Positions 1 to 64,000 of a DNA stretch of 64,000 nucleotides are shown here, piece by piece; the first letter of the stretch is position 1, and each line of letters opens with the position of its first letter. Location: contig NIVC01000359.1 in assembly GCA_002269645.1 (NCBI GenBank), forward strand, positions 404,356-468,355. The letters are read 5' to 3'. The notes beneath the pieces are model-generated. The model had not been told where the DNA came from. It searched no databases and was given only the letters and a program-made list of their open reading frames with translations. The position numbers were made by a program, and so were the translations under genes. The stretch is from Macrostomum lignano. Lineage: Eukaryota.

Positions 1-776
1 AATGTACACTCCTACCCCACCAGGACAAACCCCTCAATATTCCAATGTACACTCCTACCCCACCAGGACAAACCCTCACTATTCCAATGTACACTCCTAC
101 CCCACCAGGACAAATCCCTCAATATTCCAATGTACACTCCTACCCCACCAGGACAAACCCCTCAATATTCCAATGTACACTCCTACCCCACCAGGACAAA
201 CCCCTCAATATTCCAATGTACACTCCTACCCCACCAGGACAAACCCCTCAATATTCCAATGTACACTCCTACCCCACCAGGACAAACCCTCAATATTCCA
301 ATCTACACTCCTACCCCACCAGGACAAACCCCTCAATATTCCAATCTACACTCCTACCCCACCAGGACAAATCCCTCAATATTCCAATCTACACTCCTAC
401 CCCACCAGGACAAACCCCTCAATATTCCAATGTACACTCCTACCCCACCAGGACAAACCCTCACTATTCCAATGTACACTCCTACCCCACCAGGACAAAC
501 CCCTCAATATTCCAATGTACACTCCTACCCCACCAGGACAAACCCCTCAATATTCCAATGTACACTCCTACCCCACCAGGACAAACCCCTCAATATTCCA
601 ATGTACACTCCTACCCCACCAGGACAAACCCCTCAATATTCCAATGTACACTCCTACCCCACCAGGACAAACCCCTCAATATTCCAATGTACACTCCTAC
701 CCCACCAGGACAAACCCCTCACTATTCCAATGTACACTCCTACCCCACCAGGACAAACACCTCACTATTCCAATGC
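1..776. repeat. Minisatellite, 43-bp unit (aatgtacactcctaccccaccaggacaaacccctcaatattcc), about 18 copies, runs off the window start
   Basis: Direct periodicity; it explains the three overlapping repetitive ORFs at 2-809. Confidence 0.97.
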
Positions 777-1955
777 ACATTTGAAAGAAACTTATCTAAT
801 GTAGCATAACTTCCATGGTTTGGAAAAAGACATTTGCTTCCTAAAAAATGAAAATATAACCACACACAAAATACCACAATTGATAAAAATTAAATCCCCC
901 CCATCAATTCCATATGGTATGGTTTACTTGATTTTAACTAAATCAAAGGAAACGATAAACAATACAAAAAGACGTCGTACGCTTCTAGCAGCTACACGCT
1001 ACACACACATGTAAGACTCGGAATGCAAGCGCAAACTACTCGAGCTAAGAAGCAAATGATAAAAATAGCTGGCATTAACGGGGTAAAGAAACGTAACAGC
1101 AAACTGCAATCAGCTAGTGGATCAGTTTAGATCGCAAAGCCAGAAACGAATCGAGCTGATTTGGTCACAAAATACAAATATACGAAAAGCCAAAAGATAA
1201 AGCCCGTGTTACGAGTGTATCTGCTCTACCGTATATACATCTCAGGAGATTCTGTAGTTCATTAGCAAATTGATAAATACAACAGAGCTTTTAAAAACTG
1301 ATTAAGATAAAAGTTGCCCAGACTGGCTTCTGCGCTATTAGCCTAGCCTAGATTTGATGCAAGTGACAGCCAATTATTGATTGAACGCAACAACTGTTCT
1401 TCAGAGTTTCAATATACCAATTAACTTCTGGAACGAGATAGAAAAAAATATATTTTGCTTAATTCAGTGCTTAAATTTCAGCTTCATCAGGTTGACAGAA
1501 CAAAAGCAATCGAGAATTTACTGGCGAGCCTACCGTCAGAGGTTGGTTCTGCGCACTCTGTTTATTGCTGCTTGGTGAAATCTGCGTTTAATTTGGTGCG
1601 TATTCGCCAGTAGGCCGACTTCTCAGCCACTTAGGGTTTGGCCATAAACTTAGCAGAAAGCAATTTAGAAGTGCACTTATTCCCGGCACTTTCCCGATGT
1701 CATTATTCCACACTTTTTTATCATGTTTCAATTGGCGGTTTTGAGAGTTAGGTTTGGTTACTCTGCGATGAATGTGTTTGAATCTAAATGTCGGTGTAAT
1801 ATTTGAAGTGTAATAATGATCACAACTTGTTTCAATTGTGTGCAGGTGTAAGTATATGTACAATGATTAATCAATACCCAGCGAAAGCTTTAGACACAGA
1901 ATATACACAGAATGTCAAATCGAGCGATTTTCATGAAGCCGAATTAAAATTGCAG

Positions 1956-2743
1956 GTGCATGTTGGCAGACTGTACCGAACCATCTTGGACGGACGCGGA
2001 GGCGACTTGGATCTCGTCATCGATGATGAGTCGTACTTCCACATGTCCAGCCAAACGATTCCTGGCAACAGCTTCTACTATGCCACTGCGCACGCGGCGA
2101 CGCTCCTGTTGAGAAGCGCGTTTCACCTCAAAAGAAGTTCGGCGACAAGATCCTGGTGTGGCTGGCCATCAGCAGGCATGGGGCTTCGCGAGTGTACATG
2201 TGTCACTCCAAGACGATGAACAAGGAGCTGTACGCAAACGAGTGCATTCGCAAGCGGCTGGTGCCATTTCTCAATGAGCAGCACAGCGATGGCAATTACC
2301 TGTTCTGGCCAGATCTGGCCTCCTGCCATTACGCCAAGGACGTGATCGAGGTGTTCCAGCAGCTGGACATCAACTTTGTCTCGAAGGAGCAGAATCCTCC
2401 CTGCGTGCCTCACCTTCGTCCAATCGAGCACTTTTGGGGCATTTTGAAGCAGCAGGTGTACCATCATAGTTGGCAGGCTCAGACACTTCAGCAGCTGGAG
2501 AACAGAATCAAGAAATGCCTGAGGGAGATGGACTGGTCCGTTGTACATCACATGATGGGACAGGTCAAGTCGCAGATTCGCAGGGCGCGCGCTGATGGCT
2601 TTTAATCGGCTTATTGTTAACTCTATGATGATTCCTGTTTCTTGTTGAATACTTTCCCTGTTAAAAAGTTTGGTTATCCTGTTTATAACGCCACGAAATA
2701 TAAACATTTAGAGACGTCCAGATTTTAAGTGTTCACCCACGTA
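1956..2743 (+). mobile_element. 5'-truncated, frameshifted Tc1/mariner-superfamily transposase remnant, DD37E type
   Basis: DDESYF (D at 2025), WPDLASCH (D at 2312) and LRPIEHFW (E at 2426, 37 residues after the second D). Frame change near 2090 (YYATA to RGDAPVEKRVSPQKKFGDKILVWLAIS); stop at 2605; candidate right end ...gttcacccacgTA at 2743; no HTH domain or left TIR found. Confidence 0.85.
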
Positions 2744-3265
2744 TCAAAGCTTTACAACAAGAGTAGGCTGGTGGGATTTTAATGCTTGTACCGATTTTTT
2801 AAACAAAAATACTCGAATCGGCATTCTGTGTATATTCTGTGGCTTTAGATGCGTTTAAAGATATTTCGGCTAAAATAAAACAGCCAACAGCAAGAAGACA
2901 AGTCATATAGGTTTTTGCAAGGATCTGGGAGGGTTGCCCAGCAACTGAGGATCTGGGAGGCTGGCTCAGGCAACTGATCGTGGATCTGGAAGGCTGACAG
3001 CCAACCGGAAGATTTTACCCGTCGGGAAATAATTGTCCTTTAACTGTGTCAGTTGGCACATGAAAAAGAGATTAATTAATATGCTGATTGTTTCATAAAT
3101 GTGCCAATTGACAGTTGTGGGCACAGTTGGCAGAACTGCAGATTTTGCTAGGACAATTATTTCCCACCGGGAGAGTACAGCACGCAAAGGTTGTCGGACA
3201 ACAGACTGATAGAAATAAGCGTCCTAAGGGCGCAGTTGGCACACTTAAGAACGGGTGACAGGCCT

Positions 3266-3823
3266 CTATGTAGGCTTAGTTTTCTTCACCAGCGTGGAAT
3301 TGCCGTACAGTACGTAGCGGAACATATCGCCAAGAGTGGAATCTACATACTTAATAGTCTCCATATTGTACTGTTTGCCGTGAAATCTGTACCAGAGATG
3401 CATAACGTAGTTCTTCTTACGCCAGTCCCATTTCCGCACGGGGCCATAGATCAAAGGCAGCTCGCCGCCAGTCCAATTGGGTCGGTCCATGCTCTCCTGC
3501 TCGATGTGGCAGTGCTCGGAGTACATGGGGCACAGGGTGTTGGGATAGGTGACGGAGTGGGCAGCCCATATGCCATCGTCGAGAACCTGGTAGGTGACGT
3601 ACCACATGCACATGAAGGTGGAGTTGGCCGCGGCCAGAAAGACGCCGTTGCAGAGTCCGCCGCCCGTCTCCCTGCCGATGGTGAACGGGTAGCGGCGCAG
3701 CGGCTCCAGCGGCTTCAATGTGATCACGTCGATGTCGAAATAGGCGCCGCCAAGTACCAGCACGGCTTCCATGCGGATCACATCGGCCTGGTGCTCCTTC
3801 ACGCGCATCGGCACCGAATAGGA
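3266..3823 (-). CDS. Tandem double-domain GT32-like glycosyltransferase, coding exon 3 (second DXD motif, GGAYFDIDVI, and stop)
   Basis: Acceptor ctccccaaccgcag|TCC in phase 0; SYSVPMRVKEHQADVIRMEA aligns with domain-1 VYNMPINSWRHRSDLIGLEA. Confidence 0.85.
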   Translation of the reverse strand, partial: SYSVPMRVKEHQADVIRMEAVLVLGGAYFDIDVITLKPLEPLRRYPFTIGRETGGGLCNGVFLAAANSTFMCMWYVTYQVLDDGIWAAHSVTYPNTLCPMYSEHCHIEQESMDRPNWTGGELPLIYGPVRKWDWRKKNYVMHLWYRFHGKQYNMETIKYVDSTLGDMFRYVLYGNSTLVKKTKPT

Positions 3824-3867
3824 CTGCGGTTGGGGAGACGCGGGAGCACTCGGTGTTGGGGTGACCT

Positions 3868-4960
3868 GCCATTAGCCCTACTCACTCAATAGCTTGCCCA
3901 TTAGCCCCATTCACTCAATAGCTTGCCCATTAGCCCTACTCACTCAATAGCTTACCCATTAGCCCCATTCACTCAATAGCTTGCCCATTAGCCCTACTCA
4001 CTCAATAGCTTACCCATTAGCCCCATTCACTCAATAGCTTGCCAATTAGCCCCATTCACTCAATAGCTTGCCCATTAGCCCCATTCACTCAATAGCTTGC
4101 CCATTAGCCCCATTCACTCAATAGCTTGCCCATTAGCCCCATTCACTCAATAGCTTGCCCATTAGCCCCATTCACTCAATAGCTTGCCCATTAGCCCCAT
4201 TCACTCAATAGCTTGCCCATTAGCCCCATTCACTCAATAGCTTGCCAATTAGCCCCATTCACTCAATAGCTTGCCCATTAGCCCTACTCACTCAATAGCT
4301 TACCCATTAGCCCCATTTACTCAATAGCTTGCCAATTAGCCCTACCCACTCAATAGCTTACCCATTAGCCCCATTCACTCAATAGCTTGCCCATTAGCCC
4401 TACTCACTCAATAGCTTACCCATTAGCCCCATTCACTCAATAGCTTGCCCATTAGCCCTACTCACTCAATAGCTTGCCCATTAGCCCCATTCACTCAATA
4501 GCTTGCCCATTAGCCCCATTCACTCAATAGCTTGCCCATTAGCCCCATTCACTCAATAGCTTGCCCATTAGCCCCATTCACTCAATAGCTTGCCCATTAG
4601 CCCCATTCACTCAATAGCTTGCCAATTAGCCCCACTCACTCAATAGCTTGCCCATTAGCCCCATTCACTCAATAGCTTGCCCATTAGCCCCATTCACTCA
4701 ATAGCTTGCCAATTAGCCCCACTCACTCAATAGCTTGCCCATTAGCCCCATTCACTCAATAGCTTGCCAATTAGCCCCACTCACTCAATAGCTTGCCCAT
4801 TAGCCCCATTCACTCAATAGCTTGCCAATTAGCCCCACTCACTCAGTTACCCTTTCCATTGGCTCCACTCACTCAATAGCTTGCCAATTAGCCCCACTCA
4901 CTCAGTTACCCTTTTCATTGGCTCCACTCACTCAGTAGCCTTTCCATTAGCCCCACTCCC
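3868..4960. repeat. Intronic minisatellite, 29-bp unit (ccattcactcaatagcttgcccattagcc), degenerate toward 4960
   Basis: Direct periodicity inside glycosyltransferase intron 2. Confidence 0.96.
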
Positions 4961-5055
4961 TAGCTTCCCTAAATCAACTCCATCCACTCAGCAGCTTTCC
5001 GTATTAGTGGAATCAGTGAATTTAGGTACGAGTATTCAGCAAATTATATCAATAC

Positions 5056-5585
5056 CTTTGTGGGCACGGGCCGATTAATCATGATAACGTTGCTCTCCCA
5101 GATGCCAGAGTCGGTGAGATTCTTCTTAAACGCTTCCCAATGCTCGCCATAAGGCTGCTTAGCGTACCAGATAACAGTAAATTTGGGCCGCATCACCCAG
5201 ACTCCGCTGAGCATACAGACTAGATGATGAAATTGCAGTTGAGGATTCACAAACGGCAGTACATAGTGAGCAACATTGGGCACAAGATACGGAGCGGTAG
5301 GCTTAGTCATAGCCTGCACTTCGGCAACAGTGTACTGCTTGCCGCTAGGAGAGTGCAGGCGCCATCCGCTCGTGTCAACAATTGGCAGTTTGTGCACCAT
5401 CAGCTCGTTGATTCGAGACGCGTATTTGCCGGAGAATGGACGCACTGAGCTCTTCAGCTTGTCGAATTGGCTAATAATGTAGCTCTTATTCATGGGGGCG
5501 TACACGTAGTCTCGGCCGGCCACCTGGTCGGCGACCTTCACCGGCGTTGGCTTGACAGCAGCAGACGTGGACGAGACGGCAGTTC
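5056..5585 (-). CDS. Tandem double-domain GT32-like glycosyltransferase, coding exon 2 (linker and start of domain 2, VPNVAHYVLP)
   Basis: Acceptor ctcttcccgacctctggcag|GA in phase 1; donor AAG|gtattg in phase 0; homologous to the first half of exon 1. Confidence 0.82.
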
Positions 5586-5631
5586 CTGCCAGAGGTCGGG
5601 AAGAGATGAGGGTGATGGTACAGGGTAGCGG

Positions 5632-6440
5632 GGAATCAAATCTTAGCGAGTCAAATCTCACTGAGAGGGAGTTGAATTTTCACTGAGAAGGAGTCAAATC
5701 TCACTGAGAGGGATTTAAATCTTTACTGAGAGGAAATCAAATCTCATTGGGAGGGAGTCAAATCTCACTGAAAGTGAGTCAAATCTCACTGAAAGTGAGT
5801 CAAATCTCACTGAGAGGAAATCAAATCTCATTGGGAGGGAGTCAAATCTCACTGAGAGGGAGTCAAATCTCACTGAGAGGGAGTTGAATTTTCACTGAGA
5901 AGGAGTCAAATCTCACTGAGAGGGATTTAAATCTTTACTGAGAGGAAATCAAATCTCATTGGGAGGGAGTCAAATCTCACTGAAAGTGAGTCAAATCTCA
6001 CTGAGAGGAAATCAAATCTCATTGGGAGGGAGTCAAATCTCACTGAGAGGGATTTAAATCTTTACTGAGAGGAAATCAAATCTCATTGGGAGGGAGTCAA
6101 ATCTCACTGAAAGTGAGTCAAATCTCACTGAGAGGAAATCAAATCTCATTGGGAGGGAGTCAAATCTCACTGAGAGGGAGTCAAATCTCACTGAGAGGGA
6201 TTTAAATCTTTACTGAGAGGGACTCATATCTCACTGAGAGGGATTTAAATCTTTACTGAGAGGGAGTCAAATCTCACTGAGAGGGAGTCAAATCTCACTG
6301 AGAGGGAGTCAAATCTCACTGAGAGGGAGTCAAATCTCACTGAGAGGGAGTCAAATCTCACTGAGAGGAAATCAAATCTCATTGGGAGGGAGTCAAATCT
6401 CACTGAGAGGGAGTCAAATCTCACTGAGAGGAAATCAAAG
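5632..6440. repeat. Intronic minisatellite, 21-bp unit (tcaaatctcactgagagggag), with higher-order repetition of variants
   Basis: Direct periodicity inside glycosyltransferase intron 1; the unit holds a TCTCA-C-TGAGA palindrome. Confidence 0.95.
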
Positions 6441-6503
6441 CTCACGAATAGGTAATGAAATCTCACAGAAGTGAATCAATTAGAAGGAATAAAATCCACT
6501 CAC

Positions 6504-7695
6504 GCGCAGCAGCAATGGGCTGTATGCTAGAATTGCCAAACAGTATATGCCTAGCGATTTGGCCAAAAGCAGAGTTCAACTGTTTAACCGAATTGAAATC
6601 AACTGTCAAAGTCGCGCCCGGAGATTGCAGCTCCCGCTGCCTGCGCCACAGGTTAATAAGCCAGTTATCTCGCCAGTTCCAAGCGGGCGGAGAGCCCGGC
6701 GGCCCGTAGATCAGCCGCAAGCCGGCCGCCTGCCAGCCGGGCTTGTGCATGCCGCCAATCTCAATTTTGGCCAAGTGCGGGAAAGCCGATTGCAATGCGA
6801 ACGGCAGCAGAGTGGAATGCTGATCAGGCAGAGAATCGTCAAGCAGCTGGTAGCACAGGTGCCAGGCTAGCAGGAATCGAGAGTTTCGCTTAGCCAAGTA
6901 AGCGGAGCTGCCAATGCCGCGGTCGTGCTGCAGGCCCAGCACGGTCTCGGCTGAACGAAGCGCCTGGCTAGCCGGCCGCATGGGCAGCACGTCAGTGTCC
7001 AGCCTGAGGCCGCCGAACAGTAGCACAGCCTCCAGGCCGATCAGATCCGATCGATGACGCCAAGAGTTGATTGGCATATTGTACACAGATGCTGGAGGCT
7101 GGCGACGAGCCAGTACAACTGTGCGCTCCCAGACCGGCTCGGTGACATTGGCAATGAGATGAGACCAGTAGCCGCCACTCACAGGCTGCTGATGCCATAG
7201 AAACACGCGCACCGGCTTAGCCAGGTGAAATGCGGCCAATAAGCTGAGCAGCTCGTGAAATTGCAGCTCAGCCCGACGGAATGGCAGCACATAGTGGATA
7301 ATGTTGGGGGCCAGGCCCGGCTCCGTAGCGTTGGCTATGCTAGTCCGCAGCTGCTCATAGTACAACTGATGGCCTCCGGGTGTCTGCAGTTCGAGTTGAC
7401 TCAACGTGAGCACGGGCTCCTTGGCGGTGAACAGCTGATGGGCTAGGCGAGTATTAGCTCCGGCAAACTGTACAGCCACAGATCGAATAGTTTCCCAATT
7501 AGTCAGCGTGAAATTTCGCGCCTCGGACAGTTCAGACGGGCTAGTCCGGCCACCGTAATCGTACTCGTACGAGTAGGACAGATTCAAGAATTTGCCAATG
7601 TTGCCGCTCCGGCTGGCGTATGCGAGCACCAGAGCGATGGTGACCAAGCATAGGATTGCCACTGCCCGGCGATAGAGCAGAGCTCGCTGCGTCAT
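6504..7695 (-). CDS. Tandem double-domain GT32-like glycosyltransferase, coding exon 1 (signal anchor and domain 1, GGLRLDTDVL)
   Basis: ATG at 7695; hydrophobic AVAILCLVTIALVLAY; APNIIHYVLP motif; DTD motif; phase-1 donor GCG C|gtgagt at 6503; 50-nt 5'UTR intron at 7756-7707. Confidence 0.88.
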
Positions 7696-8300
7696 TGGCC
7701 CCCAGGCTGCGGATGGTCAAGTGCGCGGGCTAATTTGAATGGTTATTAATACTCACCTCTTAGAAGACACTAAACTGGCTCTCTTGAGTAAGAGTCGTGT
7801 GAAACAAGAGCAGAAAGATGAAGTCGTGAATGATAAAATTCCGGATTTTGTACAGCCTGCAAGAGAGTCAACAGACCTCCTACCCTCCCTACCTACCTAC
7901 CCAATGGCAGTCTCTACCAAGGAGGCCCATTGTCTGGGCTAACACCGACCCTCAAACTATTGGCGCGTGCACACCCATACACGCACAGCATAGCTACTTG
8001 AGAACCCAACCCTATTGGCTGTCGAGCTTGGCCCTAATTGAAGCTAGCTAAGCATAAAGTACAGCAGCGCGCAGCAATTCTGCCCCTCTTCCCGTTGTGA
8101 CTATCATCACCAAAAAGGTAATGGAATTGAATTCTAGCAGCTAGCTTTGACTGAGCCACTTACCAGACGGGAAAATTCCTATTCAAACACATTAGTATTT
8201 GCTTTAATGACGAGGTGCTGGGAGGTTTATTACTAATAATCAAAAGTACTTTTAAAATTGTTACTTAGAAACTGCCTCAGTTTAATCACTTCAGTAGCTA

Positions 8301-8840
8301 ATCAGGAACCATTCTAAGAGGGAATCAGGGACCATTCTAAGAGGGAATAAGGAATCATTCTAAGAGGGAATCAGGACCATTCTAAAAGGGAATCAGGGAT
8401 CATTCTAAGAGGGAATCAGGGACCATTCTAAGAGGGAATCAGGGATCATTCTAAGAGGGAATCAGGACCATTCTAAGAGGGAATCAGGGACCATTCTAAG
8501 AGGGAATCAGGGACCATTCTAAGAGGGAATCAGGGATCATTCTAAGAGGGAATCAGGGATCATTCTAAGAGGGAATCAGGGACCATTCTAAGAGGGAATC
8601 AGGGACCATTCTAAGAGGGAATCAGGGACCATTCTAAGAGAGAATCAGGAACCATTCTAAGAGGGAATCAGGGACCATTCTAAGAGAGAATCAGGAACCA
8701 TTCCGAGGGAATCAGGGACCATTCTAAGAGGGAATCAGCATCAGGGACCATTCTAAGAGGGAATCAGTATCAGGGACCATTCTAAGAGGGAATTAATGAC
8801 TGCTCTAAGAGAGCCGCCGGGAACATTCTAAGAAGAATCA
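8301..8840. repeat. Minisatellite, 23-bp unit (atcagggaccattctaagaggga)
   Basis: Direct periodicity. Confidence 0.95.
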
Positions 8841-9599
8841 GTGACTCATTTAGAAGGTAATCAGGGAGTCCAAAAGACCTTTCTAGGAGAGAATTCAGAG
8901 ACAGTTAGTAATGGATTAGGGCAATTTAAACACCACGGTACAAACACTACAACGGCAGAAAATTTCTTAGTTGCTCGGAAGCATAAGTGTAAAACTCTCA
9001 CAGGCAGAGTAGAGGTACAGAAAAATTGCTAAGGTGGAATTTTCTAATCGTCTTAGATAGCAGGAGCAGCAGAAGCAGCAGAAAAATGGGTAAGTTATCC
9101 ACGCAGACCCAATATTTAGTCAGGTTGGAATTTCAGAAACGAGCCAGTCAGTGTTTTGCCCCACCCACAGACCAAGAAATTTAACTATATTTCTTGGTCT
9201 GTGGCCCCACCCCAACACCCTAGCAACAGACCTGGGAAGTCACAGCTGCGAAATATCTGGCAAAAATATCCCCCCCCATCCACTCTTCTTTCCCTCTCCT
9301 CTCTGACGACTCTCCCACACTTGAGAGATCTGATCCCATAGACCCGAAGCCGGCTTGCTTTCTTGATCCAAGCGGTAGGGCTAGTAAGGAAGGACAGTAG
9401 AACAGAGGGGGGGGGGTTCCGGCAATATTCAGGGAATTAATACTTGATCTCCCGTGAACAAAAAAAAACTGGATGAGTCAACTCTAGGAATTCCTCGCTC
9501 TCTTGATAAAAAATGAATTTCTAACTAAGAAGAAATTCCTCACTGACTCAAACGGAAATCCCCACTAACTTGGGTGGGAATTCCCCACTAACGCAAAGG

Positions 9600-10215
9600 G
9601 AATTCCTGACTCACGCTGAAGGGGATTCCTGATTCACGCTGAAGATAATTCCTCACTCGCACTGAAGCGAATTTCTCACTCACGCTGAAGAGAATTCCTG
9701 ACTCACGCTGAAGAGAATTTCTCACATCACGCTGAAGAGAATTCCTGACTCACGCTGAAGAGAATTCCTCACTCACGCTGAAGATAATTCCTCACTCACG
9801 CTGAAGATAATTCCTCACTCACGCTGAAGAGAATTCCTCACTCACGCTGAAGAGAATTCCTGACTCACGCTGAAGAGAATTCCTCACTCACGCTGAAGAG
9901 AATTCCTCACTCACGCTGAAGAGAATTCCTGACTCACGCTAAAGAGAATTCCTCACTCACACTGAAGGGAATTACTAACTCACACTGAAGGGAATTCCTC
10001 ACTCACACTGAAGGGAATTCCTCACTCACACTGAAGGGAATTCCTCACTCACACTGAAGGGAATTCCTCACTCACGCTGAAGGGAATTCCTCACTCACAC
10101 TGAAGGGAATTTCTCACTCACGCTGAAGGGAATTCCTCACTCACGCTGAAGGGAATTTCTCACTCACGCTGAAGGGAATTCCTCACTCACGCTGAAGGGA
10201 ATTCCTCACTGACAC
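9600..10215. repeat. Minisatellite, 23-bp unit (ctcacgctgaagagaattcctca / ...agggaattcctca)
   Basis: Direct periodicity; degenerate precursors from about 9480. Confidence 0.95.
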
Positions 10216-10633
10216 TAACGCTGAAAAGAATTCCAACTCTCAATTCATTTGCCAAATAAGGAAATTTTATCCTTAGCTACAAAAATAATAAAGAAAAAAG
10301 AAAATAAATGCGGACTAAACATAACAAGAATACCTTGCAGTGGAGAAATGCAAACGCGTGTATATATTTAATAACAAAGCGAATAATTGAACTTATTGAC
10401 ACGCTCGGCAAAGTAAGCAGATGCTAAAAGGAAAAGATTTATTGTAAAGCTGATAAATAGCGGAAGCTAAGCTTGACTGGTTTAACAAGCTGTTGATATT
10501 AACTCCGTCTGCTTTCGATACTGACAAGATTCAGGTGCAATAAAAAGCAAAAAAGAACAACAAAGCTCGCATTCAATAAAGATTGCCTTATTTTCATAGG
10601 TAAGTACACAATGGCAGCGATGCAGCAGCTTTT

Positions 10634-11146
10634 TAGGTACAGTAAGGGCCGGTATTAGGTAGAGTAAGGTAATGTTAGGTACAGTAAGGGCCGGTATTAG
10701 GTAGAGTAAGGTAATGTTAGGTCCAGTAAGGGCTGGTATTAGGTAGAGTAAGGTAATGTTAGGTCCAGTAAGGGCCGGTATTAGGTAGAGTAAGGTAATG
10801 TTAGGTCCAGTAAGGGCTGGTATTAGGTAGAGTAAGGTAATGTTAGGTCCAGTAAGGGCCGGTATTAGGTAGAGTAAGGTAATGTTAGGTCCAGTAAGGG
10901 CCGGTATTAGGTAGAGTAAGGTAATGTTAGGTCCAGTAAGGGCCGGTATTAGGTAGAGTAAGGTAATGTTAGGTCCAGTAAGGGCCGGTATTAGGTAGAG
11001 TAAGGTAATGTTAGGTCCAGTAAGGGCTGGTATTAGGTAGAGTAAGGTAATGTTAGGTCCAGTAAGGGCCGGTATTAGGTAGAGTAAGGTAATGTTAGGT
11101 CCAGTAAGGGCCGGTATTAGGTAGGGTAAGGTAATGTTAGGTCCAT
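10634..11146. repeat. Minisatellite, 42-bp unit (gtccagtaagggccggtattaggtagagtaaggtaatgttag), about 12 copies
   Basis: Direct periodicity; source of the spurious ORF 10482-11156. Confidence 0.97.
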
Positions 11147-11908
11147 GAAAGTACAATAAGATACAGCATATACATAATAAGTCAGCTTAAGCTTACCAAT
11201 TTACACAAATAAGGAAGAATATTGATAGGCTTAGTTGCGGGAAGGCTTTTAGATTAGGGACTAATGCATATTTGGAAAAAAAGATTATTTGCAGAGTATG
11301 GAAGGATTGATTAAAAGTAAGTCAGCTGGACAGATATGCATGCAGCTCGTATTAGAAGCTCAAATCTTAGCTCTTTGAAAAGCGAATCAAGAGTCAAGAG
11401 TGCTACAGTACGGATATCGGATTGATTAATAAACACTTCACCAACCCTAAAATAACAAAAACTAAAAAGTCTGTAAATAAATATGCTCATAACTTTATCG
11501 CAAAGAAAATGCTTGTTCATATTGGGTTTAAACATTATAAACGAATCAACGGTAATTAATATGTTGCATAACAACTAATTTGTTTACCTCGGATACCAGA
11601 AAAATGACTAATTATTACAGGCTTGTTTACCCTGGGTACGGACCATTATTACTAATACGAATACGAGAACCAGCTGCGTGACTAGCTGCATAGCAACGGG
11701 CTTGTTTACCTTGGATACGGCCTATTATTACTAATACGAATACGAGAACCAGCTGCGTGACTAGCTGCATAGCAACGGGCTTGTTTACCATGGATACGGG
11801 TTCAATGTACTATTGCGATAACTACTATTGCGATAACTGGCTCAATTATAACAAACGATTGTCCAAAACAAGTCGATGTGTTTAGCTGAGGTAACAAGCA
11901 ATGAGAGA

Positions 11909-12742
11909 TCAATGCTCGAACAGGCTGACCAAGGTGCAACCGTTGGCGGTGACAAAGAACTGCACAGCCGGCAGCAGACAGTTGGCAATAGAGGCCAACT
12001 CGGCTGAGGCGTCAAAATTGTCCGGCCCGGCTTTGTTAAACAGCGGCGCGCAGGCGACGGACAGAACCGGCGCCGCTCTGGCCGCGTCGGGGATCAGGGC
12101 GAACAGGCGTCGGTCCTGGCACGGCGCCGGCACGCGCACCATGGCGCCGAGATCAACCAGGCGAACGATGACGCCAGCGGCTGCACCGCTGCTGTCGTTA
12201 TCAACGGCGAGAATTCGAGCCCGATAGCACTGGCCGTCGTCTAGTTTAGCTACGCAGTTGGCGCCAATTCGAATGTCGCCGGCGCGAAGCGGCAGCGCCA
12301 TCTGGCTAAGCTCGCTATACAGGTACTGCAGCCGCGAGTGCAGCGCCTCGAACTGGCCGGCAAATTCGGCCAGCGGCAGAACTCGAACTCGATCGGCCGT
12401 GCCGCCGGGTAGCAACACGGCTGCGCGCCGTTTATTGTCAGTCAGGCGCAGGCTGGCCGGCGCTTCGCTGACATTACAGTCGGCGCCAATTTGAAGCAAC
12501 TTCTTGACGGTGTAGCGCAGCCGGCGCGGGCTGGCAGAGTGGGGGAGGCGCTCGCCGCTGCCGCCGCCATTGGAAGCAGCCTGCAGTACGCCGCTGCGCA
12601 CCCGCTGCCGGTGCTGCTCGCTGAAAAACTCGGCCAACTCCGGCCGGTCCAGCGGCAGGCCGTCTAGCAGGCCGGCCGGGGAGATGAGCTGCACAGGCCA
12701 GGCTGAATCGTCTGCGGACATGCAGCCGAATTCCACCAGCAC
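11909..12742 (-). CDS. Tudor-domain protein, coding exon 2 (second, degenerate Tudor domain, and stop)
   Basis: Acceptor ccctgtccgcccgcag|GTG in phase 0; IGANCVAKLDDGQCYRARI...VRLVDLG is Tudor-like. Confidence 0.82.
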   Translation of the reverse strand: MLVEFGCMSADDSAWPVQLISPAGLLDGLPLDRPELAEFFSEQHRQRVRSGVLQAASNGGGSGERLPHSASPRRLRYTVKKLLQIGADCNVSEAPASLRLTDNKRRAAVLLPGGTADRVRVLPLAEFAGQFEALHSRLQYLYSELSQMALPLRAGDIRIGANCVAKLDDGQCYRARILAVDNDSSGAAAGVIVRLVDLGAMVRVPAPCQDRRLFALIPDAARAAPVLSVACAPLFNKAGPDNFDASAELASIANCLLPAVQFFVTANGCTLVSLFEH

Positions 12743-12774
12743 CTGCGGGCGGACAGGGTGTGGGCAAGGGTTTA

Positions 12775-13880
12775 TTATTATTAGCCTCAGGTAGTTAACT
12801 ATTAGCCTTACAGGTAGCTAATTATTAGCCTCACAGGTAGTTAACTATTAGCTTCACAGGTTGTTAACTATTAGCTTCACAAGTTGTTAACTATTAGCCT
12901 CACAGGTAGCTAATTATTAGCCTCACAGGTAGTTAACTATTAAAATCACAGGTAGTTAACTATTAGCTTCACAGGTTGTTAACTATTAGCCTCACAGGTA
13001 GCTAATTATTAGCCTCACAGGTAGTTAACTATTAAAATCACAGGTAGTTAACTATTAGCTTCACAGGTTGTTAACTATTAGCCTCACAGGTAGCTAATTA
13101 TTAGCCTCACAGGTAGTTAACTATTAAAATCACAGGTAGTTAACTATTAGCTTCACAGGTTGTTAACTATTAGCCTCACAGGTAGTTAGCTATTAGCCTC
13201 ACAGGTAACTATTAGCATCACAGGTAACTATTAGCCTCACAGGTAACTATTAGTCTCACAGGTAGGTAGCTATTAGCCTCACAGGTAGTTAGCTATTAGC
13301 CTCACAGGTAGTTAGCTATTAGCCTCACAGGTAACTATTAGCCGCACAGGTAGTTAGCTATTAGCTTCACAGGTTGTTAACTATTAGCCTCACAGGTAGA
13401 TAGCTATTAGCCTCACAGGTAACTATTAGCCTCACAGGTAACTATTAGCCTCACAGGTAACTATTAGCCTCACAGGTAGTTAGCTATTAGCCTCACAGGT
13501 AACTATTAGCCGCACAGGTAGTTAGCTATTAGCTTCACAGGTTGTTAACTATTAGCCTCACAGGTAGATAGCTATTAGCCTCACAGGTAACTATTAGCCT
13601 CACAGGTAGTTAGCTATTAGCCTCACAGGTAACTATTAGCCGCACAGGTAGTTAGCTATTAGCTTCACAGGTTGTTAACTATTAGCCTCACAGGTAGATA
13701 GCTATTAGCCTCACAGGTAACTATTAGCCTCACAGGTAGTTAGCTATTAGCCTCACAGGTAACTATTAGCCTCACAGGTAGTTACCTATTAGCTTCACAG
13801 GTAGTTAGCTATCAGCCTCACAGGTAGCTAATTATTATCCTCACATGTAGTTAACTATCAGCCTCACATGTAGCTAATTA
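12775..13880. repeat. Intronic minisatellite, mixed 23/19-bp units (aggtagttaactattagcctcac / aggtaactattagcctcac)
   Basis: Direct periodicity filling the Tudor intron. Confidence 0.95.
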
Positions 13881-13986
13881 GTCCTACAAATGGCCACTTA
13901 TTTTATTAGCCCCACTAAATGGCCACTTTTTAGCCGCAAAAAGGTCCTTCATTAGCCATATATACAGTTGCAAGGCAAGAACTAAC

Positions 13987-14781
13987 CTCGCGTTCCATAA
14001 GCCGTTTGGCCAACCAAGCGGCGGCCACCTCGCCGTACTGTCTATGGCACAAACCGGCCAGCTGACAACGATAGGAACGCGGCGGCGGGCCGTCATCTTC
14101 GGCCAAGTCTAGCGGACAACAGCGCAACAGGCAGGCGGGCAGACAGCACCTATTGCCAAAGTCCACAAATTCAACTAAGCCAAATCCGCCAGCCAGTACG
14201 CGCAATAACTTAGCCCGAAAATAACCGGCTTCAGGCGGGAAGTAAGCTACGCAAGCGACGTCGCTGCCAACGTTGTCAATAGGCAGATGAGGCAGAGAGT
14301 CTGCAATCCGACGCAGATAGCTGTGCATGCTGGCTAGCTCAGCGCGACATTCAATCGGTACTAAGCAGATCTGTTTAGTGCCCTGGGTGTGCAGCACAAC
14401 GCACCGAGTCGGCTCGCTTGGTGGAGGCGGCTGACGACAGTAAGCTGTGGCGTAGCCCTGCTGGTTGTCAGGCTTTGAAACGCTATTGTTGTTGTTGCTT
14501 AAACTGCTAATGTTGTTGTTATCGCGATTGCGCGTATCATCTTTGTGACTAGCAAGATCGGCGGAAAGTCCGTTATGGACATTGTTAACATTGTCAACTA
14601 TTCCACTGTCAAAATGTATTGGCGTTGTATTTCTTGGCGTTTCCGATTGCTGCTGCTGCTCAGCTGCTTCCTGCTCCAATTGTTGGCACGATAAACGACG
14701 ACGTTCGAGAAAGTCGCGCCTAACCCGGTAGTATAATCCTCTGCTACTAGTGGAAGACCTTTCGATGATGTTCATGGTCAT
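13987..14781 (-). CDS. Tudor-domain protein, coding exon 1 (low-complexity N-terminus and first Tudor domain)
   Basis: ATG at 14781; CVAYFPPEAGYFRAKLL...LVEFVDFGN; donor GAG|gttagt in phase 0. Confidence 0.85.
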
Positions 14782-14907
14782 GATGGTGTTCGCGTGTCTC
14801 AGACCGCACTTCTCTCCGCCAGCTGAAATATAGCAATGCGAATATCCGGGTTAATTAAGCGCAGGTAAAACACCTATACGTTAGCTTTTTTACCTGTTAG
14901 GCCAAGG

Positions 14908-15160
14908 CTCAATGTGGAGTTGCTGAGATGTTCAATGGGGAGTTGCTGAGATGCTCAATGTGGAGTTGCTGAGATGTTCAATGGGGAGTTGCTGAGATGC
15001 TCAATGGGGAGTTGCTGAGATGCTCAATGGGGAGTTGCTGAGATGCTCAATGGGGAGTTGCTGAGATGCCAATCGGCTTAATGGGGAGTTGCTGAGATGC
15101 CAATTGGCTCAATGGGGAGTTGCTGAGATGCCAATTGGCTCAATGGGGAGTTGCTGAGTT
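14908..15160. repeat. Minisatellite, 23/28-bp units (gagttgctgagatgctcaatggg), probably in a 5'UTR intron of the Tudor gene
   Basis: Direct periodicity between a minus-strand donor-like cag|gtacaa (15196) and acceptor tatttcag| (14823). Confidence 0.9.
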
Positions 15161-15802
15161 GCCAAGCCTCTCATTTGTCTATCTGTACTTTTGTACCTGC
15201 TTGTATATCCTGATCTTCCCGTAGGGACACTAATGGATTGCTAACTACTAGATAGAGGAGACAAAATTGAATGAAAGTCATCAAACAAGATAGTAATTAA
15301 CATAAGAGACAGCGCATGCATAGTATAACACGATACTGTAGTGTTGGCCAATGCTTTTTATGCTTCAATGGTTTTTAGTGCAGTGCATAGGAGTACAGGC
15401 AGTGCAAGTCACGAGCGTAAAAGTAATAGGGTTTTGTATTTTTCATAATTAGAAGAAAAGAGCGCGCACATGACAAAATTTAAGATTATTAACAAGGAAA
15501 TTAATGACTCAGTAAAAAACTAAAACCGGAACAGGTAGACCTATTGTCGTAGCACAACACGTACATATAGCAACTATTATAACACGCAGTAATTAATGAT
15601 AACGTTATAGTCGTACGAAGATTACAGTATCAAATATAAATTTTTGAAAAAATGTTCCATTAGCTGCAAGCATGAATAATAAATTATTAATTAACAATAG
15701 CAAAAAATGCCAATTAGACAATAAAATAAAAATGTTCGCAAAGTACTTCAAACAGAGCAGCAAAAGTGCAGCAGTAGCATTCGGATTTTATAATAAATGA
15801 AC

Positions 15803-16228
15803 TCAGGGCATCTCGGGCAGCAGCAGGGCACTCTGAGAGCCGCAGGCGCCGGCCTCCAAATGCTCAGCCATATTGTCGCCAGAGTCGGTTGCAAATCCGC
15901 AAGTCGGGCAATAGAAATCGCCCAAGCCGTCTTCATTCTTGTCGGCGCTGTCGTCAGTTTCCATGGCAACCGGCGGTGTAGCGGCGGCGGAAGCGTGGCT
16001 AGCAACGTGCCGCTGGTAGGCGGGCCCGCAGCAGGTGGCGTAGCGGCACTGACCAGCAGTGCAGGGCACATAGTGCCGATGGTCGGGGCCGTTCAGAGGC
16101 CGGCGACACTCCAGACAGAGCATGGCGCTGTCCAGGTGAGGCGGCAAAGCGACGCCGCTGAGATCGCGGGCCGTTTCAGCTGGGGCGGCGTTCAGCGACT
16201 TCAGCTGCTGCGACGAGCCGGGGCCTTT
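15803..16228 (-). CDS. POGZ/ZNF280-like zinc-finger protein, coding exon 4 (HPZ-like finger and stop)
   Basis: Acceptor ctcgctctgcag|AAA in phase 0; CLEC...DH..YVPC...CRYATCCGPAYQRH matches the POGZ CRYSTCCSRAYANH motif (recalled). Confidence 0.85.
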   Translation of the reverse strand, partial: KGPGSSQQLKSLNAAPAETARDLSGVALPPHLDSAMLCLECRRPLNGPDHRHYVPCTAGQCRYATCCGPAYQRHVASHASAAATPPVAMETDDSADKNEDGLGDFYCPTCGFATDSGDNMAEHLEAGACGSQSALLLPEMP

Positions 16229-16284
16229 CTGCAGAGCGAGTAGAATGTCAAGAAAGAGACCTTCTTTGACACTCACCAAGATTC

Positions 16285-16700
16285 TAACTAATTATCTCAG
16301 TATTATAACTAACAACCTCAGTATTGTAATCGATAATCTTAGTATTCTACTAATCGATAATCTCAATATCCTAATCGATAATCTCAGTATACTAATCGAT
16401 AATCTTATTATCCTAATCGATAATCTCAATATCCGAATCGATAATCTCAGTATCCCAATCGATAATCCCAGTATTCTAATGGATAATCTCAGTATCCCAT
16501 TCGATTATCTCAGTATCACAATTGATAATCTCAGTATCCCATTCGATTATCTCAGTATCACAACTGATAATCTCAGTATCCTAATCGATAATCTCAGTAT
16601 CACAATCGATAATCTCAGTATCCTAATCGATAATCTCAGTATCCTAATTAAATCTTAGTGTCCTAATCGATCATCTCAGTATCCTAATCGACAATCCAAG
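16285..16700. repeat. Intronic minisatellite, 21-bp unit (tcgataatctcagtatcctaa)
   Basis: Direct periodicity. Confidence 0.93.
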
Positions 16701-17224
16701 GATTTAATCTACTATACTCAATTATGGAGAATCCGATGATCCTGATTAATAATTCAATATACAAATCTAAGAGTCTAATTTGTCAGTTCATCGCAGGGGC
16801 ACTAATACTCTTACTTGGCTGGCCATACGTGAAAAGCTAAAGTTAGAGCTCTCAAAGAACAGCCTTAGATCATTTAACAGAGGAAGTGAACTGCTGCAAG
16901 TGAAAATGCGCACAACATGCATAAGAATTCTATTTGGACAGCTGATTTGGCACTTAAATCTGACGTTAAATCCAGCTAACTCGACAGAGTTGAGGTGGGG
17001 GGGGGAGAAAGTTAGGAATAAATTGAGAAATTTTTTGAAATGCAATATAGAGTAAACTAACTCTAAAAACTGTAGGAGAAAATTAATTACGTTTTTTTAC
17101 GTTAAGAGAATTAATTACGTTAAGAGAATTTCTAATTCTCTTTATTGAAAGCCTAGTGGTTTAATAAGCTGATAAAGTGCAGTGCTTTTCATGTCAAAGA
17201 CAAAGGCAAGAGTGAGGCAGAACG

Positions 17225-17390
17225 GAACTGTAACACCCAAGGAGGACCAGTAACACCCAGGGAGGAACTGGAACACCCAATATGGAACTGTAACACCCAC
17301 CAAGGACCTGTAACACCCACCAAGGACTTGTAACACCCACCAAAGACCTGTAACACCCACCAAGAACCTGTAACACCTACTAAGGACCTA
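17225..17390. repeat. Intronic minisatellite, 20-bp unit (gtaacacccaccaaggacct)
   Basis: About 8 degenerate copies next to the donor at 17411. Confidence 0.85.
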
Positions 17391-17411
17391 GCGCAGAAGC
17401 AAGCAACCAAC

Positions 17412-18206
17412 CTGAGGCGAGGCAGACTGCTGGTGCTGTTCCAAGTCCTCGAGCTGCTGCAGATCGCCAGGCCGATGGTCCAGCTGCTGGTGCATGTTCA
17501 AATCTGATTTAGTAACAAAGCTCAACTGGCACTGGTTGCACCGTTTGCCGCTACTAGAAGCAGCAGCAGCAGAAGAAGAATTATCGTCGTCAAAGTGGCG
17601 CTGCAGATGCTGGGTGAACACGCCGGTGAGGCCGCTAGAATCGCCGCCGATCGCCCCAGGTGCGTAGGCCGCGCCAGACGAGCTGGGGAAAGTGATTCGG
17701 ATAGCTTTGAGACAGAGCGGGCACAGCAGGTGTGGCGAGGCGGCGTGCATCCGGCAGAAGTGAGTCAGGATGTCGCGCAGTACGCTAGTCCGGAAGCTGC
17801 ACAGCTGGCAGGCGTAAGGCATCTGCCTGCGCAGGTGGCGAGTCCGCATGTGCCTGGCGAACTGCTCCGTATTGGCGAACTCTCTGTCGCATACGCGGCA
17901 CAGTTTTCGGCCAGCCGGAGTCAGGTGCGAATCCGCTCGATGCTCGGCCAGCTGGTAGTGTCCGGCAAAGGTGGCCGGACAGGCCGGACAGCGGACAATC
18001 TCGGTCGAGCAGTCTTGCAGCAGAGCCGAAACCGACTGCGAAGCCGGCTCAAAATGGCCGAGAATGTGCCGAACTGTGCTCAAATTCGAATATAGAATCT
18101 TTGAGCACAGGTGGCAACGGAAGCGAAGGTCCTGACGTGGCTCCGGCTGGGAGGCCTGCTGGCACTCCTGTCTGGCGAAGTAGTACACGTCTAGGGCCAC
18201 CAGCAC
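17412..18206 (-). CDS. POGZ/ZNF280-like zinc-finger protein, coding exon 3 (C2H2 array)
   Basis: Acceptor ccaacctctcgcag|GTG and donor CAG|gttggt, both phase 0; about six C2H2-type fingers (FRCHLCSKILYSN..HILGH, CPAC, CRVC, CQLC, CPLC, CNQC). Confidence 0.9.
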
Positions 18207-18274
18207 CTGCGAGAGGTTGGAGAATATCATTTCGAATCGATAGGCCTAAAATTACTGCCAGAATCCTTCCTACC

Positions 18275-18775
18275 CATGATTGTACATGACATTTACGTCG
18301 TATTCCATATTTGTATATGGCTTTCACATTATATCTCAGATCTGTACATGACTTTCACATTATATCCCATAATTTTACATGGCTTTTACATTACATCCCA
18401 TAATTTTACATTTTTTATATTATATCCCATATCTGTACATGACTTTCACATTATATCCCATATCTGTACATGACTTTCACATTATATCCCATATTTGTAC
18501 ATGGCTTTTACATTATATCCCATATTTGTACATGGCTTTTACATTATATCCCATATTTGTACATGACTTTCACATTATATCCCATATCTGTACATGACTT
18601 TCACATTATATCCCACATTTGTACATGAATTTCACATTATATCCCATATTTGTACATGACTTTCACATTATATCCCATATCTGTACATGAATTTCACATT
18701 ATATCCCATACTCGTATTTGTACATTACTTTTACATTATATCCCTATTTGTATATGACTTTCACATCCTATCCTG
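18275..18775. repeat. Intronic minisatellite, 31-bp unit (gtacatgactttcacattatatcccatatct)
   Basis: Direct periodicity. Confidence 0.94.
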
Positions 18776-18829
18776 AATGCATTTGAAAAGTTAGCCGCAG
18801 ACCATTTATTGACATACAGTCGCACTCAC

Positions 18830-18988
18830 CGTATTGCCATCCTGATCGCACGGATTCTGAGAGTCGTGCACGTACAATTGATTTGGATCGTCGCCAAAAG
18901 TGACAATTTCGATGCCTTCTTCGAGTAGGGGAAGGCCCTCTTCGTCAGCTGCCGATTCCGCTTGTGTAGCAGCGACAGCCTCCGAGCC
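18830..18988 (-). CDS. POGZ/ZNF280-like zinc-finger protein, coding exon 2
   Basis: Acceptor ttccctccccgcag|GGC and donor ACG|gtgagt, 159 nt, phase 0/0. Confidence 0.82.
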
Positions 18989-19029
18989 CTGCGGGGAGGG
19001 AATGCAAGATTCGGGTTGGAGATTCCAAG

Positions 19030-19390
19030 ATAGAGATCCCAAGATTCCGGATAGAGGTCCCGAGATTCGGATAGATATCCCAATATTCGGGATAGAGATC
19101 CCAAGATAGAGATCCCAATATTCGGGATAGAGATCCCAAGATTCCGGATAGAGATCCCAAGATTCCGGATAGAGGTCCCGAGATTCGGATAGATATCCCA
19201 ATATTCGGGATAGAGATCTCAAGATAGAGATCCCAAAATTCGGGATAGAGATCCCAATATTCGGGATAGAGATCCCAATATTCGGGATAGAGATCCCAAT
19301 ATTCGGGATAGAGATCCCAATATTCGGGATAGAGATCCTAATATTCTGGATAGAGATCCCAAGATTCGGGATAGCGATCCCAATATCAGA
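19030..19390. repeat. Intronic minisatellite, 21-bp unit (agagatcccaatattcgggat)
   Basis: Direct periodicity; explains the ILGSLSR-type ORFs. Confidence 0.94.
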
Positions 19391-19403
19391 TTTGTTGACA
19401 AAC

Positions 19404-20084
19404 CTTTGCGGCAGACTGAGCAGCAGCGGCGGCAGCAGCGGCGGCAGCGGCGGCAGCAGCGGCGGCAGCGGCGGCGGCTGCAGCGTCAGCCTCGGCGCTG
19501 GCGAGCTGGCGGAGCTCAGCCGCGGTGGCAACCCGAACTCCGGGCGGCAGCGGATCGGTGAGGCCGGCAACCCGGCCCTGGACCAGCAAGCCGTTATGCT
19601 TGGGCCGCTGCACGCAGCTGGAGATGTGAATGGCTCCCTGATCCCTATGCTGGAAGGCGGATTCGGCCAAATCCAGAGCCTGGTGCTCTTCATCGCCGAC
19701 GCCCAGTCCGGCTAGGGCGCCTTTGACCGGGCTGGACCGCTGCGCTTGTCGCTGGCAGATGACGGCTGGCGCGCCATCTTCAGTCAGCAGCCGGTCCAGT
19801 CGCCAGTCCTGCTGAGCTAGAGCTTCGTGAGCAGCTGCTACGCCAGCGTGAGCTAGTACGCCAAGCGAACTAGTCAGCAGAAGGCCGTTGGCATCTGTGG
19901 CGGCCTCCTCGGCGGTGCCGACAACATTCACAGCCTCGGCTAGGGGTCGCATGCCGGATTGAAAACGCTCCAGATTGGCTCTGCGCCTATCCAGCTCTTG
20001 CAGTTGAATGTCTGACAGGGGCTCCTCTTCGCATGTCATTGTGAGACTGCGGCCAACGCCGCGTAGCACCTGCGGCAGCAGCAT
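19404..20084 (-). CDS. POGZ/ZNF280-like zinc-finger protein, coding exon 1 (ends in a poly-Ala tract)
   Basis: ATG at 20084; GC-rich open frame; donor AAG|gtttgt in phase 0; joins exons 2-4 in frame (2061 nt total). Confidence 0.75.
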
Positions 20085-20329
20085 GGCTGTGCTGAGCTAG
20101 CAGTGCTGAGATGGGGAGAGATATGGAATATGAGGACGGTTTTATGGTCTTATAACATACGTGCAATGGGCATAAATAAATAAATAACCTAATGATTCTA
20201 GAAGAGTAGGGATATACCCCATGGTGCTAATAGAGTAAAGTATGGCAATACCCATGATCCTAATATAGTACAGCATAGCAATACCCCATGAAGTATAGCA
20301 ATACCCCATGATTCTAATATAGTAGAGTA

Positions 20330-21333
20330 TAACAATACCCCATGACCGAAAAAAGTGTGGCAAAATACTCCATGATCCTAAAATTGTAGCAAAATACCCT
20401 ATGAGCCAGAATAGCATGGCAAGAATGCTCCATGATCCAGAATAGTATGGCAAGAATACCCCATGATCCAGAATAGTATGGCAAGAATGCTCCATGATCC
20501 TGATTAGTATGGCAAGAACACTCCATGATCCAGAATAGTATGGCAAGAATGCTCCATGATCCAGAATAGTATGGCAAGAATGCTCCATGATCCTGATTAG
20601 TATGGCAAGAATACTCTATAATCCAGATTAGTATGGCAAGAATACCCCATGATCCAGAATAGTATAGCAAGAACACTCCATGATCCAGAATAGTATGACA
20701 AGAACACTCCATGATCCAGAATAGTATGGCAAGAATGCTCCATGATCCTGATTAGTATGGCAAGAATACTCCATGATCCAGAATAGTATGGCAAGAATAC
20801 CCAATGATCCAGATTAGTATGGCAAGAATACTCCATGATCCAGATTAGTATGGCAAGAACACTCCATGATCCAGATTAGTATGGCAAGAATACCCCATGA
20901 TCCAGATTAGTATGGCAAGAACACTCCATGATCCAGATTAGTATGGCAAGAATACCCCATGATCCAGATTAGTATGGCAAGAATACTCCATGATCCAGAT
21001 TAGTATGGCAAGAATACCCCATGATCCAGATTAGTATGGCAAGAATACTCCATGATCCAGATTAGTATGGCAAGAACACTCCATGATCCAGATTAGTATG
21101 GCAAGAATACCCCATGATCCAGATTAGTATGGCAAGAATACCCCATGATCCAGATTAGTATGGCAAGAGTACCCCATGATCCAGATTAGTATGGCAAGAA
21201 TACTCCATGATCCAGATTAGTATGGCAAGAACACTCCATGATCCAGATTAGTATGGCAAGAATACCCCATGATCCAGATTAGTATGGCAAGAATACCCCA
21301 TGATCCAGATTAGTATGGCAAGAATACCCCATG
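20330..21333. repeat. Minisatellite, 31-bp unit (gtatggcaagaataccccatgatccagatta), decaying toward the gene start
   Basis: Direct periodicity; degenerate copies extend to about 20150. Confidence 0.95.
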
Positions 21334-23279
21334 CAACATAAACAGTATGTCATTTACCCATACTACTAAGTTGGCGTGCACCACGCATGAAAATAAGCGA
21401 AGGCAAAGGCCAGTATTTTAAGGATAAATAGACAGTCAACTCTAATTTATTTAGTTATTATGATTACTAATGTAGTCCTTCGGCGAGGCAAAATAAGAAT
21501 TATTCGGTACTAAACTATACAAATTAATTAGCGGGTTAGGAAAAGGAAATCATTAATTGATTAATTGATTATTGCTAAACTATGCTGCTGTCTATAGGTA
21601 GAGCGGCTACTACGTTAAAAAAAGTTAAACTAAATTATAAATTATAACAAATTCTAACGGGCGCGAAAAAGATGATTGGATGAACTATCATAAAAAAATG
21701 TTTTCAAAAAATCACACACTCTGTTTAATAGATTATAATCATAATAGGGGGAAAGCGATTCATAAATAGATATTCTACATATATTATAAGCTACAACATG
21801 AGCAGTGTGAGCACACTAGAGTTTTTCTACCAATTTAAATTATCTGTTCAACCCAACAAGCCGCTACTCAGAATTTGTTATTCGTAAGACATGCCAGCGG
21901 AGAGCCGATTCTTGCATAGAAAGAAAAGAAAAAACACACAATATTACTTAGGAAAACACAACTTATACGAGTAGATTATATATACTACTAAAGACCACAA
22001 GCCAATGAGTAGTGTATAAGAAAGTGCGATTTTTTTGTTTAAAAATGGCTAATTGTTTTTATAATGAAAAAATGTTAAATTGAACAATTTTTTTGTTTTA
22101 ATCGATGGATGTAAAATGAGGATAATGTTTTTTTCGATAACAGAAGAGACAAAAAATGATTTTGATTTATTATAAAAACAGTATTTAAATTTCACTGGTC
22201 AAATGTTCATCCGCTCGCTAGCGACAGTTTCTGCTTTAGAAACCTCAGTTTAGCGGGCACCGGGCAGTGTGGTCTGTTGAAATTTGTAGCTTATAATTGT
22301 TCTAATGATTGAATTAAATAGATCAAGATTAGTTAAGCCTCGTGCGTACATTTATGAGAACAGTAGATGAGTTACCAAGAAGAAGTTATTGAAAAAATGA
22401 CTTTACTTGGCAATGTCTTTCAAAAGTGTCCTCAATAATCTTATTAACACCTGTAATTTTGTCTAGAGAGAATTCCAACCTGTGCTCACAACTGAAGTTG
22501 TTAAAAAAACGAACAAAAAACACACAACAGAAGAAAATTTGCAAATCCTACAGATATTTACTAATTAGTAAGGTGAATAAATAATCACCATTATATGATA
22601 CGCACTCTAGCTATAATCTACGAGTATGAAATCTAAGCAAAACAACTACAACTAAAATGTGCCAATCAAAAGGTTGACAGGCAAGCAGGAAATAAAAAAG
22701 CAACACTATGGATGAAATATGAAAGATAGAAACTATTGTATGAGCGTAGTTATACGCGATAAACAAATGGGGGAAGCAAGGCTCAAGTTAGGATGCCGTA
22801 TAGACATGACCAATTACATTTTTGTAAAAATTCATAACCTAAAAAGCTATTTTTCGAAAATTTTATTGAACTAAACTACAAGTATATATTCATTAGTACT
22901 AGGAGAGGTGGTAAGACACGTGGTGCTCCTATAGATTTCAGACTGGGAGTTGATAGGTTAGCAAGTTTTAGAATTAGAGAAAAAAACCACAGATCCTAAA
23001 ACACTCGATTGGTCCCGATTTATGCTACTTTCTTTAGTCTATAGCAGCATATAGAGTGCAAATAGCTGTCGGATTTTGCGACGAGACCTCAGACTTGTCA
23101 CAGTTAGAGCAGGAAGCTCGTTGGACCAACGCTGGTTTTAGTATCTGTGATGAAAAAAACACTAATTGAAATTACTTTTATAGGGCCAAGTAGAGGCGCT
23201 AAAGTTCAAAACTGAAAAAGTGTTCTATTCTACCGCAAAGCGTCAATTTCTAGCCGACAAAAAAGAGCTTGTCGTCCTT

Positions 23280-23489
23280 TTACTTCGCCCCTTTCTTGTT
23301 GCCAGCGGCGGCAACAGCGGCTGCGGCAGCTTCGTCGCTAAGCGGCTTCTCGTGCGGGGCCGGCAGCTTAATGCCGTGCGGATCAACGCCCCAGATGTCC
23401 TTGGCGTACTCCATGATGGTGCGATCAGACGAGAACTTGCCAGACGCGGCAATATTGAGCAGGCTCATTTTCGCCCACTTGTTCGTGTC
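23280..23489 (-). CDS. PYG: Glycogen phosphorylase, coding exon 5 (C-terminus)
   Basis: Acceptor caccgacag|GAC; [30 protein letters not shown]. Confidence 0.93.
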
Positions 23490-24499
23490 CTGTCGGTGAT
23501 TGGTGTTTTTGGTTGGGAACTAAATCGTGTATGATTTACAGTACATACTACTTCTCTTGTAAACAAGAAGTAATGTATAGCGAAAGTGGAATTTGCACAA
23601 TTGATGCAACATAGACGTTAAAAGATATCAAAAACAGCCCATTTAATTTCTATTTACTGGCACTGGAATCTGGTTCCGTTGTGCCTGTCCATATGCTAGA
23701 TAAACAAGATCACAACTGTATCAAGACACAAAAATACAAACACACATAAACAGTATTATCACTATATCAGCAGTAGAAAAGACAATTGTGTACTTTAAAA
23801 AGTAGCGTGGAGCCATGCAAACGTTAAATGTCGTGAAAGGCTGTTCGTTGGCTTGCAGGTACAGATAGAGAGAGAGAGGAGAGAGATAGAGGGGAGGAGG
23901 AGCGAGAAAATAGAGCGCTGGCTGTATGTACTGTTTAAGCTACAGTCGAGGTAAACTGCATTAGCCTAGACAAGCAATGAATTCAGTCTGCGATGCCACC
24001 CGTAGGCTTGGCAGAATAGAATAAGAAGAATATAAGAGAGAGAATTTGCAATGTTTTGGAATTATGAGAGCAAAAAATAAGCATTGCATACAGCACTATA
24101 AACTGCTGATGGCTGACATGTTAGGGTACCTGGCTGGATAAGATGAGACTAAAACACATGCGTCGTACAGTGCGCACTAGTAATGAATGAACCGCAACTT
24201 GTGTGAATTTGTCATTTGTAGGCTTTTTATTAGCAACATTAACCAACTCTAGCCATAACTATTTACTCTCTCCTCGCCGGTCTAAGCTGGGGCATTGCCG
24301 ACCCCCAGTTGAGACGAGAAGAACCACTGGCTTAGTGTGAATTGCGTCACTTGGGGCTGAGATCTGAGCAAATTTGACCACTGGTTTCGAGGTGGAAACT
24401 TTAACAGGTTGCCGAGTGTACACAGTAACTATCTGTGTTTAAAAGCATAACAGGGTCTCCAGTTAGCCAATATATGGTTTTGGCAGTCAAACAGTTCAA

Positions 24500-24680
24500 T
24501 AATCATGAAGGGATGTACTTAATGACCTTGAAGGGGTACTCAGCTACTATGAAGGTGTACTCAATCATCATGAAGATGTACTTGTTTATCATGAAGGGTA
24601 CTCAATGATCATGAAGAGGGAGTCAATGATCATGAAGGGTACTCAATGATCATGAAGGGGCACTCAATGATCATGAAGGG
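24500..24680. repeat. Short intronic minisatellite, 20-bp unit (tcaatgatcatgaagggtac)
   Basis: Degenerate periodicity next to the donor at 24706. Confidence 0.8.
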
Positions 24681-24706
24681 ACGAAACAGGATGCGTTAGA
24701 ACTCAC

Positions 24707-25384
24707 CATGTAGGCGGCGGACACCTCTTCCTGAGCCCGCATATAGTCCTCATAGTCGGCCAGGAGCATGAAGCGATCGTGGTTCACCAAATTGTTGTAA
24801 ATTTCTTGAAACAAAGCAGGATTCTCCGGCGAGAAAGCGCCATCCCGGATCATGTCCAGGCAGCGGCGCAGCTCGCCATTCTTCTCGTAGTACTCACGCG
24901 GTTTATAGCCGCGCTGGCCTAGCTCCTTGACTTGATCAACTGACATGCCGAATACGAACATATTCTCGCGGCCCATCTCTTCGCACATTTCAACATTGGC
25001 GCCGTCCATTGTGCCAATAGTCAGGGCTCCGTTTAGCATGAATTTCATGTTGCCGGTGCCAGAAGCCTCGGTGCCGGCCGTGCTAATCTGCTGGGACAGA
25101 TCGGCTGCCGGGAAGATCTTCTCGGCCAGACTGACTCGATAGTTTTCTAGGTATACAACCCGAAGTCGCTTGCCAACAATGGGATCGTTGTTGACGACCC
25201 GGCCGACCGAATTGATGAGCTTGATGATCAGCTTGGCCATGTGGTAGCCTGGAGCGGCCTTGCCGCCGATCATGACAGTCCTGGGCGCGTGCTTGCCCTG
25301 CGGATTGTCTCTGATGCGATTGTACTGCGTGATCACGTACAGGCAGTTGAGCAGCTGGCGCTTGTACTCGTGAATGCGCTTCAC
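24707..25384 (-). CDS. PYG: Glycogen phosphorylase, coding exon 4 (PLP-binding lysine)
   Basis: [13 protein letters not shown]; [14 protein letters not shown]; acceptor ttcgcag|GTG; donor ATG|gtgagt. Confidence 0.97.
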
Positions 25385-25449
25385 CTGCGAATTAAGGGCG
25401 GCGGATGAGGCATCAAATGCTGCTGAGATTCTCAAGGGTTTCAAGGGAA

Positions 25450-25830
25450 TTTCCAGGATCAACTATGGCTTCTACGGGAATTTCTATGATTGATTATGGC
25501 TTCATGGATATTTCTATGATCGATTATGGGGTTATGGCTTCATGGATATTTCTATGATTGATTATGGCTTCTACGGGAATTTCTATGATTGATTATGGCT
25601 TCTATGGGAATTTCTATGATTGATTATGGCTTCTACGGGAATTTCTATGATTGATTATGGCTTCTACGGGAATTTCTATGATTGATTATGGCTTCTACGG
25701 GAATTTCTATGATTGATTATGGCTTCTATGGGAATTTCTATGATTGATTATGGCTTCATGGATATTTCTGGGATCGACTAGGGCTTTAGTGGAATTTCTG
25801 GGATCCACTAGGGCTTCAGGGAAATTGGTG
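25450..25830. repeat. Intronic minisatellite, 31-bp unit (tgattatggcttctacgggaatttctatgat)
   Basis: Direct periodicity. Confidence 0.92.
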
Positions 25831-25973
25831 AGATAAGCTAAAACTTCAGCGTTCTCAGGAGATTGGTTTCCAAGTTTCCAATTGTTTTGTCTATAAATAA
25901 CAAGATTTATAGAACAGGGAACTTGAGCACATTGAGAACAAATGGCGGCTATAAGATTATAAGTAAAACAAAC

Positions 25974-26976
25974 CTGTATGTCAAACATGCTCGAAGGGTC
26001 GACCTTGATCTTGAACTCGCGGTCAATATATTCGGCAAACTTGCGCTTATTCTGATCCTTAACCTTCATTAGTTCGCGCAAGAAATTCTGATCATTTTGC
26101 AGCGACTCCAGGCCGCGCAGTTTGAACAGATCGGTGACCCAGTCGAATCCAATCTTCTCAGTGATAAGCTCAGATAGGTTGGGGTTGCACAGCAGTAGCC
26201 AACGCCTAGGCGTGATTCCGTTAGTCTTGTTCTGAAACTTCTCTGGCCACATGGCGTAGAAATCGCGGAACACGTCAGATTTGATGAGCTCAGAGTGGAT
26301 CCGGGCAACGCCATTCACAGCGTGGCTGCCAACCACGCACAGGTAGGCCATGTTGATGCGCTTGTCGCCGTCCTCCTCAACTAGGCTCATCCGGCGAACG
26401 CGGTCCATGTCGCCGGGGAATTTTTCCAGCACAAGATGGATGAAGCGCTGGTTGATATCGTAGATAATCTCCAGGTGACGGGGCAGGCAGTACTGCAGGG
26501 TGGCAACTGGCCAGCGCTCCAGAGCCTCGGGCAGGATAGTGTGATTAGTATAGGCGAAGGTCTTCACGCAGATGTCCCAGGCCTCCTCCCATTTCAGGCC
26601 TTCAATGTCAACAAGCACCCGCATGAGCTCGGGTATGGCCAGGCTGGGATGCGTGTCATTCAGCTGGATGGCCACCTTGTCCGGGAAGGCGGTAAAGTCC
26701 GTGCGCACGTGAGCGGTTGAGCCAAATTTCGAGGCCTTGAATCGGCGAATGATGTCCTGCAGGGTGGAGGCGACTAAGAAGTACTCCTGTTTGAGACGGA
26801 GCTCCTTGCCTTCGAAGAAGTTATCGTTTGGATAGAGCACTCGGCTGATGTTCTCGGCTTCGTTGCGGTCGCACACGGCCGAGATGTACTCACCGGAGTT
26901 AAATGAGTGCAGATTGAAGCTCTGCGGAGCTTTGGCTGTCCACAGGCGCAGCGTGTTGCAGTTGTTATTGCCGTAG
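25974..26976 (-). CDS. PYG: Glycogen phosphorylase, coding exon 3
   Basis: Acceptor cccctcccag|C in phase 2; [20 protein letters not shown]; IQLNDTHP; [11 protein letters not shown]; donor CAG|gtttgt. Confidence 0.97.
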
Positions 26977-27094
26977 CTGGGAGGGGTGGAGGGCATTTAT
27001 TATTAGCCAATCAGTTTTTATCACCAAGGATTTCTAAAGTATTCAGATTTTACTTAGGGAGTCAATGGGTTTTTTGTTAGTCAATGTACTGAGG

Positions 27095-28365
27095 GAATTT
27101 ATCAGATATAGTCAAGGAACCAAGGGGAATTTATCAGATATAGTCAAGGAACCAAGGGGAATTTATCAGATATAGTCAAGGAACCAAGGGGAATTGATCA
27201 GATATAGTCAAGGAACCAAGGGGAATTGATCAGATATAGTCAAGGAACCAAGGGGAATTGATCAGATATAGTCAAGGAACCAAGGGGAATTAATCAGATA
27301 TAGTCAAAAGGAACCGAGGGGAATTGATCAGATATTGTCAAGGAACCAAGGGGAATTAATCAGATATAGTCAAAAGGAACCGAGGGGAATTGATCAGATA
27401 TAGTCAAGGAACCAAGGGGAATTGATCAGATATAGTCAAGGAACCAAGGGGAATTGATCAGATATAGTCAAAAGGAACCAAGGGGAATTGATCAGATATA
27501 GTCAAAAGGAACCAAGGGGAATTGATCAGATATAGTCAAAAGGAACCGAGGGGAATTGATCAGATATAGTCAAGGAACCAAGGGGAATTGATCAGATATA
27601 GTCAAGGAACCAAGGGGAATTGATCAGATATAGTCAAGGAACCAAGGGGAATTAATCAGATATAGTCAAAAGGAACCGAGGGGAATTGATCAGATATAGT
27701 CAAGGAACCAAGGGGAATTGATCAGATATAGTCAAAAGGAACCGAGGGGAATTGATCAGATATAGTCAAGGAACCAAGGGGAATTGATCAGATATAGTCA
27801 AGGAACCAAGGGGAATTGATCAGATATAGTCAAAAGGAACCAAGGGGAATTGATCAGATATAGTCAAAAGGAACCAAGGGGAATTGATCAGATATAGTCA
27901 AAAGGAACCGAGGGGAATTGATCAGATATAGTCAAGGAACCAAGGGGAATTGATCAGATATAGTCAAGGAACCAAGGGGAATTGATCAGATATAGTCAAG
28001 GAACCAAGGGGAATTGATCAGATATAGTCAAAAGGAACCAAGGGGAATTGATCAGATATAGTCAAGGAACCAAGGGGAATTGATCAGATATAGTCAAGGA
28101 ACCAAGGGGAATTGATCAGATATAGTCAAGGAACCAAGGGGAATTGATCAGATATAGTCAAGGAACCAAGGGGAATTGATCAGATATAGTCAAGGAACCG
28201 AGGGGAATTGATCAGATATAGTCAAGGAACCAAGGGGAATTGATCAGATATAGTCAAGGAACCGAGGGGAATCGATCAGATATAGTCAAGGAACCAAGGG
28301 GAATTGATCAGATATAGTCAAGGAACCAAGGGGAATTGATCAGATATAGTCAAGGAACTGGGGGG
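27095..28365. repeat. Intronic minisatellite, 32/34-bp units (gatcagatatagtcaaggaaccaaggggaatt)
   Basis: Direct periodicity, about 39 copies. Confidence 0.97.
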
Positions 28366-28438
28366 GAATTTATGCGTGTTTTAACGCATCAATCTGCACC
28401 AGAATGAGTAAATAAAACAAGCAGGGTTCCAAACTCAC

Positions 28439-28896
28439 CCAGGCACAGGCGTATCGTAGGGCATAGCAAAGATGACCTGGGTGTCCACCCACTTCTTGGC
28501 ACCGTTGCGCGCAGTCTCCACTCGGCCATAGAAATTCACAGGCAGCAGGTACTCAGGCCGGGCCTTCTCCCACGGATTTCCGAATCTCAGCCAGTCGTCT
28601 GGCTCTTCGACTTGCCAACCGTCGGCAATCTTCTGCTGGAAGATGCCATAGTCGTAGCGAATGCCATAGCCATAGGCGGCCAGGCCCAAGGTGGCCATGG
28701 AGTCCAGGAAGCAGGCGGCCAGCCGGCCGAGACCGCCATTGCCCAGCCCGGCGTCCTCTTCAATCTCTTCGAGTTCCTCGAGCTCGAGGCCCAGTTGATA
28801 GAGCGACTCGTCAATGGCCTGGGTCAGGCCCAGATTAGTCATGGTGTTGGTCAGGGTGCGGCCCATGTAGAACTCCATGGACAGGTAGTAGATGCG
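28439..28896 (-). CDS. PYG: Glycogen phosphorylase, coding exon 2
   Basis: Acceptor ccttaatcag|CGC; [13 protein letters not shown]; [19 protein letters not shown]; donor GG|gtgagt in phase 2. Confidence 0.97.
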
Positions 28897-31131
28897 CTGA
28901 TTAAGGGGGAAGGAAGAGTTTTTAGCTGTTACATTTTTTTAGAATTAATTACCTTTTTAATAAAGTCACCATTTATATAGACTTTCCCTAGGGTAGAGCT
29001 TTAATCTGCTAGCCAATCTAGGCACTAGCTAGTATGAATTGTGGTAGACCAAGATTAAATGACAAAGTTAATAACTTTTTGGACCCAATTTTTGATATGA
29101 CTATACAGATATGACATAATAGCTTCCTACTCTAGTGTTGTAAGTAGGCACTTCAGTGAGAAAATTAAATTTCAGAAATTGTTATAGGCTGCTATTTCAC
29201 TAGATAGATCTTACTTTCCCATTTCCAAAATGGCCAAACTTTAGTGATTTGGTTGAGTAATAAGGAAACTACAGCTATTTTAGTAACCCCGATTTGTGCC
29301 TTTAGCCAATGGAATTTTTACATTACGGTTTGTGATCATTTTTGGCCAAAAAGTTGGCTTTTTGTCTTTGAACACTTGTAATTAATTTTCTAGCCAACCA
29401 AAATGACTGTGCTTGGTGTCATTTTGTTCAGTTTTTTAGTGTTAATTGTATGAATTATATATTTTAATATTATTTTATATGCCCAAGTTGCTAAGCTAAT
29501 TGAAACAGGATGGGTGTATGAAATTTTGACTATTTTAACCAGATACGCAATGATTGCAATTTTAAAAATACAATAGCATCTGTTCTGCTTGCTTAATTTA
29601 TACAAGGCTAGTGTCATTTTGTTCAGGTTTTTACCTACTATAATACTATTCTACTTCTTGCCCTAAATTTTTAATGCATGACAGACACCCCAACTGCAAT
29701 GTAATGTGCTGTACAGGCTTTGCGCATGGGTTTATTAAAAAACGGTTTTGCCTATCGTGTTCAGCATAGCAGAATTAGTTAAATGACACAGAGAACTAGT
29801 TTGCCGGAAGGCAGAGTCTCACAAAAAACACGAAATACACGTTTCAATGGGTATTTTACATGTAAACGTATCAAAAAAAGAAACCTCCACAAAATTTTTG
29901 CGCCTATAGCTATTGGCAAGCGGTTTTTTTTACTGTGCTTGTATTGTCAATAGGTAATGAAAAATATAAAGAGAAACAATGCAGGAAAAGGATTTCATGG
30001 AAAATTTTGGATTTGAAATTTTGCATAGAGCCATATGGGCATTAAAAGAAAAAAAAATTTTTTTTAACACCAGAAAAATGTTTCTAAATTATCCCTTTAC
30101 ACTATAAAACCTTTGTTTCCATTATAAGAAACACATTGCAGCTAAGAAAAAGCATTTTCTGAACCACTGTTTTTTTATTCATTTTGGCTTCAATTTTATA
30201 TTCCTCCTAAAAAATGGTCAACTTTAAAAATAGACAGTGCAAAAAGTATAACAAAGCTAGACTTGCAGTTGGTGTCATTTGAAAGAGCTCCTTTTTACCT
30301 TTTAAATGCATATTTTACTTTCATCCTGGCTTCTATAGTTTCTTTAAAATCGCCCTTGAAAAATTGGACTTTTTTCTTACTTTTTTGCCATTGGCACGCA
30401 CTTCTTATAACTCACTGAAGTCCCTATTGTAAGTGCTTAATTGTCTATTCAATTTATCATTGTCTTCTAAAAATAAATGGGAACTAATATAGAACTTACT
30501 AGAAAAAAAGTAAGTAAAAAAGCAAACTAAGAAAAAAATATATAGAAAAAACTAATGCTCAGGACTTCTAGTGAGGGTTTCATGACTTTATTATGTGAAT
30601 GGAAGGCAACTTTGAGGAAAAGTAGGTTTTTTGCAAATGCATAACTTTGCAATATAGTTATACAGATAGAATAGCAAATACAAACTAGAAAAAGAAAAGA
30701 ATATTTTGTCAAATAAAAAACCTTTCAAAACATTTATCTAGCTTTCACTGGGATAATAACAAACTAGGTTATCTTTTTTATAGGAATTGGCCTTTAAAAA
30801 ACAGTGATACTTTCAAAAAGTGCTTTTATATTTTAAAACTTTAAAAAATTGGTGAGTTCTAGTATAAAAGTCAATATAAAATACAAAGTCAGTATAATAA
30901 ATGATTTTTTTAAATCTTCAAATAATCTTTTGCTTTTTAGATACACTTGACATTTTTGATAAATTATATTGACTGTATTTTTTTCAACAGGCTAGCTTTG
31001 ATGTCCCAAATTGAGAAACAACTTTTAACATGCTAAATCATGTCTATTATAAGAAAAAGGGAAATTAAAAGCAAAAGTTATAGTTAAAAGTGGCAACCTT
31101 TTTTGAGGTATAGTTTGTTATATTCATACAT

Positions 31132-31286
31132 GCACAACCTTTGGAATCACCCAGCCATTTCTATTGGCAACACATACATGTAAGTTGCTATTGGCCAAGA
31201 GCAGTCATGTGACTATTATTCTGTCTAATAGCAACTTACATGTATGTGTTACCAATAGAAATGGCTGAGTGAATCCCTAGGTTGCG
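31132..31286. mobile_element. 155-bp fold-back / MITE-like inverted repeat
   Basis: Arms of about 60 bp: cagccatttctattggcaacacatacatgtaagttgctatt versus aatagcaacttacatgtatgtgttaccaatagaaatggctg; no TSD identified. Confidence 0.65.
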
Positions 31287-31420
31287 CTTAAGCATAGTTA
31301 TATTTCAAAAATATATGCCAAAAATAATAGTAAAGCCTTAGGATAGACCTATATAGCCTGAGTATGAACTAATTTAATGATAAATTTGGCAGTAGAAATT
31401 TTCCATAAAAATGGCAAAAG

Positions 31421-31860
31421 CATAGGGACTATCAACTTAAGCTCATAAAGTGGAACCCAGGTAACCTAAATACACAAAAAAGTGATACATCATTTTGCTC
31501 ATAGTTGCAGTGATACAACAAAGCTAGGTTTGACAAAAAGAAATGAAAATTAGACTTGGAATAGGTGAAACAAGCAAGGAGATATTTAGGGACTTTTTAT
31601 GTCAACTTAAGCTAATAAAAGAGTCCCTAATTATCCCCTTGCTTGTTTCACCTATTCCAAGTCCAATTTCAATTCCTTTTTTGTCAAACCTAGCTTCTTG
31701 GTATCACAACAACTATGAGCAAAATTTTATAGTTGTTGATATTTTTTATTTCATATATCATTTGAAATAATATCATTTTAAATGATATTAAAAAGTATTT
31801 GATTTTTATACCTAGGATACTTAGGCTCCACTTTATGAACTTAAGTTGATAAGCCCTTTG
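31421..31860. mobile_element. 440-bp fold-back element (long imperfect palindrome)
   Basis: Nested complementary blocks: tatcaacttaagctcataaagtgga / tccactttatgaacttaagttgata; agctaggtttgacaaaaa / tttttgtcaaacctagct; ttggaataggtgaaacaagcaagg / ccttgcttgtttcacctattccaa; loop near 31600. Confidence 0.7.
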
Positions 31861-32501
31861 TGATAGTCTAATCAAATTTGATAAAAATAAAGAAAGAACA
31901 ATTATATATTGACCCTAGCCTAATCTTACTAATTCTTTTAATACTATTATATTATTAGATTATTATTAGTTAATAGTACATATTAGGCCTAAACTTTTTT
32001 TTATTCAATTTTGTTATCTATTATTTCTTATGTTGCTTTACAAATATGCTTTCTAAGAAATGTTCATTTATTTTTATATATATGAATTTTAATTTATTTT
32101 ATCTGCATATATACAAATATACCAATTGAATCCAGGTAAACTTATCAACTTTTTATTCATAAACTATGAGTATGTTGACAAGTTTACCACAGTTTGCACA
32201 GTGTATAACTAATGTGTAGTATAATGAAGTGTATAGAAGTAAAAGATGCAAACAAAAGCAAAATCAATAAAGTTTAAATTTATATGTGTATAAAAAAATA
32301 ATATTTAACATTTTTTGTTAAATTAAAATAAGTGAAACTGATTGACATTGAAATTTATTATGATTAATGGGATCCTAACCACAGACTAATTGCTGTCACC
32401 CCCCTAGTTGTTGACATGAAAGATTATTGGTTTCATTGTTTTCTTAATTTTATTGTATCTTGTATTCTATCATATTTGTACATTGCAGACTGCTAGGTAG
32501 T

Positions 32502-32864
32502 TTTTTTATTAGAGGCAGGGGGGTTGTGTGCACCCTGGCGCACTTTAAGCGACATAGGCACACAACCGGCGAGAGGCATTACTGCCCATTCTGCCGACAC
32601 CCCTGAGCAGGCATACAAGTGCGCGGATACGTACGCAGGCACACACTCACACAGGAGTGTACAGCGGCCCTAATTTTATATTATCGTTAGGCATGTACAC
32701 TTCACTGTGCCTTGGGGGGGTTGGCTCTCAAGGCCGTTAATTGCATGAGCAAAGCCAAGCCAAGATTCCAATTCAGCCCCAAATTAATGTGACTGCACTT
32801 GGAATCGAGCCTAGGTCGCTGGCACACTAGAGCAGCTGCGCTACTGCTAGGCTACGGCCCCCCT
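32502..32864 (-). mobile_element. Full-length tRNA-derived SINE with A-rich tail and 14-bp target-site duplication
   Basis: Minus-strand head GGGGCCGTAGCCTAGCAGTAG (box A) and GGCTCGATTCC (box B, 32811-32801); tail ctaataaaaaa; gactgctaggtagt at both 32488-32501 and 32865-32878. Confidence 0.85.
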
Positions 32865-34480
32865 GACTGCTAGGTAGTGTGCACTATTATCTTTTTTCTG
32901 TCAATTTGGCAGACATTTTAGCAATAGAAGATCCAATGATCTGGCAACAGTAAAGTAAGGTCCTATGCCTAAAAACTAGCATTATAATGATATGGCTTGG
33001 TTCATTGGTTTTATGAATCTATTTTGTGTCTGTCTATTGAAACAGCTGTATATACTATATAATGCTAACAAATTTATAAACAAATAACAAATATAACAAA
33101 TATATTTGAAAATTTCTATTAAAAGATTGATATATTTAGAAAAATAAATCAAACTAATTTTAATGGGTTTTTTCAGTGTAGATTATTTTGAATTGTCCTA
33201 GAATAATTACACATTTAAACTATAAACCTATATAGAATCTTTATTCCTCATGAAATGATAACCACATAAAAAGCAAAGATATTCAATAGACATTAAATTT
33301 GGATTGGAAAACATAAATTCAAAATACTGTAACTCTGTAATTATAAATATAAACAAAATAAAGCAACACTTAGGGCCTAACCATTTCAGAATATTATAAA
33401 ATTTTAAGTTTAATATCCTTTAAGATTTGCAAGGTAATTTTCTATTTAAAACAAAATGGCTATTACTAAAAGGGCTAAGGAAAAATTAAAAAATTGCACC
33501 TTGAAATTGAGAAGTGGGTGCAGTTTAAATGCAATTTCATAACCTATTTTTCCTTTAAAGCCTTATTTGCATTGCCTTTATTGCTTTAAATAATAAAAAA
33601 AGAAATTGCACTTTGAGCTTTAAACTTGCACCCTGAAAGTGAGCATAAAGTGCAATTTTCTAACTCTAGCAAGAAATAGCAAGAAAAAAAACCCTAGTAG
33701 AAATTGTCTGCATCCATATTGCCACTATAGGGCCTATTTATTATAATATTATTTTATAAATATCTTTACTTAAATTATTTATAACTTTTATAATAGTAGA
33801 TAAAATATACTATAATTAAATAGTATAATAGGCAATAACATACTACTTAATATTGACTGGTCTACTTGAAAATTTTTGTTACTACTTGACTCAAGAAGTG
33901 GCACAACCAGGGGGTGTTGGTAGTCGCCTCACACTTTGGATCATGTAGTATATGCCCAAAAATTCAGGCCTTGCACACCAAAATTAGGCGTGCACAGTTG
34001 GCGTGCATCGCTCCTGAGAAGATAGTATGCATGCACACCTGGTATGCACTTTATAAAATTACATGTAAGAGTTATTGTGAAGTAGAAAAAAGATGAAAAA
34101 GTTCATTTTTAAGCTCAAATTTCAAGCTTTCCAGTTTTTTTCAAGCTTGTAAAAGGGCATTTAAACAAATCTTTGCATGTATAAATTTTTTTGCTATAAA
34201 TAGTATTGCCAAAAAAGCATAAAAAGCAACCAAATTACCTGGTAATAAGGGTCTATTACACAATTTAAGTCGCCCCCCTCCTAGGTGGAGACCAGAAAAA
34301 AATCAAAGGCGGGTTGCAAGCGAATTTTCGCCAAAATACAGAGCTGCATTCCCACCGCCCCTCCTTGGGTCCTTACCCTCCAGAATCCCCCAACAAATTT
34401 CTGGTTGCGCTACTGGACCCAAGCTTGGCTCGTAAAAAACCTAGGCAATTATAGACAACATAGACAACAATGAAATTTAC

Positions 34481-34723
34481 CTTAGGATCCTGATCATAGT
34501 AGAACTGCTGAGTTCTAATCCACCGACTGACAAGATGATCCCAAACGGTGTGGGCCAATGAAAGGTAAAAGTCTCTCGGTGTAGCAACATTGCGATCTTT
34601 AACCAACGTGAAATGAAGGTGTCGGTTGAATGTCTTCTTAATATTCGCTACATTTTCTACCTCAGCAATGCCACGTACACTTATGGCACCCTTTCTTTTA
34701 TCAGAGTCCGTCAGAGGGTTCAT
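34481..34723 (-). CDS. PYG: Glycogen phosphorylase, coding exon 1 (regulatory Ser site)
   Basis: [20 protein letters not shown]...[21 protein letters not shown]...QDPK|gtaaat; 243 nt; the five exons join to 2592 nt. Confidence 0.96.
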
Positions 34724-35551
34724 GACAATTAATAATCTGATAGTCGCCAAACAGGTCAAACGATAAAAAACAATTGCAAGCGACTGGGGTTAAGCCTTAA
34801 ATTTTCTATTATTCTGTTTGTTAAATGTGCGCGTTTTTAGTTTCCTTTGAACGTTTTAAACCCTAGAAAATTTAAAACAAAGTTTTCACACTTATGTAGA
34901 GTCGTTTAAAAATAAGGTACAATTAAGAAAAAATAATTTACGTGTTTATTTTACTAAAAATTAATTCTAAGTTTATCTTTAATACGATTAAGGGATGCTT
35001 TTCACGAAGATTTTACCCTCTAGGCCGGAAAATCAATTAGAAATGCAACGCATCAGTCGATCTACTACTGCTCTCTGTTTTTAGTATACTTTATTTGGTA
35101 TACTAAAACTGATTATGGGATAGGAAATAATCCTGTTGAAACACTTCAAATTCTAGAGTTTATTAAAAACGAGCAGAAGTAATCAATAAAAGACTCTACT
35201 GGTCGAGTAAATGTATGAGATGACCTTTATTAGCTTGCAGTATAAGCAATTTTAGACCGATCCACAGCTAACTTTCGGCGCTACCTGACCCGGTGGCCGC
35301 CTTTGGTAGAGATACTGTACACTGACAACTTGACACCGGCTATTTCTTTCGCCGGCTTCATTCGGAACAGTGCCCTACTAAAGGTGAAAGGGATTCTTGA
35401 AGCCCTCAATATATATAGGGTTCAAGGCCGCGCTTGTCAAGCTATCATGAGCGCGACTCCTTCTTACGCCTTTTGCTGGCATACTTATTCCTGGACTTTC
35501 CCCCGGCCTCTGTCAGAGGAGGCCCACCCCGCCGTCTCTCTCGGATCTCTA

Positions 35552-36590
35552 TTATTATTTTTTTAACAGACGCTGGCACAGCAGGGGTCCAGCGAAGCAC
35601 CCGCTTGTGGAAAACAGCTGAGTCCAGCCCAGTTGCAGACTGAGGGGTAAAGCCCAGAGCCTGCAAGTCAGTGAGAAAAGTGTCGGTCAGAGTGATGCAG
35701 CGCTCCTGGCCCCGGCGGCGTCTCCCACAAGGTCGCAGGTCGGCAAGCGGGGGCCCGGTGCCCCGTGTGTAGGCTCGCAGGCAGTGGCCGATCAACATCT
35801 GGCGTCGCCTCTGCAGGGTGCGGCCCAGGGGAGGCACGCGCGCGGGTCCGGGCCGCCAGCTCGGCGTTGCTCACGCGCTCGGGGAACCAGATGCCCAGGG
35901 CATTGCGCAGGAGGCAGGCCTCCAAGCTCGCCTCACGAGTGGCAGTCATGGGAACAGCTTCCAGCTCATATAGGTCAGCACCGTCTCAACTGCCGAGCGG
36001 AAGAGGGCGACCTTCAGGCTGTCGGTGGCGAGCCGGCAGTTGAAGATGGAGCGGAGAAGGTGGGAGGCCCGCCACGCCAGCTACTTGCGGCTGTTGACAA
36101 TGGCATCCGGGTCAGTGACCAGGACGCCCAGATACTTGAACTGGTTGCACGGTGCGATGGATTTGCCGTCCTGTCGAAGCAGCGGTGGAAATTTGGCAAT
36201 GCCAACATGCAGCACCTCTGTCTTGCCGTAGTTGATGTGGAGCCCCACGTGCTTTCCCGAATCGGCGCCCTCTGCGCAGCTTCGGGGTTGCAGCAGGTCA
36301 GCGCCAAGTTGTCGGCGTTGACACAGGGAAAGTGGGAGCTGCGGCGAGGCACCATTTTATAGCTGTCTTCGTCGCGCAGAGCCAGCCGCATGACGTAGTC
36401 GATCAGGATAACGAATAGAAACGGTGATAGGGTGTCACCTTGCAGGACCCCGGAGGTGGTGGCATATTCAGATGTAGGGCCGTGGTCAGTCTGGACAAAA
36501 GCCTTGGACGAGCTGTAGAAGTCCATGATCGCCTGAACCAGCAGCTGAGGAACTCCATGCTGCTGGATGCCAGGCAATGGCCGCCCGGCT
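35552..36590 (-). mobile_element. Degenerate 5'-truncated non-LTR retrotransposon (RTE-like RT and C-terminus)
   Basis: GVPQLLVQAIMDFY...GVLQGDTLSPFLFVILIDYVMR; YADD decayed to NADN; KYLG-like block; LLRNALGIWFPERVSNAEL; several frameshifts; possible aaaaaataataat tail. Confidence 0.85.
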
Positions 36591-37696
36591 GACGGAGGAT
36601 CTGCAAAACTTTTCTGTAAAGGATCTCTCTTGCAAGTTGTAAAACTCATTCTACACCACACGGGGGCATACAGTTACGTAATCATTACTCTGAGCGATCC
36701 TGTCACCACAAAAGTAATGAGTAACGTCGTTTTTTTAGTTTTTTAAACCTAGCAGCAATGTTCGAATTGCAATGTTTGATTCAGAAAATTCCTTAATCCA
36801 GGAGAAGTTGCTTAGTGGCGCAAAATTTGGCTAATTTTGCATATGTTACTCAGTATACGTATATATTCTGTGGTTTCGAAGTTAAAAATGACTCAATCTG
36901 CAGACGAGCATTTTAAGTGTAATAAGTTGCTTTTACCTAATATAGTGCTTTCTGTATAATTAATTCTCTTGATACCGTTAGAACACTTGAGCGTTAGAAG
37001 AATTAAGCAGAAAATTATAGAATATGTTTCATACATCGTCATATTCATACAAAAATACAGAAAGGGCTTGTTTAACCGGAGTTGGAATGCTATAGGCAGG
37101 CATAATTCATCTGTTCCCAAAATAGAAATTTGGGTGTACTGCACAACTATCACATAGAAATTTAGAATACATGTACATTACGTGCATACAGCCTACCCAC
37201 TGTTTGTGTGTCCCGTGACTTGGTCATTACTAGAGAAAAAATGTCTCTCCTTCTCTCTAGTTCTCTCCGGAGACGTGTACTCTCGTCTCCATTCACGAAA
37301 TGGCAGACAAGATAGGAGAGAAGTAGAAGGAGAGAGAGGGCTCCACACAGCAGTGCGTCGACACAAACGTATACACCCACACAACTGTACACCCGCACTA
37401 CAGGTCTGCAAACCCAAATCTTTTATAGGCAGGCTTCACAGGAGTCTCAAGCTTAACTAAATTATCATTTTAGCAAGCTGTTGTTTTGTAATAGAATTAT
37501 TTATTAAACCCCAGCTATTTTGTCACTTTTAGCTCCTTTCAGCTCCTTACTTTACTTGCGGCAATGGCGTCGTGTAAGTAGCTCTTTTGTCTTCGTGAAT
37601 CATTCATGATTAGGACACAAAAATGACTATGAAAGTTCTCCAACACGTGTAATTTCAGCATCCAAAAAGAAACTGGAGTCGCAGGTGTCCCTGGAC

Positions 37697-38716
37697 ATGC
37701 GCGAGAATGACTCAAAACAACTACTGGCCTTTCTGAATTGCGCCAAGTGCCGCGACTTGGCATGCGACGCTGTTGAGACCCATTGCTGCAGAGTGCTGCT
37801 CTGTGCTAAATGCCTTGAACAGCGAGCTAGCCAGTGCCCGAAGTGCTCGGAACCATGCAGCGCCTCGCCGTGCCACCTGGCCAGACGCCTGATCGGCATG
37901 CAGCCATGGTGCTGCTCTGAATGCGGCAAGGAGACGAACCGGTCTGAGCAGACCGACCACCTGCTGATCTGTCCGCAGCGGGTCCGATCGTGTCCAGCCA
38001 GCGGATGCAGCTTCACCGGCCTCACTGACACGTTCATCGATCATCTTATCCAAGAGCACAAAGATGCCCTGATGAAAGAAGTCGACAAGCTGTTCCCACC
38101 AGTTAAGAGACAAAGGCGTTCTTCTGACTCAAGCGAGTCTAGCAACGACTCTGATAGCAGCAGGCGCCGTGCGATGGTCTTGCGCTACCAACGGTACAGA
38201 GAAAGAATGCACGATTCCGCTATTCGGGAGCGCTCGCGCGTCCGTTTAGCTGTCACTGGCAAAAACTACTGCACGGGACCGCTCAACGGACCGCCCTGCA
38301 ACTGTTGCGACGGCAGGTGCGGGCCAGACAACGGGTGCAACTGTGTAGACTGCATGCGTCTCGACCTTGCTAGCTTCAACATCAGCAGGCCGCTAGTGCT
38401 GATTAACCGAGAGGGCGCGGTGGCGCGAATCAGCTTACAGACCGGCAAGTTCTACTGCGGCCGAGCTGTGATGGGCAACGACCCAAGAACTGACGGATTC
38501 TGCGGGCCCAACGACGGCAACAACTGTCACGCCTGTTACAAGCTGGATCAGCAGCTGCGCAATCGCTACGCCGACATTGCCGCAGAGTGGGACCTGGACG
38601 GACTCGGTGTGAGAGACGTCATAGACATGACCGAAACAAACGAAAACGACGACGACGAGTACGATTTTGATGACGACGACGGCCTGGTCGCGATGGGTCT
38701 TGACGTCATCGATTGA
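37697..38716 (+). CDS. Intronless putative E3 ligase: RING-like finger, TRAF/SIAH-type zinc fingers, two Cys-rich repeats and acidic tail (339 aa from ATG 37697)
   Basis: CAKC..CDAVETHCCRVLLCAKC..CPKC; CSECGKETNRSEQTDHLLIC; CPASGCSFTG..FIDHLIQEH; GC-rich open frame in AT-rich flanks. Confidence 0.85.
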   Translation: MRENDSKQLLAFLNCAKCRDLACDAVETHCCRVLLCAKCLEQRASQCPKCSEPCSASPCHLARRLIGMQPWCCSECGKETNRSEQTDHLLICPQRVRSCPASGCSFTGLTDTFIDHLIQEHKDALMKEVDKLFPPVKRQRRSSDSSESSNDSDSSRRRAMVLRYQRYRERMHDSAIRERSRVRLAVTGKNYCTGPLNGPPCNCCDGRCGPDNGCNCVDCMRLDLASFNISRPLVLINREGAVARISLQTGKFYCGRAVMGNDPRTDGFCGPNDGNNCHACYKLDQQLRNRYADIAAEWDLDGLGVRDVIDMTETNENDDDEYDFDDDDGLVAMGLDVID

Positions 38717-39929
38717 GAAAGAGGAGTGAAGTTCTCCAACTTGTAGTACCTCTTTGAATTAATTTTTTAAAGAATGCCTGACGCGGTCGCTTCTAAAGAT
38801 TAAACAAATCTGGCTGGTTTTTTCAAGTTTTTAATTCACAAAACTTTTCCTAATTATGCTGGATCGGCATGCTAATGTAATACACTCAGAATGACGCGAT
38901 TGATGTACATATGAAGATCAAGTCTGGTGCGTCGTTGCCCACCCAATATTCGGATTCTTCCAGTTTGTTATTATAAACCAGAATAATATATATCTTATAT
39001 ACACTATCATGATGAAGAAAGATACCGCAAGATTCGCTGGTTTCGGGGTAAAAACGTAAATATTTTTTTCGGGATAAAAAGTATCGTTCATTGTTTCTTC
39101 TTTTCCCCCACCATTGTATGTTAAAACAACCGTGGTAACTTTTTATCTTCAATAAAATCTTCCAAAACGTCTAATTAAAGCTTTGCTGACCAACTTAAAT
39201 ATATTTTGACAGCAACATAAATTTTGTTTAAGCAAACGATGTAGCGTTGTTGCGAGCGGCGTTATTGGCAGTTAGATCGGGCGGTGAATGACCAGAGATA
39301 CTACTAAAAGTAGGACTTTCAGACACTAGCAATTTCTGAAATGCAAGGCCCAATGGGAGTTTCTGAGACGCCATGGGTTTCAATGGAAACGAATGGATCG
39401 TAGTTGCTGAGATGTCAACAATAGAAAATGGATATGAACTTAAGAGTCAAAATGGAGCCTGAAGCATTGGGTCCCGATTTCTCTAGCCAATCCCTTCATT
39501 TGGAGCCAAATAGCTCCCGTTATGCCGAAAACCCGACCACTTTAGCATTTGGGGATCTCTATGGGGATAAATGGGATAAATAGGGGTTTCATGTGAACTT
39601 AAGGCTTCAGAATGGAGCCTGAGGCGTTGGGTCCCGTTTCTCTACGCCAATCCCTTCATTTGGAGCTTCTCGTAATGCTTAAATGACGAGATGTCCATGA
39701 TGACCAGATGACCAGAGCGTTAGCATAGTACTCAGAACCATCAGTCCCAGGACGACCACACCACAGCCTGTGCTGAAGCGGCCCCTGAAGCGGCCCCTGC
39801 CGCGGGGCATCCGCACGCCGAACCCAGTGGCCCGCCGCCGGCAACGTCAGACGCCCCGACTATGGATCCTCCCGTCTCATCCCCGATCACTGCCTCGTCA
39901 TCTGCTGCACCTCTCATCGACGTCTTCCA

Positions 39930-41400
39930 CGACTGCGATGATGCAGCAGAATCAGTTGCTCATACAACAGCTCACCGCTAATACCCATCCTGCCCCGACA
40001 TCAGCATCGTCGTCCGCTGCGACTGAGCGCGATCCAGCCGCTCTCATCCGATCCAATGTCCTTCAGATGTCCGACATTCGACGGCACGTACCCTGCCGCA
40101 TTCTCCAGGTTTTGGGACGCTTTCCTCTACAGCGTCGACCAATCCAGTCTCAACAACGTCGACAAGTTCGAGGCACTCCGCGGTCTCCTATCCGGCCCCG
40201 CCCTCAGAAAGCTATGCGCCCTCGACACCTGCGAACCCAACGCCTACGCCGAGGCCTGCCGCGTCCTCCAGGCAAACTACGCCGACGCCCAGGAGCAGAA
40301 GAACACCTGCTTCCAATGCCTCCTCGCACTATTCTGCTGCTCCGCCTCCGATTTAGACGAGCTCGAGATCTCCGCCGCCAACAGCGCCCTACCCAGTGAT
40401 CGAAGCCAGTCCACCACTTCTCGCGCGGGCGCCAACCCATCGACTCGTCCCTCAGAATGCTTCGCTCACACCTCCAACCAGCAGCTGCATAAGCCCAGAC
40501 GCCCATCCTACTGTATATTGCGACAGCTCCGACCATGCCACCATGTCTGCTGCAACATTCGCAAGCCCGATGACCGGCTTAAAATAGTTCGGAACAAGAA
40601 CCTTTGCCGCAACTGCCTTCGCCGACACCACACCAGGGACTGCCGCGACAACCGGTGCTGTCTACGTGCGATGCCCCACACCAAGCTCACCTAAGAAAGG
40701 CCAAACGCCCACGTTAATTCAGGTGTTGACGCTGACTCCAAAGAGGCAGCCAACTCCCTAGTCTCTGCCGCAGCCTACGGAGACCTCGTGCCGATCATCA
40801 TGGCTGCCTTCCGGGCCGCTCGGTCGACTGCACAATTCTTCTCGACTCAGGCTGCTCATACTCGCAACTCGACGGCAGTCCAGGCGTCAGATTACTGCGG
40901 ATCTCGGCCGTCGCTGAACAATCACAGCCCTTACCTCCGACTAGCTAGCAGCCCCTATCCATATACCGGCCGTTAAGCTCCCTGAAGATGTCCTTAACAC
41001 CCTCGACAGTGTCAACAACGGCGTCTGCAACCTTCCACCCAACCACGATACAGACGGTACCCTCGACCGCATTCTCGGTGGCGACTTGAACCAGTTACTC
41101 ATCAGCCCTGTCGTTCCTGCCCTCGCTTTTTGACCGACTCTACCGGCCTGCCTGACGCCCTTCGGAGCCATCCTCAACGGTGCTGTCACTGACACGGGTA
41201 CCCGCAGCATCAATAGCTTCCTCGGATCCTCGCAGGCCTCTCAGGTCCTCGTCGCTAACACCTACCTCAAAATCAACAACGATAACCTTCGCTTCAAGCG
41301 GCTCCCCGATCGCATGACTGACCTCAAGTGCTCGGCATCGCGAAGGACGCTGGAAAAACATGGCCTCAAAGACGACGAGCTGACGACGCCTTCTCGCGTC
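39930..41400 (+). mobile_element. Degenerate BEL/Pao LTR-retrotransposon fragment (gag, zinc knuckles, protease; RT absent)
   Basis: PTFDGTYPAAFSRFWDAF...VDKFEALRGLLSG (Pao gag-like); CRNCLRRHHTRDC; ILLDSGCSYS at 40835-40864; TPFGAILNG-like block; frameshifts and stops. Confidence 0.85.
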
Positions 41401-43136
41401 CATTACCAGTGACTCCGATTGCCACCTCTCCGTCTACCTGCCATTCAAAGACGGCAATGCACTTCTTCCATCAAACTTCGGCCAGGCCTTTTGGCCTTTC
41501 CTCAGGCTACTCACCGACGTCGTATGAGCCTTCCCGAGCGCGACTAGAGGGTCCTGAAAAAAACACAATGAAAAAAATTAAACTCAAAATAACGCAGGCC
41601 AAGGTTTCAAAACACAGCAGTTTTTTTTAAATTGAATCATGAAATCAACATTTGTCTACGGTTAAAATGTACAATTTTAATATGGCCAAACGGGTATAAA
41701 TAGATTATAGTTCCGTTTATTTTAGTCTATAGTCTGAAGCATAAGCTTCAGTCAAGATCGAGTCCTCTCTTCTTTTGCTTCAGACCAAAGAAATAAATAA
41801 CCGGTAATAACCTATAATATATATTTACATATATACAGAATTCTGTATTTTCAGAATTCTGTATTTCCGAAGCCAGCACAAGCCAGCACGCACAGGTACG
41901 AATACAATTAGTAGTGCGACTGCCCCACAGACTCTGGCGGAATCCAACAACACCTTGTTTGGTAACTGCACACACGCTATGCTGCTGTTTTACAAGTGGC
42001 TCGCATAATAACGCATTTCTATATTCCATTGACAAGGCAGGAGTTTGAGTTTCTCCTATATTTACAGCTCTTGCATGCATGCATAGTTAGTTAGGCAACC
42101 GCCTGGTTCGGTCGGTCACGGCTCCCAGGAAATGCACATGTATATTAAAGCGCTCGTTCCGCTTCAGTAGAGCACGCTGCTGCAACCAATGTGCTACAGG
42201 TAGGTTCCCCCTTCCCTGGCTGCAATTTCACTTGCTTTCGAAAAAGAAATTTTCTGATTTGCTAAAGCCAAACTCATTTGCATGCACCTTTTTATTTGAA
42301 GGCCGCAACTCTACCAAAAGTCGGAACTGTTTCGCATTCCCGAGGTAGCGAAAGAATCCATAGCGACTTTGACTACTCCTTCGAAGACTTCACGACATTA
42401 GTCGCTTTAACGACTAATCCAGGTAAGATAGTGATCAATTCGATATTTTATTATAAAAATATAAAAAGCCTGGTAAATTTATTGACAGGTAGCGATTTAC
42501 CTGAATTGGTAAGAAGCATGCCAATTATTAGCCTAGCTAAAAGGAATCAATCAAGCAAATATTAAGGCTTTTAATTTTTCTGGGTCATCGAAATTTCTGA
42601 TTCGTCTTTAAAAAACAACAAAAATAATAATTGTTTCTTTTTTGCTAAAATAGAAGCTTTTGGGCTTTGAAAGCAATTTTTAACCAAATTTGCATCAATT
42701 AGTTATAAATTAATCTCCATACAGATGGTACATTAGCATAGATAGAACGCTTTTCTAGAGGTTTTAAAGATTCTGCTTCAGTTTACGTTGCTTAACCTTC
42801 AATTAAAAAAATTTTTAAAGTAGGTCACATTTTTGTTTAAATTAATTAAATTGCAGACAAAGAGAAGTAGACACCAAGGGTAACGGAGTTGGGTAAGCAT
42901 TTTTATTTCATATTGTGCGTTTCGGGCACTATTTCTATATGCATTTTGCGGACGTTTGTAACGCTAAACGAATTCATAGCCGGCTACAGGAACTTCATCA
43001 TCTTGAGCAGCTATTTCGTTATTCTTGTTGGCAAACTCAACGCAATACTCGTCTAGTAACTCTTCATTGGCGCTAGCATACTCAATGTCTGTCCCTGTCA
43101 CCACTGTTTAGAACAGGACAACCTTTCATATTTGCA

Positions 43137-44321
<1,185 letters not shown>

Positions 44322-44326
44322 CAAAG

Positions 44327-44983
44327 GCTGTTCGCGGTTTCTGCTCAATGACTTGGACGACAAGATCGACAACCAGTTTCTGGCTGATTTTCTTTCGGGA
44401 CTGCTGAAACCCGTTCGGGAGGAATTCAGGTCTGTGAAGAGGTGGAGCACAGAGAATCTTCTGTCAATTGGCATTAATACTGTCCAGGACCGACGACCCA
44501 GTCCTAGTGAGTATCTCAACATCACAAATTGCATAGCTGAGCAGACTGGGCGCCTTATAACGAGCCGACTGGAGCCACTGCCGTTTAGGATGAGAAATAT
44601 GAATTTTTCCTCGAGTATAACCCTTCGCAAAAATATTCTTGACGTCGTGAGCGCCATCCAAGCTGTCTCAGAGCTTGCCCAACAATTCATTCAAGAAAAG
44701 AGTCGGGCTGCAAAGAATCTGGAGCTACCGGATCCGCTCAACATGAACTTGACTCGTCAGCAGCTGTTCTTTGTGAACATCGTTCAGAGTCTGTACTCAG
44801 CTAGAAGAGTTCGTTCTATGCACTATTACCTGTAATACGAGCGTACGCAACGCGAAGCCTATGGCAAGCGAGAAAAGCATTCGTGCGATAAAGCAGATAA
44901 TCAACACGAACGACTTTGCGAAAGCTTTCAATTGTCCAGCTGGCGGGCCTATGAACCTGATTAGAAAATGCGTACCTTGGTAG
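44327..44983 (+). pseudogene. M13 (neprilysin/ECE)-like C-terminal segment, zinc ligands lost, one frameshift near 44792
   Basis: TLRKNILD for TLGENIAD; LPDPLNMNLTRQQLFFVNIVQSL; after the frame change, NTNDFAKAFNCPAGGPMNLIRKCVPW-stop, the typical M13 end; upstream exons not resolved. Confidence 0.7.
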
Positions 44984-45773
44984 GAAATTGCCAAAATGCT
45001 TGGAAGAAAAAAATGATCTCGGCTGACTGACTGTAATGAACGCGCAACCGAGAGATACGTGTATTATTCAAGAGTGCCAAAAAGCATATTATATAGAGGG
45101 GCGAGGGGGGCTGAGCAATCGATAGCAACGTACATGATTGGGGGACGGGGCGGCTGGGGCGCAGATGTGCGTACAATAAATTATAGTTACAAGTGCATCA
45201 CTGACACTGACCAGAGTAACGAAATCTATACAACCTTAGCAGAGACTTTTTTCCTTGAGTTTTTTCACACCTTAAAGGAAATAGATTTATGACAATTAGC
45301 TCGTAGCCCGCATTAGGCGAGAAACTTGTACTGCTTGAGTATGACGTGAGATAATTGACTAGGAAAAGTTTTTAGTGTCTGCATGTGTGACGAAATTGCA
45401 AATTGTACTCTAGCTTAAGCTTTAGGCAACTTACCACCGCTACGCTCGTACATGTAATATCTGTCAATTTCCAAAGATCAATTTCCAACTCACTTGTCCT
45501 ACTAGTGAATCAGAATTTACCGAGGCCCCCAAGGGGGGAAACGAATGTGCTAGTCCACGTATACTAAATGAGAATAGTAATAATGATGAAGTTCTTACAA
45601 CAACAATAAATAAAAGGTCAAAAAACAGGGTTGGGAGGTCCCTCAATAGTGGGAATGCTAAAACTTACCTTATTCGAAACTGCGATATTGTGAGATTGAA
45701 AAATATTGCCAGCTCCGTAATGCTATCTGTATCTGATGTGTTTCTGTTGTATTTTCGCCGCCTGACAGGCACC

Positions 45774-46247
45774 ATGCCTGGCGCCGGGGCGGGCAATGGC
45801 CACCTCGAAGGCTCAAGGAAAAGCAGCTCAGACCAGGACTTGTACGCATTTCTGGCTGACTGCGAGCTGGAGCACTACTACACAGCCATGGTGCACTCGC
45901 TGAAAGTTACCGGAGTAGCCCAGCTGAAGTACGTTGAAGACCCCGATCTGGCCAGCATCGGCCTGACCAATCCGGAGATGCGCCGGCTTCGGAAGCAGTT
46001 CCGGCTCCGGTGTCCACAATCTGCCGTGGACCGGCTTCGCCTGCGGCTGGCCAGGGCGCGCGGCCTCCAGCCCAGACAACGACCGTCGGCGACGCCCGAA
46101 GCCGAGTTCAGTCGAGTTAGTAGCCGAAACTCGCGTCTCATTCCGAGATATCAACTTCAGCTGGGCAGGCAGATTGGGGAGGGTGACTTCGCCATAGTAC
46201 ACCAGGCCGTTTGGCGGCCCACTGGCGATCGCGGCCTCAGGCTCCAG
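45774..46247 (+). CDS. Ack-like: Ack-like non-receptor tyrosine kinase, coding exon 1 (SAM-like domain and Gly loop)
   Basis: LYAFLADCELEHYY..LKVTGVAQLKYVEDPDLASIGLTNPEMRRL; IGEGDFAIVHQAVW; donor CAG|gtaagc. Confidence 0.9.
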
Positions 46248-46369
46248 GTAAGCCATGTAAAACGGGCTGCAAGTGGTTTTTAGGCATCGAAAAGTAATCT
46301 GAACAATTACAGACAACCAATTTAGTTTCGTAGTTTCACGTGATTCACTTAGTTAATAGGGTTTGTTGT

Positions 46370-48050
46370 TATAGCATCGTGGTCTGTTGATGTATGCCCG
46401 TGCAGCCAGTGGACCTCCCAGAAGCCGTTGCACAGCTTCGGTCACTTCCTGGCGTCTTTTGCTGGCAATCGAAAGTAGCGGCGTGCGTTGTCTAATCACC
46501 AGCTTCCAGCCGAGCTCTGACGACTGCTGAATTTTAATTTTAGCCTCCCCTGCTGCTTCTTCCATCCACTGTCGAGCCCGGCTGGGAGCGTTTCGCGCGC
46601 GCCACCGACTCCGATGTCCACGTGCTGGCGTCTCCTTGACCGAGTCGCCTGCGCCAGCCGTGTCATGCCTAACCACCAGACTTTCCTCTGAAGCCGGTCG
46701 ATGGACTTCCTTTGGCCGAATTGACCCTGGCGGACTCAACTGATGGTCTGCTGCCAAAGTGCTGCAGATACAACGATATTTCTGCAACAACGATCTTGCT
46801 GCCCCTGAGCAGCACGCCTTCAAGCATCCAGAGCTCTCCCTTGAGCGAGTGGAAGCTGCCGGGCTGGGCTGTAGCGCAGGAGCGTCAGTTGCTAGTCGCC
46901 AGTTTTGAGACTTGACTTTTAGTGCGGACTTGACAGTTTTGAGCTGCTCTAGCGTCCTGTCCTGGGCTGGTTGCTCATATTTTAGAGCATCGGTCGTCTC
47001 TCTGACCAGTGCCTGGGCCTGCGTCCCCAGACTTAGCAGCTGCAGCGTTGTTGATTGTTAAAGTCGCACAGCCGAGCACGCTAGTGCTCCTTTTTGGGAC
47101 GATGATAAAGCTGGCGCGCTGGACCATCGAGCCGACCGAACGAAACCTGCAGACTCCCAGAGTCGCAGAGGTTTTGCTGAACGAAATCAGAAGATCTTCT
47201 TTGTTGTCGGCTGCAGGCCTGGGGGTCCCAGGAATTTTCACCAGGCTGCCTCGGTGAAGATGTTACAGTCGGCGCTAGAGTCGCTTCCACCAGCACTGTG
47301 GCAAGAGCCGCTGCCGCGGCTTCGTCGGAGACCATCACTGTCAGACAGAAGGCGTCGTCCTCTGCAGCTGAACTTTAGCTGCTGGCCCATAGAGCTCGCA
47401 CATCCTCCGACTAGAAAAGGAAGGCATTGGCGGGCGATTTGGCTTGGCTTGCCGCATCGGTTTCAGATCTTGCCGAATTCGTCACAGCGAATGCACTTTG
47501 GCTGCGTGCGATCGGCTGTCTGTGTGGCTGATCTGTGCGGCTGCTCTGGCGGGCTGGACTCGCGCTTCCGCGCCTCCGCTGCCTCCGTGGTCTTGCCTGG
47601 CCCAGGTCTCAGCAGCCTCCTGCGGATCTGTTGGGAGCTACAGCCGGTAGTCAGCGATTAGTGACTTCCGAAGGCTTTCGAATTTATAGTAGACCGCGGT
47701 ATCGTTGAGTCGCCTCAGCCAGTCGTCCAAAGATTCTCTGGTCTGAATGCTGGATCTACAGCCGAAACTGATAGCGAGTGAAGGGCAGTTTGAGCTGGCT
47801 GATGGAGTGCTCATTGAGAGCATTTACGAGCTTGTCGGCGTCATCACCGGCGTCCAATTTCAATGGCCTGTAGGTCCTCGCCCGATGTTTAGAACAGGAG
47901 TTGGCGCCGTCGCTTCTGGTCAGAGATGTCAGCGGCTGCGGTGAACAGCTGGAACTGAGCCAGCCAATTGCTTCACTTTGTATGCGCCGCTTGGGGCTCT
48001 TCGCACGAGTCCAATGGGGGCGGGTAGAAGTTGGCCTCTCATGGCCGTAT
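46370..48050 (-). mobile_element. Internally deleted Gypsy/Ty3 remnant nested antisense in kinase intron 1
   Basis: gag-like NWLAQFQLF..ISDQKRRRQLL, TRYQFR, RESLDDWLRRL, KCIRC; integrase-linker-like GELWMLEGVLLRGSKIVV and RGKVWWLGM; GFWEV block; no RT motifs; many stops and frameshifts. Confidence 0.75.
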
Positions 48051-48281
48051 ATTCGAATACGTACGCAGGTACACACTCACACAGGGTAACGGCGGCTTCA
48101 ACCTTCTTGTTGTTTGACGTGTGTAGTTTGCAGATTGGTACTCACGAGAGTAGCATGAGTTGCACAAAAAAACCACAGCGCGAAGATCGAGCCTAGGAAC
48201 TTTGGCGCAAGGAGCCAGACGTGTCACTCCGGTGTCTCTATGCTTCTACTTTAAGTAATATATAGCAAAATTTCACCACAG

Positions 48282-48472
48282 GTGGCAGCAAAGGTCTTTG
48301 TCAAGGCCCGACTCGTTGAGATTAATGGTGACACTTTCGATGCTGTGACTAACTTTCTAAGCGAGGCTGCCAAGCTCTGCGACATCGAGCATCGAAGCTT
48401 GACGCGTATGTTTGGCGTGTGCGAGCTCAGCGATGATAGTCTGGCGCTGGTCACGGAACTTGCGCCCCTGAG
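48282..48472 (+). CDS. Ack-like: Ack-like kinase, coding exon 2 (VAAK lysine, alphaC Glu)
   Basis: Acceptor caccacag|GTG; NFLSEAAKLCDIEHRSLTRMFGV..LVTELAPL; donor AG|gtatca in phase 2. Confidence 0.92.
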
Positions 48473-48543
48473 GTATCAATCTATTGCTTAACTTATAAAT
48501 TAAATCGTCAAACGATTGATAATAATTGCCATTCAATAAAAAG

Positions 48544-48772
48544 GTCTCTACTCGAGTGCATCCGTGAGCCGGCCCTGCGACCCAGTTTTCATTCCGGCGT
48601 ACTGTGCGACGCTGCCCAGCATATTGCGGAGGGCATGTCCTATTTGGAGAACCGGCAGATTGTCCATCGGGACCTGACGGCGCGCAATATCCTGGTTTTC
48701 AGCTCGTGCCGCGTGAAGATTTGCGACACCGGGGTCAGCAGAGCGATGGGACTTGGACAAGAGTACTACCAG
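48544..48772 (+). CDS. Ack-like: Ack-like kinase, coding exon 3 (HRDLTARN, DTG)
   Basis: In-frame join RSLLECIR; GMSYLENRQIVHRDLTARNILV..VKICDTGVSRA; donor CAG|gtgggt. Confidence 0.93.
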
Positions 48773-48949
48773 GTGGGTTGTTTCAACTGTCTGACTAATT
48801 TGAGACTTTTTAGCCCTGGGGTTCTTTATGTTCTGTGAGACTGTTTTGTATCCTGTCAATTTGGTTTTTGGTCTGTCGGACTTGTTTTTAATCTGCCAGA
48901 CTGGTTTACTAAAACGATTCTCACTTGCAATTCCGATGCTGAACCGCAG

Positions 48950-49517
48950 GCGAATCTCAGCCCCAGCCTAAAACTTCCCGCGGCCTGGTGCGCCCCTGAA
49001 TGCGTGAAGCGCCAGGTCTTCACTTCGGCCTCCGACGTCTGGTCCTACGGCGTCCTCTTGTGGGAGATTTTCACCTACGGCTTCCAGCCGTGGGCCGGCC
49101 TCACCAAGCAGCAGATCCTAGCTGCGGTGGACGAGCCTCAACTCGGTCGACTGAACTGCCCGGATGCGTGTCCGGCCGAGCACTATGCCCTTATGCTGCG
49201 CTGCTGGTCTCCCGAGCCGTCAGCTCGGCCAAAGTTTGCCGAATTGGCTGCCCACCTACCGAAGATTATTCCAGAGCGAATGACGGCCCTGCGCGACTGC
49301 GTTGACGAGGACGAGGGTGAAGGCGACGACAACGGCGAGTCAGATGAAAGATTTTTGCACTTCTCTGCTGGCGACTGTGTTCTAGTGCTGGACAAGAAGG
49401 TCGGCGAAGGACTCTGGCGTGGCATTAGGCTAGCCGGCGGCGGGTCCGGACTCTTCCGGCCCTGGCTAATGAAGACGCAGGACCTGACGCAGTCTGCGGC
49501 AACGACCGACAGCGAAG
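48950..49517 (+). CDS. Ack-like: Ack-like kinase, coding exon 4 (kinase C-lobe and SH3)
   Basis: LKLPAAWCAPEC; ASDVWSYGVLLWEIFTYGFQPW; SH3-like ALRDC..LHFSAGDCVLVLDK..LWRG..GLF; donor G|gtaagt. Confidence 0.93.
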
Positions 49518-49859
49518 GTAAGTTTGATCGTAGACACCAAAATCCTGTTATAATGGCTATTTTTACGAAAGGTAAATACATGGAACAGATATAAAGATAC
49601 CTGGGTAGCTGCAAGGTGGCTAGATGGGGCAGACAAAGGTGCATCCAAAAGTTATTATGAATCTTGTAAAATATGTTTTCTTGAATAGTGCTGACTATTT
49701 GCGATAAACTGGCGGAGACAGAGCACAAAGCATCAAAGCAAGGACGTTTCGGATTGGGGCATAAAATTAAATCTAATTTGGTTTGCCTTAAGTGGGATGG
49801 CTTCGTTAGGCTTTACTTTATTACTTTACTTTAGGATTAACAAAATTGCTATCATTTAG

Positions 49860-50099
49860 CTCGGGCAAAATCGACTTTGAAAAATCGGAATCGTCGGCAC
49901 AGCCACTCCGCTGCGACGTTGATATCCGATCCGCAATCGTTCCGACACGTTGGACACGTCGGCATCAACGGGGCCGTGTTCGGCGACGTCGGATTGCTGG
50001 CTGAGTTCAACGAAGCAATGACGGCGGCGAACGCTTCTAGGGAAAGACGAAACGACGGAGCTACGTCGCCTGTAGACAACGGCGACGAGCTGCACTTGG
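49860..50099 (+). CDS. Ack-like: Ack-like kinase, coding exon 5 (CRIB)
   Basis: ISDPQSFRHVGHVG CRIB consensus; phase 1/1 boundaries. Confidence 0.9.
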
Positions 50100-50622
50100 G
50101 TAGGTGCTGAAGGGAATGCAACCATTTTTTGATCTGTCGGTAGGTAGATTCCACTGCCTTCCCTAAACTCGTAAGTTGGTAAGAGTAACCCTCATCCAGG
50201 CAAATTTTGGGGAATTTATTAGTTAGCCTTCATTATGATATGTCTTTTTATTATTTTACTCGTATGATCAAAAGGACAGATTCATCGTCTTGTCGCTTCC
50301 AGTCGTCCATACTAAACCAGCAAGGCCGTTTATAATTTTTATAAGTTTATTCTACTACCCTATATAGCATATATACGCTCGTAGTATTGAATAATCGTAT
50401 TTATATTTGAGCTACACTACGAGTATATGCACTATAATATATTATCTATATAAAAAGTTCAGGTTTTTATTGTATAGAAGTACACGAAATCTGTATACAT
50501 AAGATGTTATCGCTTGATAAATATCGGAAAACTTGCATATTATACACCGATGTTTGTTGGAAACTTTTGGTGTAGCCATCCATGTTTTGGTTCAGTGTGG
50601 TTGCCTGCATTTAACAGTGTAG

Positions 50623-51253
50623 CAAGCGGCAATTTCCCCAACTCTCCCACTGATCCAGACCTGGGAAACTCACTACTGGACGAAATGTTAAACTACTGGC
50701 ACACCGACTGCACCAAAGGCGAAGGCGACAGCTCGACGATCGACCCACTCGACGAGTGCCCAGGCGAAACGGATGCCGAAGCAGCAGCCGTCGACGTTCC
50801 TGAAGCGAGGCGACCTCGCGTCGACTCCAACGTGTCCAGCCTGGTCAGCTCTCTGGCCGACGAGGTTCCAGTCGCCGCAGGACCCGCTGGAAGCGCCAAT
50901 GATCGTAGGAGGTGCTCGTCTTTACTAGCGATACCATCGACCACGGGTCGACTTCACTTTCCTCAGCAGCAGCAGCAGCAGCAGCAGCAGCAAAAGCAAC
51001 AACAGCAACAGTCTCCAGTGCAGAAGCAAACAAGCAATACCGAAAATCAAGGCCAACAGCTGCAACAACAGCAGAAGAAGTACCTTCAACAGCAGCCATC
51101 AACTCTGAGGTCGCTGCGGCCGAAGGAGGCATTCCGAGCTCCACTGGGCGCTCGTCCGCCGCCAAAGCCAGTACGGCCGCTTGAGCCGAATGGCAGCCCG
51201 TGGGGCTCCGCGTTCAACGTCAGCCTTGATGCGCCCGGAGTCGCTGCCGCCAG
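50623..51253 (+). CDS. Ack-like: Ack-like kinase, coding exon 6 (poly-Q and Pro-rich tail)
   Basis: Phase-1 acceptor aacagtgtag|CA; donor AG|gtgaga in phase 2; the exact acceptor is less certain. Confidence 0.75.
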
Positions 51254-52049
51254 GTGAGATATGGATGGGACGGGGGTGTCCATCGGGGACTGGCTCTTTG
51301 TTGGTTTCATTTGAATTCAAAACATATCAAAATTTGACATGCCACTCTTTTTGTCTCCATGGTCACACTTATGCTGCTCGAAAAAAACACAATTGATTCC
51401 CAGACAACCAAGGAGTTTGAAATCAAATTAAAAGGTTGAGTTTATGTAACAGAGATATTTTTCATTCCTGTAACCCTCCACCCAAAGTGACGGCAGCGCA
51501 CTAAATAGTACGCACTGGATGGCCCAAACCAAACTATGATACGTGAGACTCGCATTCTAAAATTGCGCTTGTCTTGCTCAGCTTTGGAGTTTGTTACGCT
51601 CGTAGAGGTCACTACGGTGCCACTTAAAACGCATGCAGTCTTCTCTTTTGCTTGCTATCATTGTCCACACTCGCCCTTCGTGCTGCGAGCCTGCCTGCTC
51701 CCGGAGGTGAGCTCGAAATCTTCTTTGCTTGCTAAGCTCGCAGGTCAACCAGTTCGGTCGGTCTAATTCAAGTGTTCAGCTGAGTGGAGCTGCTCCAGTT
51801 CTCTATCTTCGGTCAGCTGGTCCATGGCGCTGAACTAAGCTTAAAAAGTCCTTTTTCACTACTTATTACTCGTAGATGCCATTGCTTCGAGACTTTTAGC
51901 ATTGCTTGTTTGAAAATATTTTTACATTGAATTGAAAAGCTCTTGAATCGAACAGCTAGTTGGTAGCTACTACTTAAGTAGTCATTTATACTGGCTACAT
52001 ATTTTTTTGCCTCCCATTTTAAAACTGCGGCTTCCTCTGTTCATTCCAG

Positions 52050-52125
52050 CTCCACGCCGACCCAAGCGTGCACCGACGATGCATGGATGGAGAAGCCGCA
52101 GAATTGGAACGACTACGATACGGAG
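52050..52125 (+). CDS. Ack-like: Ack-like kinase, probable coding exon 7
   Basis: Acceptor ttcattccag|C in phase 2 and donor GAG|gtgaga in phase 0; open frame. Confidence 0.6.
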
Positions 52126-52217
52126 GTGAGACTCGCATTGCATGTAGCTACTTAGAGTAGCATCAGCTGCATTCTCTAAACTGCTCGTTCTCGTACTCAA
52201 CTGTTCTTACCTTTCAG

Positions 52218-52250
52218 GGTGGAGAATACGACGAGATTGTGAACTTGTGA
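52218..52250 (+). CDS. Ack-like: Ack-like kinase, probable terminal exon 8 (GGEYDEIVNL-stop)
   Basis: Acceptor ttacctttcag|GGT in phase 0; the eight exons total 2442 nt. Confidence 0.55.
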   Translation, partial: GGEYDEIVNL

Positions 52251-53983
52251 ACTTTTAATAGTTTCTTTCTAAACATACTGTTTTTTGCATCTCGATTGTT
52301 GTGTTGTGGCACATCGCTTATATTCGAGGACTCGGTCGATTTTTGATTAATTAAAGCGTCTCTCTTCCTGATTCATTGCACTTTTACAATGCACTTTGTG
52401 CTAACATATTAAGTTTGATAAACTGATCGTCAAAAACACCAAGTAACTCTAACTAACACTGCTAAAGCCGGGTTATCAAAACGAGCAATAAATCTTTTGT
52501 AACGCTTTTCTTATCGAATAAGTCAATTTTGATAACTGAATTCGATTATTCTTTGTGAAAAAACCCGTGCAGCAATCCGACGTTGGCAAATGGGTACTTT
52601 TACATTACATCGACGTTTGACTGACGTGTAGCATCACGCCGGTGGACGTCGGAGTATTGCACGGTGGAAGGACAACAGAACGCAGCGCTCTTGACAGACT
52701 AAAAAGACTGCTGCGTTTTAAACAAAACTATCTCTCTAAGAAGTTCCTTCACGTGGATAATCCATATTCCTTCTTCCACTGCTTTTATCAATCAGCAAAG
52801 CCCGTGAGGCTTCCCTCCGGGCTGGAGGCAGCGCAGGATTTGTTTATTCAAGGTTGGTCGGCGGTGCGGCTTCGTTGCTCTGGCCAGCGCTGGGCCTGGA
52901 GCCGCCACTTCACTCGTCAATGAGGAGAGAATCTGAAAAAAAGCTGCTTACTCCTAGGCGAGGGAGCGACTGGATAAAGTGGGGGTTGATAGATCATTTC
53001 TGTTCGGTCGATGGGACCAGAGCGGGAGACAGCAGCGGAAATAGGCTTAGATTTGCTGGGGGGAATTGTAAAGATGAGGATGTGGGAAGTTTCCCGGAAC
53101 AATAATAAGCTTCGGGCGCTGATTTCGGCTGGCTGAGAGTGGTTATGAGGAAAATGCGGTCCACGGGGAGGTTATTCCCCGTCAATCCACTGGGGAGCTG
53201 ATGGAATTCTGAACTGAACAGAGGCATTTTGGTCTAAATATTTGACGCACATCCTGCCTAAACTACTGCAGTTGCACTTTAACTGGGATTGTAAAACAAG
53301 GAATTAACTCTCCACTTGAGTAATCATATTTTCTTGCAAAAAGCGATAACGAAACATACATGTAGGACAAGATCATTTGAAACTCGGTTTCACAAGTTTG
53401 TCAACTTAGATTTGAAACAGATATTCTTCAGGATTCAATAAGGAAGTTATAAGTTCTGTTCGTCCCTGTATTTTAGTAATTAGTTGAAGACGTTTTTAAC
53501 TTTGCTGCATGGATTAAACATGCCTCTATCGCTCTCCGCTTCATTTAGTTTGCTACGCTTCAGACCAACCAATCAGAATTCGCCAACATTGTGATTCGAG
53601 TATTGCAAAATTCCTCCATCCTTGATAGGAGCTTAGTGATAGATAGACTAGTATTGGGTGGTTCGAGTCTCAGTGACTCTCGATACGTATCGTCTAGAAT
53701 CCCTCCGGATCCTGATCTAGGCCTGGATTAACTGCATATCAGTTTACGAACTATTGGAGACCGAATAGCCGAATTCTTTTAAAGCAAATCTCCAACTGAT
53801 CTTCCATCGTCACACTTTTGGGAAGTTCGAGGTAGGCAGCATTGACCTAGAATTGCAGTACGAGTGTGATAGGAAAAATGCGGTGCTTTTTTTGTAGAAG
53901 TTTTGTTCCCATTATTGATTAATGAGCTATTATCTGATACGAGCTAATTTGTGGCGTCGACATGAATCGCACGTCTCAGAACA

Positions 53984-55295
53984 GTTGCATCATCCTCCAA
54001 TACCATTGAGAACCTCTCAACAGTTGCATCATCCTTCAGTACCACTGAGCACCTCTCAGAACAGTTGCATCATCCTTCAGTACCATTGAGAACCTCTCAG
54101 AACAGTTGCATCATCCTTCAGTACCATTGAGAACCTCTCAGAACAGTTGCATCATCCTTCAGTACCATTGAGAACCTCTCAGAACAGTTGCATCATCCTT
54201 CAGTACCATTGAGAACCTCCCAGAACAGTTGCATCATCCTTCAGTACCATTAAGAACCTCTCAGAACAGTTGCATCATCCTTCAGTACCATTAAGAACCT
54301 CTCAGAACAGTTGCATCATCCTTCAGTACCATTGAGAACCTCTCAGAACAGTTGCATCATCCTTCAGTACCATTGAGAACCTCTCAGAACAGTTGCATCA
54401 TCCTTCAGTACCATTGAGAACCTCTCAGAACAGTTGCATCATCCTTCAGTACCATTGAGAACCTCTCAGAACAGTTGCATCATCCTTCAGTACCATTGAG
54501 AACCTCTCAGAACAGTTGCATCATCCTTCAGTACCATTGAGAACCTCCCAGAACAGTTGCATCATCCTTCAGTACCATTAAGAACCTCTCAGAACAGTTG
54601 CATCATCCTTCAGTACCATTGAGAACCTCCCAGAACAGTTGCATCATCCTTCAGTACCATTGAGAACCTCTCAGAACAGTTGCATCATCCTTCAGTACCA
54701 TTAAGAACCTCTCAGAACAGTTGCATCATCCTTCAGTACCATTGAGAACCTCTCAGAACAGTTGCATCATCCTTCAGTACCATTGAGAACCTCCCAGAAC
54801 AGTTGCATCATCCTTCAGTACCATTGAGAACCTCTCAGAACAGTTGCATCATTCTTCAGTACCATTGAGAACCTCCCAACAGTTGCATCATCCTTCAGTA
54901 CCATTGAGAACCTCTCAACAGTTGCATCATCCTTCAGTACCATTGAGAACCTCTCAACAGTTGCATCATCCTTCAGTACCATTGAAAAGCTCTCAGAACA
55001 GTTGCATCATCCGTCAGTACCATTGAAAACCACACAGAACAGTTGCATCATCCTTCAGTACCATTGAGAACCTCTCAACAGTTGCATCATCCTTCATTAC
55101 CATTGAGAACCTCTCAACAGTTGCATCATCCTCTAATACCATTGAGAACCTCTCAACAGTTGCATCATCCTTCATTACCATTGAGAACCTCTCAACAGTT
55201 GCATCATCCTCTAATACCATTGAGAACCTCTTAGAACAGTTGCATCATCCTTCAGTACCATTGAGAACCTCTCAGAACAGTTGCATCATCCTTCA
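53984..55295. repeat. Minisatellite, 41/39-bp units (acagttgcatcatccttcagtaccattgagaacctctcaga), ending just before the aquaporin ATG
   Basis: Direct periodicity, about 32 copies. Confidence 0.97.
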
Positions 55296-55321
55296 ATGTC
55301 AACGCGACAGTCGCTCAACTA

Positions 55322-55544
55322 ATGGGCGTCGTACAACGTCTCCGACGAGAAGTGTGCACCTTCCGGTTCTGGAAGGCGGTTCGCGCCGAATTCCTTGGCA
55401 CCCTTCTGCTGGTGTACTTTGGCTGCGGCGCCACGCTGGCCGTAGCGCCATCCGCTCCCGGCTGCGAAGGCGGTGCAGGAGATCCGGCACTGACGGTGGC
55501 GCTAGCGTTCGGACTGGCGGTGGCAGTTATTACGCAATGCACAG
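55322..55544 (+). CDS. AQP: Aquaporin (classical, AQP4-like), coding exon 1
   Basis: FWKAVRAEFLGTLLLVYFGCG; VALAFGLAVAVITQC; donor G|gtgagc in phase 1. Confidence 0.93.
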
Positions 55545-55975
55545 GTGAGCGGTGTTGTACATCATTAGGACTCATGGAGTCATGAATGAATACAGGAAGC
55601 TACAATGCAGGGGTCGATTCCGTGCAACTCTCACTCATGAGGGCCAACCCGCAAGGCAAGAGAGAGTGTGCATGTACATGGCCATGAGAATTAAGTCAGG
55701 ACCGCTGTACATCCCCCGTGAGTGCGTGCCTACGAGGGTTGTGTAAAGCTTTCCCAGTGCTTGTCAGCACAGAGCTGCTACGTTACAGAACTTCATGTAG
55801 CTTTTATAATCAATTTCAGTGTTAAAAGCTACGTTGATGAGATATCAAACTTCCATCGCAGTCCATGAATCCTGCTATTTACACAGAACTGTTAGTGGGT
55901 GAACTAAAATTTGAAAAGCTACGAGTTGGCTTGTTACTCCTACCGGAACCGATGGGCATCAAATCTATTTTCCAG

Positions 55976-56379
55976 GTCACGCTAGCGGCGCCCACTTGAA
56001 CCCGGCTCTGTCGCTGGCTATGCTGGCCACGGGCCGCATCAGTGCAGCCAGGGCGCTGTTCTACACCCTGGCTCAGATTGTCGGCGGTCTGAGCGGCTCC
56101 GGCCTGCTGATTGGCGTCGCTCGTCAGCGTTTGAGCTCGGCGGCAGCCACTGAGGCTTCCGTCAGCAATGAAACATCACCAGTTGCAGTCGGGCCGGTCT
56201 ACTTTCTGCCTACGGTGGCGTCCGACACGCATCCAGGCCAGGCGTTCGGCGCCGAGTTCATGGCCACCTTTGTCTACGCGTTCGCCACCTTCGCCTGCAT
56301 GGAGCCGCGTCGGCCTGTTGAGCTCGGCTGTCGATCCGTCATTGTTGGACTGGCCGTTGCTATGGGACACCTGGTGTCT
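55976..56379 (+). CDS. AQP: Aquaporin, coding exon 2 (first NPA)
   Basis: GHASGAHLNPALS; AQIVGGLSG; GQAFGAEFMATF; VGLAVAMGHL; donor TCT|gtgagt. Confidence 0.94.
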
Positions 56380-56672
56380 GTGAGTACCGTGTGACATGCT
56401 GGACACCTGGTGTCTGTGAGTACCGTGTGACATGTTGGACACCTGGTGTCTGTGAGTACCGTGTGACATGTTAGACATCTGGTGTCTGTGAGTACCGTGT
56501 GACATGCTGGACACCTGGTGTCTGTGAGTACCGTGTGACATGTTGGACACCTGGTGTCTGTGAGTACCGTGTGACATGTTAGACATCTGGTGTCTGTGAG
56601 TACCGTGTGATATATTGGGACACCTGGTGTCTGTGAGTACCGTGTAACATATTGGACACCTGGTGTCTGTAA
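56364..56672 (+). repeat. 36-bp minisatellite whose unit contains the exon end plus the GTGAGT splice donor, about 8.5 copies
   Basis: Unit gacacctggtgtctgtgagtaccgtgtgacatg(c/t)t(g/a); the first copy overlaps the coding exon. Confidence 0.95.
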
Positions 56673-57689
56673 ATTACGTGAAGGGATATGCTATAAAACA
56701 TTAGGACACCTAGTTTTATAAGTTACCTATGCAGAGTGGCCCCGTAAGAAGTTGTCTTTAACATCTGAAGTCCTAAAACTTGATTTAACGCCTCAAAGTG
56801 CATGTTTTTCTGGTCAAAAAGCTCAAAGATGTATAGAGTGTGATACCCAGCTAGCGGCGGCTCATCCAAGGCCCAGCAGTATCGCTCGGCTCGCGCTAAA
56901 AAGAAACTTTTTTACCATCGAAAAAAGTTAATCATCTTCGTGCCGAGGGGATTGCGGGAAGGGGAAAGGCCTGAGGGAGGCTGCAGCCTGGGAGCGGAGC
57001 ACGGCGCAACAGAATCTGGTCTCTTGCCACAGCCGGCCAGTTGGTTCGGAAATGAAGGAGGAGCCGCCGAGCTCGAGCCGCGGCACAAATTCCCGGATCG
57101 CTTCATCATCCGCCAATTTGGCCGAGAGAGGAGAGACTGGGCGAGGCCGGGAACGGATCAAGGAGACCTCAAACGAGGAATCTGGAACTAGCCAATCCAA
57201 ACAGTCTGATCAGCCTACACACACGTATACAAAACGGACAAATCATCAATTTTGTTCGGGCGAACGATGTTTTAAAAAATGTTTTAATTTCATCTTGCAC
57301 TGAAAATCATGGGATTCCGACAGACGGCTTGGCTGTAGAGTTTACAACTCCAGATTCCTCGTTCACGGTGTCCTTGGCGTAGGCTGGCCGCCAGCGGCAA
57401 TCAAGGCAAATTTGGCGTCGCCAGAAGAGACGAGAAGACCGGCCGGCGGCGAGTCAGGGGATAACGAACTCAAATCCATGCGATGGGAAAATAGCTGACG
57501 GGATCAACAGGCGCACGGACTGCAGCTTAGTACAATCTGTAGGGCCTGGATTTTGCGCACTCTGGACTGCTTAGACCTGCAATAACGGGGCATTTCACCG
57601 GGGCAGTCTACTGACGGACTCTCCAATATTGAAGATCGGAGTCCCTGAAACCTCACTAGTTTCCGCCTAAACCTCCGCCCTTTCCACAG

Positions 57690-58010
57690 CTGCCGCTCAG
57701 CGGGGCGGGCCTGAACCCGGTGCGCTGCCTCGGTCCCGCCCTCCTGACCGGCAGCTGGCGGCACCACTGGCTGTACTGGGCCGGGCCGCTGCTCGGCGGC
57801 CTGGCTGGCGGCCTCACCTGCGAGTACGCGCAGGATTCGCGCAGCGAGCTGCACTACCTGCGACGATCTCTGCTGCTGCGCGGCATTGGACGCGGCGGCG
57901 GCTTGCGGACCGGTGGTAACGGTGGCGGGGGCGGCGGCGGAGGCAGCGAGGGAGTCACGGAGTTCACGTTCACACCGTCGACTACGTTTGAAAATATTCG
58001 CTCTGGCTGA
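57690..58010 (+). CDS. AQP: Aquaporin, coding exon 3 (second box NPV, Gly-rich tail, stop)
   Basis: Acceptor ccctttccacag|CTG; LPLSGAGLNPVRCLGPA..HWLYWAGPLLGGLAGG. Confidence 0.92.
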   Translation: MPLSGAGLNPVRCLGPALLTGSWRHHWLYWAGPLLGGLAGGLTCEYAQDSRSELHYLRRSLLLRGIGRGGGLRTGGNGGGGGGGGSEGVTEFTFTPSTTFENIRSG

Positions 58011-58038
58011 GGTCTAGCTGAGACGGAATTGTTGAACT

Positions 58039-58512
58039 GGGGTGTCAAACTTGAGGTATCAGATTTGGGGTGTCAAACTTGAGGTATCAGATTTGGGGTG
58101 TCAAACTTGAGGTATCAGATTTGGGGTGTCAAACTTGAGGTGTCAGACTGGGGTGTCAAACTTGAGGTATCAGATTTGGGGTGTCAAACTTGAGGTGTCA
58201 GACTGGGGTGTCAAACTTGAGGTATCAGATTTGGAGTGTCAAACTTGAGGTGTCAGATTTGGGGTGTCAAACTTGAGGTGTCAGATTTGGGGTGTCAAAC
58301 TTGAGGTGTCAGATTTGGGGTGTCAAACTTGAGGTGTCAGATTGGGGTGTCAAACTTGAGGTATCAGATTTGGGGTGTCAAACTTGAGGTGTCAGATTTG
58401 GGGTGTCAAACTTGAGGTGTCAGATTTGGGGTGTCAAACTTGAGGTATCAGATTTGGGTATCAAACTTAAGGTGTCAGATTTGGGGTGTCAAACTTGAGC
58501 TGGTGTCAGACT
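58039..58512. repeat. Minisatellite, 28-bp unit (gaggtatcagatttggggtgtcaaactt), starting about 30 bp after the aquaporin stop
   Basis: Direct periodicity. Confidence 0.96.
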
Positions 58513-59106
58513 GGGATGGGTTTTCTAGTCAGGTGATATTAGACAGACTTGCAGGTCTTATGCTTAGCTGATCAAATATCAATGTTGTTTCACGTAAAAA
58601 AATGTTTGATTTTGACAAATAAATTTTTCTTGGACATTCGAGCACACTCAGTGAGTGGCTGCTCAGAAGCAGTGCGAGTTATATTCTACAGTATCTGCTA
58701 GTTTGCTTGGCAGTAGAGCATTATAAAAAACCATTATTTACCAATGCCCATCGCCATTTTATTGCTAATCCACCGAATAAATTTATTTATTAATGGCAGG
58801 AAAAACCAGCTAATGTTTCTAATTCGGCTTGAGCCAACTTTGCCGCAATGCAATATTTCATAAATATGGTTTTGCATCCATTAGTCGGAAAAGTCGGAAA
58901 TGTCCCGTTAGACTTGCATGATTTATTGCTTCGTATTGCAGTTTTAAGAGCATCTCTGGACACTCTGAACCCTTGGACTAAAATGGAACTTAAAAAGAGA
59001 AGAAATGTAAATATTATAATTTCGCTGTCTCAATAAAAGTACACAATTGTACTATAACATCAATAAGGTTTATTCTAGCCCAGCTAGTTAGTTAGTGTGG
59101 GACTAG

Positions 59107-59682
59107 TGACAAGTTCAGTGTGACAAGTTCAGTGTGACAAGTTCAGTGTGACAGGTTCAGTGTGACAAGTTCAGTGTGAGAAGTTCAGTGTGACAAGTTC
59201 AGTGTGACAAGTTCAGTGTGACAAGTTCAGTGAGACAAGTTCAGTGTGACAAGTTCAGTGTGACAAGTTCAGTGTGAGAAGTTCAGTGTAACAAGTTCAG
59301 TGTGACAGGTTCAGTGTGACAAGTTCAGTGTGAGAAGTTCAGTGTGACCAGTTCAGTGTGACAAGTTCAGTGTGACAAGTTCAGTGTGACAAGTTCAGTG
59401 TGACCAGTTCAGTGTGACAAGTTCAGTGTGACCAGTTCAGTGTGACAAGTTCAGTGTTACAAGTTCAGTGTGACAGATTAAGTGAGACAAGTTCAGTGTG
59501 ACAAGTTCAGTGTGACAAGTTCAGTGTGACAAGTTCAGTGTGACCAGTTCAGTGTGACAAGTTCAGAGAGACAAGTTCAGTGTGACAAGTTCAGTGTGAC
59601 AAGTTCAGTGTGACAGATTCAGTGTGACAGGTTCAGTGAGACAAGTTCCGTGTGACAAGTTTAGTGGGACAAGTTCAGTGTG
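59107..59682. repeat. Minisatellite, 14-bp unit (gacaagttcagtgt)
   Basis: Direct periodicity, about 41 copies. Confidence 0.96.
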
Positions 59683-60240
59683 CAAGTCCAGCCGGATATT
59701 CTCTCTGGAGAATCAATTTCGAGAAATTTCATATTTTCTTCGTTTCCATCTCACTGCCAGTGCAGGATAGAATTCCTGCAAACCGCCTTGCTACAGTGTG
59801 CTCAATATAAGGTTCTCAAGTATGCCATTCATTCTCAGCTCACTACTTCAGCTCACCCTGCCTCCTCCTGACTCCTCCTGCAGAAGCAGAAGCAAGGCAG
59901 GACCCGTTAACCAGTATTACAGATCGATCCTGTGGCAGAATCTGATTTTATCTCTCCCCCACACCCAGTCTCCCCGCCTCCCCATCGCTGTCCCAACCCT
60001 TATCTCACTGATGGATGGGGATTTCCGTGATTAAATTATCATCTACTCGGGATTGTGCCACCTTCAGCGCCTCTCCAATCTTGCCTGTCGCTCTCCTCCT
60101 ATCTTCTTCTAATTTCTGCTTCTAGTGCCTCTGCTGCAGCGTCTGCTGCAACTTGGCTCATAAATCTTGCAACATGGCATAAGGCTATACATTTATTCAT
60201 TTACTAATGTAAATGGGAGCACAATAAGTTTACTGTAGGA

Positions 60241-61146
60241 ACTTATCCCACCGAGCTTATCCCACCGAGCTTATCCCACCGAGCTTATCCCACCGAGCTT
60301 ATCCCACCGAGCTTATCCACCGAGCTTATCCCACCGAGCTTATCCCACCGAGCTTATCCCACCGAGCTTATCCCACCGAGCTTATCCCACCGAGCTTATC
60401 CCACCGAGCTTATCCCACCGAGCTTATCCCACCGAGCTTATCCCACCGAGCTTATCCCACCGAGCTTATCCCACCGAGCTTATCCCACCGAGCTTATCCC
60501 ACCGAGCTTATCCCACCGAGCTTATCCCACCGAGCTTATCCCACCGAGCTTATCCCACCGAGCTTATCCCACCGAGCTTATCCCACCGAGCTTATCCCAC
60601 CGAGCTTATCCCACCGAGCTTATCCCACCGAGCTTATCCCACCGAGCTTATCCCACGAGCTTATCCCACCGAGCTTATCCCACCGAGCTTATCCCACCGA
60701 GCTTATCCCACCGAGCTTATCCCACCGAGCTTATCCCACCGAGCTTATCCCACCGAGCTTATCCACCGAGCTTATCCCACCGAGCTTATCCCACCGAGCT
60801 TATCCCACCGAGCTTATCCCACCGAGCTTATCCCACCGAGCTTATCCCACCGAGCTTATCCCACCGAGCTTATCCCACCGAGCTTATCCCACCGAGCTTA
60901 TCCCACCGAGCTTATCCCACCGAGCTTATCCCACCGAGCTTATCCACCGAGCTTATCCCACCGAGCTTATCCCACCGAGCTTATCCCACCGAGCTTATCC
61001 CACCGAGCTTATCCCACCGAGCTTATCCCACCGAGCTTATCCCACCGAGCTTATCCCACCGAGCTTATCCCACCGAGCTTATCCCACCGAGCTTATCCCA
61101 CCGAGCTTATCCCACCGAGCTTATCCCACCGAGCTTATCCCACCGA
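60241..61146. repeat. Nearly perfect minisatellite, 14-bp unit (cttatcccaccgag), about 65 copies
   Basis: Direct periodicity; the only variants are single-C losses. Confidence 0.98.
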
Positions 61147-61909
61147 TCTTCTTCCACCGAAATGTTTTGTCCCATTGAATCATATCTTTTGTGTTTTCCT
61201 TGCATAACTGCATGTATTTGAGGTCGGATTTTACGAGTAAAACAATATGTTTTTACAGTATATTATGATATCATTTCTTAAGTTACTACTACTTGGACGC
61301 CAGTTTCAGGATAGTCAGTAGTACAGCCAGGTCGCGATTACTAAAACGTCAGGATTGACGAAATCCGAACTTTACTGATTTTTTTCCGCTAGAGCCCAGA
61401 TATGCAGGTAAAAACTATTGTAGAGAAGGACCTTCAACAGTCAGGAAGTTGAGACCTCGCCCGCCTCCATTTGCCTTTACTTATTCCTAGCATTACTCTG
61501 TCTGACACCCGCTAAAAGCCCCGTATCGCGTTTCTGTTTCTACTCATTTCCTGTCAACCATACAGCTGATGCAGGCACTCAACACTTCCCCATCAGCTAC
61601 GAGTATTTAGTGCTGCATTCCATTTGTGACACAGTTCGCTTTTCAATAGTTATCGATGTGGGCTCGGATTTATGGTGCAAACTGGAGCTGGTATTTTCTC
61701 AAAGGCTTAGAATTAAGCTGGATTAAGTGACTGGGGGTATTGGCTTTGGTGGATTAGCAACTGATACGCCTCTCGAGAGCTCAAGGTGTAAAACTTCTGA
61801 GGAGCTTGCAGCGCGCTTGGAACTTCAAAGATGTAATAAATTCGAGTTCAAGAGAACTTTAATGCCTCTCCTTTCCTGTCGTTTTTTATTAGCTATGATT
61901 AGTCAATGG

Positions 61910-62941
<1,032 letters not shown>

Positions 62942-63621
62942 TTATTTATTTCCCTCCTTCCACCTCTCTTTTTTCTTCTTTCGGTCCATTGATCAGACCT
63001 TTTTCGCAAATTTTCAAGTTCTACGAGTGCTGGAATTCTTCTCCCTGCAGTTTCAGCAGCCGTGTTCATCGTCAGAGAGAGCAAAGCAGACTTTTTCGTA
63101 GCTGGTCCCATAAGGCTGTCTGTTCAGGCTCTGGGGAAGCAGGTCGAACGAATAGTGAGTAAGACAGAGACAGCCTGGATGAGGCGAGGGCAGCGAGAAA
63201 AGCAACAGAGAATGGCTGGAGAGCCATACGCTTTTCTATACTAGCAGACTTCTTCAGCTCAAGTAGAGGCCATCACGCATGAGAGCCTCCTAGATTATTG
63301 TAGGTTCTGGGAGCGGCTCGGCGTAAAATCGGGCTTGCGAGTTTTAGACTAATGCGAGCCCGATTTAAGCTGATAGTGGGCAACTTGAAACTATAAAAGC
63401 TATGTCAATAGGAGTCACCGAGTTCGAGTAAAGTATTTGTTTGGTCCAATTAGTTGCAAGCATTAGCAACGAATGAGTCAATTTTGATCTGAGTGGAGCA
63501 GTACCGGAACGGTGAAACTACGAAGCGCTATCCGGGAAGGATCACAGAGTGCAAGCAAAGTTCAAGAGGACTTGAAATCTTACGTTATTGTCTTCTCGAG
63601 TGAGGTTCTGCGAAAGGAGAG

Positions 63622-64000
63622 GGAAGGAGACAATGAGGGGAAGGAGACACATATGAGGGGGAAGGAGACAATGAAGGGGAAGGAGACACAATGAGGGGGA
63701 AGGAGACACAATGAGGGGAAGGAGACAATGAAGGTGGAGAGACAACAATGAGGGGAAGGAGACACAATGAGGCGGAAGGAGACACAATGAGGGGGAAGGA
63801 GACAATGAAGGGAAGGAGACACAATGAGGCGGAAGGAACAATGAAGGGGAAGGAGACACAATGAGGGGGAAGGAGACACAATGAGGGGGGAAGGAGACAC
63901 AATGAGGGGGAAGGAGACACAATGAAATGGAAGAGACACAATGATGGGCGAAGATACACAATGTGGTGAAGAGACACAATGAGGTGAAGAGACACAATGA
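63622..64000. repeat. Purine-rich minisatellite, about 19-22-bp unit (gggggaaggagacacaatga), runs off the window end
   Basis: Direct periodicity. Confidence 0.93.

Follow-up and report, generated by a model that had tools for sequence, protein, structure and literature searches.

A Cys-rich repeat pair without a family name in the Pfam or PDB libraries searched follows a RING–SIAH/TRAF-type zinc-finger scaffold in Macrostomum lignano

For the window, by which we mean the whole 64,000-nucleotide stretch of DNA that was analysed, we identified a two-exon Macrostomum lignano gene at 37564–38716 (+) with a 355-residue product that carries a pair of Cys-rich repeats at 38258–38548. The ORF 37685–38716 (+), which is part of exon 2, contains both repeats, and the residue numbers used below refer to this ORF. 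The locus comprises the following features:

37564–37573, + strand: exon 1, 10 nt, ATGGCGTCGT, which provides the start codon of the 355-residue protein
37574–37658, + strand: intron, 85 nt, GTAAGT...TTTCAG, with canonical GT-AG splice sites
37659–38716, + strand: exon 2, the remaining coding sequence, taken from the ORF list, with the TGA stop at 38714–38716
37739–37846, + strand: atypical RING finger, residues C19–C54, C-x2-C-x10-H-C-C-R-x3-C-x2-C-x7-C-x2-C
37916–38080, + strand: SIAH/TRAF-type double zinc finger, residues 78–132, Pfam PF21361 (Sina_ZnF)
38081–38218, + strand: basic, Ser-rich linker with PPVKRQRR, residues 133–178, lineage-specific and predicted to be flexible
38219–38380, + strand: repeat unit A, residues 179–232, a degenerate hairpin followed by GKNYC...C-x-C-C-x3-CGP-x3-C-x-C-x2-C-x2-LD
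38393–38584, + strand: repeat unit B, residues 237–293, LINREGAVARISLQTGKFYCGR...DGFCGPNDGNNCHAC, with four Cys and a conserved closing helix with RY that extends to residue 300
38585–38713, + strand: acidic C-terminal tail, net charge −17

Joining 37573|37659 yields a protein that begins MASSSKKK, an N-terminus identical to that of the annotated M. lignano protein P0001 (355 aa), which has the same gene model and is 98% identical to the window protein. The homeologous copy L001, which is intact and shows a dN/dS of 0.13 against the window gene, shares this intron. We take the repeat region to be the C-terminal module of a genuine M. lignano gene that selection has maintained. No further copy of the module was found in the window by its HMM in all six frames, and 8.3 million full texts held no papers on the locus tags. 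The intact homeolog and the dN/dS of 0.13 also lend indirect support to a function of the window gene.

The N-terminal half of the window protein is a RING finger plus a SIAH/TRAF-type double zinc finger. The RING aligns with the C3HC4 RING of the module family in a 54-sequence alignment, its fold is predicted with a pLDDT of 95–98, and Foldseek matched it to the RINGs of TRAF6, TRAF2, RNF125 and TRIM21; Pfam RING models gave no match to the window copy at E≤10. Three substitutions distinguish it: the E2-contact I/V is replaced by K, the ligand-4 His by R and the linchpin R/K by S. With the E2-contact Ile, a His ligand and the linchpin Arg all missing from this RING, ubiquitin-ligase activity is doubtful, and the window protein may ligate ubiquitin weakly, need a partner to do so, or serve as an adaptor without catalytic activity.

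The double finger matches Sina_ZnF (PF21361) at E 9.6e-6, with a score of 26.4 bits that lies under the curated cut-off of 32; other family members reach E 6e-12, and homologues clear the cut-off. Residues C80, H92, C96, C103, C108, H120 and H125 are nearly invariant among the 54 homologues. SIAH1 chains of the PDB match the window protein by sequence (E 0.002) in alignments that end at residue 128, and in the PDB sequence searches the only matches on the N-terminal fingers were to SIAH1 and C2H2 proteins. The RING and double finger together are modelled with a pLDDT of 92–98. The top Foldseek match of the full-length model was the N-terminus of TRAF6 (3hcs_A; E 2.8e-6 over 151 columns), followed by 7l3l, 5vo0 and 3knv, with the SIAH1 RING-ZnF1 structure 9g0l at E 6e-4 and RNF125 and LNX also among the matches of this scaffold. 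The original prediction had placed the repeats after a RING-like finger, SIAH/TRAF fingers and a PPVKRQRR/Ser-rich linker and before an acidic tail, all of which are present, and the Sina_ZnF, TRAF6 and SIAH1 matches bear out the RING/TRAF-type scaffold that it proposed. The absence of a MATH or SIAH substrate-binding domain, which it had also claimed, is upheld by the lack of any such Pfam match in the window protein even at E≤10.

The linker of the window protein does not align with homologues; its basic part has a net charge of +7 and is NLS-like. Across residues 141–180, the mean pLDDT of ten-residue blocks is 49–66, with residues 145–154 and 178–181 below 50. In the acidic tail the block means fall from 76 to 42, and residues 321–343 are nearly all below 50. 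The tail is restricted to the window gene and its homeolog; the Macrostomum paralog P0002 lacks it, and most homologues terminate 15–17 residues past the last Cys. Both the NLS-like linker and the acidic tail are specific to Macrostomum and do not belong to the module family as a whole.

The two repeats begin with GKNYC from 38258 and GKFYC from 38444, 62 codons on, and the second KLD closes at 38548; the peptides are in frame and the coordinates first reported for them, including the separation of 62 residues, are exact. Units A and B are 42% identical over 48 residues (E 4e-8, from a single comparison). The four Cys described as common to both repeats (C196, C212, C220 and C223 in unit A; C258, C273, C281 and C284 in unit B) are invariant in the 54-sequence family alignment. 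Each unit starts about 15–20 residues further upstream than first described, with a [LV]-N-x2-G-x2-A-R-x-G hairpin. The resulting plan of 55–60 residues runs from a beta-hairpin to [FY]-Y-C-G, through a variable loop, to D-G-x-C-G-P-x-N-G-x-x-C-x-x-C, of which the last C-x2-C opens a helix, and the Cys spacing is C-x14-17-C-x7-C-x2-C with a second four-Cys set in unit A (C-x-C-C ... C).

Conserved Cys number eight in unit A and four to five in unit B. All eight of unit A are invariant in A1, and at least seven Cys occur in 176 of 366 distinct units. In unit B, the 54 sequences show no variation at N241, G244, C258, C273, C281 and C284 and almost none at Y295. Unit A is modelled with a pLDDT of 85–94, its C-x2-C opening a helix in the predicted structure, and unit B with 86–95. 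AlphaFold modelling followed by Foldseek had been proposed as a check on the original prediction; modelled alone with AlphaFold2, the repeat pair forms a compact body that is predicted with confidence (pLDDT 85.2, pTM 0.79) and has no PDB match.

We propose the name "YCG-CGP" repeat family, the usual form of which is a C-terminal A+B pair with an R-Y closing helix. Its signature is an N-x2-G...G-x-[FY]-Y-C-G hairpin, then C-G-P-x2-G-x2-C-x2-C, with four invariant Cys. Both window units fit this signature, and the family profile scores the window sequence at E 3.7e-51. A pair-profile search of 1.84 billion representatives retrieved 747 protein clusters at E≤1e-3, 305 of them at E≤1e-10, from animals, a chytrid and ciliates and with varied partner domains; named members came from a flatworm, a brachiopod, a mollusc, rotifers, cnidarians, an echinoderm, a chytrid and ciliates. 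The single-unit profile retrieved 25 short unnamed proteins, with no added taxa or names.

Pfam-A gave no family on the window module at E≤10, and at the same threshold the modules of 19 members gave only three scattered single-member matches (E 0.15–3.4). Among the matches listed, the short, almost module-only proteins carry a precomputed Pfam entry of "-", and the few annotated rows are RING or Sina_ZnF; module-only proteins are named "Uncharacterized", "hypothetical" or "unnamed protein product" at source. PDB sequences matched the pair and single-unit profiles by chance only (E≥0.1, for example antibody "YYCAR"). Foldseek with the module model, a search of low power on small domains, gave a best E of 2.6 with TM≤0.2 in the PDB and a best E of 1.5 in BFVD. 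Recurring weak Foldseek matches to SBP-domain and PHD structures (E 6–9, probability ≤0.03) were set aside as chance. The GTDB prokaryote genomes and the IMG/VR viral collection returned pattern matches only, none of which was upheld by tblastn. In 8.3 million full texts, the motif strings of the module occurred in antibody or unrelated papers only, and no relevant paper was found for its domain combination. The repeat module is a widespread eukaryotic domain family without a name in the Pfam or PDB libraries searched, in line with the first report, in which the repeats could not be assigned to a named family.

We regard it as decidedly unlikely that the repeat already bears a name outside Pfam and the PDB (in SMART, PROSITE, CDD, PANTHER, ECOD, AFDB clusters or a subscription-journal paper), so that the architecture alone would be new. 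For named domains, the sequence searches covered Pfam-A, PHROG-type libraries and the PDB only, and the Foldseek searches the PDB and BFVD only; small zinc fingers, moreover, are often classed by structure (treble clef, zinc ribbon) with no strong sequence model to match. Both points count in favour of such a name. However, the blank Pfam results just described for the module at E≤10 and for the near-module-only proteins listed, the uninformative names of the latter, and the absence of motif strings and locus tags from the full texts argue against it.

The module sits mostly at the C-terminus of its proteins. Among 116 longer members, 41 match a RING model, 29 match Sina_ZnF and 8 match Pfam zf-TRAF, and the combination of RING, SIAH-type zinc finger and module is an architecture conserved across many eukaryotes. 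Its partners comprise the RING-SIAH zinc finger, a C-terminal RING, alpha-kinase, Ser/Thr kinase, astacin, MACPF_SNTX, Ras/Roc GTPases, PHD, TPR and a ubiquitin-like domain, the last matched only weakly by Pfam (E 1.8e-4, short of the curated cut-off). In Macrostomum itself, the alpha-kinase P0017 bears a module 62% identical to that of the window. Arrays of three to six units within one chain also occur, as do many small stand-alone module proteins of 120–220 residues; the latter are also compatible with an adaptor or oligomerisation role. The module is a mobile, promiscuous domain, and the proposal that the repeats define an E3 class does not stand, since kinases, astacins, a MACPF protein, GTPases, PHD and ubiquitin-like proteins carry them too and they also occur alone. 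Several candidate partners were not retained. A HECT link was suggested by the look of the P0025 sequence and by the name "herc2" of a Stylonychia homologue, but was dropped because P0025 has no Pfam or PDB match. Inspection by eye also pointed to a B-box in P0034, to MORN in P0139 and to ZZ in P0142, none of which Pfam confirmed at E≤0.01.

Each unit would bind one zinc through its four universally conserved Cys, and unit A may bind a second through its four extra Cys, which would give three zinc ions per module. Zinc binding is suggested by the invariance of the Cys in sets of four together with the cytosolic nature of the partner domains, and zinc is favoured over disulfides by this cytosolic setting and by the lack of a visible signal peptide. 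Were the Cys instead the disulfides of a secreted knottin-like or EGF-like repeat, as the high Cys density and the astacin and MACPF fusions, partners that are often extracellular, might suggest, an N-terminal signal peptide would be expected; none is present on the window protein or on the astacin and MACPF members. The main partners (RING, SIAH zinc finger, kinases, Ras/Roc, PHD, Ubl) belong to the cytosol or nucleus, and the conserved Cys are grouped by fours, a C-x2-C lying at the N-terminus of a helix; we consider disulfides highly improbable.

TRAF ligases, with MATH, and SIAH ligases, with SBS/DIMER, hold substrates by a beta-sandwich. The reading that we prefer, and hold to be moderately probable, is that the window C-terminal module is a zinc-stabilised target-recognition domain that takes the place of MATH or the SBD on the RING-zinc-finger scaffold. 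A compact two-lobed domain built from two copies of the 55–60-residue unit stands after a flexible linker where the beta-sandwich is absent, and would act as a ligand-binding domain that tethers a partner to the fused effector, here the RING-zinc-finger scaffold. The recognition role is inferred from the C-terminal position and from the shuffling of the module among unrelated effectors. The conserved Cys, Gly, Pro and Asn would make up the structural scaffold, and specificity would lie in the variable loop that separates YCG from CGP.

The same partners would also suit a homotypic oligomerisation or adaptor domain, comparable to a death fold, the SIAH DIMER or a trimerising TRAF-C, that gathers effectors and not substrate. 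RING E3s of the SIAH/TRAF type generally act as dimers. The module has a spread typical of adaptors: it is fused both to scaffolds (TPR, GTPases) and to effectors (kinases, astacin, MACPF, RING), and many small proteins contain it alone. The SIAH part missing from the window protein includes a dimerisation domain (PMC5547486). However, tandem arrays of three to six units in one chain are more typical of multivalent ligand binding, and the two units are already predicted to pack together in cis (pTM 0.79), and we regard an oligomerisation role as unlikely.

A special case of the binding reading is that the module serves as a finger for polyanions (nucleic acid, poly-ADP-ribose or phospholipid) or for ubiquitin/Ubl, used in the manner of NZF, UBZ or RanBP2-type fingers in a nuclear or chain-reading factor. 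The mean net charge of the module in 19 family members is +6.5, which favours this role; the window module itself, at only about +2, counts against it. The fusions with PHD, RINGs and the weakly matched ubiquitin-like domain, and the NLS-like window linker, are consistent with it, and the acidic tail (−17) could act as a ligand mimic with an auto-inhibitory effect. A nucleic-acid role nevertheless sits poorly with the astacin and MACPF fusions, and no Pfam nucleic-acid- or ubiquitin-binding finger matched at E≤10; we consider this special case quite unlikely.

Extending the preferred reading of target recognition, the YCG-CGP repeat might be a new-fold eukaryotic recognition or adaptor domain, interchangeable with MATH and PRYSPRY, that aims ubiquitin ligases, kinases, metalloproteases, GTPases and MACPF pore-formers at a common target class; we put this forward tentatively and with considerable doubt. 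It might, for example, serve for sensing or as an adaptor in the innate-immune or stress signalling of invertebrates and protists, a role that would fit the patchy distribution and the many copies among the named rotifer and ciliate matches. If the preferred reading is true, a recognition domain would be added to the eukaryotic ubiquitin and signalling toolkit, and the same module would also aim kinases, proteases and a pore-former. The domain spans at least about 750 protein clusters (animals, a chytrid fungus and ciliates), has been missed by Pfam and has no solved structure. Once it is defined, several hundred proteins that now pass as "hypothetical", some of them under the mistaken names NRDP1, HERC2 or SINA-like, could be better annotated, and the domain might offer a compact, possibly engineerable binding scaffold. 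We see it as a moderately interesting domain discovery that overturns no principle and is not a new kind of system.

The module resembles NZF/RanBP2-type, UBZ, PHD, ZZ and B-box fingers, which are short Cys4-type units found singly or in tandem on E3 ligases and signalling proteins, but no Pfam match to these was obtained for the module at E≤10, and its Cys spacing, the YCG and CGP signatures and the second four-Cys set of unit A differ from those of such small modular fingers. The SINA/SIAH family is defined by four domains, among them SBS and DIMER (PMC5547486). As in SINA/SIAH proteins, a dual SIAH-type zinc finger comes immediately after the RING of the window protein, and one database calls a homologue "SINA-like 4"; unlike them, the window protein has a flexible linker and the Cys-rich repeat pair in place of SBS/DIMER, and the ligand-4 His, E2-contact Ile and linchpin Arg are missing from its RING. 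The succession of a RING and TRAF-type fingers, the best structural match (3hcs_A) and the zf-TRAF matches in eight family members recall TRAFs. These have four to five zinc fingers, whereas the window protein has two; it also lacks a coiled coil and MATH/TRAF-C, and its C-terminal 165 residues are the repeat module and acidic tail. MATH and PRYSPRY (B30.2) are metal-free beta-sandwiches of 130–200 residues, whereas the module is a pair of small Cys-rich units, and no sequence or fold similarity to them was found. Nevertheless, MATH sits C-terminally in TRAFs and meprin-type astacins, and PRYSPRY does so in TRIMs and stonustoxin-type MACPF proteins. The module fills their C-terminal slot, and it is because of this positional equivalence that it is read as a recognition domain. 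The natural comparison is of one RING-zinc-finger chassis that bears MATH in TRAFs, the SBD in SIAH, or, as here, a small putative zinc module.

The window is of eukaryotic origin. The two repeat peptides, which belong to units A and B of the C-terminal Cys-rich module of the window protein, are located within a single ORF (37685–38716, +), at precisely the positions first given, and, as originally predicted, lie 62 aa apart. The spliced product of the gene starts with MASSSKKKLESQ... and spans 355 aa. The features that define this gene model are as follows.

37564–37573, +: exon 1, ATGGCGTCGT, with GTAAGT directly 3'
37658, +: end of the splice acceptor TTTCAG, upstream of the ORF body
37739–37846, +: RING (ORF aa 19–54), departing from the family consensus at three positions
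38258, +: GKNYC, start of repeat 1, in frame in the ORF
38444, +: GKFYC, start of repeat 2, 62 codons after GKNYC
38548, +: end of the second KLD, in frame in the ORF

The window protein shares 98% identity with BOX15_Mlig009760g1 (P0001), an annotated M. lignano protein to which the same two-exon model applies. The P0001 locus on contig NIVC01002250.1 matches window positions 31950–45000 with 98–99% identity across about 13 kb, flanks included, and this extended identity makes it a homeolog or allele of the window locus. Such a near-identical neighbourhood fits what is expected of M. lignano, whose genome is duplicated or homeologous. The two coding sequences are separated by 17 synonymous and 8 non-synonymous differences (dN/dS 0.13 overall and 0.17 inside the module), and neither copy is disrupted, which places the gene under purifying selection. 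Its locus tags had no match in the searchable literature. Retroelement debris is present on both sides of the gene (36014–36661, −, and 40056–40694, +), represented on one side by a reverse-transcriptase fragment (RVT_1, E 7.5e-5) and on the other by a gag-like ORF matching DUF1759 (E 4.4e-6), of a type known from BEL/Pao-type elements. Other genes in the window, unrelated to the module, are as follows.

25707–26996, −: glycogen phosphorylase exon (PF00343, E 4.5e-146)
11909–14781, −: two Tudor-domain ORFs
17388–18230, −: C2H2 zinc-finger ORF

The N-terminal part of the protein had been described as a RING-like finger followed by TRAF/SIAH-type fingers without a MATH or SIAH substrate-binding domain, and the Pfam, SIAH1 and Foldseek results showed this description to be correct. 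The sole Pfam match of the window ORF was Sina_ZnF (PF21361; aa 78–132, E 9.6e-6), whose 26.4 bits fall below the curated cut-off of 32, and SIAH1 PDB chains matched the same finger region by sequence (E 0.002). The protein has fingers like those of SINA/SIAH proteins but lacks a match to their substrate-binding domain; RING, MATH and SIAH substrate-binding domains gave no Pfam match even at E ≤ 10. In an AlphaFold2 model of the whole protein, for which 54 homologues were used, pLDDT reached 92–98 in the RING and fingers and 85–95 in the repeat module, with ten-residue block means of 49–66 in the linker (aa 141–180) and a drop to the low 40s in the acidic tail. Foldseek comparison of this model with the PDB placed the N-terminal region of TRAF6 on top (3hcs_A, E 2.8e-6, 151 columns), followed by TRAF5/6, RNF125, the SIAH1 RING-ZnF1 fragment (9g0l, E 6e-4), LNX and TRAF2. 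All listed matches were RING or RING-plus-finger structures, and the repeat module therefore accounts for none of them.

The RING of the window copy is atypical. The family consensus, derived from a 54-sequence alignment, is C-x-[IV]-C ... C-C-H-x3-C-x2-C ... C-P-x-C-R. The I/V position is the main E2 contact of RING E3s, and the R/K after the last RING Cys serves as the linchpin in activating E2~Ub. The window copy carries Lys at the former (I/V in 43 of the 54 sequences), a substitution restricted to the two Macrostomum paralogs of the alignment, and Ser at the latter (R/K in 44 of 54). A metal-ligand His, found in 33 of 54, is replaced by Arg, with a His three residues earlier (THCCR). The paralog P0002 shares the Lys and keeps the His ligand. 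These three substitutions make the ligase activity of the window copy uncertain, and the protein may act as a pseudo-ligase or depend on a partner. Loss of RING function has a precedent in vertebrate SIAH3, which has no functional RING (PMC5547486).

Alignment with homologues showed that the repeat unit extends beyond the stretch first described. Its hairpin ([LV]-N-x2-G-x2-A-R-x-G-x2-G-K-[FY]-Y-C-G) is followed by a loop that varies and then by the segment D-G-x-C-G-P-x-[ND]-G-x-x-C-x2-C-x2-L-D. Units A and B are 42% identical across 48 aa (E 4e-8), with eight invariant Cys in unit A and four, sometimes five, in unit B; among 366 distinct units extracted from profile-search matches, 176 have at least seven Cys and 174 at most five. 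When the 128-aa module was modeled alone, AlphaFold2 returned pLDDT 85.2 and pTM 0.79, values that indicate a single compact body. Each predicted unit combines short strands with a long loop and with a helix starting at C-x2-C; the closing element of the module is a conserved R-Y helix. Based on the invariant four-Cys sets and the cytosolic partner domains, we infer that the four common Cys of a unit bind one Zn and that unit A holds an additional one; a disulfide-rich extracellular repeat is an unlikely rival reading.

The module has no name in any library searched (Pfam, PDB, BFVD and full-text literature), in agreement with the original prediction. No Pfam family matched the window module at E ≤ 10, and 19 module sequences yielded only three unrelated Pfam matches, each in a single member. 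PDB sequence profile searches with the pair or a single unit gave chance matches only, and Foldseek of the module model found no significant fold (PDB, best E 2.6, TM ≤ 0.2; BFVD, best E 1.5). Full-text searches for the motif strings or the domain combination returned nothing relevant. Short proteins made of little but the module are uncharacterised, hypothetical or unnamed at source, and nearly all those listed have no precomputed Pfam domain. The automatic names of longer homologues (P0003, P0018 and P0020) conflict ("SINA-like 4", "NRDP1", "herc2"). Not one of them takes the C-terminal module into account, so that annotations transferred within the family are unreliable. A less likely alternative is that the domain already has a name and lies beyond detection by these searches.

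Among 1.84 billion representatives, the pair profile retrieved 747 clusters at E ≤ 1e-3, of which 305 reach E ≤ 1e-10 and 65 reach E ≤ 1e-30. Named carriers include Macrostomum (flatworm), Lingula (brachiopod), Lottia (mollusc), the rotifers Adineta, Rotaria and Didymodactylos, the cnidarians Hydra and Rhopilema, the echinoderm Amphiura, the chytrid fungus Zopfochytrium and the ciliates Stylonychia and Halteria; other matches are eukaryote-like metagenome contigs. The named matches contained no vertebrate, and searches of GTDB prokaryote genomes and of IMG/VR confirmed no relative.

The original prediction took the repeats as the hallmark of one possibly undescribed E3 class, which does not hold, since the module is promiscuous. 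The window type, RING plus SIAH/TRAF-type fingers plus module, is the most frequent architecture (Pfam models in members of at least 230 aa: RING 41/116, Sina_ZnF 29/116, zf-TRAF 8/116). The module also follows TPR-RING-ZnF and Ras-RING-ZnF combinations, a Ser/Thr kinase, astacin proteases and a ubiquitin-like domain (matched weakly in Pfam, under the curated cut-off), accompanies two PHD fingers or Roc/Ras GTPase regions, ends a MACPF_SNTX protein, and in many proteins of 120–220 aa stands alone. Five tandem units follow the N-terminal RING of an Amphiura protein, and three to six precede the RING in C-terminal RING proteins. In P0033, a metagenome/rotifer-like protein of 390 aa, the entire two-unit module and its preceding linker are tandemly triplicated; the A+B pair thus behaves as a duplicable unit, besides the arrays of A-type units elsewhere.

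On the most economical reading, the module would be a zinc-stabilised binding domain that binds a target and directs the fused effector there. Its scaffold residues (Cys, Gly, Pro and Asn) are invariant and the YCG-CGP loop varies in length and sequence, which supports a binding role. The tandem arrays suggest multivalent binding; a less likely, rival proposal is a homotypic adaptor or oligomerisation domain. Outside the window, the M. lignano alpha-kinase BOX15_Mlig023966g1 (P0017; Alpha_kinase, Pfam E 1.6e-42) bears a C-terminal module 62% identical to that of the window protein, and the presence of closely related modules on two Macrostomum effectors suggests that both may be aimed at one shared target. 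The modules are mostly basic (mean net charge +6.5; window module only about +2), and binding of nucleic acid, polyanion or ubiquitin, another less likely rival, would be a special case of the binding role. The module of the window protein is followed by a 43-aa acidic tail (38585–38713; net charge −17, predicted disordered), confined to this gene and its near-identical homeolog and absent in every other homologue; most members end 15–17 residues past the last Cys. The tail may auto-inhibit or mimic a ligand, and we speculate that it is an intramolecular mimic of an acidic one.

As a binding domain, the module would have counterparts in known systems. MATH is a partner domain of both TRAFs and meprin-type astacins, and PRYSPRY of both TRIMs and stonustoxin-type MACPF proteins; in the fusions observed here, the module fills the slots that these two domains hold. 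The protein combines a TRAF/SIAH-type RING-zinc-finger scaffold, which is of a known kind, with a putative, uncatalogued recognition module.
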